Shown here: one piece after another, positions 1-64,000 of the stretch
How the letters are laid out: each line of letters begins with the position of its first letter
How positions within the stretch are numbered: position 1 is the stretch's first letter
Origin: Podarcis cretensis
Lineage: Eukaryota
Reading direction: 5' to 3'
Length of the DNA stretch: 64,000 nt
Assembly: GCA_951804945.1 (NCBI GenBank)
Contig: OX638150.1
Coordinates: forward strand, 69,626,001-69,690,000
Made by a program: the position numbers and the translations under genes
The notes under the pieces: model-generated
Database searches by the model: none
What the model was told of the DNA's origin: nothing
The model's input: only the letters and a program-made list of their open reading frames with translations

Positions 1-984
1 GTCCCCTTCTCTAGTGCAGATGTTTGTAATTGGAGGAACCAAAACCCTTCATTTGAAGAAAACCCTGCCAAAATCATTAAGCTGTTCGAGGGAATATTTA
101 AAACTTATAATCCCACTTTTGATGATGTCCAATATTTGATGGACGCCTTGTTAACAACAGAAGAAACAAGGAGGATACATACTGAAGCTAGAACTCATCT
201 GAGACAGCAACAAGTTCAGGAGGCCAACATTGTCACTTTATACCCGGCAGAAACCCCAGATTGGGATTACCAAACTACCAATGGTCAGAACTCCCTCACT
301 ACCTATCGCCAGAATGTATTGAATGGCATGAGGAGGGCAGCCAGGAAGCCTACCAATTTTACTAAGGTCAGGGAGATAATGCAAGGGAGTGAGGAGCCCC
401 CAAGAGCCTATCTGGAAAGGCTGAAGGAAGCCTACCGCCAGTATACCCCTGTGGACCCAGATGAGGCTGCCAATGCCCCTATCATAAAAACTGCTTTTGC
501 AGCTCAGGCAGCACCCGATGTCCGCCGAAAAATCCAGAAACACGAGGCTTTCATGGGCCACACCCTTGAGTGGATGTTAGAATTGGCTCAAACCACTTAT
601 AATCAGAGGGAGGAAGAGGCACAAAAGAAGAAGGAGAAATATCAAGCAAAGAAGTTGATGGCGTTGCAGGCTACCACACCCACCCCTCATGAAAAGGGAA
701 GCGCCCGGGGAGGAGGGCAAGGCCGTCTGGGGAAGAACCAGTGCGCCATCTGCCTGCAGGAAGGGCACTGGAAAAGAGAATGCCCACAGGCTCACTCAGG
801 TGGAAGAGGACGAGGAGAACGAGTCCCAGGGCCAATCCCCGTGGGACCTGGACAGGAACTGAGACCCTGGACATCGGCGAATGTCGGCAGGGGTAGAGGA
901 CGTGGACAGGGACCCCCCTGGCACCCCCCAGCCCAAAGACAGCCCGGCGCAATGAGCCTGAGAGAGGAAGAAGAAGTATATTAG
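1..984 (+). CDS. gag: Gag polyprotein, capsid + nucleocapsid part (5'-partial; frame open from base 1)
   Basis: Frame 1 from base 1 reads VPFSSADVCNWRNQNPSFEENP (gamma capsid N-terminal motif), then the major homology region QGSEEPPRAYLERL and zinc knuckle CAICLQEGHWKREC; stop TAG at 982-984. Confidence 0.95.
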   Translation, partial: VPFSSADVCNWRNQNPSFEENPAKIIKLFEGIFKTYNPTFDDVQYLMDALLTTEETRRIHTEARTHLRQQQVQEANIVTLYPAETPDWDYQTTNGQNSLTTYRQNVLNGMRRAARKPTNFTKVREIMQGSEEPPRAYLERLKEAYRQYTPVDPDEAANAPIIKTAFAAQAAPDVRRKIQKHEAFMGHTLEWMLELAQTTYNQREEEAQKKKEKYQAKKLMALQATTPTPHEKGSARGGGQGRLGKNQCAICLQEGHWKRECPQAHSGGRGRGERVPGPIPVGPGQELRPWTSANVGRGRGRGQGPPWHPPAQRQPGAMSLREEEEVY

Positions 985-1048
985 GACAGACCGGGCCCAG
1001 CTGATTTAGGTTCCCGTGAGCCCATGGTCAAAATACAAACAGGGAACC
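985..1048 (+). promoter_or_regulatory. Predicted gag-pol UAG readthrough pseudoknot
   Basis: UAG, 8-nt spacer GACAGACC, stem 1 GGGCCCA(993-999)/TGAGCCC(1017-1023), stem 2 GGTTCCC(1009-1015)/GGGAACC(1042-1048), 18-nt loop 1024-1041; geometry as in the MLV readthrough signal. Confidence 0.75.
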
Positions 1049-4000
1049 GAACCATCCCCTTCATGGTTGACACAGGAGCGGCCCACTCTGTTTTGCCAGT
1101 ACCAGTGTCCAAGCCCACCAAGCAAACGATTAATATAATAGGAGCTACAGGCAAATCACAAAGAGCCCCATTCCTGCAATCTGTTGCCTGTCGCTTGGGC
1201 GGCCAAGTGGTCCAACACAAGTTTTTGTATATACCGGAGTGTCCCATCCCATTATTGGGCCGAGACCTGCTATCAAAATTACAAGCCCAGATTTCTTTCC
1301 AACCAACAGGAGAAGTAACAATGACCACAGGGCCAGCAGGGGAATTCTCCTTAGAGGTACCCTTAAGGGAACACTGGCGCTTAATGATGGTAAAAGAAGA
1401 GGAGGGGATTATTCCAGAGGACCTCCTGCAAGAAGTTAACCCTGGTGTGTGGGCAGAAAGCAACCCGCCCGGAATGGCAAAGAACATCCCACCTATAATA
1501 GTCAAGCCCAAACCATTCGCCAACCCTGTGGCTGTAAACCAATATCTTATCCCCCGAAGAGCTGCGGAGGGAGTATGGGTACATTTGGAATGGTTACTTC
1601 ACCATGGCATCCTGAGACAGTGCCAATCTCAGTGGAACACCCCACTCTTGCCGGTGAAGAAGGAAGATGGCGCGTACCGTCCGGTCCAAGACCTTCGATT
1701 GGTCAACCAGGCCGTGGAAACCCTCCACCCCAATGTGCCCAATCCTTACACGCTGCTGAGTCTAATACCTCCTACTGCATGTTGTTTCACAGTATTGGAC
1801 TTGAAGGATGCATTCTTCTGCTGCTGCCTGGCAGAGGAAAGTCAGCCCCTGTTTGCATTTCAATGGACAGATCCAGGAACAGGCACCAGGGTGCAATGCA
1901 CGTGGACGAGGCTTCCACAAGGCTTCAAGAATTCTCCAACCCTTTTTGGGGTTGCATTGGCATCGGACCTGTCTAGCTTCCCCACCAGCCCATGCAGAGT
2001 CTTGTTGCAGTACGTGGATGATCTTCTTTTGGCTTGTTCAGACAAAGACACGTGTATGGAAGCCACTAAGGACTTGCTGAACCATCTGGGTGAAGCAGGA
2101 TACCGAGTATCTAAGAAAAAAGCCCAAATATGCCAACCCACTGTGAAATATCTTGGATTTGATATATCCTATCAGCGACGGACCCTAAGGGAAGAAAGGA
2201 AGCAAGCCATTATCCAGATTCCAGAACCAAAGAATCGCAGAGAACTTCGTGGCTTTCTGGGATTGGCAGGATTCTGTTTGAATATGGATACCAGACTACA
2301 GCACAATTGCCAAGCCTCTGCATGAATCAACCAGAGGGACGGAAAAGGACCCCTTTGTGTGGGGAGAAGAGCAGCAACATGCCTTCCAGGATTTGAAAAT
2401 GGCATTGCAGCAAGCACCAGCGCTGGGTATCCCAAATCCAGAAAAGCCTTTCTCCCTGTTTGTGGATGAAGACCAGGGAACAGCAAAGGGAGTGTTATGC
2501 CAGAAATTGGGAAGCTGGCAACAGCCTGTGGCATACCTATCTGAACGCCTGACACCTACAGAACAAGGTTTACCGCCATGCATGAGAGCAGTTGTGGCAG
2601 TAGCTACCCTACTGAACAAGGCAGACAAATTTACTTTTGGCCAAGACACTGTTTGTGTGACCCCGCATGCAGTCCCAGCTCTGCTCGACATGAAGGGTAC
2701 CTATTTCCTCTCCCAAGCAAGGATGAGAAAGTGCCAGATGCTGTTGTTGCACCCACATTTGAAGTTCCAGGTTACCACCGCCCTCAACCCAGCTACCCTG
2801 TTGCCAGTAGGAGAAGGTGAGGAGCAGACGCATGATTGCATCGAAGTAATGGACGAGGTATATTCCAGCAGACCTGATCTCAAAGATGAGGCAAACCCCC
2901 ATTGGCCTTCACGGTTTGTAGATGGAAGCAGTTTTGTTGAGGCTGGGCAGCGGAAGGCGGGCTATGCAGTGGTGGCCCTGGAAGACCAGGTGATCGAAGC
3001 AAAGTCACTCCCGCCTGGAACATCGGCGCAGCTGGCAGAACTAACTGCGCTTACCAGAGCCCTGAGCCTGGCAAAGGGACAGAAAATAAACATTTATACA
3101 GATTCTAAGTATGCATTCCTGACTTTACATGCCCATGGAGCCTTATGGAAAGAAAGAGGTTTGCTTACCTCCAGGGGAAACCAGGTGGCCCACCCGCAAG
3201 CTCTATTGAACCTTCTGGATGCTGTATGGGAGCCCGAGGCAGTGGCAGTTATCCATTGCTATGGCCACAAGACTGGACCAGGGGAAGTGGCCAGAGGAAA
3301 TCGATTGGCAGACAGAGTGGCCAAGGAAGCAGCCCGGGAACTGGCCCCCACCTCAGTTATCGGAGCACTGGTCCCAGAAGAGATTTTAAGCACCGCGGAT
3401 AAGCCAGCTTACACAAAGCAGGAAAGAGACACTGCAGACGCCCAGGAACTGACATTGTCCAAAGAAGGATGGTACCTTACCCCTGATGACAGGATATGGG
3501 TTCCAGAGTCTCTTTCTCGGCAGATAACTCAGAGATACCATGATTCAACCCATATAGGACCAGATGCTACAACCAAGCAGCTGGGGAAGTGCTTCTATAT
3601 AGCCCACCTCTACCAACTGGCAGCCCAGATCTCCAGGAAATGCCTGCTATGTCAAAAGAATAATCCCAGAGCCGGACCACTGGCTCCCCCAGGGATTCAG
3701 CACATTGGAGCTGCACCTATGGAAGATCTTGTCGTGGACTTTACTGAATTACCCCGTTGTGGACTGTACCGCTACCTGCTGGTAGCAGTGTGCACCTACA
3801 CCGGGTGGGTCGAAGCATGGCCCACCAAGACTGAAAAGGCACTTGAAGTAACCAGGTGCCTGCTTAGGGAAATCATCCCTCGCTATGGATTGCCAAGGTC
3901 CATAGGATCTGATAATGGACCAGCATTTGTTCATGCAGTCCTACAGAGACTGGCAAAAGCGCTCCAGATCAACTGGAAGCTGCATACTGCTTATAGACCC

Positions 4001-4603
4001 CAGAGTTCTGGAAAGGTAGAAAGAATGAACAGAACTCTAAAGAATCAGCTGTCCAAGCTGACGCAGGAGACCGGGTCTAATTGGGTGGCAATGTTACCTT
4101 TGGCATTGCTCAGGGTCCGCAGTCTCCCGTCAAAGCGGACCCACTTGTCACCATTTGAAGTTTTGTTTGGGAGACCAGTCCCATACGTTAGAATGCTAAC
4201 TCCATATGCTAGCCACGATGTACAATTGAATAACTATGTACAGTCACTCTCCCAAGTTCTCTCCTGTCTCAACAGGTGGACCCAGGCTCGCACCCCATGT
4301 GTGCTAACTGAACCATTCCATCAGTTCGAGCCAGGTGATGAAGTGTGGGTGAAAGACTGGCAGCGAGCCCCCCTACAGCCTTGCTGGAGGGGACCATACA
4401 CTGTGCTACTTTCTACACCTCCTGCTGTGAAGGTTGCTGGCATCACCCCGTGGGTCCACCATACTCGAGTGAAGAAAGCCATTTCTGACTGGACAGTTAC
4501 ACCAGATCCAGAGAACTCCCTTCGGCTGACTATCTCCAGACGCCTGGCAGACGACCGCTCTGCTGATATCACACCGGAAGCTGATATCTCTACGCACAGC
4601 TGA
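985..4603 (+). pseudogene. pol: pro-pol (protease, RT, RNase H, integrase) with one +1 frameshift at ~2277-2282
   Basis: In frame with gag after the TAG. ORF 1024..2325 has protease VDTGA and RT LPQGFKNSP/YVDD. It continues in frame 2 (IWIPDYSTIAKPL..., ORF 2357..4603) with RNase H FVDGSS/SAQLAEL/YTDSKY and integrase HHCC, D-D-E (VVDF, SDNG, KVERMN) and WRGPYTVLL. Confidence 0.95.
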
Positions 4604-4611
4604 AGAATTGG

Positions 4612-4998
4612 ATGGGAGGGGCGCCCACCGGGAGTGCCTCCAACGTTCCAGCCTTGCAGCCTTTGTCCCCTGATAACGTTCAGAACCCTGAACGAACTTT
4701 AGTGTGCATTATATGGTGTGAGGAGGAAGCAGTGGGGATTTTGACACCAAGCATTTGCCGTTTACAGGCGGCTACCTATTCGTGTGGGTGTGTAGTGGCC
4801 CATCCACCATGGGTATCCTCTCCTTGGGGGGCGAAGTTGTCCTCCACCCATCAGGGGTACCACCATCCCCCGGGGATTGAGGGGTTTTATCTCCACACCA
4901 TAGGGTTCGACGCTTGGAGGTATCCCCGACCTTGTTTCCCTAACCAACTCGAGCGTCCGGGGAGCCCCAACCCCCTTCCAGACCCATACCATGACTGA
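4612..4998 (+). CDS. Putative retroviral accessory ORF (ORF-X), 128 aa, Cys/His/Pro-rich, unknown function
   Basis: ATG 8 nt after the pol stop; open across the whole pol-env gap; its stop overlaps the env start (ATGACTGA, 4991-4998). No recognised homology. Confidence 0.55.
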   Translation: MGGAPTGSASNVPALQPLSPDNVQNPERTLVCIIWCEEEAVGILTPSICRLQAATYSCGCVVAHPPWVSSPWGAKLSSTHQGYHHPPGIEGFYLHTIGFDAWRYPRPCFPNQLERPGSPNPLPDPYHD

Positions 4999-6487
4999 TC
5001 TGTGGTGGGAGGAACCATGGAATTATTGGGGTTGGTGGCTGGCGGTGATTTGTACAGCTCTGATCTTTTGGATGCTTGCTTATTTCTGTTGGCATGAGCG
5101 TGGCCGAATTTGTGGGAGAAAGCGTAATCCAGCCATACCCCTAATGATACTCATCCTCTTTTTATCAGAAGGATCTGATGGCACCATCACCCCAGGACAG
5201 GGAGTCAAGATCTCCTATGCCAATGTCACCAAACAAATATATGATTGGGGAGCCAGAAGCCCCCACAATAGGTGGTTACAGATGGCCGAAATGATGGCCC
5301 ATTCAGTTAATAAGACGAAATGTCTGGTATGCACCCTTGCCCCAACGGATGCTCTGGGAGGCTTACCTTTCCTCCCATTGCCATTCAATTATTCCACCAT
5401 CCGGAATTTCTCCAAGCTCCCAGATTCTGAGCTCTGGCCACAATGGGACCACCCATCCCCTTTAAGAGTCCATAGGGTTCGTGGACAGTTGTGTGTGACG
5501 CAGCAAAGGAGTCAGTCCTCACCTATTTTTGTTGGAATGTCCCACTGTACCTGCTCTTGTGACCCAGGCAATGTGACATCACGAAACAGTAGGGTCACCT
5601 ATCTAGGGTGTGATGGAAGGTGCCAGGCTTTGATAGAAATCCTTAATCGAATCCTGATCACGCAGAAGGGTGTAAGCCAGAGAAAATTGGGTCTTTATTG
5701 GGTTTGTGGAACCACTGCTTATCATGATTTGCCCTACCCCTGGCATGGGACTTGCTTCCCTGCCTTTCTTTTACCCCCCATGTGGATTTTGTCCCCTTCT
5801 CAAAAGCCCTGGCGGCAACGCCGCTCTGTGGACATATCAGGGATCGCCTCAGGCAGTAAGCAAACCTGGGGAAAGGACGAGTGGCCACCTGAACGAATAA
5901 TTACCCATTATGATCCGGCCTCCTGGAACCCTGGTGAGTTGGTAACTGGCGCCAGGGAGCCCATTTATAATCTTAACCGAATCATCCGACTCCAGGTGGT
6001 AGTGGAAATTGTGGCCAATGCCACGGCCACCGCGCTCAGGTTGGTAGCCAAACAATTAGATGAAACCCGAATGGCCGTCCTCCAATTGCGTCTGGGAATG
6101 GATTTTCTTCTGGCAAAGCAAGGTGGCTTTTGTGCAGCCCTCAATCTAACTGGAGGAGCCTGCTGTTTTAACATTTCAGATCATGGAGAAGCCATCCGCA
6201 ATTTAGCAGCCAGCATCGAAAAGGTAGCACATGTCCCCGTGCAGACTTGGAGTGGGTGGGACATGTCCTGGCTGGATGGTATCTTTCCTGGGGGATGGAT
6301 GGGGCGTATTGTTATGATATTGATAGGGCCTCTAATGCTTTTATTATTGCTCTGCTTTTGTATCCCCTGCTTGATGCAATGTATGCAACATATGATGGAA
6401 AAGATGATATCCCGCACGATGGGACCTCGCGTGATTGCTGTAATGAGAGATTATAGACCCCTACCCCAGAACGAACCTAGGTATTAG
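4991..6487 (+). CDS. env: Envelope glycoprotein (SU+TM), open 498-aa ORF
   Basis: Kozak ACCATGA; hydrophobic leader; SU CLVC (5321-5332); furin site RQRR (5813-5824); heptad region; ISD LQLRLGMDFLLAKQGGF; C-X9-CC (6131-6166); TM helix IVMILIGPLMLLLLLCFCIP; cytoplasmic YRPL; several N-X-S/T sites. Confidence 0.95.
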   Translation: MTDLWWEEPWNYWGWWLAVICTALIFWMLAYFCWHERGRICGRKRNPAIPLMILILFLSEGSDGTITPGQGVKISYANVTKQIYDWGARSPHNRWLQMAEMMAHSVNKTKCLVCTLAPTDALGGLPFLPLPFNYSTIRNFSKLPDSELWPQWDHPSPLRVHRVRGQLCVTQQRSQSSPIFVGMSHCTCSCDPGNVTSRNSRVTYLGCDGRCQALIEILNRILITQKGVSQRKLGLYWVCGTTAYHDLPYPWHGTCFPAFLLPPMWILSPSQKPWRQRRSVDISGIASGSKQTWGKDEWPPERIITHYDPASWNPGELVTGAREPIYNLNRIIRLQVVVEIVANATATALRLVAKQLDETRMAVLQLRLGMDFLLAKQGGFCAALNLTGGACCFNISDHGEAIRNLAASIEKVAHVPVQTWSGWDMSWLDGIFPGGWMGRIVMILIGPLMLLLLLCFCIPCLMQCMQHMMEKMISRTMGPRVIAVMRDYRPLPQNEPRY

Positions 6488-6496
6488 GTTGTTCAT

Positions 6497-6511
6497 AAGA
6501 AGAGGAGGGAG
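6497..6511 (+). other. Polypurine tract (plus-strand primer)
   Basis: AAGAAGAGGAGGGAG between the env stop and the TG that opens the LTR. Confidence 0.85.
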
Positions 6512-7169
6512 TGAAGGGAGATGGGAAGGATTTCTCTCAAATATTTGTACCTTGTACCTAAGAAGGGTTGCTCTCAAATATTATCTGCAGTAAATTTCTG
6601 TGCTAATCCTGTGCTAATCTTATTTCTGCAATTGTGGTCAGACAGTTAGCACACAGCCTTGCTAAATCTGTCTGGCAGGTCAAGAGTCCATTTCCTGCCT
6701 TGTCAGCTAGCAAGAAACTGCAGCTGTTTGCAAATTTAACCAGGCCTGTTAAGGAGGCCGTTTCTTGCCTTGCGCTTCCTGCCTTAGTAATGCAAAGATA
6801 AGAAAAGACACGTATAAGCAAAAGGGGAGGGGGAGTGCTTAGCCAGCAGAAAGACATGTATGAGGGAAGGTAAAGTGTTTAGCAAGCAATATAGATGTGC
6901 CATATAAGGGAATAAGTTGAACATTTGCCAGCTGATTGGAGAAGTTTGGGGAAGGAATGGGAGGGGGGAGAATGTTCAGAAAAGTATAAGAAAGTTTGCT
7001 GAAGTGTCTTGCTTCACAACCAGTTTTTCAGAACCTATTCTGCTGGTTGTCTCTGTGCACAGATTACAATAAACTATTTTCTCCAAAGAAGAATCTTTCC
7101 TGGTGCTTTTTGCTCTCTCTTCGGTACTGGGGACGCGGGCAAACGATTCCCTGGCGAGGACAAGGTTCA
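6512..7169 (+). repeat. 3' LTR (~660 bp; right end could instead be the CA at ~7176)
   Basis: Starts TGAAGG after the PPT and ends GGTTCA (TGAA/TTCA terminal inverted repeat). Reverse CCAAT at 6935-6939, TATAAG at 6985-6990, AATAAA at 7068-7073. The 5' LTR is not in the window, so the end cannot be confirmed. Confidence 0.8.
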
Positions 7170-7425
7170 GGCTACACCATCTTAAGTTGAAGCTGCATAG
7201 GCCTTGTGGTGCATGTGATTCTATTCAGTTGAACCTCTGGTTACAAAGTTGGTTGGACAGTGTTCTCAAAGCTACCAGCATGCGTTTGACCAGACTGCAG
7301 GAGGACAGGAAGACTGGAGTGCCTGGAACAGATGAGGCTGCAGGTCCCTTATTTTGGCTGCTGGTCCCTTATTTTCAAGGCTGCTGGTCCCTTATTTTCA
7401 AATCTGTAAGTTGACAGCTATGTCA

Positions 7426-7761
7426 CAGACCCTCCAAGTTTCCCTAGTTTCCAAAGACATCCATGATTTAGAGAAGCCGTCCTAGTTTCAGATTTGATCC
7501 CGGAATGTTTCCTTAGGATGTCCCTATTTTCACTGGAAAAATGTTGGAGGATATGGAGTTATCTGACTCCCAAGCCATCTGAAGGCAATCCTGTATAGAG
7601 AAGTTTTTTTAATGTTTAATGATTTATTATGTTTATATATGTGTTGGAAGCTGCCCAGTGTGACTGGGGCAACCCAGTAAGATGTGGGATGTATAAATAG
7701 AAAAATTACCATTATGGAATGGGACGTCCCTATTTTAATCGGAGAAATGTTGGAGAGTATG
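7426..7761. mobile_element. Non-autonomous DNA transposon (MITE)
   Basis: Imperfect terminal inverted repeats CAGACCCTCCAA / TTGGAGAGTATG and internal repeats of GTCCCTATTTT; a related end fragment with 3x GGTCCCTTATTTT lies at ~7344-7422. Confidence 0.6.
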
Positions 7762-9009
7762 CATTCAGCATTCCTTCTCCCTACTTAAAGGGGAGTCTTG
7801 CACCTGACAGCAGTTGGGAACTATGGCTGAGTAAGTGGAACACCAAAACCTCTGGGATAACTTGAGGCACATAGAATAAATATATCCCTCCTGTTTCCTT
7901 TGAGCTTTCTGCTCTAAATAGCAATGAAGCTGCTGGACATCAGCCACTTTGTTGATGGTTCAGGCCCCAAAGTGGCCTTCATTACCATTAACTGTAGCTC
8001 TGTAAAGCCAGCAATACAGGAACACACACAGGGAAAGACTATTAAACTGTAATGAAAGAGCTTTAGGGAAGAGTACCTTGCAATGAGGGACGTTTGAGGG
8101 CTGTATCTGAGGCTCGTGGTAGGCTATCTATTGTATAGACATCAACTTTTTGTACTTGCCTAAGCTTAATTCTCTAGCATTCCAGGCACTGATGGTGCTG
8201 ATTATGTTATTGTGGGGTTTTTTTTACACAGTAGAGTAGAGCTGGCGTGAAAGAGTGATCTGTCCCCCAAAATACGACAGTGACCCTTTAATTTGAGGAG
8301 CAATTGTTTCATGAAATCATCCCAACTTTGTTTCACTAAAGCATTTCACCAACTCACATTTATTTGGAACCAAGTTCATTGAATGCAATGGGCCTTACTG
8401 CTGATTCGATATGCAGCTGGTGCCTTCTCACACACATCCCAAAAGTGGGAATGAACTCCTTTTAAAGCTTGGAATCTGCTTTTAGATAAGGTTATCTTTG
8501 GGGCTTTGCAAGGCGTTCTTTTATTTTCAAAATCCAAAGGCAATACAAGTCCCGTCCCACCCCGTACAATTTCAGGTTTCAAAAATAGTGTGGCGTGGAG
8601 CAGCATACTGTGACTATGGATTGTATCCAACTAACATTGTGCATGCTGAATAACTTCCATGAACGCAGCAGGATTTCACCTCTGTCTCCTTCCCTGTGTC
8701 CCCCAAATTTAATCAGAGGGTGTCCTATATCCTCCAGAGCAGTCGTAGGGGGTCGGGGGGGGGGGTGAGAGAAAGGGGACATTGCATTGCACTCATGGGT
8801 GTAATTCCATGCACACAGTGATTTAGCTGAAAAATAGCCTGCTTCATTCACTTCTCTTTCTTTTGGAGAGGTATTTAACACTGCACCACTCAATCAAAAT
8901 GGTAAGTGCTAGCTAGAGGAATGATCTACCCACTCTGTAAAAATGGTTTTCTGTATCAGCAGCTGATCTTTATAAGGATGGACTCTAGGGGGGTGGTAAA
9001 GAGACAACC

Positions 9010-9590
9010 ATTATTTATTTTTCAAATTTTATTTATTTATTTTGTTTAAGCAAGTAGTACAGAAAAAAAAGAAAAAAAAGAAAAATAGATAAAAGACAAT
9101 CCAAAAACATTGAAAGCAAATATTACATACTTATCATATAATACTCTCCCCCCCCCCACCTGCAGCTTCCCTCCGCCACAATTCGACTTCTTTGAATCTC
9201 TATTTCCACCTTTATCTTTGCATTCTCCAAATGTATTATTCTTTGTATTTCTGTTATCTCTTCTCTTTTCCAATTCATAGATATACTTTACATTTTTATT
9301 CTAGGCATATTGGCATATCTTTCTTAGAACAATATTTTAACATATAATCTTCGAAACATTTCCCATCCTTTTTAAATTTTTGATTTGACCGATATCTTAT
9401 GATTGAGGTTAGCTTTGCCAGTTCTAAATATTCATTTAATTTGCAAATCCACTCCTCTTTTGAGGGCAAGATTTGAGATTTCCATTTAGAAGCAATCACT
9501 ACCCTGGCTGCCGTAGTTGCATATAGAAAAATTCTTTTTTCCCACTTGTGGTATATCTTTCCCTATCAAGCCTAGGAGATATGCCTAAAA
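9010..9590 (-). mobile_element. L1/Tx1-clade LINE 3' fragment (ORF2 C-terminus + 3' UTR)
   Basis: Minus-strand peptide ASKWKSQILPSKEEWICKLNEYLELAKLT resembles the plus-strand copy at 12.5 kb; A-rich tail on the minus strand. Confidence 0.65.
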
Positions 9591-12139
9591 GAGGCAACCA
9601 TTTTTTGTGGTGCGGCCATTTTGACTTTCCTAAAAATAAAAAATAAAACACACCCTACAGAACGGGGATTTCTGGGGAAACAAAATGGCAGCTGTTCCAC
9701 TTCTCTACCTCACGCAAGGTAGGTGAAACAGCTAAGAAATGTCCCCTGTTGGTTCAGTACACCCCCACTGTAGACTGGAATGGACATCAGTCTGAAGCAA
9801 ACAATCTTCCCCAAATGTCTGGTTATGTCCTTGCCTTCCGGCTATCTCCGTTTATAACTGTGCTGCACATTGCTTCTCCCTCTGATGCTCTTCCCCTTGC
9901 TCTTCCTTCTGATAACAGTTACTGCTATTTGACAAATAGGTCGTGTTTACAATGTGCCAGACACCATATGAAACTGGGCCTTTCCAGATTCTGTGGCTTA
10001 TGCTTCTGAGGATTGTGTAACTGTCACTAAATCAGCCAGATGATCAGCTCAGCAAGCATTTCTGATATGGTGGAATTGCTGATTGCTCAAACCCTGCTAC
10101 CCTAGAATAAAGCTGAACTATGGTGGCTGCCTCAGCAAGTGAAATGCAGTTATTTACTAGCTGCTGGGTTTTGGTGGGGAGGCAGTTACCCAGTATGCTA
10201 GTCAGCACAGCAATAGACATTCTGACTAAAATTTAAACAGCTTTTTCTATTCTTCAGGCATTCAGGTGCAATGTGTCGTACAGCAATATCAATAAATTAC
10301 TTGCTACCTTACTGACAGCCTTCAGTGTTACAAGAACCAGGGTTATTGCTAGATAACTCTCATAGAACTCTCAGGTGGAAACAAAACTGTTGGTTTATCT
10401 AGCTCACCAGGTTTTCAGACAGGAGTCTTTTTCAGCCTTACTTGGAGAAACCGTAGACTGAAGGTGGGGCCTTTTGCTTTCACTCTACCACTGAACTACA
10501 GTCCTTCCACTAAGTATTATTCCCCTCTGGGAAGTCGTCGGTCTGGACCCTGTGCTCCCTTTCTGTGCACATTTGCAGAGCTAAGCAGGGTTTGGTGTGG
10601 TTTCAGATTGGATGGGGGACTGTGTGTGGAGATTCCTGCATCGCAGGGAGTTGGACTCGATAACCCACAGGTCCCTTCCAACCAAGGGAGCCAACTTGCT
10701 CCCCACATTGTGGTGGAACATCACATGACACTTCAATGTGCATGTCACGTGACGTGTCCTGCCTCCAGCTAGTGCACGAGTGCTCATGCGCCGGGTTGGG
10801 ACACGTGGGCGTCCTGCTGCCGCAATGCCAGCACTCGCGCCCCAGGTGGGGAATGGGGAGCGTGGAACTAGGCCCCTCCTCCCTGCATGACATCATCCGG
10901 GAGGAGGAAGTGGAGTAGGGCCACAGGATTGTGGGGGAGCCTAGCCCCTTCCTTGATAAATTTGGAGGGGCTGAAGACTCCTCAGCCCTCAGCACTTGGC
11001 ACACCTGCTTCCAACTCTTATGACTCCGTTGAAGAAGATTGGGAAGACGGTCACACAGAACCTTGGTGCTATTTCAGCCAGCCTTGAAAGAAGAGGGAGA
11101 AATTGGGAACAGCAGCAGCAATCAAGGAACGCTCAAGGCAGTGGACCTGGGCAACATAAGAAAATAATGAAGAAAAACTTAGAGGGCTATGGGAGAAAGG
11201 TCATCTGTGAATACCTAAATCTGGTATCATTCCACTGGGAATAGCATGAAAGAAGTGTGGAGTGTGTATATTAGTCTATGTAAAGGAACCCAAACTCTCT
11301 ACCATCTCTCACCTGCTGGGACACAGTAATGTTTAAAAAAATAGTCGCCATTGTTAGCTACACCGCTGCATACACTGTTGTGTATTATTTGTGAAAAGGG
11401 ATTTATCAAAGGGGTGTGTTTGCACATCTCCATGCATATACATACCTGGGGGAGGTGATGTGCTACCCCATCCCAGGAGGACATACGGACAATCACTTGC
11501 TTGTGTGGTTTTTTTGCACACATGAGCAACAGAACTTCAAATCCTGAGCATAGTTTCTCCTCACCACTTTCTAAAAGAAAAATGATGTGCAGACTCTGAT
11601 CAGTTGACACTGCATTCCTTTTTATTTCCTGCATTTACTACACTGGGACAGGGAGCGTCTCAGAGTTCAAACTCTCCTCTCTTTTAAGATTGGCTATAAG
11701 CTGCCTGATTTCAATCAGCATTCTTGTTGCAGGAAGTGTTTGAGCAGGGATGTGGAATGTGTGGCCCTCCAGATGTTGGATTCCAGCACCTACCAGCCCC
11801 AGCTCTCATGGCTAACCATCAGGGAGGGATATTGGGAGCACCACAGGCTCCCTGTGTTAAGAGGATGCATTTAAATTGAAGGAAAATAACATCTGCAGGA
11901 CTGTTTATAATGTTCGTGCAGGGCTATTTACAGAATGAATTTGAGTGAAATAAAATTACCATGAAAGCAGTAAGACAGCAGCCTGAGCAGCTTGGGGAAA
12001 TAAATAAAAATGCCTGACTCAAAAAGGATATCAAGGTGGCCAGCAGGCAAGTCCTCATGGGGCCCTCTAGCTGGAAATGCCCCCTCCTTAATCACCACCT
12101 GCACTACTCCTTAGATGGAGGGTATAACTGAAGGAGAAC

Positions 12140-12925
12140 ATCAGCTTTGGTTATAATATTGAAATGGTTGCGTGGGAGAAGTTGTGGAATATCAATTTAA
12201 AATTCACAGCATGTTGCACACTGAAAGAAAACTATATGAAAATGATGTGTAGATGGTATCTACTTCCTAGGAGACTTGCAAAAATGTACAAATAAAAAAC
12301 AACTTATGCTGGAAGTGTAAAGAAAAGGAAGGCACTTTCTCTCATATGTGGTGGTCCTGTAAAAGAACAAAAACCTTATGGGAAATGATTTATAATGAAT
12401 TAAAGAAAATGTTTAAGATAAACTTTAGTAAAAAAAACAACAACAACAACCAGAAGTTCTTCTTTTAGGGATTGTGAACATAGAGATTCCGAAGGACCTT
12501 AAAAATTTGTTATTGTATGCCACAACAACAGCCATAATCGTGTTTGCCCAGAGGTGGAAAGAAGATGCTATACCAACCAAGAAAGAGCAGCTGATTAAAT
12601 TGATGAATTATGCCAAAATGGCAAAACTAACAGGTGTAACAAAAAACCAAGAAAGGGGGGGGGGATATGAAAGAATGGGTGGAAATCGTAGAATATCTGA
12701 AATGTTCTGGCATACAAATAAGTTCATTAGTAGGATTAATTTAAAACAAGCAGTTAAAAATATTACTAAGACAAAAGGAAGAATAACTTGGAATAAAGTG
12801 GAATATGCAGTGTTAAAAATCTAAAGTAGAAAAGTAACCACAGAAGGAGGTCAGAGGGAAGTCAAATATGTAACTGTATTCGAAATACATATGTGTTTGT
12901 AGTGTGTATTTGTAATCTTGTGAAA
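12140..12925 (+). mobile_element. L1/Tx1-clade LINE 3' fragment, degenerate
   Basis: Encodes the ORF2 Cys-rich motif CWKCKEKEGTFSHMWWSC and, after frameshifts, YATTTAIIVFAQRWK...LMNYAKMAKLT; A-rich sense strand. Confidence 0.7.
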
Positions 12926-13932
12926 ACATTAGCTGGTTTATATGGGAGTCAGGGTTCCAATTCTTTTTGGTACCAGATGCTTGACAGCCTCAAAGTACCT
13001 GCTCAGATATGAACTACCAGCCAACGAATATCCTTTTAACACTTGCATGAGAGATACATGCCCCGTGAGTTGCCCAAGTTGAAAGGCTCGCAGCCTTCTG
13101 TGCTAACTGGTTTCCAGCAAGCAACTAGGCTTGCACACTGTGATAGCAGATTCCGTGCTCCAATTTGTGGGTATCCCACAAATGCAGGATTAACACTTCT
13201 GTGGGAGCTAAGCTCCTTTCAGCAATGCAGAAATACCTAAGTCAGGCCTGGGACCCATGGGAGACTATTTGCTTCGTGTATATATGGTTGCGGAGTGGGG
13301 GGGGGGGGAGATAGGTTCTCCCACTCTCACCCCCTCTCACCCCAGTGCTAAATTGAGTTGCAAGGCATGTTGGTCCCATCTCCGGTGAGAGCGACGGGTG
13401 AACAATGGGGGCTTTTCAGCTTGACATCTCAATGAGCAGGAGATGGAGAGAGAGCCCCTCCCGCCCCCTCAACTCTCCCCGCGCCCAGCTTTGTTTGGGG
13501 AGCAGACAGCAACCTCCATCCCCGGAGCTTTTCAGTACCTTGGGGCAGCCATTCGTCATGGATTAGAGCCCCCTCCCCACTCCCTCAGCTGGTCGTCTGG
13601 GCAGGGAATTCACACACTTGTCAGGCCTGGATAGGGAGAGGCGCCTTTGTGCTTAATGCGGACTGGACCTGGAGATGGGTGAGATGGGTCAGGAGGTTGG
13701 GGTGGGTGGGGAAAGAATAGAGGGGAAAGTGTGGGGGGAGATGGGTCGGGGCTGATCCTGATATTGTACGGGAAGCGTCTTGGAAGAAGTGGCTTCTGGA
13801 AAATTACTCTCTTTGACTATTGACAGCTAAATCCATCAAAGAGAGGAGGGCCGTTTCTGATGACACTGACCCTAGGATTATCTCTAGGACCAGTGGTGAA
13901 ATACGGCTTCCTTTGTGGAGGACAATGCAACA

Positions 13933-13957
13933 CTCTCTCTCTCTCTCTCTCTCTCTC
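13933..13957. repeat. (CT)n microsatellite
   Basis: Direct reading. Confidence 0.95.
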
Positions 13958-16900
13958 ACTCACCCTCTGAATATGATATCAAAACTGACTATAGCTGTAA
14001 TCATAGGTACGTCCCTGAACACAGCTGGATTTACTGCCGAGTAAACATGCCTAGCCTTGCTCTGTGTGGGGGGCAAAAACCCCACACTACTTTGGCCTGG
14101 GTTTGTGAGGCGCAGCAGGAAGGCAGGTTGCATTAGCCAGGAGTCTACAGCCAGGTAGATTTCAGCGCACAAGTGTACTCTGATGGGTAGGAACCTGGAC
14201 CAGGCAGAAGAAGTGCTGGGTTCAATTCTTCCCTCATTTCACAATTCATTAGGCAAATCTGAGCAAGTCATTGTCTCTCTGCCTTTGTTTCTCCCATCTC
14301 ATCTGCACAATGGGAATATTGATGACCTTTGCCAGAGGCGGAGTCATGAGAGTGAACCTTGTAGAGTATTTTGCATTAAATGCTCCATAAAAATGAAAAG
14401 TATTACAAATCAAGAGATGGGAGGGGCAAGCTGCTCGTTAGCTTAGTTTGCTAAGCAATCGGATCTTCGCCTTTACAAATGACAAACCCAGGCTCGCAAA
14501 GTCAACAATCTGAGCCAACCAATAAATTCCCTGCAGATAAAATCTGGTCCAGGTCCCCATCCTGGCTTCCTTCCCCTTCCTCAGGCCTGCAAGAATTATT
14601 GCCAATTTCCTGAGGAACAAGAAAGGAAGGAAAACATGCTGCACCCAGGACCTAGGCGGCCTTATGAAGCTTCCCCAGCAGGGACAGTGGGCTCTCTGGC
14701 TCATTGTCTGACAACCGCTGCTGCTCCTGTGAGATGGCAGCAGGCCCTCCCACCACACTATCCCCTCTTGGCAGACAAAGCTGGGGCCCAAAGAGAGGCG
14801 GGGGCTGCAGACGGGACAGTGTGCCAGAAACACTCCTGTCCCTTGTGGCTTCATCGTCGCCAGCATTAAATTGCGTGCAGATGTGTGTGCAGGGGAGGGC
14901 GCCTGGTTGTGATTAGAGCCTTTAATTACAGGCACCCGTGCAGCCCGAGCTGGGCCCTGCCTGGATCGTAAGGAGCTGGGTCCATGAAGGATCCACCAGG
15001 GGGACCAGGCCATCCCAGGAGCAAATGGGAAGCCTGTGTCTCCTCAACCATAACAGATGGGACAGGGGTCCCACAGATGGGCAGCCAAAGGCACACAGCC
15101 CTCAGCAGACAAAGGGGCATCTCTCTAGCGGGTGCAGACCCAAGAAAAGATTGTAGTCCTGATTCTATTAAGTTGTCCTTTGCGTCATTCCTGATTGCTC
15201 GAGTGGGTAGGGACAGCTAATCTCTGTAGGGGATCTGGGATATGCCAGATCTATTTCCCTCATTTTCCTTTTTCATGACGCATGACCAGACTCCAAATTT
15301 TATTGGCCTCAGTCCCTGTGGCAGAACAGTTCAAACAGTGGGTGCAAACTCTGGATCCAGATTTGTAGCTAAATTTTTGTTCACCTTGTCTTCCTCCTCA
15401 GCTTGGAAATGTCAACACGAAGACTGGAAGGAATAGATCCGGTTCACGTGTGCAGACCAGCTTGATGGGGAAATGATTTGAACAGATCTGAATGAGTGGG
15501 ATGGCTGCATCATAGTTTGCAACTCAGCCTACACCCACATTCAACTGCTTTTGGGTGAAAAAGACTCAGGATGAAGCGAACAATCACATGGTTGTAGATT
15601 TCAACAGGTGAAGCTCACCCCATCATTGCATCTCCAAACCAGGAAGAGATTCAGCTATTGAATATCTGTCACACAGTTTTTGATGGAGCAGCTTGCTTGC
15701 TTGCTTGCTTATTTACTTACATGTCTATCGCATGGATCTCAAAGCACTGTGCATGATTCTTCCCCCACTGCCCTCCACTCTTACCCTTACAACAACCCTG
15801 TGAGGTAGTTTAGGCTGAGTGAGTGGTCCAGGGTCACCCAATTAGATTTATGGCTGAGTACATTCCTGGGCTGACACTCTAACCACTCCACCATATTGGA
15901 CTTTCACCTTGTCTATGAATTCTCAAGACTACTAACAATGAATCAAACATGTTCTATATATTTCTTTCCCTCTCACAAAAACATTTTCAAGACACTTACA
16001 TATAAAAAATACCAATCAGAAAAAAAAAAATTAAGAAATCACAATTCTACAGCAGGAGGAGCAAAATCAAGCATAACCACCTAGGCAGGGAACCCAAGAT
16101 CTTGGCCCTGACAGCTGGGGTAAAAATAATCAGAATAAAATTAATCCAACAATCAACTTCCATACATGTCAAAAGAATGTTCAAATAGTAATGTATCTTC
16201 CAAACTGGCCGATAAGAAAGGAACCAAATGGATACTTGGAGGTGAAGAGTTCACAAAGACAGGTGCAGTCACCAAGAAGGTCCTTCTTTTGCATGTCCAG
16301 CCATGGTATCTCAGTCAGCGGTGGGATCCAGAGCAGGGCCTACCTAGGAAGCTGCTTTGTTCCAGGTCAGACCATGGTCCATCTTGCTCAGTACTGTTGA
16401 CACTGACTGGCAGGCGCTCTCCAGGGTTTCAGACAAGGGAACATTCCCAATCCAACCTGGAGATTGAACCTGGGACTTTCAGCCTACTAACCAGATGTCC
16501 TACCCCTGAGCTTCAGCCTTTCAAATTGTGCAGGTGGAGTCATCGGGAGTACTGTCAGTATTAAAAATATCCAGGGGTTTCCGTCATGGCGCAAGAAGCC
16601 TGCCACGGGGGTGGGGGGAGTTGGCAGCCCTGTTGACCACCATGCATGGAAATACAGCCGCTTCTAGGAACGGCTTGACTTTTTACAGCAACCCGAAGGA
16701 ACAAAGTGACAGAAAGTATGGAAATGTTCAAGGACAGGATGTGGAGAAACATTTTGGGTTCCCAGAAGAACGGCATATATGGTTGCCAACTGTTTTTTGT
16801 TTATTTCCTAGTAGGACTCTTTTGTAAACAGAAATTCAGTTGGGAGATGCAAAGCATCACCTGCTGGGTTTCAGCTTGTCATGCAGCTGCTATAAAAGCC

Positions 16901-17299
16901 CTACTGGGGCGTTCTCATTCTGAACAACACAGGAGCAAGGAGTGCGGCCACACCAAGTGGTCCTGTCTCCAACACCTGTGTGTACTGTGCTAATGTCTCC
17001 CCACTGTGGAAGGATGTGCGGATCCAGAACTGGCCTCCACAGTCCTTTATGGACACACTGCTAAGACCATATTCATGGAAGACAATCTTACTTGGCTATG
17101 AGTGATCACCAAAGAAGAATGTCTACTAAAGCAGGGACCCTTCACATGTATAGGTGCACACTCAAAATCCTCCCTGGAATATGAAGCCTTCTTGCATACA
17201 ATTATATGCACAAGAGCCTCCTCCATTTACATCAGACATGCAGACTTTGGGAAGGCATGCACAGCAGGGGCTACTCAGCATGGCCCCATTTGGCTCAGG

Positions 17300-17725
17300 A
17301 CAGCAATACCGCAAGGACTGCCTCTCCATATGAACCTACCCGGACCCTGAGATTGTCACCTGAGAGCCTTTTTCATGTGACCCCTTCACAAGAGGTCCAG
17401 AGGACGGCAACACAAGAACAGGCCTTTTCTGTAGTGGCTCCCCATTTGTAGAATGCTCTCCCCAGAGAGGTTCGCCTGGTGCCTTCATGATTTATCTCTG
17501 GGTGCTGGGTGAAAACATTCCTCTTCAACAAGGCCTTTGATTGATTAGCATCTTATGCCCCTTTTAAATGTGTTTGTTGGAGGGGAAGTGGGTCACTGGT
17601 TTGTGTGTGTGCTTTGTTCTTGTTTTTGTAAAGGATTTTGTGCTTTTATTGTATTTTTATGTTGCGAACTGCCCTGAGATCTGTGAATAAAGGGTAGTAT
17701 ACAAATGTAATAAATTAATAAATAC
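17300..17725 (+). mobile_element. L2-like LINE 3' end fragment
   Basis: Resembles the 3' part of the young L2 at 51.5-53 kb (GGCCTTTTCTGTAGTGGCTCCC...AATGCTCTCCC) and ends in an (AATA)n-like tail. Confidence 0.6.
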
Positions 17726-18479
17726 ATTCCTCCTCTCCACCCCCATCATTCAATACAGGAGCAAACAACTTCCAAATACAGCTAGAGCAGGGATAGCCAT
17801 TTCCTCCTCCCTCCCTGCACCCTTTCCTCTTCTGTTGTGGACTGCACCTCCATCAGCCCCAGCCAGTATGGTCAATAGCTAAGGATGGTGGGAGTTGTAC
17901 TCCAAATCACCTGGAGGGCACACCAAGGTGGTCCCCCCTGGGCCTAGAGGCAGGAGTTCTGCCAGGAAAAAGTGCTGGCGACTCCAACAGGGGGTTTGAG
18001 CCCTACTTTGAGAGCTAGCTGTCTCTTCTCTGGGATGCAGAGGACTGTGGCTGCCCTGTGTCATGCTGCATGAAAAGGCATGAGGTGATGGGGGATGAGG
18101 AGGCTGACTTGGGTACCAAAAAAGAGAGCCTGTGCCTAAAAACAATGGGTTTCAGAAGACGCCAAGAGAAACTTCCAGAAGGAAAGAGCCCTCTAGTGCC
18201 GCTGTTCCACCTACAGGTGCAACCCCGGTGGGATTCAGGGACACAGGCAGCCGGAGTGAGTCTACTACAAGGGCTCTGTGTTCCCTGAAGCCCGGCCACT
18301 GGCCAAGAGAAATATTGTTGGCACCAGGCAGGCTCGCTACTTTGGCAGCCAGACACGGGGGCTTTCATAGCTGGGGGCAGGCCCTACTGTACAGGGGCAG
18401 GGCTGAGTGGTTAGCCCCCTCCCCCCCCCCCCACAGTACTCTGTTCCAGGCTGCCTTCCCCTTGCATACTGATCTGAAT

Positions 18480-18482
<3 letters not shown>

Positions 18483-18514
<32 letters not shown>
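18483..18514. repeat. (AC)n microsatellite
   Basis: Direct reading. Confidence 0.95.
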
Positions 18515-18516
<2 letters not shown>

Positions 18517-19699
18517 CTGCTGTTCCATCAAATACAAGCTAACTTAGGCCACCACCACACATCTATACACCCCCACAGAGGGTGCTGTGCTTACCTCCCC
18601 CGTATGTGTACACTTGAACAGAGATGTACACACACACACACGCAACTGCACACAAAACACTATTCCTTTTCATGATGATACACAGGAGCATTTATATACA
18701 GATATACACATACATACAGAAACACCAGCATAAAGCCACATCTAACTTATGATACTCATATATGTACATGGTCATGTTCTTATAATTATGTTTTAGTTAA
18801 AGTGGAATAATGACCACATCCTTATTCTGTACTGATTTTTTAAAAAGAAAAAATCCAGTTAAATTCATTACTTTAACAATTCTATGGGGTTTCTTTTGTT
18901 TTTTGTTTAAAGAGAATTCTAATGTGGTTAAGCCAGGTCTGTAACTGCCACCATACACTGGCGCTTTTAACACACCACTGCCAAGCTCTCTTTGGCATGC
19001 AAAGCTAAACCCTGTGCTCTCTTATGCCAGCACCCAACCAGAACACCATGGGCAGGCAGCCAATACAGGCGTAACTTGGTAAGGCTGAGAAAGTCATCCT
19101 TGAGAGTGTTTCATCTCAGATGTGGGACTGGCTGGCTGTGTTTAAGCAGTGGTGGTAGGAAAGCACTCATCACATGTTCAAAGGCACCCCTTTCGGAATA
19201 GCTTCACAGGAAAGGTACCAGAAAGTGGTTGCAGGTGAAGCCTGCAGGAATCCCTAGCTGCAGTTACACCCTTGGAGTTGGAATGTCTTTGCCACAGAAA
19301 AAACACTGCTTAATTTGAGGAGGATGAGATCCAGAACCCTGTATTACTTTGGGGTGACAATTCACCCTGCAAGCATGAAGTGTCACATACCTCTCACTCA
19401 GCCTTCAGGCTGTTTCCCTGACCCACCCCCATCCGAAAACTAAAGCAGGGGGGAATTGGTCATGTGTAGTTGTCCCAGGCTGGAGTTGCACCATGTGTTG
19501 AACTTCTGCCTGCAGCTGTTTTCTGGGGATTGGAGCGGGAGGGAAATGCTGAGCGAGTGGAAGTCCTAATGCCCTCCCACTTCTGCCCTCAAGAAGAGCA
19601 ATCATTGCAGAGGCTGCAACCCTAAGCACCCTTCCTAGAAAGAAAAGCCTCACTGAGCACAGGATCCCGCTGTGCGATGCACACGGAGGAGCCCTAGCA

Positions 19700-20400
19700 G
19701 AGTGGAGGTGGGCAAGGGCCCCGATTTGGCGCAAAGAAAACGCGGAATGGAGCTTCTCTCTGCCTTACCCACCTATCCGCAACACCCCCAACTTTGTCCT
19801 TCAGAACCGTCGGTCTGGGTTTCATCAAGAGCCCCCACGCCAAATCTCTCCGCTTTGGCGCCCCCCTTTTCCCGCACTGGGCCTTCCTCCTCCTCCCCAT
19901 ATGGGTGGCAGGCGAAGCCAGTCCCCTCCGAGCGACCCCCATCCCGCACGACAAGGCGCCTGGCTGCGACTCCTCCGGTGCTGGAGACGCCGTGTCTCTC
20001 GCGGTTAGTGACACAAGCGTTTCAGCATCCTCAGCTAGGCCTCGGCCAGACGCTGCCAGCCCGCCCGCCTCCCGCCTGCGCGGCCCAAGCGCGTCCCTAG
20101 CGCGGGGAATCCCGCGCGGCTGCCGGCCGAGGCCTTCGAGGAGGGGACGGAGGGGAAGCAAGGGCTCGTCCTTCGCGCGGGGACCGGGCGCCTGGAGGGG
20201 GAAGGAGGAGGCGTGGGCGGGATGTGCGAGCGAGCAGGCAGGCAGGCGCGCCGGCATGGTTCGTTGACTGAGGTATTTATTTTGCAGATTTATTTCCTCC
20301 CCGTCGGCCTCCAGTCAATGCAAGCATTTCCAGAGCGGCGGCCCACAGGCAGCAATCGCAAATGAAATCAATAAAGCCGAGAAAGAAACGATGTCGGAAG
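19700..20400. promoter_or_regulatory. CpG island with no identifiable associated coding gene
   Basis: Sharp local rise in GC and CpG (e.g. CCCGCCCGCCTCCCGCCTGCGCGGCC, GCGCGGGGAATCCCGCGCGG) in otherwise CpG-depleted DNA; GC boxes present. Confidence 0.75.
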
Positions 20401-20689
20401 TGAAAACAGCAGGTACAACAGCAGCATTTGCGGGGGAAAGAGAGAAATAAACATACCGTCTTCAAGAGGCTTAAAAGGAGTAGTAATTAAGAGAGTCACA
20501 CATAGGAGCCAACTCCTAGCAGTCGAGGTCCCTTCGCATCCCCCAATAAAATATTTGGGGGGCTGCCCCCCCAGTTTATGGGCATTGCCTTTCAAATGGT
20601 GTGTATGCAGCGTGGCATGTGAACACTTACGTGGAGCAGGGCTTGCTTCCCCGCCCCCAATATTTTATTCAGGTTGGCACCCCTGGTGT

Positions 20690-20880
20690 CACAGTAGGAC
20701 CTGGGAGACAAGGTTCAAATCCCCAACTAGTCATGAAGTTCACTGGGTGACCTTAGGCCAGTTGCAGGATCTCAACCTAACCTACCTCACAGGGTTGTTG
20801 CAGATACAAATTAAGAAGATGGAGAACTATGTATTATTACACCTTGAACTCTAGCTAGGGGGGAAAGAATGCATTTGCAA
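20690..20880 (+). mobile_element. MIR/CORE-like SINE fragment (similar copy on the minus strand at ~15740-15895)
   Basis: B-box-like GGTTCAAATCC, core CTGGGTGACCTTAGGCCAG and CCTACCTCACAGGGTTGTTG. Confidence 0.55.
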
Positions 20881-23715
20881 CACATTACAGTAGTCTGATC
20901 TGGAGGTTTGTAGCACATGGCTTAACTTGGCTAAGTTTTCTCTATCTGGGATGGACTGTACCAGCTTTAGATGGTGGAAGGCATTCCATCCCATGAAAGG
21001 CACATGAGCTTCCAGTGACACAGCTGGATTTGTCAAACACTGATCAAACACTCATGTGTCAAACACTGTCTAGAATGCATCTTCTCTGAGACAATGACCC
21101 ATAATGCTCTCTCTGCCAGTTTATTAGGCCACATCCAGTCCCATTACTGATGCTTGATGCTGATTTAGCACTTCCACTGCCTCACTTAAATCAGATGTAA
21201 AGGAGAAATAGGTATCTGCTACGTACTCCGTGGTACCTGATTCCAAATTTCCAGATGACCTCATTCAGCATTGTCATGTAGATGTTGTAAAACATGGGAG
21301 ACGAGATAGAACCCTGTGGGATGCTACAGAGCCAAACAGCAACCACCTAGCATCACGTTCTAGAATTTGGCTTGCAGGTAGGACTGTGTGTCCAGTCCAA
21401 ACAACCTATGCAGAAAAATAGCATGCCTGATGGTTTCACAAGCTATTGTCAAAGAGTATGTGGTCACACTTGCCCTGGACTTTTCCCAGTAAAACAACAG
21501 GGTAACTAAAGCAGTTTGTGGGCTCATTTCTGATTGGGTGTACCCTTAACTTGTAGAGAAAAGGAAGAACCTATCAGTCCTTGAGCCTGTGAAGTAGTTA
21601 TGAGGAGTGTCTTTGAGCCTATGCAGAGTACTTTGCCCTCCATACATCCAAGGTCAAAGGAGCGGTGTCAAGGTAGGTTTCAGCCCTAGCAACTTTCATT
21701 TTGGAAATAAAATATTGATCACATACTGGATTTCAGGACACTTAAGGTCTATGGAACCCACAAGGTATCTCACCTTGGACTGCAGAGCCAAGCGCAACCC
21801 TTTCACATGAAAATTCATTTGTAGCTTTTTCTTTTCCTTGAAATCCTTCTAAACAAAGGATTATGTGTTATTTTAAAGTTTACTTGTATTGTCAACATTA
21901 TTTATGGCAACTCTGTACTTGTCTACTCAGAAGAAAGTTCCATTGAGTTACCAGGACAAGTGGGAATAGAACTGCAGCCTTAGTCCCAATAAAGTTATGA
22001 TCCCCCTGGCTCTGCATTTTCAGATCTGAAAACATTTATTTGTTTATATTTGTTTGTTTTTTCTGGCAGTGAGAGAGTTCTCACTGAAAAGAATATGTGT
22101 GTGAGCAGAGGTACTTATGAGATGTTTGGGGACAGAGGTGCATAGAATTTGTGCTGGACCATAACGTTATTTAGGTGGGCGGGGGGGGGGAGAGGGAATG
22201 ATAGATCGGGATATGAGATTTGTGTTTGTATTTCAAGGAGGAAATGTGAGGCTATAGTGCAGGATTGGCTGCATCTTGGGAAGTAGCAGGTCTGACAACC
22301 TAGAAAGTGTTTGGATAGTCAGAGGAGAGTGTTTGGTATTTGAGGGCTGATGTTTGGATGGGATATGGAGCTTGTGTAGCGGCAGTGAGTATTTTGTTTG
22401 CGAGGTGGGGTTAGCTGTTTGCATCTGGGGAGAGCGGAGAGTAGATGGAGGGTCTCAGTGCACAATTCCCTGTTGTGCTGAGCTGTGGGACACGGCAGGG
22501 GGGTGCACGGGAAGGGGGTTGTGGTCAGAGGGATGTGGTGACGCTGGTATGTGCTGAAACCAGGGAGGCAGCAAGCTTGCCGCGCTGCCATGAAGGGCTT
22601 TTTGTTTGACTGCAGTTATGTACTATAAATCAGGAGCAATGCCCCAGCCCTGGCCCCTCTTGCAGGGGAGGAGAGAGGAAGAGACCACATCCAAGCCCTG
22701 AGCCTGCAGCATCTAGAGCTAGGCCCTTTGCTTTGCTAGACCCTCGCTGGGTGGCCTGGAGGCAGAGGTTCTCGGCAACGCAGTGTGCTGTCGACAGATG
22801 GGATGCCTAAGCTGAGGGAGAACCCATTGCAGAGCTGAGGAAATGGCATTAGGAGGGACTCTGTTGGCACTATACCAAAAGGGAGTATGCTGGTGGGGTT
22901 GCCAAAAACTAGCAGACAAAGCTGAAGATGATAATCTGCTAATGTCTGCAGATCAAGCAGCCGTTAATGTCACAAGATCAGGGACCAGTCAAAAAAATTG
23001 GCAACCTTATATGCCAGGGGTTGGCAAGTCAAGTGGCAGTTCAGGAACTGCAGGGAAGGGGATCTGCACACTCTTTCCCATGGCATTCATACAGTAGCTC
23101 ACAGCAGTATCAGTCACATTATGAGCTTGTTCCACCCACCCACATTATTAGGCACAGCAAGTCTTCGTTCACACATACTAAAGCCAATGGTGTCTCACAC
23201 CCTTTTGAAGAGTCTTGCCCCACCTGGAAAGTTTGCTTTACTTCTTTATGGATCCATTACAACTAACAATATATAGAAGACTGGTTTCCATCCCCAAAAG
23301 ATTTCTTGCAGTTAAGGTTGCCAACTGATCAGATGCATAATTTGCCTAGACAGCTCCTGTACTCTAGCAGCAGTTTGATCTGCAGAAATGTGAAGAGCTA
23401 AGCATGACCTCCTGCTATTGTTTGCAGGGCAAGCTGCTGTTGCAGGGCAAGGAGCAGAGGCCAATAAAAAAGCTGGCAACCCTACATTCAGCAAAGTCAT
23501 GATGTTCTTTTTAAGTCTGCTTTTTACAGCGACTATATCCTCCATGATGGGCTATGCAGCTCAGGAAGGGGAATAACAAGCCCTAACAGTCACATGGACA
23601 AACAGTTTGGGGAATATGGACTTCCGCTCCTACTTTATGCCACCCCCCACCAGCATGGGTGTTTATTAAATTGGAGGCAATTTTTTTCATTTAAAGGAGT
23701 CTAAAATCACCCACA

Positions 23716-24085
23716 GGGACGCAGGTGGCGCTGTGGGTTAAAGCCTCAGCGCCTAGGGCTTGCCGATCGAAAGGTCGGCGGTTCGAATCCCTGTGGCGGG
23801 GTGCGCTCCCGCTGCTTGGTCCCAGCGCCTGCCAACCTAGCAGTTCGAAAGCACCTCCAGGTGCAAGTAGATAAATAGGGACCGCTTACCAGCGGGAAGG
23901 TAAACGGCGTTTCCGTGTGCGGCTCTGGCTCTGGCTCTGGCCAGAGCAGCGATGTCACGCTGGCCACGTGACCCGGAAGTGTCTCCGGACAGCGCTGGCC
24001 CCTGGCCTCTTGAGTGAGATGGGCGCACAACCCCAGAGTCTGTCAAGACTGGCCCGTACGGGCAGGGGTACCTTTACCTTTACCT
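23716..24085 (+). mobile_element. Sauria SINE, full length, with 13-bp TSD
   Basis: tRNA-like head (A box GGTGGCGCTGTGG, B box GGTTCGAATCC), characteristic body, (ACCTTT)n tail; TSD TAAAATCACCCAC at 23702-23714 and 24086-24098. Confidence 0.92.
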
Positions 24086-27000
24086 TAAAATCACCCACTG
24101 CTTCTGACTATGGCCCATTAGCTGGCTGTAAAGCCAGGGTGAGAGGCCAGCAGCAATGCTTAGAGCAGGCTCTCCATCACAGAGTGAAAAATTAGTAAGG
24201 ATGGTAGCAGCTGGGCTGGGAGCCCACATGTCCCACTGGGGTGAGGCCCTAAGGGTAGTGAGCAGTAGCCAGAGCTGGCTGGTCCAAGGAAAGACTCCAG
24301 AGCCACAAGCAGCCTTCGTCTCCCATTCCCAAAGAGCAGACCCTTTGCTCCTCCCCAGCCAGAGTGGCAGTACCCATCCAGGGGCAGGCATAGGCCATGC
24401 AGGAACAGGCAAGAGAAAACTCAGCCACTCTGTGGGCAGCAGCAATCCAGGAAAAAGAAGAGATGGGGGAAAGCACCCCCCCACTCCCCTCCTCGCGCGC
24501 CCCCCTTTCTCTCCCACCCCTGAGCTCAGCCACAGGCGCCTGGCTTCAGCTCCAAACAAATGATTAGAAAGCTGGTTATAATTGGATAGGGGGAAGGAGG
24601 AGGGGCTCGCCTGCTGAGAGCCACTTGGATCCAGGATGGGAGAGAGACAAGAGCTGCTGGCAGCTTCCCGAAAGAGAAGGAAGACTCTCTGATCCTCCTC
24701 TAGGCAGAGACGGAGCCAGCCACAGGGTGACTGAGCCGGCAATTGCAATGGAAAAGATGCTGGCTTGTGTTTTGGCTTTCCCCACCAAATAGCTGTGCTC
24801 CCTTAATTTCCTCTCCTGAGTTGGCGGTTGCACTGGGAGCCTTCGTGTAAAGGCCCCAATTATCTGTTTGAACACAACGGCTTGGCTGCGGGTGCCCCTC
24901 TGCGAACTGTGCAGTTTGCAAATCACAGGATGCAATGCTGTCTCCAGGGGCACAGATAACATTCATACCCAGCAGCTGCTGTAATCCAGAAGTGCATGGC
25001 TACATCCGCAGGCAGGCTAAACCACCCCCTGGTGCCAGGGAGTGTTCTTTCTGTAATGAATAGGGGGTCATTGCTTACCTAAAAGAAAGGCTTGTCACCT
25101 TCAGCTCATGCCAGTTGGGCTGTAATCACACCTGGTGCAAAGCAGCTTTGCCCACGAATTCAATAAGCTGAAATGCCTAGCCAAATTGCCATTGCTCGGA
25201 TAGCTGGCAAAGTGCTAGATTTGCCGCTGGTTTAAATTTCCTTCCGCTGGTGTCAACCAGGATGGCATTTTGTAGGAGTCAGGTGGAAGTCTCCAGCATA
25301 TTCAAGGTACGAGTAGCACTGCTCTTGGAACCAGAGAGCCAAATTTGCCACCTAGTACTCTGAAGTCATTTTCACAAGTGGCATGCACCACTTGATCCAG
25401 TGAACATTTACTCCAAAGCAGGCCTTACTTGCTCCCACTTAAGTGTTCCCAAAGGATTGTAGTCTTCAAGCATCTTTTCCTGCTTCTGTAATTTGAATGC
25501 ACCAGCTCTTCTGACTATGATGTACATATGTGCATGTAAAAATCAACTTTCCATCACACAATGACAGCATTGGTAAAATGTGACTTTCGACTAAAAGGTG
25601 ACTTTAGGATCAATTGTGAAAAGTTGGGAACTATCCCTGTAAGTCATTTGATCCAGAGCCACACATTCATTCAAGAGACCAGGACACAGGCTGCATCTAT
25701 TTTATTTTAATTCTGAAAACTGATGCCTCAGGATGGTGTAGTTGAAAGCCTCCATGTGATGTCTTTAATGATGTCAAGCCCAATTACAGTGGTCATCTCG
25801 CTTGGCTCTGTTTCTTAAGTAAAATGCCAATGTCAGTGCGAGTCCAGCATTTTCTCGAGACCTGAGAAAAGACATCCCACAACCGCCATTTAGGTAGCTT
25901 TTTTTGCAGTTAAACCTGCCTTATTTAGCGAGGTCTCCCCTCGCTAAATCTACATTCCTGCTGTTTAAACCTATTATTTTCTTTCCTGGCCTGATAAACA
26001 GTGTCCCCTCCTTCCCCATGACATCCTTTTAAATGCAGAGCCTCAGTCCAGCTGTGATCATCAAACCAACCCTTCCAGAGCAGGCCTACTGTTTTCTAAA
26101 AGCCTGCTCCAGAGCTAAGAGACTGAGAGCTGCCAGTGCACCCATTAGATTCAATGAACGGAGTTGTGCTTAGATGTGCAGGTCTTGATTAATGTTTAAC
26201 AAAGCTCCTTGGATTATCTCTTGCCGAGGGGTGTAGCCTAGTGTAGTTTCAGTTCCAAAGGCATTGTGGTTTGACCTGGTCAGGACTGACTTTGTCTCCC
26301 TCTCCCCCCACCCCCACCCCCCAGGCTCTTATTCTGTGGCGTTTCATTCTCTGTTCACATGGCTTGATGTATGGGCTGCCTTTTGCCATAAGATTTTTGT
26401 GGAAAGGAGGGACCTCTCTCAGGGATCCCTGGTGGACAAAGGTGCATTGGGAAGCTCTTGAGCACATGGAGGCTGCTGCTGTTGTGTTGCAAAGGGATCT
26501 GGGTTCCTCTGAATGGATGCTGGCTGGCAGGGATAAGGGCAGAGTACAGGCCAGGCTCTTTCTAAACCCTTTCCCCTTATGCCTCAGCTTGAGAGCACAA
26601 ACCCCAGAAGACGATGCTGAGCCAGACCCTCCCTGAGCAGCCTGTCCTCCTCTTAGCCCTACTCGCCTCTGAAGATCGCCAACAACTTAGGGCTTTGAAG
26701 TGCCTCCCACTATCCCCCCCCTCCACCCCCATCCCATCCACTTGTCACAGCAGCTGCCTGCCCTTTGCTCTGCTGAGGTCAGAGTGCTGGCTTAGGGCGA
26801 TGATGGCCACATCTGCTGCTCTCTGCGTGGCCCGAAAGAAAGTGAAGCAATGATTTTATTTTTCATTTTAAAAAGGAGCGGGGGAGAAGCAACCGAGAAT
26901 GGTATTTGTTGTCCTGCAGCTGGACTGCACCCAGGTCTCTTTGCAGCCCAGCAGCATCTGTGGGACAGAAAAGAGTTCCAGCCCCAGAAAATGTACATGG

Positions 27001-27954
27001 CAGGAACAATCCCAACCTTTTGGGGAACTGTGGTTGAAAACCTTTCACATTCAGAACTGGGAATTAATGACTAGGGTGCTGATGCTTTTGGCTTTGAGCT
27101 TCTGCTCCTTTGATTTGTGCTCAGCTTGTCTAACCAGGAAAGACAGAAACATTAAATTACTCTAGACGTGTGCTAATATCACAAGAGTTTGCAACGCCAG
27201 TATTGCACCATGATGACATCATGGTGCATGAAAATAACATCGTATTTCAATCTGCTGCTTGGCAACAGGAACAAAGTGCTCGTTAAACACTTATGTTCAA
27301 CAAGGATCAGCAGATGGGAAACTTTGGACGAACAGAGGGGAACCTGCTTCTTACCACTTTCTGACTGTTTCCCAACCTTTGCCAACAGGAAAACAGTAGC
27401 AGAGTCTCTCTGGGACTGAGTGCTACTGTCCCATCAAGCGAGTGCTGGAAAAAAGTCAGAGCAGAAGCCTCGCTCTGTTAAGCTGAATTTTTAAAAGAAA
27501 AGAAAACATGTTTATTGTAGTAAGTGCTGAACTAAAGAGCAACACCTCCCTCACATTAAATCAGGAAGATTTAATAATACTGTAACTGATACCCACATTT
27601 GGAACAGTGGAGGAAAGGAGTGTTAAGAGAAACCACATCTTTATCCTCAGAAAAAAAGGAAAAATCTGGGTTTTAAAACACACCCATGATGTGGGGATCT
27701 GGCTCACTAACTCTTTCTTCTTAGTGCATACTGTCCTGCTTTATACTTTTGGGGGAGCCATGATGGACCAATTTGCTGCATTGCAAAGAATGGGCTGATG
27801 AAGGGACTCACACCAGACTATAATGCAAAGGGGAGAGCAAGAGGGGCAAATTATATACAGTATTAATTGAAAAGCAGCTTCAGAAACTTGCCATTTTGAG
27901 AGCGGGGATGAAAGGGAAGGCTGCTTAACAGCTGCACGTAATCTTGCTCCCATA

Positions 27955-28240
27955 AGAAGTAGTGGTGGCCACCAACTTGACTTAAAAAGAGGAGTAGACA
28001 AATTCATGGAGAATAAAAGCTATCAATGGCAACTGGCCACGATGTCTTTGTTCCACCTCCACTGTTGGTGGCAGGTTGCCTCTGAATACCAGCTGCTGGG
28101 ATCACAAGTGGGGCGAGTGCCGTGGCGCTCAAGTCCTGCTTGCAGACTTCTCATGGGCATCTGGTTGGCTGCTGTGAGAACAGGATGCTGGGTGAAGCAG
28201 GCATTTGACTTGATCCAGCAGGGCTTTTTTTCTTACATTC
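27955..28240 (+). mobile_element. CR1-like LINE 3' end fragment (related copies at ~29580-29840 and ~42230-42452)
   Basis: GGCCACCAACTTGA...AGACAAATTCATGGAG...TGATCCAGCAGGGCT...TTCT; shared blocks recur in several copies in the window. Confidence 0.6.
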
Positions 28241-28261
28241 TGAAGGGTGTTCATTGTCTGG

Positions 28262-28460
28262 GGAATGGCTGCATCTCAGTGGCAGATTAAACCTGGGACC
28301 TTCTGCATGCACAGCATGTCCCAGGTTTAATCCCTGACATCTCCAGGTAGGGCTGGGAATGCGCCGGGTCTGAAACCCTAGAGAGCCACTGCCAGTCAGT
28401 GTGGACATTGCTGAGCTAGTTGGACCACTGACTTTGTGAGAGGCGGCTTTCTATATTCCT
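28262..28460 (+). mobile_element. tRNA-derived squamate SINE (Squam3-like); other degenerate copies at ~16370-16520(-), ~28825-28960, ~35577-35750, ~45885-46030(-)
   Basis: CTCAGTGGCAGA...GTCCCAGGTTTAATCCCTGACATCTCCAGGTAGGGCTGGG...CTGAAACCCTAGAGAGCCACTGCCAGTCAGTGT is repeated among the copies. Confidence 0.6.
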
Positions 28461-30060
28461 AAAACTGTTTCCAGTAACTCATGGAGGGAGGGGTGGGGGA
28501 AAGAGATCCAGAGACAGCATTCGGAGCAGAATCAGGTTAAGCGGAGGTTGAACGGCCACCTGACACAGATGCTTTAGTTGGGATTCCTGCATTGCAGGGG
28601 TTAGACTATACGACCCCCAGAGTCCCTTCCAGCTCTTTAGTTCTATGATTCTATAAGTAGCTTTCCCCTGTACTCCTCCATCTCTTGAGGCTGCTTTAAA
28701 AAAAATATCCCACATACATCTAACATGTATGTGGCTCATCCCAGATACCTAGGAAGGCTTCTGTTCCCATTTGGGAGTGGCCTGCTAGCTTCCTAAACTG
28801 GCTCAACTTTGCTGGGAATGACTGATTCAGTGGCGGAGCTGATGCCTTGTGTGCAAAAGGCCCCCCGATCCAACCTTGGTAAAGTTGTGAAGGATTCCTG
28901 CCTGAAACCTCAGAGAGATAAGACAGTACAGAGTTGGTGGACCAATGGTCTGACTCACTATAAGCCTTTTATCTTATCTATCTTCCCCGCCCCACATAGA
29001 TATTTGGGAGGTCCATTGATTTATTTATTTTTTGCTGTAGAAGGAAAGCCAGCTGAACCCCGGGATTATCCACTAGGCCCTGCATTCCCTCACACACTCT
29101 GTCCCCTTGTGTTCATCCCAATGGGGTGTAGATAAATACAGATCAGGGAGAGAGATGTTAAAGGAGTGTGCTTTCCCTACCCATCCCCCCCACTGTCCCC
29201 CTCCCTGGTTGTTTACACTGAGCTGTCCGAATCAAACAAATTCCATGCCTGTTAAACACTCAGGAGGGAGGCCTCCTGCAAGCTTTGCGTGGCCTTTGTG
29301 AATGCCTGGAAGGGCCCAGTTTCCCAGGACTTCACCGAACAGGTTTTAGAAAATAGGTCCTGTGAAGGACCTACTGGATTGTTAAGATGAATTTGGACCA
29401 TGAAAAATGCTTGCCAAGGTCAAGCTTTGAAAAGTGGACAGGACTTGACAGTGAAGAACTTAGAGGTGGGTCCCTATGTCTGTGTGGTGCTCACTTCTCC
29501 AACTCTTCTTGTAGTATCCCAACAAAAGTGATGGCCTCTTCTTGGGTGCATTAAGCTATAGGATTTGCCGCCACAAGACATAGTGACGACCACCAACGTG
29601 GATGGCTTTAAAAGAGAATTAGACAAATCCATGGAGCATAAGTTTGTCAATGGCTACTAGCCAGGATAGCTATGTTCTATCTCCACTGTCAAAGACTGCA
29701 TGTCTCTGAATCCCAGTTGCTGGAAAGAGCAAGTAGGGAGAAGGCTCTTGTGCTCATGTCCCACTTGCAGGTTTCCCTTAGGCAGCCCTGTCTTACGATG
29801 TCTCACCAGCAAGCAGTTGGTCTGATATTCAGTTCTTCTTCTGTTGTTAGAGAATACGAGCCAACCCCCAGTCATGTAATTCTTGTTTATTTTATTTATT
29901 GAAAAGCGTGTATATACCTCTCCATTTTCTACAAATATCTAAGTGGTCCATGTTTGCTCCTGCAGCCATCCCACATAACATCCTCGTAATGTTGCAGTTG
30001 AAACTTGAAATGGAGCATGGAAACACATCCACTCTCCACAGCCTTCTCTGCCATCTCAAA

Positions 30061-30199
30061 TCATAGAACCATAGAGTTGGAAGGGACCACAAGGACCATC
30101 TTGTCCAACCCCTGCAGTACATGAATCTTTTTGCCCAACGTGGGGTTGGAACTCACAACCCTGAGGTTGAGAGTTTCTTGCTCTAACAACTGAACTATC
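30061..30199 (-). mobile_element. SINE with tRNA-Lys-derived head and CR1-type tail (related at ~41795-41905; tRNA-Ile-like version at ~39690-39842)
   Basis: Reverse complement of 30132-30199 is a degenerate tRNA-Lys(CTT) sequence, followed by the CR1 tail GGTCCCTTCCAACTCTATGGTTCTATGA. Confidence 0.65.
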
Positions 30200-30244
30200 G
30201 TAGAATAGGGGAAATGCCATATGGACATTTGTACCAGTTAACTA

Positions 30245-30505
30245 CAGTGGTACCTCAGTGGTACATACGCATACAGTGGTACCTCAGTGGTACATACGCT
30301 TCGGGTTACATATGCTTCAGGTTACAGACTCCGCTAACCCAGAAATAGTACCTTGGGTTAAGAACTTTGCTTCAGGATGAGAACAGAAATCGTGTGGCAG
30401 CAGCGTGAGGCCCCATTAGCTTAAGTGGTACCTCAGGTTAAGAACAGTTTCTGGTTAAGAACAGACCTCCGGAACGAATTAAGTTCTTAACCCAAGGTAC
30501 CACTG
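30245..30505. mobile_element. Tc1/mariner-pogo-type MITE, TA target duplication, duplicated left end
   Basis: TA|CAGTGGTACCT ... AGGTACCACTG|TA; a 28-bp left-end unit is present twice (30243-30270, 30272-30299). Confidence 0.8.
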
Positions 30506-30599
30506 TAGTTTGAAAGTATGCCCACTTTGTATATCAAGGATGAAACAGAAGCCAGTTCAGAGACTTAAAGCGGTGGGGGGTGGGGCTCCTGCAACTTTC

Positions 30600-31720
30600 A
30601 TATATATATTTGCTTATTAAGCTCGATGGCAGACCACTTCCTATCCAAGTATCCTGAAATGGTTTACAAAATAAAATTCCAGCATTAACATGTTAAAAGC
30701 ATATCAAATCAAACAAGTATTGAAATATACATAAAATCAACAGCAAACAATAAACAGCATCAGGGAGATGCACAATGAATCGCCTTCTATGCTTGTCTGA
30801 TCCAAGTAGACCTACTGAAATTAATGACATTAAATTTCTCATGTATGATAACTTCAGCACGTCTACTCTGAGTAGGACCGGCGTTGGATACAAGCCAATA
30901 TCTAAAATGGGCCAATAACCTAGTCTGGGAAAGCCTGAGTAAACAAGTGTGTTCTCTGTGGGTGCCTGCTGTAAAGTGGGGGTGAGGAGAGTGTTCCAGA
31001 GAGTGGGCACCACCACAGGAAGGCCTGTTTCTGTGTCGTCGCCAAGCAACATATTGTAAAATGCAGTACCGCTAACAGGGCCTCCTCTGAATATTGGCTC
31101 AGGAGCTGACAGGCAGCCACCACAGTGTAACATGCAAGTACAGCCAGGTACAACACACAGGACCGTTGCTGCTGCATTCTGCACTAGCTGCAGTTTCAGA
31201 ACCAGTCTTAAGGGCAATTCCATGTACAGCATGTGATAGTAACCCACATGGGAAGTTCCCAGTGCACAAACCACAGCAGCTAGGCTATTCCTGTCCAGGT
31301 AAGAGCAGAGTTTTGACACCAACTGAAGCTGGTAATAGGCCCTTGCAGCTACCGAGATTACTTGCTCCTCTAGTGACAGTGATAGTTTCAGAAGCACCCC
31401 CAGACACCCGCTTTCAGAGGGAGCGTAACCGCATCCTGAACAGTCTTCCCAAATTCCAGATCTATGAACCACCCAGCCACAAGCATTTAGCCTTACCAGG
31501 ATTCAGCTTCCCTTCACCACATCCATCTCACCGCTATACCCAGAAAACAGCTCATGTCATGCACAACCTCTACTGACTCTGAGAAATAGAGCTGAGTGTC
31601 ATAGGTGACATTACACCCCAGATCTCCTAATGACTGATCCCAACAGCTTCTTATATATGTTAAATAGCATTGGAGTCAAAATAGTGGCCTGAGGCACCCC
31701 ACAACATAACTGACAGAGCT
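30600..31720 (-). mobile_element. Old L2-like LINE fragment (degenerate RT C-terminus)
   Basis: Minus ORF 30693..31472 retains LGVLL...ARAYYQL...ELPLRLVLKLQLVQNAAA, matching the younger L2 at 51.7-53 kb. Confidence 0.75.
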
Positions 31721-34700
31721 AGTCTGGGAACACAGCCCCGCAAGTATGAATGGAGCCGCTGTGAAACCTACAACATACAGAAATGGAGAGGAGGAGAAAC
31801 TTGCATGCTATCTTGAGCTCCTTGGAGGAAAAGTGGGATATAAATGCAATTACAACTAGTGTGGTGATGATTCAAGGTGAACATTACACAGAGAGAGACT
31901 AACTCAAGTTGAAATATCCAGACGTGCAAAAAAGATGTGCCCATTTCCCCTTTGTACAAACATCACAGGCACTAGCCAGGACTAAAACTTCTTGAACCCT
32001 AGCTTGATCCCATTAGATCCTTGCTATAATTCCTTGTGCTCTCCACTCTGAGGCTGTTTTTATTATTATTATTATTGCGTCTGGCCCCACGGATATAATC
32101 CTCCTATAAGATTGTTCCGTTCTGCTCAGCACTGGTTAGACCACAGCTGCAGTACTCTGTTCAGATTTTGAACGTTTTGATTACTTGAGACTTCACCACA
32201 AAGAATGAGTATAATGATAAAGAATTTACCAAGGAAGGAAAGAATGAAGGAGCTGGATGTCTCTAGGGTGCATTCACGCAGCACTTTTCTCCTGTGGCAA
32301 CCATCCTCTGCTAGGAGGCTGAAAGACCCAGATGCGTAGCTAGGGGTTGGGGGGGGTACACTAGGGGGTGGCACTTACCATGGGTCATGCAGTGCACCCA
32401 AGCCACACATCTCTCCTGGGAGTGACGTGGTGGCTTCGGTGCCTGCAGGCTCCGCACTGCCCAAGATAGTTTGAGGCTTGCATCAGCCCACCGTCTCCAC
32501 CTCAGCCATCCTACAGCTAAGGGGGAAGCGGTGGACAGACTCCTTGGAGGCTACATGGCGTGCATCACGACCAAGCGGCTAGCTATGCTGCTAGAAAGGC
32601 CCCTCTTTGATTCCCAAGAAGTCCATGAGCCAATGACTTCAGATATTCAAAATGCATAGGATTCTCAGGGAGAAAAACAAGGCTACTGCTTCCCTTTAAT
32701 TTGGCAACCCACACCATGCATGCCGTCATAAGATGAGTGTGGACATCAGGTCACTAAAGGAGACAGAGATTGTGCAAAGGCATCTTCTGTGAAATCTGAA
32801 AGCCTCACCTGACTCCGACAATTTTAGCTAAATCATGTCCCCGTCCCCACCCAGCCTTCTCAAAACAGTGGCTAAGGGAACAGTAAAAAAAAAATGGCAG
32901 GGCTTTGGCCCACTCTCAGTTTAAACAGCCACACCTCCAGGAAAGGATCCTTTCTGAGATGCCCTTCCCTCAGTCCCCATGACTTAAGAAATTGGATCTT
33001 TGATCAGGACGCCAACCAACCAAGATAGAGCATCCATTATGGCTGCCCAGTATTCTATTTGGTACCCCCAGATCAAGATCAACCACTTAAGGCAACATTA
33101 CCCTGAGACACAGACTTTCCCACAGGTGCGTAGGGTGTTTGTTGAACTAAGGTTCCAACAGATGCCCTCAGCATATTTAGAGGGGAGATACCTGGGAATT
33201 CCCCATACGGGTGCATTTATGGATGCAGAAAGGTTGAGGATGTCCTACATTACCTGCTCCTTTGCCCCTTATATTCAATGCCCAGAGGGGAAAAAATTAT
33301 CACTTGTTCTTGACTGCCTCTCAGGCCGATTCCCCCCAGGAGGTGACAGTCAAGCACCTAGCTGATATAGCTGATAAAGATCTACAGATTACACACCTGG
33401 AAGCCAAATTTGCTCTGTCAGCTAAGAAGCTCCTTTCTGAATATGTTAATGCTCTCTAATTTTAAAATTTCATACTGTAAACTTTTTAAGCTGTAATTTT
33501 TTTATAGAGTATGTCATGCAATTTCAGAGGAAAACCTTGTCTTGCCCTCTGCAGTACATTGTAAAGGCCTTTGGCTATGCACAATAAATTGACTGATTGA
33601 TTGAGATGCCCTTACATATCCAAACTGGAGGAACTAACTCCCCTATGAGGACACGTGGGACTTTTTAGTTTACAGGGGACAGTGGTAAAGGTGTATAAGA
33701 CTATGCATGGTGTGCAGAAAGTGGCTGGAATCAGGTGTAACATGTGCATGTCCAGATCCTCCACCTGGGAGCTGTTCCTTTGCAGCAATTCCATGTTCCT
33801 CTTATTCTGTCCAGCTGGTCTTTCATATCCTGACTGTACTTCCTGGACTGACACAAATTCAACACAGACTGTTGTGTTGCTACCTGGTACAGATGGAAAC
33901 TGGTCAGCTGTAGAAATTCAGACTCTATGGAGGCAGAAATACTTAGGCATCTTACGGGGCTCTTGGTTCAGGGCAGACACTCCTGTGCCACTGCCCCACC
34001 ACCACCACCACCACCAAGGGGATGGAGCTAGAAAAGTCTGAGTGAAGTTTGCTTGCAGGCTGCAGTGCTGCTGATGTCAAAGACCTGAACTTGAGCAGCT
34101 CATAAGGTATAGTGGAAAAGAGGAGATTGAGAGGAGACGGATGGTGTTGAGATCTCCAGTCTTGAGCGTCTGAAAAGGGACCGGTAGAAAGCAATCACTT
34201 TGATGGTGTCTTCCAAGACTGTGCTAGCTTGAACAAAACCAGAGAGGTTCCCCCCCCCCCCGAGGAAATATGCGTAGGATCGGCTTATGTGAATCCCAGC
34301 AACCCCCAAACAGAAATTTCTTGCCACCTTGCATGTGTGCTAGAATAAGTAGCAAGCTCTTCTCCCTGCTTTACACGACAGCAGCTGAGATGCTGCAGGA
34401 TGGAAGGGAAACCTGGTCTGGGTGGCGGGACTAGAGGCACGAGCCTGATGGTACTAGGTGGTGTCCAGGGGGTTGCTGCGTCCAATTAGCCCAAGCAGAG
34501 AGCTCCGAGCTTTAACTGCAATGACAGGAAATCAGCCTCAATGTGTTTACTGTGGGGGGATTAAAGCTGTTTAACCCCAGGCTCCCACATTTGCCTAGTT
34601 TTTTATGGCAGTCTTTAAAGACCCTCTAATGAGGGTCACAGCCACTTTATGGTGTTGCTGGCAGTGATAACACCCAGCTACTTACAACAGCAATTTGCAA

Positions 34701-36458
34701 ACAAGCTGCCTCCACCACAGGGCACGCCATAAAGGACAGGAAGGATAGGTAGACCTGATGCGCAAGACCTTGAATCAGAGCAAAGGCAAAGAGACAGATA
34801 TAATGTGAACAGTGTGCTCTTTCCCTCCCAGATCACCTTTCTTGCTATTCTGCTAGTAGCAGCTTCTTTCCCAGGCTGGAGAAAACTGTATTGGCTGTGG
34901 AGCAAAATGCTCATGTGTTAGAGCAGAGCTAAAGGTGACCTGCGGTTCAGCTAACACACAATGTAATTTCAAAGCTAGGCCTTAGCCCTGAAATATGTGG
35001 AGAGAGGGCCCCTGGGCATGTGCAGAGTTCATCTCATCAGCATGGACTGTCCATAGCCCATCCACCCTCCATCCAGGGATAGCTGTCCTGGGAGAATCTG
35101 GAAAAAATGGATTTATTCCATGAACTCCTTAGTGCTGCTGAATCAGATGGGTTCTACACTGAGAATAAGGCAAATAGGGTTCTCTGCCCTGCCCAATAGA
35201 GGACAAAACAGAACACCAAGAGCAGAGCAAAGAAAGTGAAAAGGCAGAGGCGGATTTAGGGGAGTGTGACTGGTTTGCTTGCACTGGGCGCAGAGCCTTG
35301 GGAGCACCACAACTATGACGAAGATTGGGAGGCACGAGGCGGGATGGGTGCTGAATTTTGGCGTCACACAGGGCACTGCTAAAATTTGAGACCCCAAAGT
35401 CCACCACTGGAAAAGGGAAAGCAAGGAAAGATAAAGGAGGAGACATCCCCTGGTCTACACACTACATGGTCATGTAGCAGTAGACTGTACCACTTCGGAA
35501 TGCAAGTGGGAGAATCACACTCTGAATGCTCCTATATAACAAAACTGGGGCACGGAGATTTCCTTGCAAGTAATAAATAGCTCACTGGCAGAGCCCATGT
35601 TTTGCATGTAAAAGGTCCCAGGGTTCAGCACTTGGCATCAGGTGGTGAGGGGAAAGACTTCTTCAGCCTAAGACCCTGCCTGTCAGAGTGGAGGAGATGA
35701 TACTGGCCTAGCTGGACAGGCAGGCTGATCTGGTGGAGAGCAACCTCCTGTGTTCCCAGCCTTTCTCCTAGATGTTCAGGGGACAAAGAGCAGGGTTTGT
35801 TCTGCTTTACCTGATGGCGCTTGGAGTGGTTGGTTGGTTGGTTGGTTGGTTGGTTGACAGCATCTATGTCCCAGCTTTTACTCCAATGAGCTGAAGGCAG
35901 CATACACAGTTCTAGTTTTCTTTTAAAACCATCTAAGTTGGCAGCCATCACTGCCTCCTTGTGGGAGCGAGTTCCATAGTTTAACTAAGATCCCAATCCA
36001 TGGACTGATATGCTTAGGGCACTCAGCATGCATTACACACATCAATCTTGCAGAACTATATGATCATGAGCAGACCAGGGGTTGGAAATATATAGTCTTG
36101 AGTCTGAGATTAGGATTGCGATAGGTACCAAAAGGGCGGCACTCGCAGGATGCTGCTGGGTATTGTTCAGGGACAGGAGCTATGGTTGAAGCCATGCATT
36201 TGAGTATTTGCTTGCTAAATTTGTATCCTACCTTTCCACCCAGTGGAAGCTAGTGACCATGATGCTAGTACAATAACATATAATAAAATGCATGAAATGA
36301 CAATAATATGTGATGTACGATAACATACAAACGTAGTTAATAATGGTTTTGTAACTGATACAGTAATTGCAAGCGGGCAGTGTGCTGCAGGGATAAAAGT
36401 ATGCTGGAATGCTGAAGCTATGGCCCCAAAAGGCATGCATGTGCGCATATATATATGC

Positions 36459-36462
<4 letters not shown>

Positions 36463-36506
<44 letters not shown>
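36463..36506. repeat. (AT)n microsatellite
   Basis: Direct reading. Confidence 0.95.
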
Positions 36507-36508
<2 letters not shown>

Positions 36509-38449
36509 AGATATATATCTCCGTTCCTGCATCTGGCACTGACTGACTGTGCTCCTGCCCTTTCTGTGCTTAGCCTCAGAGTAGTTCACTGGAGGCCCAT
36601 GCAGTGTATCAAGCCCAGATGGCGCCCTGTGTGCTGTCATAATGTCTGATAATAATAACAAAGCAGGGCTGTTTACTGCAGTGCTTTTGGTGTGTCAGGC
36701 CACAGCACTTTAAAGATCACGGGGGGGGGGGGGAGGGACAACCCACCACGCACCATCTACCCAGCGGAGAGATTGCACAGATCACTCTCCTATCTAACAC
36801 CCAGAGTCTGGGACATTTCCGTAAATAGTGCTTCTATTCTGGAGAGCGCGGCAGAGCATGTGCGCACCCGATGTCTGCGTGCGAGTAAGAGTTCCTGAAT
36901 TTCAAAGTAATTATAGCACTTAGCACTGTATAAACTTTTTGTTTTGGAACATGCATTTGCTGAGAGATTGTGCCGCGCCAGTGTCAAACAGTTTATATAG
37001 CTTGAGCTTTTCCACCCGGGTTGCTTAAGCCGAGGAGTAACACTGCAAGCTGGTGTTCTCTCCACCTTTTCCACTGTCATTTGCTTCTGGATCCCATCCC
37101 CAACCTCCTGTGTCCGCTGACCCATGTGTGTCCCCTCCCTGAGCCGCAGTTTATGCTCAGCCCTTGCCCTTGCCCTTCCCCCTTTCTGTCCTTTGCTGGC
37201 GTGATCCTTGAGGTAGGGATTGTGTTTGGCTTTCTTTGTAGCATGCAGTGCCCTGCCACTTGAGTGCCAATCTCAGCGGAGGCCCCTCGGAGCTGCCATA
37301 ATGTTTGTTAATAATAATAAAGGGCCGCTTGTGTTGAATTGCTTTCTGTGTGTCAGACCCCTACTGGCAGTGCAGCACTTCCTGTGGGATCAGAGCAAAA
37401 CCAAGCATGGGCTCGGATTGCCCCAGGGCAATGTATGTGGCTTTTATGAAGAACGTGATTTGCATAACCCGTGGGGTAATTTGCATTGTAAATCCAGGTT
37501 GCTCTCAGAGCTAGTGGACAAAGCATGCGAGCAACAGGGCTACGCTGGAATGTAGAAGGCAGCCTCAGAACAAGGCCTGCAAGCTTTGCTGTCCGGACGC
37601 GATGGAAGTTCCAGCGGCAAACACAAGCCCTGGAGATGAATATGAGCACATTATACGCTTCTCTGCCTCTGTTATTTCTCTGCCTAATTACACAATCCCC
37701 TCTGCCTCCTATCCATGTCCATCAGGCAGCTGCTGCGGTTCAGGACTCGCATCAAGAAAGCTCTTAACTTCCAGAAGACCCAGAAATGTTTTGCTCTTTA
37801 AAAAACAGCAGCAGCAGCAGCAAGGGCTTAGACCTGTTAGAAGCAGTTGATGGGGGACAGCACAAGATGCCATGCAGTTTTGCCACTGACTCCATAGCCC
37901 ATGTTTAGCAGCATATTTTTACTAGCAAAAAGATTATGAGGAACAGATAACTCTCCAGACAGAGGGGTTAAAAAAAAAAGTTTTAAAGTGCTGGAGGTTG
38001 CAAGTCAATTTGGTCTCACCTGGAAGTGTTTTCCCTCTTAATCCCAGATGACTGCTCTTATTTACTCAATGGTGAAAGAAACACACTACAACATTGGGCA
38101 CTCAGAGGCATTATTACGATTTTTACGCATGTTCCAGAGTTAAGCCCTGGCCGCAGATTCCAGGGCTAAGCCCTCTGGCCCCTTCAGGGAGGCCAATATC
38201 ACACATTTAGGCTGGACGGTCTAGAAGAAGGGGGGTTATTTTCCTTCTCTCCTCTCCCCCAACAGGCTTCCTCTCAGATAAAATCACTTCATGTGTTCCA
38301 TAATTCCACCATGGAAAGCAATTCTCCTTAGAAAGGAGGTTAAAACCCACACATGGATTGCACAACATGTCAGGGCTGAACCTGCAGGGTCTTCAGTGCA
38401 TGTGACTTGATGCCATTCAGCTCTTATCTCTCATTTTCATTTGATCTGA

Positions 38450-39460
38450 GGGAGTCAGTCAAAAGCCAAATGGCTGCTTGGTAGCTAGGAAGGACTGGAT
38501 GGGACTGAGCAAGCTGAAACTTAATCCAGACAAAGCTGAAATGCTGTTGGCAGTAGAACCATCTGCCATAGGTTTGCGTTTACACTCTCGAAAGGGGTTC
38601 TGCTGCCTCTGAAAGATCAGGTTCATAGCTTGGGGGATACTCCATGGCCTGGCGCTCTTGTTAGGCATGCCAGTAGTGTTAGTAGTAAGGGGTGCCTTTT
38701 CCAAGCTTTAGCCAGTTTGCTGTGACCTTTCCTGACAATGTCAGACCTTGCTAGAGTCATTCATCCCCTAGTGACCTGCAATACACTTTCCATAGGGCTG
38801 CCCTTTGGGAACTGCAACTAGTGAAAAATGCTGCGGGTGGGATGTTGACAGGTGTTAGGCACTGAGTCTATTGTACCAGTTTTCTGTGACCTGCATTGCC
38901 TGGTGAGTTGTTTCTGCACTCATTTCAAGGTGCTGCTGTTAGTCTTCAAAGCCCTCTGTCACTTGGGACCTGTTTCACTGAATGACAGCCTTCTTCCACC
39001 TGCTCCAATCATCCCCCAGCTCAGGGTTTCCAAAACTTGGGTCTCCAGCTGTTTTTGGACTACAGCTTCCATCATCTATAGCTAGCAGGACCAGTGGTCA
39101 GGGATAATGGAAACTGTAGTCCAAAAACAGCTGGAGACCCAAGTTTGGGATACCCTGCCCCAGCTCTGCACCCCTCACAACTATGAGGCCTACTTGGCTA
39201 GGGCCTTTTCTGTCCTTTCCCCACCCTGTAGAAAGCCTTTGCCAAGTGAGCTCCACCTTTAGATGGCTGGTGAAGATGTGTTTGTTTAAAAAGGCCTTTG
39301 GTTGAATATTTCCTCCTTAGGGTACAGTATTTGGATTTTTCCGTTCAGATGGCTGTTTTGTAATTATTATTGGGTTTTGGGTTTTCTGCTCATGTTTTAT
39401 TGTGAATTGCTTTATATTTTGTGGCTGTAGTTTCTGATTGTTAGCCACCTTGAATTCCCT
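38450..39460 (+). mobile_element. Old L2-like LINE 3' fragment interrupted by a MITE
   Basis: Remnants encoding KLKLNPDK, GLP, FKVLLLVFKAL and a 3' GGGCCTTTTCTG block. Confidence 0.65.
39022..39157. mobile_element. hAT-type palindromic MITE with perfect 8-bp TSD
   Basis: TSD CCCCAGCT at 39014-39021 and 39158-39165; ~45-bp inverted arms CAGGGTTTCCAAAACTTGGGTCTCCAGCTGTTTTTGGACTACAG / CTGTAGTCCAAAAACAGCTGGAGACCCAAGTTTGGGATACCCTG. Confidence 0.88.
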
Positions 39461-42460
39461 TGGAAAAGTACGCAAGATGTCATTGTTTATGGTGATGAAG
39501 CTGTGCATGTGACAGAAAGCCACAAATGACCTCACATTCCTAGGGTGTATATAACCCTGCAGCAAAACAACAGCAATAACCTACCCATGCAGTTGAGACT
39601 CAGTATTAACGTTTCATGCTAATTCACAGACAGACACACCTAAAAATTGTAACCCATAATGTGATGGAGGCGTTTGCACTTGCCCTCTTTCATAGAATCA
39701 TGGGACTATAGAGTTGGAAGGAACCCTGAGATTCATCTAGTTCAACCACCTGAAAGCAGAAATATGCAGCTGTCCCATATGGGGATCAAACCTGCAACCT
39801 TAGTGGTTATCAGCACCACACTCTAACCAACTGAGCTATCTCTGCCTGAATACAACCCTTCCCTGATCTCAAGAGGGTGTAAAGGGGTAGAGGACATCTT
39901 CCCCATATTATACCCCAGGTAAAACTATTGCGCCAGTTGCTCTTACCCTTTAAGAAAGGAAGGAAGAAAACCCAAGGAAGGCTGTGCGGCAAGCAAGCTC
40001 ATCCACTAAGCTCAAAGGCCACAGTTACCTGGGGACTGGGGAGCCATAGCTAATCCCCCCATTCTGGGAGCCTATTGATATGGAAAGCTTTGCCTGAAAG
40101 GAGGATGCTCCACAGATGAAGATCTGCCCAGGAAGAATAGCTGGTGAGGGAGGGGGGAGTAGTTGGTTTGGAATGTGAGTTTGTTTGGATGCAACTTCAC
40201 TTTAAGGGAGAGATTTAATCAGCAGTTTCAATAGCCCCTGTTCAGCATGGAAAACTGAGTTGGGAGGCTGCCACTGCTGTTGATTAATTAGCTATCTTGT
40301 GATAGCTTTTCCATGACAAAACAGCGGAGGGGAGGGGCAGCTTGCCCCTGGCTCATTATATTAACCAGCCTTACTGTTCCCTCTGTCCCCACCAGTGCTT
40401 CCATCTGCAGTTTGCCACCAAAAGACAATGGCTAATGGGCAAAGGCAGCAGCAGAGAGCATATTGGCAAGTTGCTCCAAAGGGTGTTTCCTACAGCCAAC
40501 CTGGAAGCTTCGGAGCTGCTGTTGGATAGATTATATATATCCCAAAACTGGGTGGATCCATCCAAGTTGTGCTTGCCAAACAATGCAGTGCGAGTGTTGT
40601 AGGAAAAATGGGGGTTGGCTTTTACAGCCCAACTTCCCATCAAGGGACTCTGAGTCCCCCAAGTCCATGATTGGTCAGAGAAGAATGGATGGAGGCAGGA
40701 TCCAGTGAAAGCAAAGCAGATTTTTATTTTTCTGTTGCAATAGAGTTCCCCCCTTCCTTGCAAGGAGGCGAGAGAACAAGAACAAAGTGTGCAGGAACCT
40801 TTAAAGGCTTTAGACATTGCCCAACTCTTTTGCCAAGAACCACCCTTAAAGCATCATGCATGCATCACAGAAAGAGGCAGTCAACCACAAAAAATTGAGA
40901 GTTAGGCTTCTCTCCTGCCTGCCAAGATACCTGATAATGATTGCATTACCTGGGCAGTCTGGCTATTGTTTTGAGATGATAAATACTTTAGTTCTTGAAT
41001 CCAAGTCACAGGCCCACCCTATTCATACACAAAATATGCTTTTAAGACAGGATTTGAATGAAAGAACTATTGGGAAAGGTTGGGTGAAAGAACTATTGGG
41101 AAAGGTTTCTCCAAGGTATTTCCTTCTGCAGAAGAAATATTTAGAGTCACTAGGAGAGCCAATATGTCTTTTTTGGGGATTGTTCTGTGTGCTAAAATAA
41201 AGTGTAATTTCTCTCAGGGAGTATTCCCTAAATTTTGACGGGTGAAGGACTGGTTTTCTGTGGAGTGTGTGTCTGCTATATGTCTGCACCCTAGTTTTTT
41301 TATAACACAAGGAAGATGTGGGGTGAGAAATATGGATGGTTCATTGCTTAACTGTTTGGGAAGAGCAATGAGGCAAATTCCTTCATGTGGATAACCGTCC
41401 CCACATTGTGATAACAAGCACAGACAATGTGGCTCCTCTGGAGGCTTCCTGGTGTGATAGAGCATCAGAGAAAGCCTCTGCTGGTGTTTTTCTTTTTCTT
41501 TTGAAAAGATTGTGTGTGGTGGGGGGAGGGTGGGGTCTGATAATTCACTGTCATCCCATTGTTTCCCTTTCCAAACATGCATCTGAATCCCAGATTATTA
41601 GCACCTGGCCATAGACCCCAAGTGTAGGATGGTTCTTACAGCTCAGCATCTGAGACCATCTTTCTGGCCCACCACGGAAAGTGGTTAGTTTGGTGAGTAA
41701 CATAGAATCCCATAGTTGGAAGGGACCATAAGGATCATCTAATGCAGGTATCTCTCTGGTCCACTGCTGAAAGTGGTTAGGTTGGTGAGTCTAGAGAATC
41801 ATAGAATTGTAGAGTTGAAAGGGACCATGAGGGTCCTGAATATTTTGTCCAACTTGGGGCTTGAACCCATGCCCCGAGTCTCATGCTTTACTGACTGAGC
41901 TATTCCAGAAGTGCCAAGGACAGGGACTTCTTTCTGGTAGTAGTCTCAGTTTCTCTGCAACTCTCTTTCTAGGAAAATTCATATGCACACCTCTCCATTG
42001 TTCTTTAGGACCACACATAATGCTTTTTATATATAAAAAAATGCAGTCTACACATGGATGATTTTATGGTGGTTGTGTCTAAAGAACTATTTTCCATTGC
42101 TGCTTTAACATTGTAATCCCCCCCCCCATTATTTTGTATAACAGGAATAGTAATGTTTTTTAAACTGATTTGTTTGAATCTGCCTTGGAAGGGTATATTC
42201 TCCAAAAGGTGGGGTAGGAAACCATTAAAAAGAAGGCTTTTGGTGGCAGCTAACCATGAAGGCACTGTTCAGCCTCCACTGTCGAATGTTGTATGTTTCT
42301 GAATGCCAGGTGCTGGAAATCACAAGTGAGAAGAGGGCAGTTGTGCTCAGGGGCTGCTTTTGGGTTTCCCATAGGCATCTAGTTGGCCACTGCAAAAAGA
42401 GGATGCTAAACTGGATGGGTCATTGACCTGATCCAGTAGGCTCTTACGTTCTTTTTAAAA

Positions 42461-42802
42461 CAGGGGTCGGCAACGTGCGGCCCATGAAGAACCGTTTTAC
42501 CGGCCCACGAGCTGCCCCCAAACCGAGCCACCCGCTCGGCAAGTCCCCTGTGTGCTGTGCTAAACCAGCACGGCGCGGGGACTCGCTGAGTGGCGCCGGA
42601 AATGGCATCTGCGCATGTCCAGATGCCAAAAATCACTTCTGCGCAGGTGCGATTTCTGGCATCTGGGCATGTGCAGAAGCAATTTTTGGCGCCGCAGACA
42701 TGTGCAGACGCGATTTCCGGCATTGTGCTGCACCAGTCCAGCCCACGGACGATCTCCATGGGAGTGATCCGGCCCATTGCCGGTAAACCTTGCCAACCCC
42801 TG
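42461..42802. mobile_element. hAT-type non-autonomous DNA transposon
   Basis: TIRs CAGGGGTCGGCAA / TTGCCAACCCCTG; 8-bp flanks TTTTAAAA / TTTTAAAG; CpG-rich interior with internal inverted repeats. Confidence 0.82.
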
Positions 42803-42949
42803 TTTTAAAGCATCATGCCCATCAGAATCAAAACAAATTTTGCCCAATCCAGATTTTTGAATGAGGGGATAATGTGTGCTGCCAGAAACAAAGATATTGG
42901 TAATGCTGCTGTAAGGAAATGTGATGCACTTATCAATAGATGAATTTTA

Positions 42950-43200
42950 AATAACAATGTGATACAGCAGCAAAGAAAGCTAGTGCTATTCTAGGCTGTG
43001 TCAGCAGATGTATAGTGTCCAGATCAAGGGAAGTATTATTCAGCCGACTCCCTCGGGAGGTTCTGGACTCTCCTTCCTTGGAGGTTTTAAGCAGAGGTTG
43101 GATGGCCATCTGTCATGGATGCCTTAGCTGAGTTTCCTGCATTGCAGGGGGCTGGACTAGATGGCTCTTAAGGTCCCTTCCAACTCAATTTGTGATCCTG
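42950..43200 (+). mobile_element. CR1 LINE 3' end fragment (tails also at ~10625-10683 and ~28540-28652)
   Basis: CCTTCCTTGGAGGTTTTAAGCAGAGGTTGGATGGCCATCTG...CCTGCATTGCAGGGGGCTGGACTAGATG...GGTCCCTTCCAACTC. Confidence 0.75.
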
Positions 43201-44149
43201 TAGATCAGGGGTGGGGTGCCTGTGGCCCTCTGGTTGATGTTGGACTCCAAATTCCTTTAGCCCCAGCTAGCATGGCCAAATGGCAAGGGATGATGAGAGC
43301 CTTGGTGTAGGTTAGAGGTATATCTCACAACACCACTTTAAGAAAGAAGGCCCAAAGCTTGAAAGTAAAAACCACACTTTCTACTCCAACTAAGCTAGAC
43401 ACAGTCGCTTATATTGTAGCTGTAATAATGGGGAAGCATTCTTCACACACTCTGACACACAATGCTCTTGTGTGTGTTGAGCTCTGCACTAAAACAACTT
43501 CTATGCATCTTTTCCCCACCAGAACTTACTCTCCCAGCCCTTCCTTGCCAAAGCCTAGAATTCCTGGTTGGGTTACAGAGGGTCTTGCAGAAAGAATCAG
43601 TTAGCTGTGTCCATGTGCAGCTGTCTGCATACATATTAACCATTTGCTTCCCGGTAACTGCAGCTGCTTCCAAGTTCCCATAATGATTTTTGGCTTAACA
43701 TGCGACAAGTCATCTCTGACACATCCTCCCACTAAGCTAAGTGATGTAGTTAATTGGGTCCAAACTTTATGCAGTGTTCAGAGACATGCTGGCCTCCTGG
43801 CATCAAGCTGAGGAGCTTCTTTTCTGTGTTGCCTCTATCTCTCCATATGGGATAACACTCATGTCTCTCACAAGCAGCAGATAACAGATCCTGGTTACCA
43901 TCAGACCTAGAAACTTTATGGAGTTGGTAGGTGGAATCTGGATATTCCCAGGACCCTTAAAGAAAGACAGAAGAATCGAATTTATCTCCGTTGCTTAATA
44001 AAAATCATGCAGCCGTGAGTTCCACAGGTAGAACTCCATTCTGCCTACAAATGCAAGCTCTTGCTTTTTTGGCGGGCAGTTAAGAAACGCTTTATTGAAT
44101 GTACACCAGTGCACAATCCTTTTTTTTTTTTTTTTTTGCCTCTCCTCGC

Positions 44150-45550
44150 CCCGTCGGGTTCCATGGGGTTTTAATTATTTTCACACACATCCCCGCGCAG
44201 CGTTTCTGTCTTCCGAAAGGGCCCCCCCACGCTCTCCACGACGCGCTCCTTGTGAGCAGGAGTTTAATGAGTGGTGTCTCCAGTTACCGCTGCCAGCAGA
44301 GAGGAAGCAAAGCCCCGGCAGAGAATGAACTCCGCTTAATCCCCTTTGCCGGAGCTTTGGGGGAGAGAATTTAGCTAATGTGAGTGTGAAAAGGCCCTGG
44401 CGCGGGCGGGGGAGGGCGCAGGGGGAGGGGAGGGGACAAGGGGCGGGGCGGGGCCCCTGCGACCCTCCCCCTCGGCCCTGGCTCTTTTCGCGGCCCATTG
44501 TTGGCTCCGAGCGGGCCGGCGGCGCGCGGCGCGGGGGTGTAACCCGAGAGCTTTCGCTACAAAGTCCCCGCGCCTGTTGCTGGAGCCGACAGAAGGCGCG
44601 AGGGCTGCAGGCGGGGAGAGCCAAGCGCGGCCGGGCTGATCGCTCCCACCAAGCCGGCGAAGAACCTTTGTGGAGCCCGCCGCGCTCGGCCGTCGGATTT
44701 ATTCTTCGGCCACTTTCCGCGCGACTCGCCGGCACCGGGGAGCGAGCGAGCGAGGGAGTGGAGGAGCCTCGCTCCCTTTCCCAGCCGGCTTGCCCGGCGA
44801 GGGATGGAGCCCGGGCGAAGCGCGCCGCAGCACGGAGCCGCGGGACAGCGCTGAAGCGGCGGCGGCGGCGGCAAGAGGTGAGGTGGACTCCGTCTACGTT
44901 GTCCGCTGCGGGGCTAGGAATGGCCCCCGGGGAGAGAGATCCGGGTCTCTTGTCCGCCGCGACCCAGGAGGCTCCCCGGGGTGTGGCGGGGCGAAGGGCT
45001 GTTCTCCCCGCGCCCTGGGAGGCGGTGGACTTTGACCGGGAGGGTCTGTAAATCTGTTACCAAACTGTCCGGGCGCGCAGAGGTTCTTTTGTCGCTCGGA
45101 TTAAAGATTAAGCTGCCCCCGAGAGCCTGTCCTCGGGCGCTGCTCTCTGCACTCGCACCACGTACGCTCCTTTCCCAGGGAACAGGCACCCAGATATGCA
45201 GGTTGCACGCAAGACACGCGTCCCTAGGCGCGGCGCACTCACACCGTTCACACCGACACGCGCGCCCTGGACGCGCCTGCCCATCCGCGCCAATCCACGG
45301 CCGCAAACGCAATTGGAAATCTTGCGTTAATTGAACGGGGCTTGTGCTCCTAACCGTGCTCTCGAACCTCGTGGCTTTCGGCGGCACTTTTAAACCGGCT
45401 TCTTAACTTTGCTTTGGGCTGTGTGCAGCTGGGCAGTGGAAGTGCCTTTACGCACGCACGCTCCGGCCGTGAGTTTATTACCAATAAGCACCACGTGTTC
45501 AAACTTAAACTCGCTTTCGTCCTGCACGAGAATTCCTTTCGCTGCCCCAC
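44150..45550 (+). promoter_or_regulatory. FGFR4: FGFR4 CpG-island promoter
   Basis: Large CpG island ~1.5 kb upstream of the FGFR4 start exon; tandem GC boxes GGGGCGGGGCGGGG (~44440-44453); no TATA seen. Confidence 0.85.
44540..44877 (+). other. FGFR4: FGFR4 non-coding exon 1 (5' boundary approximate)
   Basis: Strong donor GAG|GTGAGG at 44877/44878 within the CpG island; FGFR genes typically have an untranslated first exon. TSS is inferred only. Confidence 0.65.
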
Positions 45551-46340
45551 TTTGTATTTCTTCTTCTCCTCCCCACCCCATGGTTTGTTCTGCTCCTTGG
45601 GTCATTATCAAAGTGCATGAGAAGGTTGTACCATTGAGATTTGGGGGGAAGAAAGGCATAGGAGCAGGAGTTGGCCAGCAAGGGGCTGTCTTTTCCAGGC
45701 AGGAACTATCTTAAGATAAACTGGTGGACTTTGGCCATGAAGAGCTGGCTAGGTGACACCCAGCCTCTGTAGTGCATCTCCCTGGGAGGCCACCTCATGC
45801 TCAAGATGAGGGTTGTAGAATTCTAGTGCAATGCTGTAGGCAGTGTTCTATCCAGGAAATGAATTTGTTTCACATCAGCATCTCATAGGAAGCTGCCTTT
45901 TACAAAGTCAGACCCACTGGTTCCTCTAGCTCAGTATTGTTTACACTGACTGGCAGCATCTCTTCAGGGTTTCAGACAGAAACCTCTCCTAGCCCTACTT
46001 GGTGCTGCTGGGCTTTACCACTGAGGTACAATGGCTCACTCACGAGCAGAACTGGGCATATTCTGGGATTGTTGCAAACAGATTCTTCTGTGCTGATTGG
46101 CAAATCAACTCCCTCCTTCCAAAGAAAATGTCCAGCAGCCTAGAATGGCTACAGGTACTGCTGTCTTAATAACTACCTCTTCCCCAATGTATTATTGGGA
46201 GTTCTAGATGGTTGTGGACATAGGATACACAATCGTTCTGCACTGCAATGGAAAACTCGATGGAGTGACAACCCCTTTCCCTTCTCAATCTAGGCTTGGA
46301 GGATCCAAGTGGGAGCCGCGGGACAAGAAGAGACAACAGG

Positions 46341-46434
46341 ATGACAGCCCTGCTGTGTGGCCTTCTCAGGTTCCTGGCAGTGGCAACAACATGTGCTTGG
46401 GCAGCTGCTTCTGCTGAAGGAATGATGAAACCAG
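46341..46434 (+). CDS. FGFR4: FGFR4 exon 2, coding part (signal peptide MTALLCGLLRFLAVATTCAWAAASAEGMMKP); exon starts at 46294
   Basis: Acceptor CCCTTCTCAATCTAG|46294, ATG at 46341, hydrophobic signal peptide, donor CAG|GTGAGC in phase 1 joining exon 3 in frame (G+AG=Glu). Not in the ORF track; found by reading. Confidence 0.85.
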
Positions 46435-49400
46435 GTGAGCAGAAAGATTAGGGTGTGTTTGGGTGCAAGAGTCAGGGTGGCCATCTATTCAGGGGCTATG
46501 ACTGTTTGGTGTTTATAGGACACTTTTCATTTTCTGAGGCTTGTATGGTTTTCTCCTGTGTTTGCCGTGACATGGGAATACAGAGAGAGAGAGAGAGAGA
46601 TCCATGGCAGAGATGGAAACCAGCCCTCCCACATCTAATGCACCATCTACACTGGCCTAATTCATGTTATACGTGTAGTGCCTCCATGTCTTGCAAGCCT
46701 GCTCTCCTCTAACCTGCTAGCCTTAACTTCTCTGTGTGTTCAGCACGTCCACCCTATTCTGGAGTGGTGTGTGTAGGCGGCAGCATCGGCTTGGAATCAA
46801 TCGGAATGGCTCACGGTGCTTTTGAGTTCCCAGCTTCTTCCTTCCCTCCACCCCTTCCTTGAGCTTACACAGAGCGCAGGCAGCGGTGATGGCTGCAGAG
46901 TCGAAAGTACAGTTTGAAAGGCTGTCCTTGTGCTGGTGGAGGGGGCACAAAGAGCGCTCACATAGGTGTTTGCTTTGTGCTCCAGCGTATAAGAGATCCC
47001 AGCCTCAAACAGATACTACTTGTACATTAAGGCACAATCTAAATACCAATTTCCTCCAGATTAGCCCGAATTCCCTGGGAACACTTTGTGCCAGGGAAGG
47101 GGAAGATTTTTCCATAGTAACCAGCCTGTGAGAGCAAGGTCTTGATAGGGCCTAATTTCCCCTTGGCTGCCCTGGGTGTCTCTGTCATGTGCTTTCCTGC
47201 TTTACAAACCAGGACCAAAGTTCTCCCTTGGGTCTAGTTTAATTTTCCCCCTCCTGATTGTCTAGTCCTTTAAGTAGACGGAACTAAGCGCAGCCAAACA
47301 GCTGTGTATGGATTTGTGTATGATAGGAGTATAGTACAAATACGTTGTTAGACATATATAGCAGGGTTGATGTCGCTTGTACAAGTTGTCTGATCTGGTG
47401 TTTTGTCAAAATAACTACAGTTCTGCTTTGTGGAGCCCTTGCAAGGGAGCCAGACACACAATGCAGGCATTCCACTTGTCAGATAAACCCTGCAATAAAG
47501 GCAACATTTGGAATTTGTGTAGTTTGGTTTTGTTATTTGGCCAATGTGGTCTGCGTTTTTGATGACTGGCCCCTTCCGAGTAATCAAATTTGCTAGGACT
47601 GCTGATCCTTCGGTCTAGCTTTGTACTTTCAGCATCCTCTGGCAGAGTGAGGGTAAAATGCCAAGCCAGGGACTTGGCACCATCCCTCATGCCTGAGAAA
47701 AGGCATTTATCCTGCTATTGGCCCTGCCACCAAACAGATGGGGATATTGTTATTTGTGCCTATGTGCCCCTGCTCCTGCTGTCACCCTGAGCACTGTAAT
47801 GCTCTACCATCACCTACCTGGCTACCTGGGCTTAAGCTTATTGTAGCAGTTGGCATATAGGCTATTCTCTGTATTCTGTTTTCAGAAGGCACCATATATA
47901 CTCAAGAGAAAAAGGTGGGTGATGAAAAGTGGGGGTGATGTTCTGGACAGGGGCTTCAAATGCCTATCCTATGTATTAGCACTTGAAATTCCTTGAAGTC
48001 AATTTGGCCGGGTGTTTTTCCCAGGTGTTAGTATTTAGATTCCCTTAAGCGCTCTTCAGATACTACTCTGTGAAGGAAGGAAGCATTGTGAAAGTGGCTA
48101 CAGGGTTGCATGTTTAGCCCCATCCCTAAAGTTTTGTGGTTTCTCTTGCCATGCTGAGCCGTAAACTTCTGAAGTGGGGAGCCTGTTTGGCATGTGAGGC
48201 TTCCCATGTGACCTAGAACCCCATGGTCCAAGGGCAGGCTCCCCCCACTTCTGATGTTTATCCCCTGGGATAGGAGGAGCTGTGTCACACAGGAGGCAGG
48301 GCTAAACATACAACCTTTAGAAGACACATTTAGCATATCTTCACCCTTTGTGCAAGTTATACCTGCGGAACTGGGAGGCTCCATATTTGTTCGTGATTTT
48401 TCTCATGGGGGCAAGAGGCCCACCAAACTGTTTAGAAGGATGCAGACCCTTCAGTGAATTAAAGTGAGCTATTCTCAAGTGCGATTTTGACAAAGGGTAG
48501 AGAAACGATGGTATCTTCGCCATCGGGTCCTCCAGTTGGAAATCTTTTCCAGATTTGTTCAGGATGCAAACTTTGTTGTTTGAACACTCTTCGCCCTCTG
48601 AAATGCTACTCTGGAAACAGCCTCTGTTTGCTCTATGGGTCTCTTAAAAGACTCCTAATCAAATGGGCTCTGTATCTATTTAAAGCTCTCCTAAAGGTGG
48701 GGGCTTGCTTCCCTTCCAATCAGAATGGTTTTCTCGGTCTGAAGCCATATTCGTAGAAAACTCTTAAATTACCCTTGGCAATTACATTAAGTGCTTCGGT
48801 AGTAAAGAACAGCTGTGGGGAACATATCCCCCCCCCCCGTCTCTGCACAGGAGCATATTCTCAGGGTCAGTGATGAAGGCAAGCAAGCGAGATGTCCACT
48901 CCAGGTAGTAACATTCACAAGGTTGCATTAGTTGCTGATTCAAAGCCTCCCAGTCCTGGTTGTGCAAGAGTTTCCCTAAATTGGAGATAGATGTGTCTAT
49001 GGAGTCCCCCTGCACATACCATTTTTTTCTTAGAAGTTTCCAAGTAGCATCTAACCCAGCTGCCATCTGAAGCTGCCCGGTATGGCTGTTTGTTTGTTTT
49101 AAAATGAAGAAGCTCCAAGGTTCAGGATGGAAAGAAGAATCTTTGCTGTCCACGATTTGCAGGGTTACCTAGGCCTCTGATGCTGCTGGAGGGACAGTGA
49201 TGGTGGATGTAAAGTAAGAAAGAGCCAGTTCTATGATAACAGCATTCTCATGGCTGTCTCTGCTGGTTGGCAGCATTTTCCTATCAGGGTACCCCACCCA
49301 CCTCCCAGCCAGAGTTCTGTCCCAGAGCATCATGAAGGGAGGCCAGCATTCATCAGCTGGGAAGACCTAGCATCAGTCAAACTTGGGAGAATGGGTCTGG

Positions 49401-51491
49401 TTTGTGACTGAGCTGGTTCGAGGCATTGTGGGGAGGGGTGGGGAGAAGGGGGAGCTGGCAGGGCTCCCACGCAACCCAGGCTAACTTTGGAGAAGGAGGA
49501 TGGGTCACCAAAGCAATTATAGTTCAAATCCAGGTTAGACAAACAGGGAGGTGGGAAGTTGTGGAGTCAGCTGAGTGTGAAACCTCTCACTCCCACTCAT
49601 GCCATGGGGAGGGAAGGCCTTTTGTGTTGAGCATGAGAGAAGCGAGCAGGAGGAATGGAGCTAAATGAAAAGGGGAGAGGGGAAATGAGTCTCCTGTTGG
49701 CGAAGAGGGTGGAGGGGAGGCTGCTTATCTCATTCCCATCCTTCCGGCTCCCCCCCCTCACATGACCGTTCGCCCAATCCTGCAAAGGCAGAGCCCCGTC
49801 TGCTGAAAGGGGGACTGGCCCCTATTGTAAGTCGGGGCAGAGAGAGCACGGGAAAGGAGCAGTATGGCTGGGACAATGGTGATTGGGGGAGAGGGGCTCT
49901 GGGGGGGGGAGGGGCAGCGGTCGCGGGCTTCCTGACATGTTCATTTTGGAATCTGTCAAAACAGTCACTCTGGGCGCTGAGAGTGACCACTCAATCGAGG
50001 GCCCCCACAGAGAGAGAAGGGGCGGGGTGGCATGTGGTGCCGGGGGAGAGAGGGAGAGCTAAGCAGAGAAGTCATGCGTCAGTGTCCGCCAGGATCCTTT
50101 CTCCTGTCCAGGACTGGCAGGAGAGGGGCTTTGATGACATCATTGCTCCACAGAACAAGAGGCAAAGGAGGGGGCGCTGGACAAAGGGGCTTGTGAGCTG
50201 GGCTCAGAGGATCCCCAGGAAGGTGGCAGGTGGGGGGGGGGAGCACACATTGTGACTGCATTTCCCCTCAAACTGTAGTCCATACTTTTAGCGATTTCTA
50301 CTTAGTCCTTAGAAATCCCACTCATTCTTTCTCTGTCTCGGTCTTAAGCAGTCGCTTGCCGCCAACACCCTGTGAGCACCAGCCCCAAATATATCGCTTC
50401 CTCTGCCCAAATCAACATTTATAGAATCTGCATACAATCACTGGCTTTTGTACACCTGGCATCCTATGTTCAACCAGTCACAAAATATTTCTAGCACAAG
50501 CTAAAATCCCCCTAAAATTGGAGTGTTTCCCCACAGAGTCAGTAGTGGTCAGGGATGAAACAGGAGAATCTTCCTCTGCGCCCCTGCCCCACTTTTAATG
50601 GTTTTTGGTAAATTTGGTGTTCTAGAGGTTCCCGAATAAAATTGCAAGTTTTTCAGAAATCTTGAAGCCGTGTGCATATTGTGGGGGAGGGAGAGTTGGA
50701 TCTTTCTTTGGGAGGAACTGAAATTTAGGGGGAAATTGAAGGGTATGTGATACTTTAATATTGAGCCTAACCACCAAGGATCAAGGGTGCAATACAGTAC
50801 ACACTTACCTGGGAGTAAATCCCATTGAACTCATTGGGACTTACTTCTGAGTAGACATGAATAGGACTGTGGTGTAAGGATGTAAAATATATTGTATATA
50901 CCTTGCTATGAAAAATACTGCTGTTTGGTACATATATGAAATGCCTTGGCAATAACAGTATTATTTATAGGTTACAGCTCTCATTGGCAGTTGTTGCACC
51001 CCAAGTACATTATATCTTTTTGTCAGTTGGGAAAATAGGAAAAGTTGTTAATGGATGACATCAACATTTGAGCAAATGAAAAATAGATTTTATTATCTGG
51101 ACTTTCGAGCAATATCTAGACGTTATCATGCAGAAACGGAACTAACTCATATTTCTAGAGAACACAAACACCCGTAACATGCAGTTTGAGGACTAGCAAT
51201 ATATTTGGATAGACACATTCTGCAATTTCCAGAATACTGAAGAAGTTAATGTTATTTCATTATCATACACAATTGTTTGCACATTTACCTGGGAGTAAGT
51301 CCCTTTGAACTTACTTGTGACTGAATAAATATGTACAGGGCTGTGTTAAAAGAGTCATAGTCACTGTAGATAAAAAGTTGTCCTTATTTATTAGTTTCCA
51401 TCCCAGTTCATAACATATCATTGATGACAACTTAACTTCATCTCTCTAAGCAGAATCAATGTCTGAACGATCCATATTCTGATCTTACTTT

Positions 51492-53025
51492 AATAATAAT
51501 AATATAATAATAATTTTTATTTATACCCCACCCTCCCCAGCCAAGGCTGGGCTCAGAGCGGCTTACAAGCAATAATAAAAACAAGTTAAATGATTACAAC
51601 TTAAAAACAAAATTAAAAAATACAACATTAAAATACTGAAACATTAAAATATTAAAATGTAGCCTCATCGCAGAAGGAGAAGGAAAAGAAAAAAGAAAGA
51701 GAGGGAGGGAATCAAATTGGCTCCAAGCCAAAGGGCCCGGGACCACAGGCGGAACAACTCTGTCTTACAGGCCCTGCGGAAAGAAATCAGATGCTGCAGG
51801 GCCCTGGTCTCGTGAGGCAGAGCGTTCCACCAGACCGGAGCCAGAGTTGAGAAGGCCCTGGCTCTGGTTGAAGCTAATCTAACTTCCTTAGGGCCCGGGA
51901 CCACAAGGGTGTTGCTATTTATGGACCTTGAGGCTCTCCGTGGGGCATACCGGGAGAGGCGGTCCCGTAGGTACGAGGGTCCTAGGCCGTGAAGGGCTTT
52001 AAAGGTCAAAAGCAGCACCTTAAATCTGATCCTGTACTCCACCGGGAGCCAGTGCAGCTTGAAAAGCACTGGGTGAATATGCTCCCATGGCAGGGACCCC
52101 GTGAGGAGTCTCGCTGCAGCATTCTGCACCCGCTGGAGTTTCTGGGACAGCTTCAAGGGCAGCCCCGCATAGAGCGAATTACAGTAGTCAAGCCTGGAGA
52201 TGACCGTCGCATGGATCACTGTGGCCAGGCCGGGGCGGGAAAGGTAAGGGACCAACTGCTTGATGCGGCGAAGGTGGAAAAATGTCGCCTTGGCTGTTGC
52301 TGTAACTTGCGCCTCCATGGAAAGGGAGGCGTCAAGGATTACACCCAAACTCTTAACGGAAGGCAATGGCACTAATTGGGCCCCCGCAAGAGAAGGGAGT
52401 TGGTCCCTCATCCCCATGCCATCCCGACCCAGCCATACGACCTCTGTCTTCGAAGGATTTAGTTTCAATCGGCTCCCATGAAACCATCCAGCCACAGCTT
52501 CCAAGCATCTGGTCAGTGTGTTCGGGGCCGAGTCTGTGTGGCCATCCATCAGCAGATAGAGCTGAGTGTCATCAGCATATTGGTGACAGCCCAGCCCAAA
52601 GCTCCGGATAATCTGGGCAAGGGGGCGCATAAAGATGATAAAAAGCATCGGGGAGAGAATTGCGCCCTGCGGCACTCCACACACCAAGGAGTGGCACGAC
52701 GACATTTCCCTCCCTAGTGCCACCCTCTGTCCCCGACCAGAGATAAAAGAGCACAACCAGTTATGGGCTATGCCCTGTATCCCCACGTCTGCGAGGCGGT
52801 GGTCCAGAAGATCATGATCGACCATGTCAAAGGCTGCTGACAAATCTAAAAGGATCAGCAGTCCTGACCCGCCTCGATCCAGCTGTCTACGGAGATCGTC
52901 TGTTAGGGCAACCAGAGCCGTCTCGGTCCCAAAACCAGGACGGAAACTGGACTGAAATGGATCTAAAGCCAATGTTTCCTCCAGAAACCTACCAAGCTGT
53001 TCAGGAACCACTCTCTCAATTAATT
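51492..53025 (-). mobile_element. Young 5'-truncated L2-clade LINE in FGFR4 intron 2 (antisense), RT frame open
   Basis: ORF 51665..53140 contains FQSSFRPGFGTETAL, LLDLSAAFD, GVPQGAILSP, YADDTQLY, LQRVQNAAARL; 3' UTR ends in a (TTA)n-like tail at ~51492. The first ~38 aa of the ORF are flanking sequence. Confidence 0.92.
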
Positions 53026-54336
53026 TGAGTGTCATATTCAGAAAACAGAAAAATTGCAGGAATTGAAGCGAAAAGCTCGACACAGTTTTGCTGCTAGTTC
53101 TGTGTGTATTTCCACATACAAACAGCAGTTTATTTCCCAATGTAGAAGATACAGAAATCTGAAGCAGGAAACATCAGATACTTTGTTGTGCAAATGCCTC
53201 GCCACCATGTTGCAGAAGCGATGGGCTCCATAGGTTCCCAGATTGCCCTCCTGCATCAAATACCTGATCACGTTCTGTTTTGTGAAGCATTTGAGAGTTT
53301 GAACTTACAGTGTTGCTTCTTTAGTAATTCAGTCGAAAGTGGCACCACTCCTTTAAAATCTTGGATCTAATAATTCTGCCTGTGTAACAATTTTAAAACA
53401 CAGGTTTGAGAAGTGTTTCACTTTGCATGTTGAAGGTGAAAATATTCCACATAGAGCTCCCCTGCCCAAATCACTAATATTTCTAGTTGAGGCAAAGTCC
53501 AATTTCCCCTCCCCCCCTTACTCCAGACCTTCCCATTTCTGCTCCAGAGCAAGCTGCTCTCCTGTTGATCAGGTCTGCTTAGTGCACAGACACTCCCAAA
53601 TTGGATCAGCTTCCAAGTGCTAGCCCACTATGGGAACACTGAAGATCCGCCTGTAAGGGGCTTGACCGACTTGTGTTCTGAGAACAAGTGAGACAGCAAA
53701 AGTTATGGGCATACTGGCAACTCTCTGTTTCCACGGGGGGGTTGAATTCCTGGTGCCTGCGTACATAGGCAGAGCGAGCATAAGCCTGCCCCACTCTGTT
53801 GTGCCCCATTGTGCCCCATTTCCAGGCCACTTCCGGGTCTGCGGCGATGAGTGTGCGCACGGTCACACATCAATCGGACGCACGTAAAATGGTTGCTGCC
53901 ATGTATATGCAGAGTACTTTCCTCTCCCAAATGAAAAAACCAATCCTGTTCCATGTGGGAAAGCTTGATGAAGCTTCCAGGTCAGAGGATGGAGAATTCA
54001 GGCAGCCTTGAGCTCTGGCATTTGCCCTTGGGGTGGCACAGTTGGTGGCTGGTTGTTCTTGTGCACAGGACAACCAGAAGCCTGTGAGACCAACCCATTC
54101 AACCATCTCCTAGAGGGTCACTCTTCTCATGCTCCAACACTTTCAAGCATGCCTTCTGGTGGTCGAGGGAGGAAATGGGGGTTATATGTTGGTGTCTTCT
54201 AGCATCTGTCTGGGGTAAAGGGAGTCCCTACTTATCCCATATTCCAGAGCATTTGAGTTACGGGTGTTAAACATGTGCTGTTTCTAAAGTGAGCTCACAC
54301 TGTCATTTGCACTGACCCTCTTTTTGCGTTGGACAG

Positions 54337-54603
54337 AGATGCTTGACAGCCACATGCTGGAGACGGAGGAGGAGCACCTGCTACTGGACCCGGGGAGTCT
54401 GCTGAAGCTCTACTGCAGCACCAACCACAGCCTTGCGATCATATGGTATAAGGAAGCCAAGCAGCTTTTCCCAAGCGGGCGCATCCACATGCGGCAGAGC
54501 ATGCTGGAGATTGTGGAAGCCACCTATGAAGATTCGGGCCTGTACACCTGCCGAGCGCAGAGCACCGGGGAAAGCCTGCGCAACTTCACCATCTCTGTTG
54601 TGG
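54337..54603 (+). CDS. FGFR4: FGFR4 exon 3 (Ig-like domain I)
   Basis: AG/GT boundaries, 267 nt, phase 1-1; EEEHLLLDPGSLLKLYC...EDSGLYTC...NFTISVV, as in sauropsid FGFR4. Confidence 0.96.
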
Positions 54604-55439
54604 GTAAGAGATGTTCCGGCCTCTCTTCAGAACGGTGGCAACCCTTTTCTTTTTGTTTGAGGGAAGGCTGTATGGCACATGTTTGCTCAGTAATGTTTCT
54701 GCTCCTCAGGGCAAAGATCTCTCCTCCTAGTCCAATGTGGAATGGAAAAATGAGAAGCGGTGTCAGTGGAGGAAGGTCTTAAGAGCTGAGGAAACAGCTC
54801 TATGACATTCTTGCCATGTCAGCACCCCAAGGGGAGAAGAGGTCCCTTTTTAAGAGTAAGAAGGGGACGGAAGTGTTAGGGACACCCAGAAACAACCCAA
54901 ACGGCTAGCAAAGACTAGTGCGTAAGAGAAGTAAGCAGCAAACAGAGGTGGGTTTTAAAAAATAAAATAAAAAGGGCAAAAAGTCTTAGGGGACCACTTG
55001 GAAACATTTCTGGGGCTTGACATGATCCACAACTCGCAGGTCAGCCACCCTTGGTTCATAGTGACTGGCAGTGGGTCTCCAGAGTCCATCCTCGCCTAAC
55101 TTGGAGATGCCAGAGAACCAGGGACCTTTGGCATTCAAAGCATCTGCTCTGCTACAGCTCCTAGTCAACACAGACTTTGCCACACGTGCCTCGCATGTCC
55201 CCTGGTCAAAGGAACAAGAATTTATTTAACTTGGCGCTCCTCCTAAAGGACACTACAATATGAGCCTTGGTTTTCACAATGAAACTAGACGGTTGCCTGG
55301 AACAGCTGGTAGATCTCAGATTACACCCCTTCTGTGAAGGTTGCGCGAGCTGCTTAATCACTTCCGGGCCTGTTCAAGGTTTTGTCTTCAACATGTAAAG
55401 CCCCAAATGACTTTGGTTTAAAAAAACAAAACAAAACCC

Positions 55440-55805
55440 TGATAGATTGCCTCCTCCTTTGTACTCTGCCCTGGGATTTAAGATCAGCAGGAGAGGCCCC
55501 AGTGGTGGTCTGCTGACACCCTCAGAGGTCCAGGGGACAGTGTCACATGAGAAGGCCTTTTTTGTGGTGGCCCCCAAACTCTCTGCCTCCTGATGTACTC
55601 CTGATATCAACGCTGGGGTTTTATGCAGGCTTTTGGAAATGTGCACGGTGATTACTTTCTGTATAGGCTTTTATTGTTTGGTGGTGGTTTAATTTTTTGC
55701 TATTGATTGCATTTTACTGTTTGTATTGCGTTGTCCACCTGCCCAGGGACCTTTGGTGAAGGGCGCGTAATTAAATGTACTAAATAAAGAATAAGCAAAC
55801 AAATG
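55440..55805 (+). mobile_element. L2-like LINE 3' fragment in intron 3
   Basis: GAAGGCCTTTTTTGTGGTGGCCCC block and (TAAA)n-like tail. Confidence 0.5.
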
Positions 55806-56018
55806 AGCTAGAACTGTAGCAGCCAACAGTGTTTGTCCTCCTCTCCCCCCAGTCACCTTTGAACACACTCCAGTTAGCATTTTGCCTGCTACTCTACACT
55901 CCTGCTAAGAAAATGCTGGTCCACTGTAGTCAGGTGCTCCCTTGATAACTGCCACTTGTTCAGTGCCCTATGGTTATTTAAGAAGCAAGACTACAAAGAA
56001 TTACCATTTTGTTTTCAG

Positions 56019-56108
56019 ATTCATTGGCATCTGGTGATGACGATGAAGACAGCGGTGTGGAGAGTGCCCATGCCGATTCCCTTGAGGAGCCCATACATAC
56101 CCGGCGAG
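56019..56108 (+). CDS. FGFR4: FGFR4 exon 4 (acid box)
   Basis: TTTTCAG|...G|GTCAGT; DSLASGDDDEDSG...EEPIHTRR; 90 nt. Confidence 0.96.
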
Positions 56109-56558
56109 GTCAGTATGCCTCCTTGGCTGTGCTTCACTCAGTTCTGGGTGCTGCTGCATGCTGGGAGAGGGAACTGGGTGAAGAAGGGGTGCTTAGTAAG
56201 TACATGGACTCACGGTGGCCAGACATCTTCCTTTCTTACTTCCCAAGCCTCCTCTGCTGTCGATGTGTCCCCAAATTGTTGCCTGCAAACTAGGGAGCTC
56301 TGCTTGAGCTTGGCGCATATCCCAAAGCACACTCATTTCTTGTGGAACGTTGCGGTTCCTCAGTGGAAGGATTGCTGTTGTGCATTTTGGCACATCCCTA
56401 GGTCCCTATGAGACACCTGCTCTCCCCTTGAACTCTCCCATATCCCATTGGCATATCCTTTCTCTGAGAGCAATCCAGGGTTTGCTGCCACCATCAGGTG
56501 TGAGCCTCCCCTGAGCCTGAATTAAAAGCTGGAGCTAATAGTGTGATGCCTTTTTCAG

Positions 56559-56725
56559 CACCTTACTGGACGCACCCTCACCGAATGGACAAGAAGCTGT
56601 ATGCAGTCCCAGCAGGGAACACAGTCAAGTTCCGCTGCCCAGCCTCTGGGAGCCCCAACCCGACAATCCGCTGGCTGAAGAATGGGAGGGAATTCCGAGG
56701 GGAGCACCGGATTGGAGGGATCAGG
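56559..56725 (+). CDS. FGFR4: FGFR4 exon 5 (Ig II, first half)
   Basis: [29 protein letters not shown]...HRIGGIR; donor GTAAGT; 167 nt. Confidence 0.97.
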
Positions 56726-56846
56726 GTAAGTGCCCAGCCCCTTAGAGATTTGCCATCTCTCCCCTTGCCCTCCTTTCCCTTTTCATCCACCTGGCTGGGA
56801 CCGCAGCTGCCTTGCCCACCAGGTTTTTATGAGTTAGGATTTGAGG

Positions 56847-56847
<1 letters not shown>

Positions 56848-56896
<49 letters not shown>
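56848..56896. repeat. Compound (GT)n(GA)n microsatellite in intron 5
   Basis: Direct reading. Confidence 0.95.
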
Positions 56897-56901
<5 letters not shown>

Positions 56902-57609
56902 CAAGGGAATATGCTATAAGGAATCCACAATATTGCACAAGCCACTCAGCAGAGAACCAAGGGTCACCTCTGTGAGTTTGGGGAATTCAGCCTGCTGTCC
57001 AAAGACTCCAGGACCCTCTTCAGGACTTGCTGTGCCCCTGATCCCCTTTTGCTCTGGCTGCCCTAGCCTTGCCAGATCAATATATTAATTTGCAAAAGTT
57101 TGCTTCCATCAAAAGAGCAGCTGCTAGACATTTCCACCTCTTTTGCCTGCATTTCTCCTCTTTCTGCTCCCTAGCTCAATTCAGTGCATTGTTAAAAAAG
57201 GTCAGCCTATGGACGTGCCCCATTCCTTAACAATGGAGCATGAACACATAATGCAAACACCATTGTTAAAATATCTACACCGGCTGCCCATTTGCTACTG
57301 AGCCAGGTTCAAGGTTGATTGGTATTAATCTACAAAGCCCTGAAGAACGTAGGTCCAGGGCACCTTAGGGGCTGCTGGAACCCTTGTATGCCAGCACAAT
57401 CACTGAGATAAGCTGCAGGAGTTTTGTTAGTTGTCCCTTGCACTGGCAAGGCTCATTTGACACCAACATGAAAAAGAGCCTTTAGTGTCAACAGCCCAGG
57501 CCTGTGGAGTGTTCTGCCAACAGATTCAGCAGGCAGCTTCTGCCTCGACCTTTAAACACCTGTGGGAAACTTTTTTATTCTGCCATGATTATGCAGGCAA
57601 TTCAGAATA

Positions 57610-57833
57610 CAGTCGTACCTTAGAAGTCAAACGGAATCTGTTCCAAAAGTCCGTTTGACTTCCAAAATGTCCAGAAACCAAAGCGCAGCTTCTAATTGGC
57701 TGCAGAAAGTTCCTGCAGCCGATCAGAAGCCCTGTCGGACATTTGGGTTTCAAAGAACGTTCACAAACCGGAACATTCATTTGGGAGCCAAAATGTCTGA
57801 GTACCAAGGCGTTCAGAATCCAAGGTATGACTG
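57610..57833. mobile_element. Tc1/mariner-pogo-type MITE with TA TSD, inserted in an L2 3' remnant (~57280-57960)
   Basis: TA|CAGTCGTACCTT ... AAGGTATGACTG|TA. Confidence 0.75.
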
Positions 57834-58157
57834 TACATCTTTTCACAACAGTTAGCTGATGGTCTCTGTTTTTTAAATTGTTACATGTTTTTTAATATAT
57901 AGATACTAAACAGCTTTGATATGTTACTATGATACACCAGTATATAAATAGTTTTGTAAATGAAGAAATATTTGCTGGCCTTAGTATATAGCTCAAAGGA
58001 TTTGTGTCTTTTGTTCCCTTTTCTTGCGAGGAATCCTATTCGGAATAAGGGAATTACCCTTTAAAAAAGGGAAACGTTGACAGCTATGGCCCTGATGGAC
58101 AGCCCTTTTAAAAGAAGGTGATAATATTGGCTTCTGCCTTTTCCTCTTTCCACCCAG

Positions 58158-58281
58158 CTAAGGCATCAACACTGGAGCTTGGTCATGGAGAGTGTGGTGC
58201 CTTCGGACCGAGGCAACTACACTTGCCTGGTGGAGAACAAGTTTGGCAGCATCCGCTACAGCTACTTCCTGGATGTGCTAG
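58158..58281 (+). CDS. FGFR4: FGFR4 exon 6 (Ig II, second half)
   Basis: [41 protein letters not shown]; 124 nt; canonical splice sites. Confidence 0.97.
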
Positions 58282-59104
58282 GTGAGGTGGCCTTCTCCCT
58301 GCCATACTGCTCCAAATCTAGATATGTGGACCCCCCTCTGCAGCAACATGTGAAAAAAAGACAAGGAAAGTGGGCTGCCCCCCCCCCACTCCCCCACCTT
58401 CAGCCTGAAAAGCTCCTTACTCCTTTGCCGATGAGTGCTTCTGAGTCTGTGTGGGATGCCAGACCCCAGTTCCCTGGCAGCCTGCCAGGTTCCTGTGGGA
58501 AGGAACAAGGCTCGCCACCCTGACCTCAGGCACCCCCAAAGAGAAGGAAAATGCCCCGAACCCGCTTTTGACTTCAAAGGGAGTTGGAGATCTCCCAGGC
58601 CATAAAGTCAGATGAAATTAATTAGCCCTGCCTAGATCTATAGGACTAGCTCTAAGCCTTTTGCTCCCTTATCTCTCAGCCCCTCATTATCTGTCTTCTC
58701 TGGGCTTACTTGTAATCACCGGAAAGAGGCTCTGGAGCCAGTCATGGGTGGGAGTTCAGCCCATGGCATTAAGTAATATCAGATCTGCTGGGCTGGAAGG
58801 AGATGGCGGGCAGTGGGGGGGTGGGGGGGTGGGAGAGAGACATTCAGATCCCACCAGGCCTTTAGGCGGGACTGCATATACTGCTGTACTAGGGAGCTTT
58901 GAGAAGAAAGTGCTGCGCTTTGATAGATGGGGTAACTCCCTGACAGTTGGCTGCGCCTCTGCACTCCCGGATGGCTGTGATAGCACTATCAGCTCCGTGT
59001 GCAGTGATTTATGTGCTGTAGAGCATGACCTTAGCTCCTCTGGGGGGGACCTGGCAGTCTTCAGCTGTGCTGGACAACAACTTTCCCTGCTCTCTTCCTG
59101 GCAG

Positions 59105-59295
59105 AGAGATCTCCGCACAGGCCTATCTTGCAAGCCGGGCTGCCGGCCAACACCACCGCAGTGGTGGGCAGCGACGTTGAGTTCTTCTGCAAGGTTTACA
59201 GCGACGCCCAGCCCCACATACAGTGGCTCAAGCACATTGAAGTGAATGGCAGCAGCTACGGCCCAGATGGAGTCCCCTATGTGCAAGTGCTTAAG
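59105..59295 (+). CDS. FGFR4: FGFR4 exon 7 (Ig IIIa)
   Basis: [18 protein letters not shown]...[31 protein letters not shown]; 191 nt. Confidence 0.97.
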
Positions 59296-60269
59296 GTAAC
59301 CAGAGGCCCCCCCCCTTTATTTTTTGCAGAGATTTTCATTGCCAGAAAGGTCGCTTTTCCCCACACTGTTAGGCAAACAACAGAGGTTACGGAGTGGGGG
59401 GGAGCAGGGGCTGGATAGGAAGTGGCACCTTTCAGTGGACTAGATTTAGACCAGGGGCCCCTAGTTGCTGACCCCTCGTCTGTGGAGCCAAGGGCATATA
59501 TAGCCTATTACCCATATTAAGAATTGCACATGTTGCAATATGCGCCTAAGCTAACATTTTCAAACCAAATGTTTATCTTAAAAGAAGGCTTTTACAAGAG
59601 TGATTGCTGTGTTTATTTGCAAAGAAAGAGAGGAGGTCCAAGACTGGCTGAGATGCTACTTTCAATAGCACTAACTCTGTAAGCTTGGAGCATAGCTTTC
59701 CAAACCTTTCATGTTAGTGACACACTTTTTAGACATGCATCATTATGTGACAAAGTAATTCAGTTTTACAAGCAAACCAGAAATTAAACTAACCCCTTTC
59801 CAGCCCCAGAAGGAACATGGGGAGTGTTTGCACATCACACCTACACACTGCAGTCGAGTGTCGTGACACACAGTTTGGAAAGATGTGGCTTAGAGTATAT
59901 GTCCAGAAAACAAGCAAACACAAAGAGCTGCATCATCAGTCTAGCACTGTCCCAGTTGGGTTGTTTATTCTCACAGCAGAGTTGTTGTGTCTCAAGCCCA
60001 GAGGCTTCATACATGATTTTCTGTAGAAGAGTCGCTTGGAAGCAATAAAACTTAGCAATGGCTGTGGTGCACTTATTTAGGGCATCCTCACCAGAGATTG
60101 GGGTACATGACCATTAATCAGGCATTTATGAGATAAAGATGCACCCTTGAAAGATATATTGGCAGCAAGCAAGATGTTCCCCTTCCAATGAGAAGCTTGA
60201 ATAACCTTTTTGTGTCAACAAGAACTAATGTTTTTCTCCCTGCCTCCCACTGGCAACTTATTTTGGCAG

Positions 60270-60408
60270 ACTGCAGATATTAACAGCTCGGAGGTGGAAG
60301 TGCTGTACCTGCGCAATGTCTCCATGGAAGATGCTGGGGAATATACCTGCCTGGCAGGGAATTCCATTGGCCTGTCATACCAGTCAGCTTGGCTCACTGT
60401 GCTTCCAG
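60270..60408 (+). CDS. FGFR4: FGFR4 exon 8 (Ig IIIc-type; no IIIb alternative seen)
   Basis: [50 protein letters not shown]4-type; 139 nt. Confidence 0.97.
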
Positions 60409-61406
60409 GTGAGAAAGGACGGTGGATGATTGGATGGGGGGAAAGATGGATAATGGTAGTAGGGTATTCCTTTGCAGAGCTAGAAGCAGAGATTACCTTT
60501 CCTAATGGAGACGCTTGGGGGTGGGGACTATACTGTGCATGTCGTACCCCTGTAGAATATCCAATGAGATGAATGTGCTAAAGAGAGAGACAGAGAGATA
60601 AATGGCTGAAAACAAATTGCAAGACACACTGCCCCACTTGAGCATTAAGTTGCCAATCAATCAGTCAACATGACAGATCTATTCACTGTAGAATTATACA
60701 GAACAATCTACTGTTGTCTTTTGTCAATATATCAATCACAATATGACAGCTTCAGTCCATCAAAAGAGATGCTGCACTTCTCAGTGTATAAATCCTGAAA
60801 AGACAGACTGGATTTTGGACCCACTTTGTACAAGGAAGAATCCAGCCACTTTTAAGTCCCTTGATTTGAATGGAGAATTAGGACAGGCAGGTGAAAAATC
60901 AGACAGGGCCCTTGCAGCTTGAATAGTTGTGTAGACCAACACTCCTACATAGCTATTATTCCACTGATTAAAAACAAAAAGGCCTAAGTACATCTTAAGG
61001 GGTGGGGTGGGGTGGGGAATTGTAATGAAATGAATTCTGCCTAGGCTTTGAATGGCTAGAGCTTGAAAACAGCACACTGTATATGTAATTAAAATGTGGA
61101 AGAGCTAGGAAATTTCTGTTTAGCAAAAGCTCTAGGTTTTCACTGAAAGGCAACTGCCTTAAAATGGCTATGTGATGGCTCATATCTAAACATATGTTAG
61201 GCTCTCTCATTGAAATCAGTGGGATGCATTTTGTTTATGGTACTGATAGGCTCTGCAGCCAGGTACAGACAGGCTGTTTTTGCAGGCCAATGTACACACC
61301 GTGCAGCACAGCCATGTTCCCTCCAGCCCAGCTGGCTACCTGCTGTGGTCAAAGCAGGTTTAACCCCCCTGAAGCACGCTAACTGTGGATTTATTTGCTA
61401 TTGCAG

Positions 61407-61600
61407 AAGAAGAAGAAGTGCAAGAGGCAAATGCCTCTGAAATCAAGTATACCGATATAATTATCTACACTTCGGGGTCTTTAGCCATCGCGATGGCTAT
61501 TGTCATTGTTGTCTTGTGCCGGATGCAAACCCAGCCGAGCAAGCAGCCCTTGGAGCCCATGGCCGTACACAAACTCTCCAAATTCCCGCTCATTCGGCAG
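61407..61600 (+). CDS. FGFR4: FGFR4 exon 9 (transmembrane + juxtamembrane)
   Basis: KYTDIIIYTSGSLAIAMAIVIVVLCRMQ...VHKLSKFPLIRQ; 194 nt. Confidence 0.97.
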
Positions 61601-62034
61601 GTAGGTACTGAAAGACCCAGAACTAACCTTAAAGTACCCAGTAACCTTAAAGAAGGATCCATTGTGCCACTGCAGTGGTTTTCAAGGGCCCACAATGTTC
61701 TCTGCTGGCTCAGACCAAGAGTCAGCAATGGACAAAGTGAGGTACTCAGATCCTTGGAGTACAACAAATTATTCAGGGTAGTAAAATCCCAGTCAGACCA
61801 TGCAGATATCCGAAAACAGCTCTCCCAAGTTCAGCTAAACTGTCAGGGCAGCATCTGGTTGGCTAGATGGACCTTGTTTGCATTGTAGATGGCTCTTATT
61901 GCTGTTAGGTGTGCATGTTCTGCCCTGTCCCTTGTTTCATTGTGTCCTTTGTGCCCTTGTCTAGTCCGTTCTTGCTCTGGAGTAAAGCAGTGTCTGTGGG
62001 GCAATCTATTTGAATGTTGGGTCTTTCTCCACAG

Positions 62035-62180
62035 TTCTCCTTGGAATCCAGCTCCTCAGGGAAGTCCACCACATCACTGATGCGTGTCACCCGCCTCTCC
62101 TCAAGCTGCACACCCATGCTGGCTGGGGTCATGGAAGTGGAGCTGCCTCTGGACTCCAAGTGGGAATTCCCACGAGACAG
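62035..62180 (+). CDS. FGFR4: FGFR4 exon 10 (juxtamembrane)
   Basis: [49 protein letters not shown]; 146 nt; donor GTAAGT. Confidence 0.96.
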
Positions 62181-62859
62181 GTAAGTCTTGTGAAGTGCAG
62201 CGTAGCTTTCTTCTGCATGTGCCACTGAGGATGCTGGCCAGGCTCTCACATGACTCACACAAGCCCAGTGTCAGAATGGCAAAACCACCTTCTCACCAAA
62301 CTTGTATCAAAATGTGTGTTTATTAACACAAAGGGCTACTTTCCACATGTGGTACAGCTGCCCAATTGTCAGTGGCCATGCTTGCCTGTGTTCACAGAGA
62401 GGAAGCACCAGGTGAGCTGGAAGTTCACGTGTGCCTGGCTGCACAGGACTCTTGTTCCCACCAGCACAGTGGCTCCAAAAATGGCATCACAGCCGTCACA
62501 TACCACCTGGTACGCACGTGCTTCAGTTTCACATGTTATGTCCCCCTCACAAGTGAGGGCAAGCACAGCAAGTAGAGTGGCCAAGTACCACAAAGAGGGA
62601 AGGCAGTAGAGTGAATGAGAGTACTGCTTTCTTCAAAGAACAAATGGTTACAAAACCATTGTAACCCTGCTTAGCTCTGTGACTAAGGGGCTAGCTATAA
62701 AAATTGTCTGGTATCAAAAGCCGTGCAGTTTGTCTCTTGAATTGCTGCCTGTAGAACAAAGGTAAGGAACCTCAGACTGAGGGGCCAGGTGTGTGTGTAC
62801 GTCAGCTACTATACAATGGCAAAATTTACATCCATTGCCTCACTCACTTTTACACACAC

Positions 62860-63260
62860 ACATAATTTTATTGTATGCTGCCTTTCCATACTTCAAACCA
62901 TGCTCAAGGCAGCTTACAACATGGAACAAAATACATAACTACAACACAACAAAAGTAGTCACAAACAATAAATTAAACAATAAAAAACCACAAAACCAAA
63001 CTGAACAATTTCCACATAAAATGCAACAAAATCTAAAATAAAATACAAAAAAACTAATGGCAGCAACCATCCTCCCAAACAATACTCCAGGCCAAGAGTC
63101 TGTTCAGCAGCCTCAGCTTTTGTAGCTGGAGTCAGTCAGGGCCCCACCTTCCCAGGCCAGGTGGAAAGGGCAGACACAGCAGGGAGCGGGTCTTCCAGGA
63201 CTCACAGACAAGATGGACCTTTGTCTCTGGCATATGGCCCTCAGAAGATTGCCTAGAAGG
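62860..63260 (-). mobile_element. L2-like LINE 3' fragment in intron 10
   Basis: Same layout as the young L2 read on the + strand: TTTATTGTATGCTGCCTTT...CTCAAGGCAGCTTACAA, an A-rich stretch, then GTCAGGGCCC...GTGGAAAGGGC. Confidence 0.5.
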
Positions 63261-63664
63261 GAATGCTGCCCTTGTGCTGGAAAAGGTTTCCCACTCCAGC
63301 TGCTACAGTCTCTTGGAAATGAACTTGTTAGCAAATTCTTGGAAATGAAAGGAATTTGTTAGTCAATGCACTGTGTAGACATTGATGAACGCCCCCCAAT
63401 GATGCTTGTACATATCACCTCACCTCACAACTTGGGATAGCTGATGCATGGGCCTGGGAGAGAACATTGGGTCAGATTTCTATGTTGTGGTTGAGGCCCT
63501 GCAAATGCACCTGGTGCTAACATCTGATTCTGCCCCACTGCAGGGGACCTGCCAGCTTTTGGATACAGCCATGAGTTTAGGTCCCACCCACCCAAATGCA
63601 TCTGTACCCATGACGACATGAGATTGTCCTTTTAAGGAGGCTTTCTACCCTTCTTTTTCCTCAG

Positions 63665-63786
63665 GCTTGTGCTGGGCAAGCCACTGGGTGAGGGCTGCTT
63701 TGGGCAAGTGGTGAGAGCAGAAGCCTATGGCATCGATCAAGAACGGCCAGAGCGACCCATCACTGTGGCTGTCAAGATGCTCAAAG
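63665..63786 (+). CDS. FGFR4: FGFR4 exon 11 (kinase N-lobe, Gly-rich loop, VAVK)
   Basis: [24 protein letters not shown]...TVAVKMLK; 122 nt. Confidence 0.97.
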
Positions 63787-63904
63787 GTAAACACAATATA
63801 CAGGGTTAAGAGAGCTGAATCATTGGGCTTCAGTCCTTCCACTGTTGGATTCTAGTCTAGATCATGGGACGCCCCAGTCTGACCTCCTTCTGTTGCCTTG
63901 CCAG

Positions 63905-64000
63905 ATAATGCCACTGACAAAGACTTGGCTGACCTCATCTCAGAAATGGAAATGATGAAACTGATGGACCAACACAAGAATATAATCAACCTGTTAGGAG
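63905..64000 (+). CDS. FGFR4: FGFR4 exon 12 (kinase alphaC), cut by the window end
   Basis: [32 protein letters not shown] after acceptor TTGCCAG. Confidence 0.96.

Follow-up and report, generated by a model that had tools for sequence, protein, structure and literature searches.

Gamma-like retroviruses are the textbook simple retroviruses, with no separate gene between pol and env. In a 64,000-nucleotide stretch of the Podarcis cretensis genome (hereafter the window) we examined a provirus that does have such a gene candidate, a 128-codon open reading frame designated ORF-X, which raises the question of whether a gamma-like virus encodes a genuine accessory protein at this position and, if so, what that protein does. 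The boundaries given by a sequence-only reading of the window were correct, with the pol stop at 4603, the env start at 4991, the ORF-X ATG 8 nt past the pol stop, and the ORF-X stop overlapping the env start as ATGACTGA. The proviral features in the window are:

1..984, + strand: 3' portion of gag with capsid and one CCHC knuckle; its terminal TAG is in frame with pro (readthrough type).
985..4603, + strand: pro-pol, with a frameshift near 2.3 kb in the window copy and its stop codon at 4601-4603.
4612..4998, + strand: ORF-X accessory gene, 128 aa.
4991..6487, + strand: env, 498 aa, gamma-type, with TLV_coat and syncytin-2 matches.
6512..7176, + strand: 3' LTR, followed by a 4-bp target duplication.

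The window starts within gag, and the 5' LTR lies upstream of it. The two LTRs share 99.4% identity across 337 nt; with a primer site matching tRNA-Gly(GCC) and the 4-bp target duplication, this indicates a young insertion. The reverse transcriptase best matches MLV-type p80 enzymes (E 4e-93, versus 7e-34 for the next group), and further class I gamma-like traits are present, including gag and pro-pol in one frame split by a TAG, one CCHC knuckle, and a GPY integrase. The env surface subunit has a CxxC motif, and the cysteine motif of the transmembrane subunit (about 6150-6190) is CX9CC, where the usual form is CX6CC. Judged by reverse transcriptase, gag-TAG-pro layout, and integrase sequence, the window provirus is a class I gamma-like ERV. 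It resembles MLV-type gammaretroviruses in all three, in its single CCHC knuckle, its integrase C-terminus, and its gamma-type env, whereas in the clade that carries ORF-X the pol-env interval holds from one to four additional ORFs.

By chance, an open frame as long as ORF-X arises in 196 of 3000 dinucleotide shuffles of the pol-env interval and an ATG-started ORF of at least 120 codons in 27 of 3000; conservation decides that ORF-X is a gene. In provirus L032, ORF-X is open, 70% identical to the window copy, and overlaps env through the same stop/start arrangement. Pairwise counting between these two copies gave a dN of 0.20, a dS of 1.76, and a dN/dS of 0.12 (pN≥pS in 0 of 500 bootstraps), similar to the 0.14 of their env genes, and their differences were distributed 30/19/67 over the three codon positions. 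The other five frames across ORF-X contain 5-14 stops each and returned ratios of 1.18, 2.13, 1.20, 0.24, and 2.17, the value of 0.24 belonging to an antisense frame with common third positions and 10 stops. The L006/L038 pair gave a dN/dS of 0.28 and all 10 allele pairs fell below 0.52, although dS is close to saturation in most pairs and these ratios are therefore rough. Among eight near relatives, ORF-X is open in four, frameshifted in three, and deleted together with env in one. Of the three frameshifted copies, L070 alone retains an open integrase and env, the other two being broken there as well, and ORF-X is broken in just one of five copies with open integrase and env. Intact relatives keep it fused neither to pol nor to env, and an ATG and stop of its own occur in each of four lineages as well as in public assemblies.

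ORF-X is thus a genuine gene kept by purifying selection. The sequence-only reading had proposed an accessory gene in a gamma-like ERV that should stay open, remain unfused, and show a dN/dS below 1, and had argued from its tight packing against chance; the proposal is supported by the low dN/dS, by the relatives with an open ORF-X, and by the lack of fusion in intact relatives. The contrary view, that ORF-X is a frame opened by chance over non-coding spacer or else part of env or pol shifted out of frame, can cite the 196 shuffles and L070, in which the 3' half of the frameshifted ORF-X reads into env, and is refuted by the third-position bias, the low dN/dS, and the stops in every other frame, as well as opposed by the independently retained ATG and stop, leaving it next to no probability.

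A protein search of the genome returned 38 ORF-X matches, every one in a proviral context. The gene occurs there in four lineages, namely the window type, L006/L065 (117 aa), L061/L062/L105 (138 aa), and L099, the most distant allele (profile E 0.007 among 2556 segments), with further family members in public assemblies (P0001, P0002, P0012-P0014). We aligned 15 ORF-X rows that are 29-70% identical to the window allele; they form three subfamilies and so are not 15 independent observations, and the alignment omits L033/L067, L034 (frameshifted), L099, and most copies of a deleted family described below. Nine residues (Y56, S57, C58, C60, P71, L76, H80, H85, and G91) are invariant in all 15 rows, and the spacing C-x-C-x19/20-H-x4-H is constant across alleles of just 29-40% identity, defining the following feature:

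4777..4866, + strand: ORF-X core motif Y56-S-C58-G-C60...P71...L76...H80-x4-H85, a predicted zinc site, present in 15 of 15 aligned rows.

Because these four ligands are invariant in the aligned rows, we consider it quite probable that ORF-X binds zinc at a single site formed by C58, C60, H80, and H85. This retains part of the Cys/His cluster noticed earlier, of which C32, C36, C49, and C108 are not conserved; nor are the proline-rich ends, which had been listed as a feature of the product. Outside the alignment, L033/L067 have an open ORF-X in which C60 is replaced, and L099 retains C-G-C with the histidines out of frame. The zinc sites of Vif and Vpx have a ligand order other than the CxC...H...H of ORF-X. 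An AlphaFold model of ORF-X places five strands over residues 31-97 at poor confidence (pLDDT 45), and the protein may be a small, beta-rich one folded around its zinc. A fold search with this low-confidence model reached a best Z of 3.7 in the PDB and found nothing at E<=0.001 in BFVD; zinc-ribbon-like and intein rows were mixed among the matches and were given no meaning.

Sequence searches for relatives covered this family and a second one, A/C, encoded by neighboring ORFs described below. Pfam contained no family at E<=1 for any of 15 ORF-X or 11 A/C rows, and a single-sequence ORF-X search of 5.8 billion proteins gave seven candidates, none at E<=0.1. The ORF-X profile matched three of 1.84 billion proteins, two of them family members and the third an unrelated repeat protein (P0004, E 7e-4), which we dropped as a 3835-aa protein without the motif. 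Further profile searches yielded family members alone, three for ORF-X and seven for A/C. The ESM Atlas held no usable match for ORF-X or ORF C, a PDB search by sequence produced two chance rows (His tags) for ORF-X and none for A/C, and scans of IMG/VR and metagenomes gave 10 pattern matches each, none confirmed.

These searches bear on whether ORF-X is instead a captured piece of a host gene that travelled with the virus and was adapted only recently. Reptile ERVs are known to capture genes between pol and env, and CrocERV29 has an extra ORF there (PMC4299795); that ORF is a recognizable host mRNA (KIT-ligand), whereas ORF-X belongs to a diverged viral family for which we found no host relative. 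Our search could have missed a host gene made up of short exons, but the exclusively proviral genome matches, the failure to find a cellular homologue outside proviruses, the empty Pfam result for the 15 rows, and the absence of a cellular relative among the three profile matches make a captured origin highly unlikely.

Just upstream of ORF-X we found an RNA element that, like the gene, recurs among relatives:

4557..4600, + strand: conserved hairpin in the RNA, consisting of a stem, a 3' bulge, a second stem, and a loop; it covers the final pol codons, 11 nt ahead of the ORF-X ATG.
L095 3669-3751 and L098 3371-3453: the hairpin in two relatives.

Ten of its 14 pairs have changed on both sides across seven lineages, 96% of cells are paired compared to 19-40% in slid controls (a comparison that favors the structure, which was derived from the same sequences), and none of 500 shuffles reached its covariation score. 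Single-sequence folding energies are ordinary (z -2.45 to +0.47), and the case for the hairpin accordingly rests on covariation. With a model of it, 20 of 35 sources show a single copy per provirus, among them the held-out L098 at 59 bits; the model has no match in L061, L062, L105, the deleted family, or a distant integrase clade; Rfam has no match in window positions 4300-5200, which include the hairpin. In the window lineage the element falls inside the pol coding sequence, whereas L095, L099, L100, and L101 have it beyond the pol stop. Its distribution does not follow that of ORF-X, since it is kept in L100, L101, and the L095 family, which lack the gene. It invariably occupies the 5' boundary of the block formed by the accessory genes and env, suggesting that it likely governs splicing, export, or translation of a subgenomic RNA.

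Lying 11 nt upstream of the ATG in both the window lineage and L099, this strongly covarying hairpin could also be what ORF-X acts on, if ORF-X were a Rev/Rex- or Tat-like regulator that binds it to control RNA export, splicing, or translation; small zinc-binding proteins are able to bind RNA. However, the hairpin persists where ORF-X is missing, the model does not find it in the ORF-X-bearing L061/L062/L105, and free loss or swapping would be unexpected for a strict regulator. ORF-X also has no Arg-rich RNA-binding motif, with at most 1-4 Arg/Lys per 12 residues across the 15 rows. The protein is acidic to neutral, with <=2 Arg/Lys per 12 residues in the window allele and no membrane segment, a composition that favors a protein-binding adaptor over an RNA binder. 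We regard the regulator reading as rather improbable.

For the expression of an accessory adaptor of this kind, we envisage a subgenomic RNA starting at or near the hairpin from which ORF-X would be translated, with env depending on either another splice acceptor or reinitiation where the two genes overlap. ORF-X contains two out-of-frame ATGs, and in the window a pyrimidine-rich AG, not strictly kept in relatives, lies 9 nt before the env ATG. A calicivirus-type restart signal was considered for the ORF-X/env overlap, and inspection by eye revealed no conserved motif matching it there. Among the joints listed, no contig connected a leader to ORF-X or env; none of the public sources with matches is recorded as RNA, and 16 are merely guessed to be.

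Proviral lineages differ in the content of the pol-env interval, with ORF-X duplicated in some and lacking in others. L061, L062, and L105 hold ORF A (133-134 aa), an X homologue, ORF C (130 aa), and ORF D, and parts of this set recur elsewhere:

L062 4569-4973 and 5439-5831: ORF A and ORF C, tandem paralogues.
L095 3859-4047, L062 5840-6298, and L100 on the minus strand just before env: ORF D; window counterpart, 4991-5100.
4991..5185, + strand: long env leader in which a Trp-rich membrane segment (residues about 15-33) precedes the signal peptide; homologue of ORF D, which is a separate small ORF in sister lineages.

ORF C is a paralogue of ORF A (34% identity, E 4e-10), and their family is found also in L105 and P0005-P0010. 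ORF A is under purifying selection (ratio 0.37, 0 of 300 bootstraps against). The ORF C model (pLDDT 63) has one helix and a beta-meander, and a fold search with it found no known relative (best Z 5.4, best BFVD E 0.07); a relationship between ORF-X and A/C is undetectable (probability 0.1%). ORF D is a small membrane ORF overlapping the env start in L061/L062/L105. It is the sole occupant of the interval in the L095 family (62 aa), which has no ORF-X, and measures 80 aa in L100. In the window lineage a D-like segment, 34% identical to the L095 ORF D over 32 residues, is fused in frame to env as its start, forming a leader with a membrane segment ahead of the signal peptide. L061-L062-L105 share with the window a common accessory region and a related pol, yet their env is about 25% identical, indicating that env has also been exchanged. 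A distant integrase clade (L097, L102, L103, L104, and L110; 100/100 split) has no match to X, A/C, or the hairpin. In L100, about 600 nt separate the pol stop from ORF D and include open stretches without an X or A/C match; this interval may hold another accessory gene.

Comparison of the window with its nearest sister provirus delimits an exchanged segment:

4647..5002, + strand: exchanged cassette, in which the sister holds another ORF-X allele.

L006/L065 are 97.6% identical to the window in nucleotides over 3858-4646 and 98.7% over 5003-6500, and only 49% identical inside ORF-X. The integrase tree pairs the window with L065 (98/85), while the ORF-X tree pairs it with L066 (86/92; forks not starred) and groups L065 with L070 plus the deleted family. 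Crossovers map to the first 12 codons of ORF-X on one side and to the opening codons of env on the other. Contigs of other organisms break at the same points, with joints at 4646-5003 in runs X4 and X13 and loose ends at 4646 and 5003 in run X1. In one X1 contig the window ORF-X allele, with 19 differences and 2 gaps over 461 nt, is followed by an env whose surface region differs. Because pol and env are about 98% identical where ORF-X is 49% identical, the sequences indicate that ORF-X is traded between virus lineages as a cassette; swapped independently of env, it is not matched to one Env. The sequence-only reading had noticed neither this exchange nor the hairpin, the extra ORFs of relatives, or the membrane segment at the start of env.

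Independent swapping weighs on the proposal that ORF-X is a zinc-binding accessory protein serving another step, such as growth or tropism, help to Env or assembly, or a small catalytic activity. All the evidence for a real gene applies equally to this proposal, the stop/start overlap couples ORF-X to env in the window lineage, and growth-promoting pol-env genes exist, KIT-ligand in CrocERV29 being one (PMC4299795). Against it, the alleles are exchanged without regard to env, down to the X1 contig in which the same allele precedes another env surface region, and four ligands would suggest a structural rather than a catalytic zinc. We consider a role in another step unlikely, if less so than a regulatory one.

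We give about an even chance to counter-defence, in which ORF-X, a selected and exchangeable accessory gene, would encode a zinc-fold adaptor that likely disables a host antiviral factor. The lentiviral genes vif, vpr, vpx, and vpu are counter-defence genes located between pol and env and subject to gain, loss, and duplication. ORF-X resembles them in its position, small size, and set of zinc ligands and in its gain, loss, and paralogue duplication, and ORF D in L095, L100, and L105 resembles the vpu region as a membrane ORF overlapping the env start; in contrast, ORF-X has no sequence match to Vif, Vpr, Vpx, or Vpu, its model is beta-rich, and its backbone is gamma-like. Up to 76 of 150 scored integrase matches belong to the L095 family (of these 76 we read one, along with six neighbors), and since this family is abundant without ORF-X, the gene appears dispensable for the core cycle. 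Together with exchange independent of env and the lack of an Arg-rich motif or membrane segment, these patterns favor counter-defence. The zinc core would be structural and the variable surface would contact, and the adaptor inactivate, the host factor, which would explain the fast divergence and exchange of alleles. The argument is one of analogy and evolutionary pattern, with no target, partner, fold, or family match.

Taken jointly, the observations tentatively suggest, at somewhat less than even probability, a reptile clade of complex gamma-like retroviruses with a modular counter-defence region evolved independently of lentiviruses. Under this joint reading, zinc-binding X and beta-sheet A/C families would be joined by a Vpu-like membrane protein, either separate or fused to Env, with a structured RNA controlling their expression and alleles being traded in an arms race with reptile antiviral factors. 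The ORF-X family itself is real and apparently undescribed. In earlier work, viruses with a gamma-type Env are described as usually having few accessory genes or none (PMC9967133), gamma-related ERVs of fish and amphibians have simple layouts (bioRxiv 2021.11.23.469661), and accessory genes are listed for the delta, lenti, HERV-K, epsilon, and spuma groups, with those of novel type being hard to recognize (PMC1224870). Fish foamy-like ERVs have pol-env ORFs, acc3 and acc4, that were likewise accepted as accessory by conservation across proviruses, but on a class III backbone and with 334-465 aa, a likeness without implied homology (PMC5512871). The accessible parts of PMC8922424, PMC9723728, PMC6001957, and PMC12690878 contain nothing on pol-env accessory genes of such a clade, and we found no description of it in the literature, although subscription journals, supplements, or repeat libraries may hold one.

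Carrying one to four accessory genes where lentiviruses have theirs, the clade shows that this layout has evolved again on a gamma backbone, and it adds two protein families (X and A/C) and one RNA element without known relatives. If the counter-defence reading is true, these gamma-like viruses would be complex in HIV's manner. Accessory genes have repeatedly led to host antiviral factors. Retroviral defence in reptiles is little known, and small proteins of the ORF-X type are direct baits for its factors. Comparing naturally swapped alleles on 98%-identical backbones, and lineages that have naturally lost the gene, offers a way to test the question.

The deleted family (L116-L119, L038-L060) consists of young elements chimeric between two lineages, with LTRs 99.85-100% identical in the four copies read. 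They keep a full X preceded by a truncated paralogue of it, along with ORF A, while most of pol and env is gone. ORF-X is open in 22 of 23 copies, and ORF A has frame changes in 12 of 23. Its X variants comprise 15 synonymous and 16 non-synonymous changes (P 0.003 to 0.09, depending on the expected share), no more than a hint. In L002 and L004/L111, most of ORF-X and env has been deleted together, leaving the first ORF-X codons near the env tail. L064 has a primer site matching tRNA-Gly(GCC), and its 5' LTR (about 5204-5574) lacks ~295 nt found in its 3' LTR.
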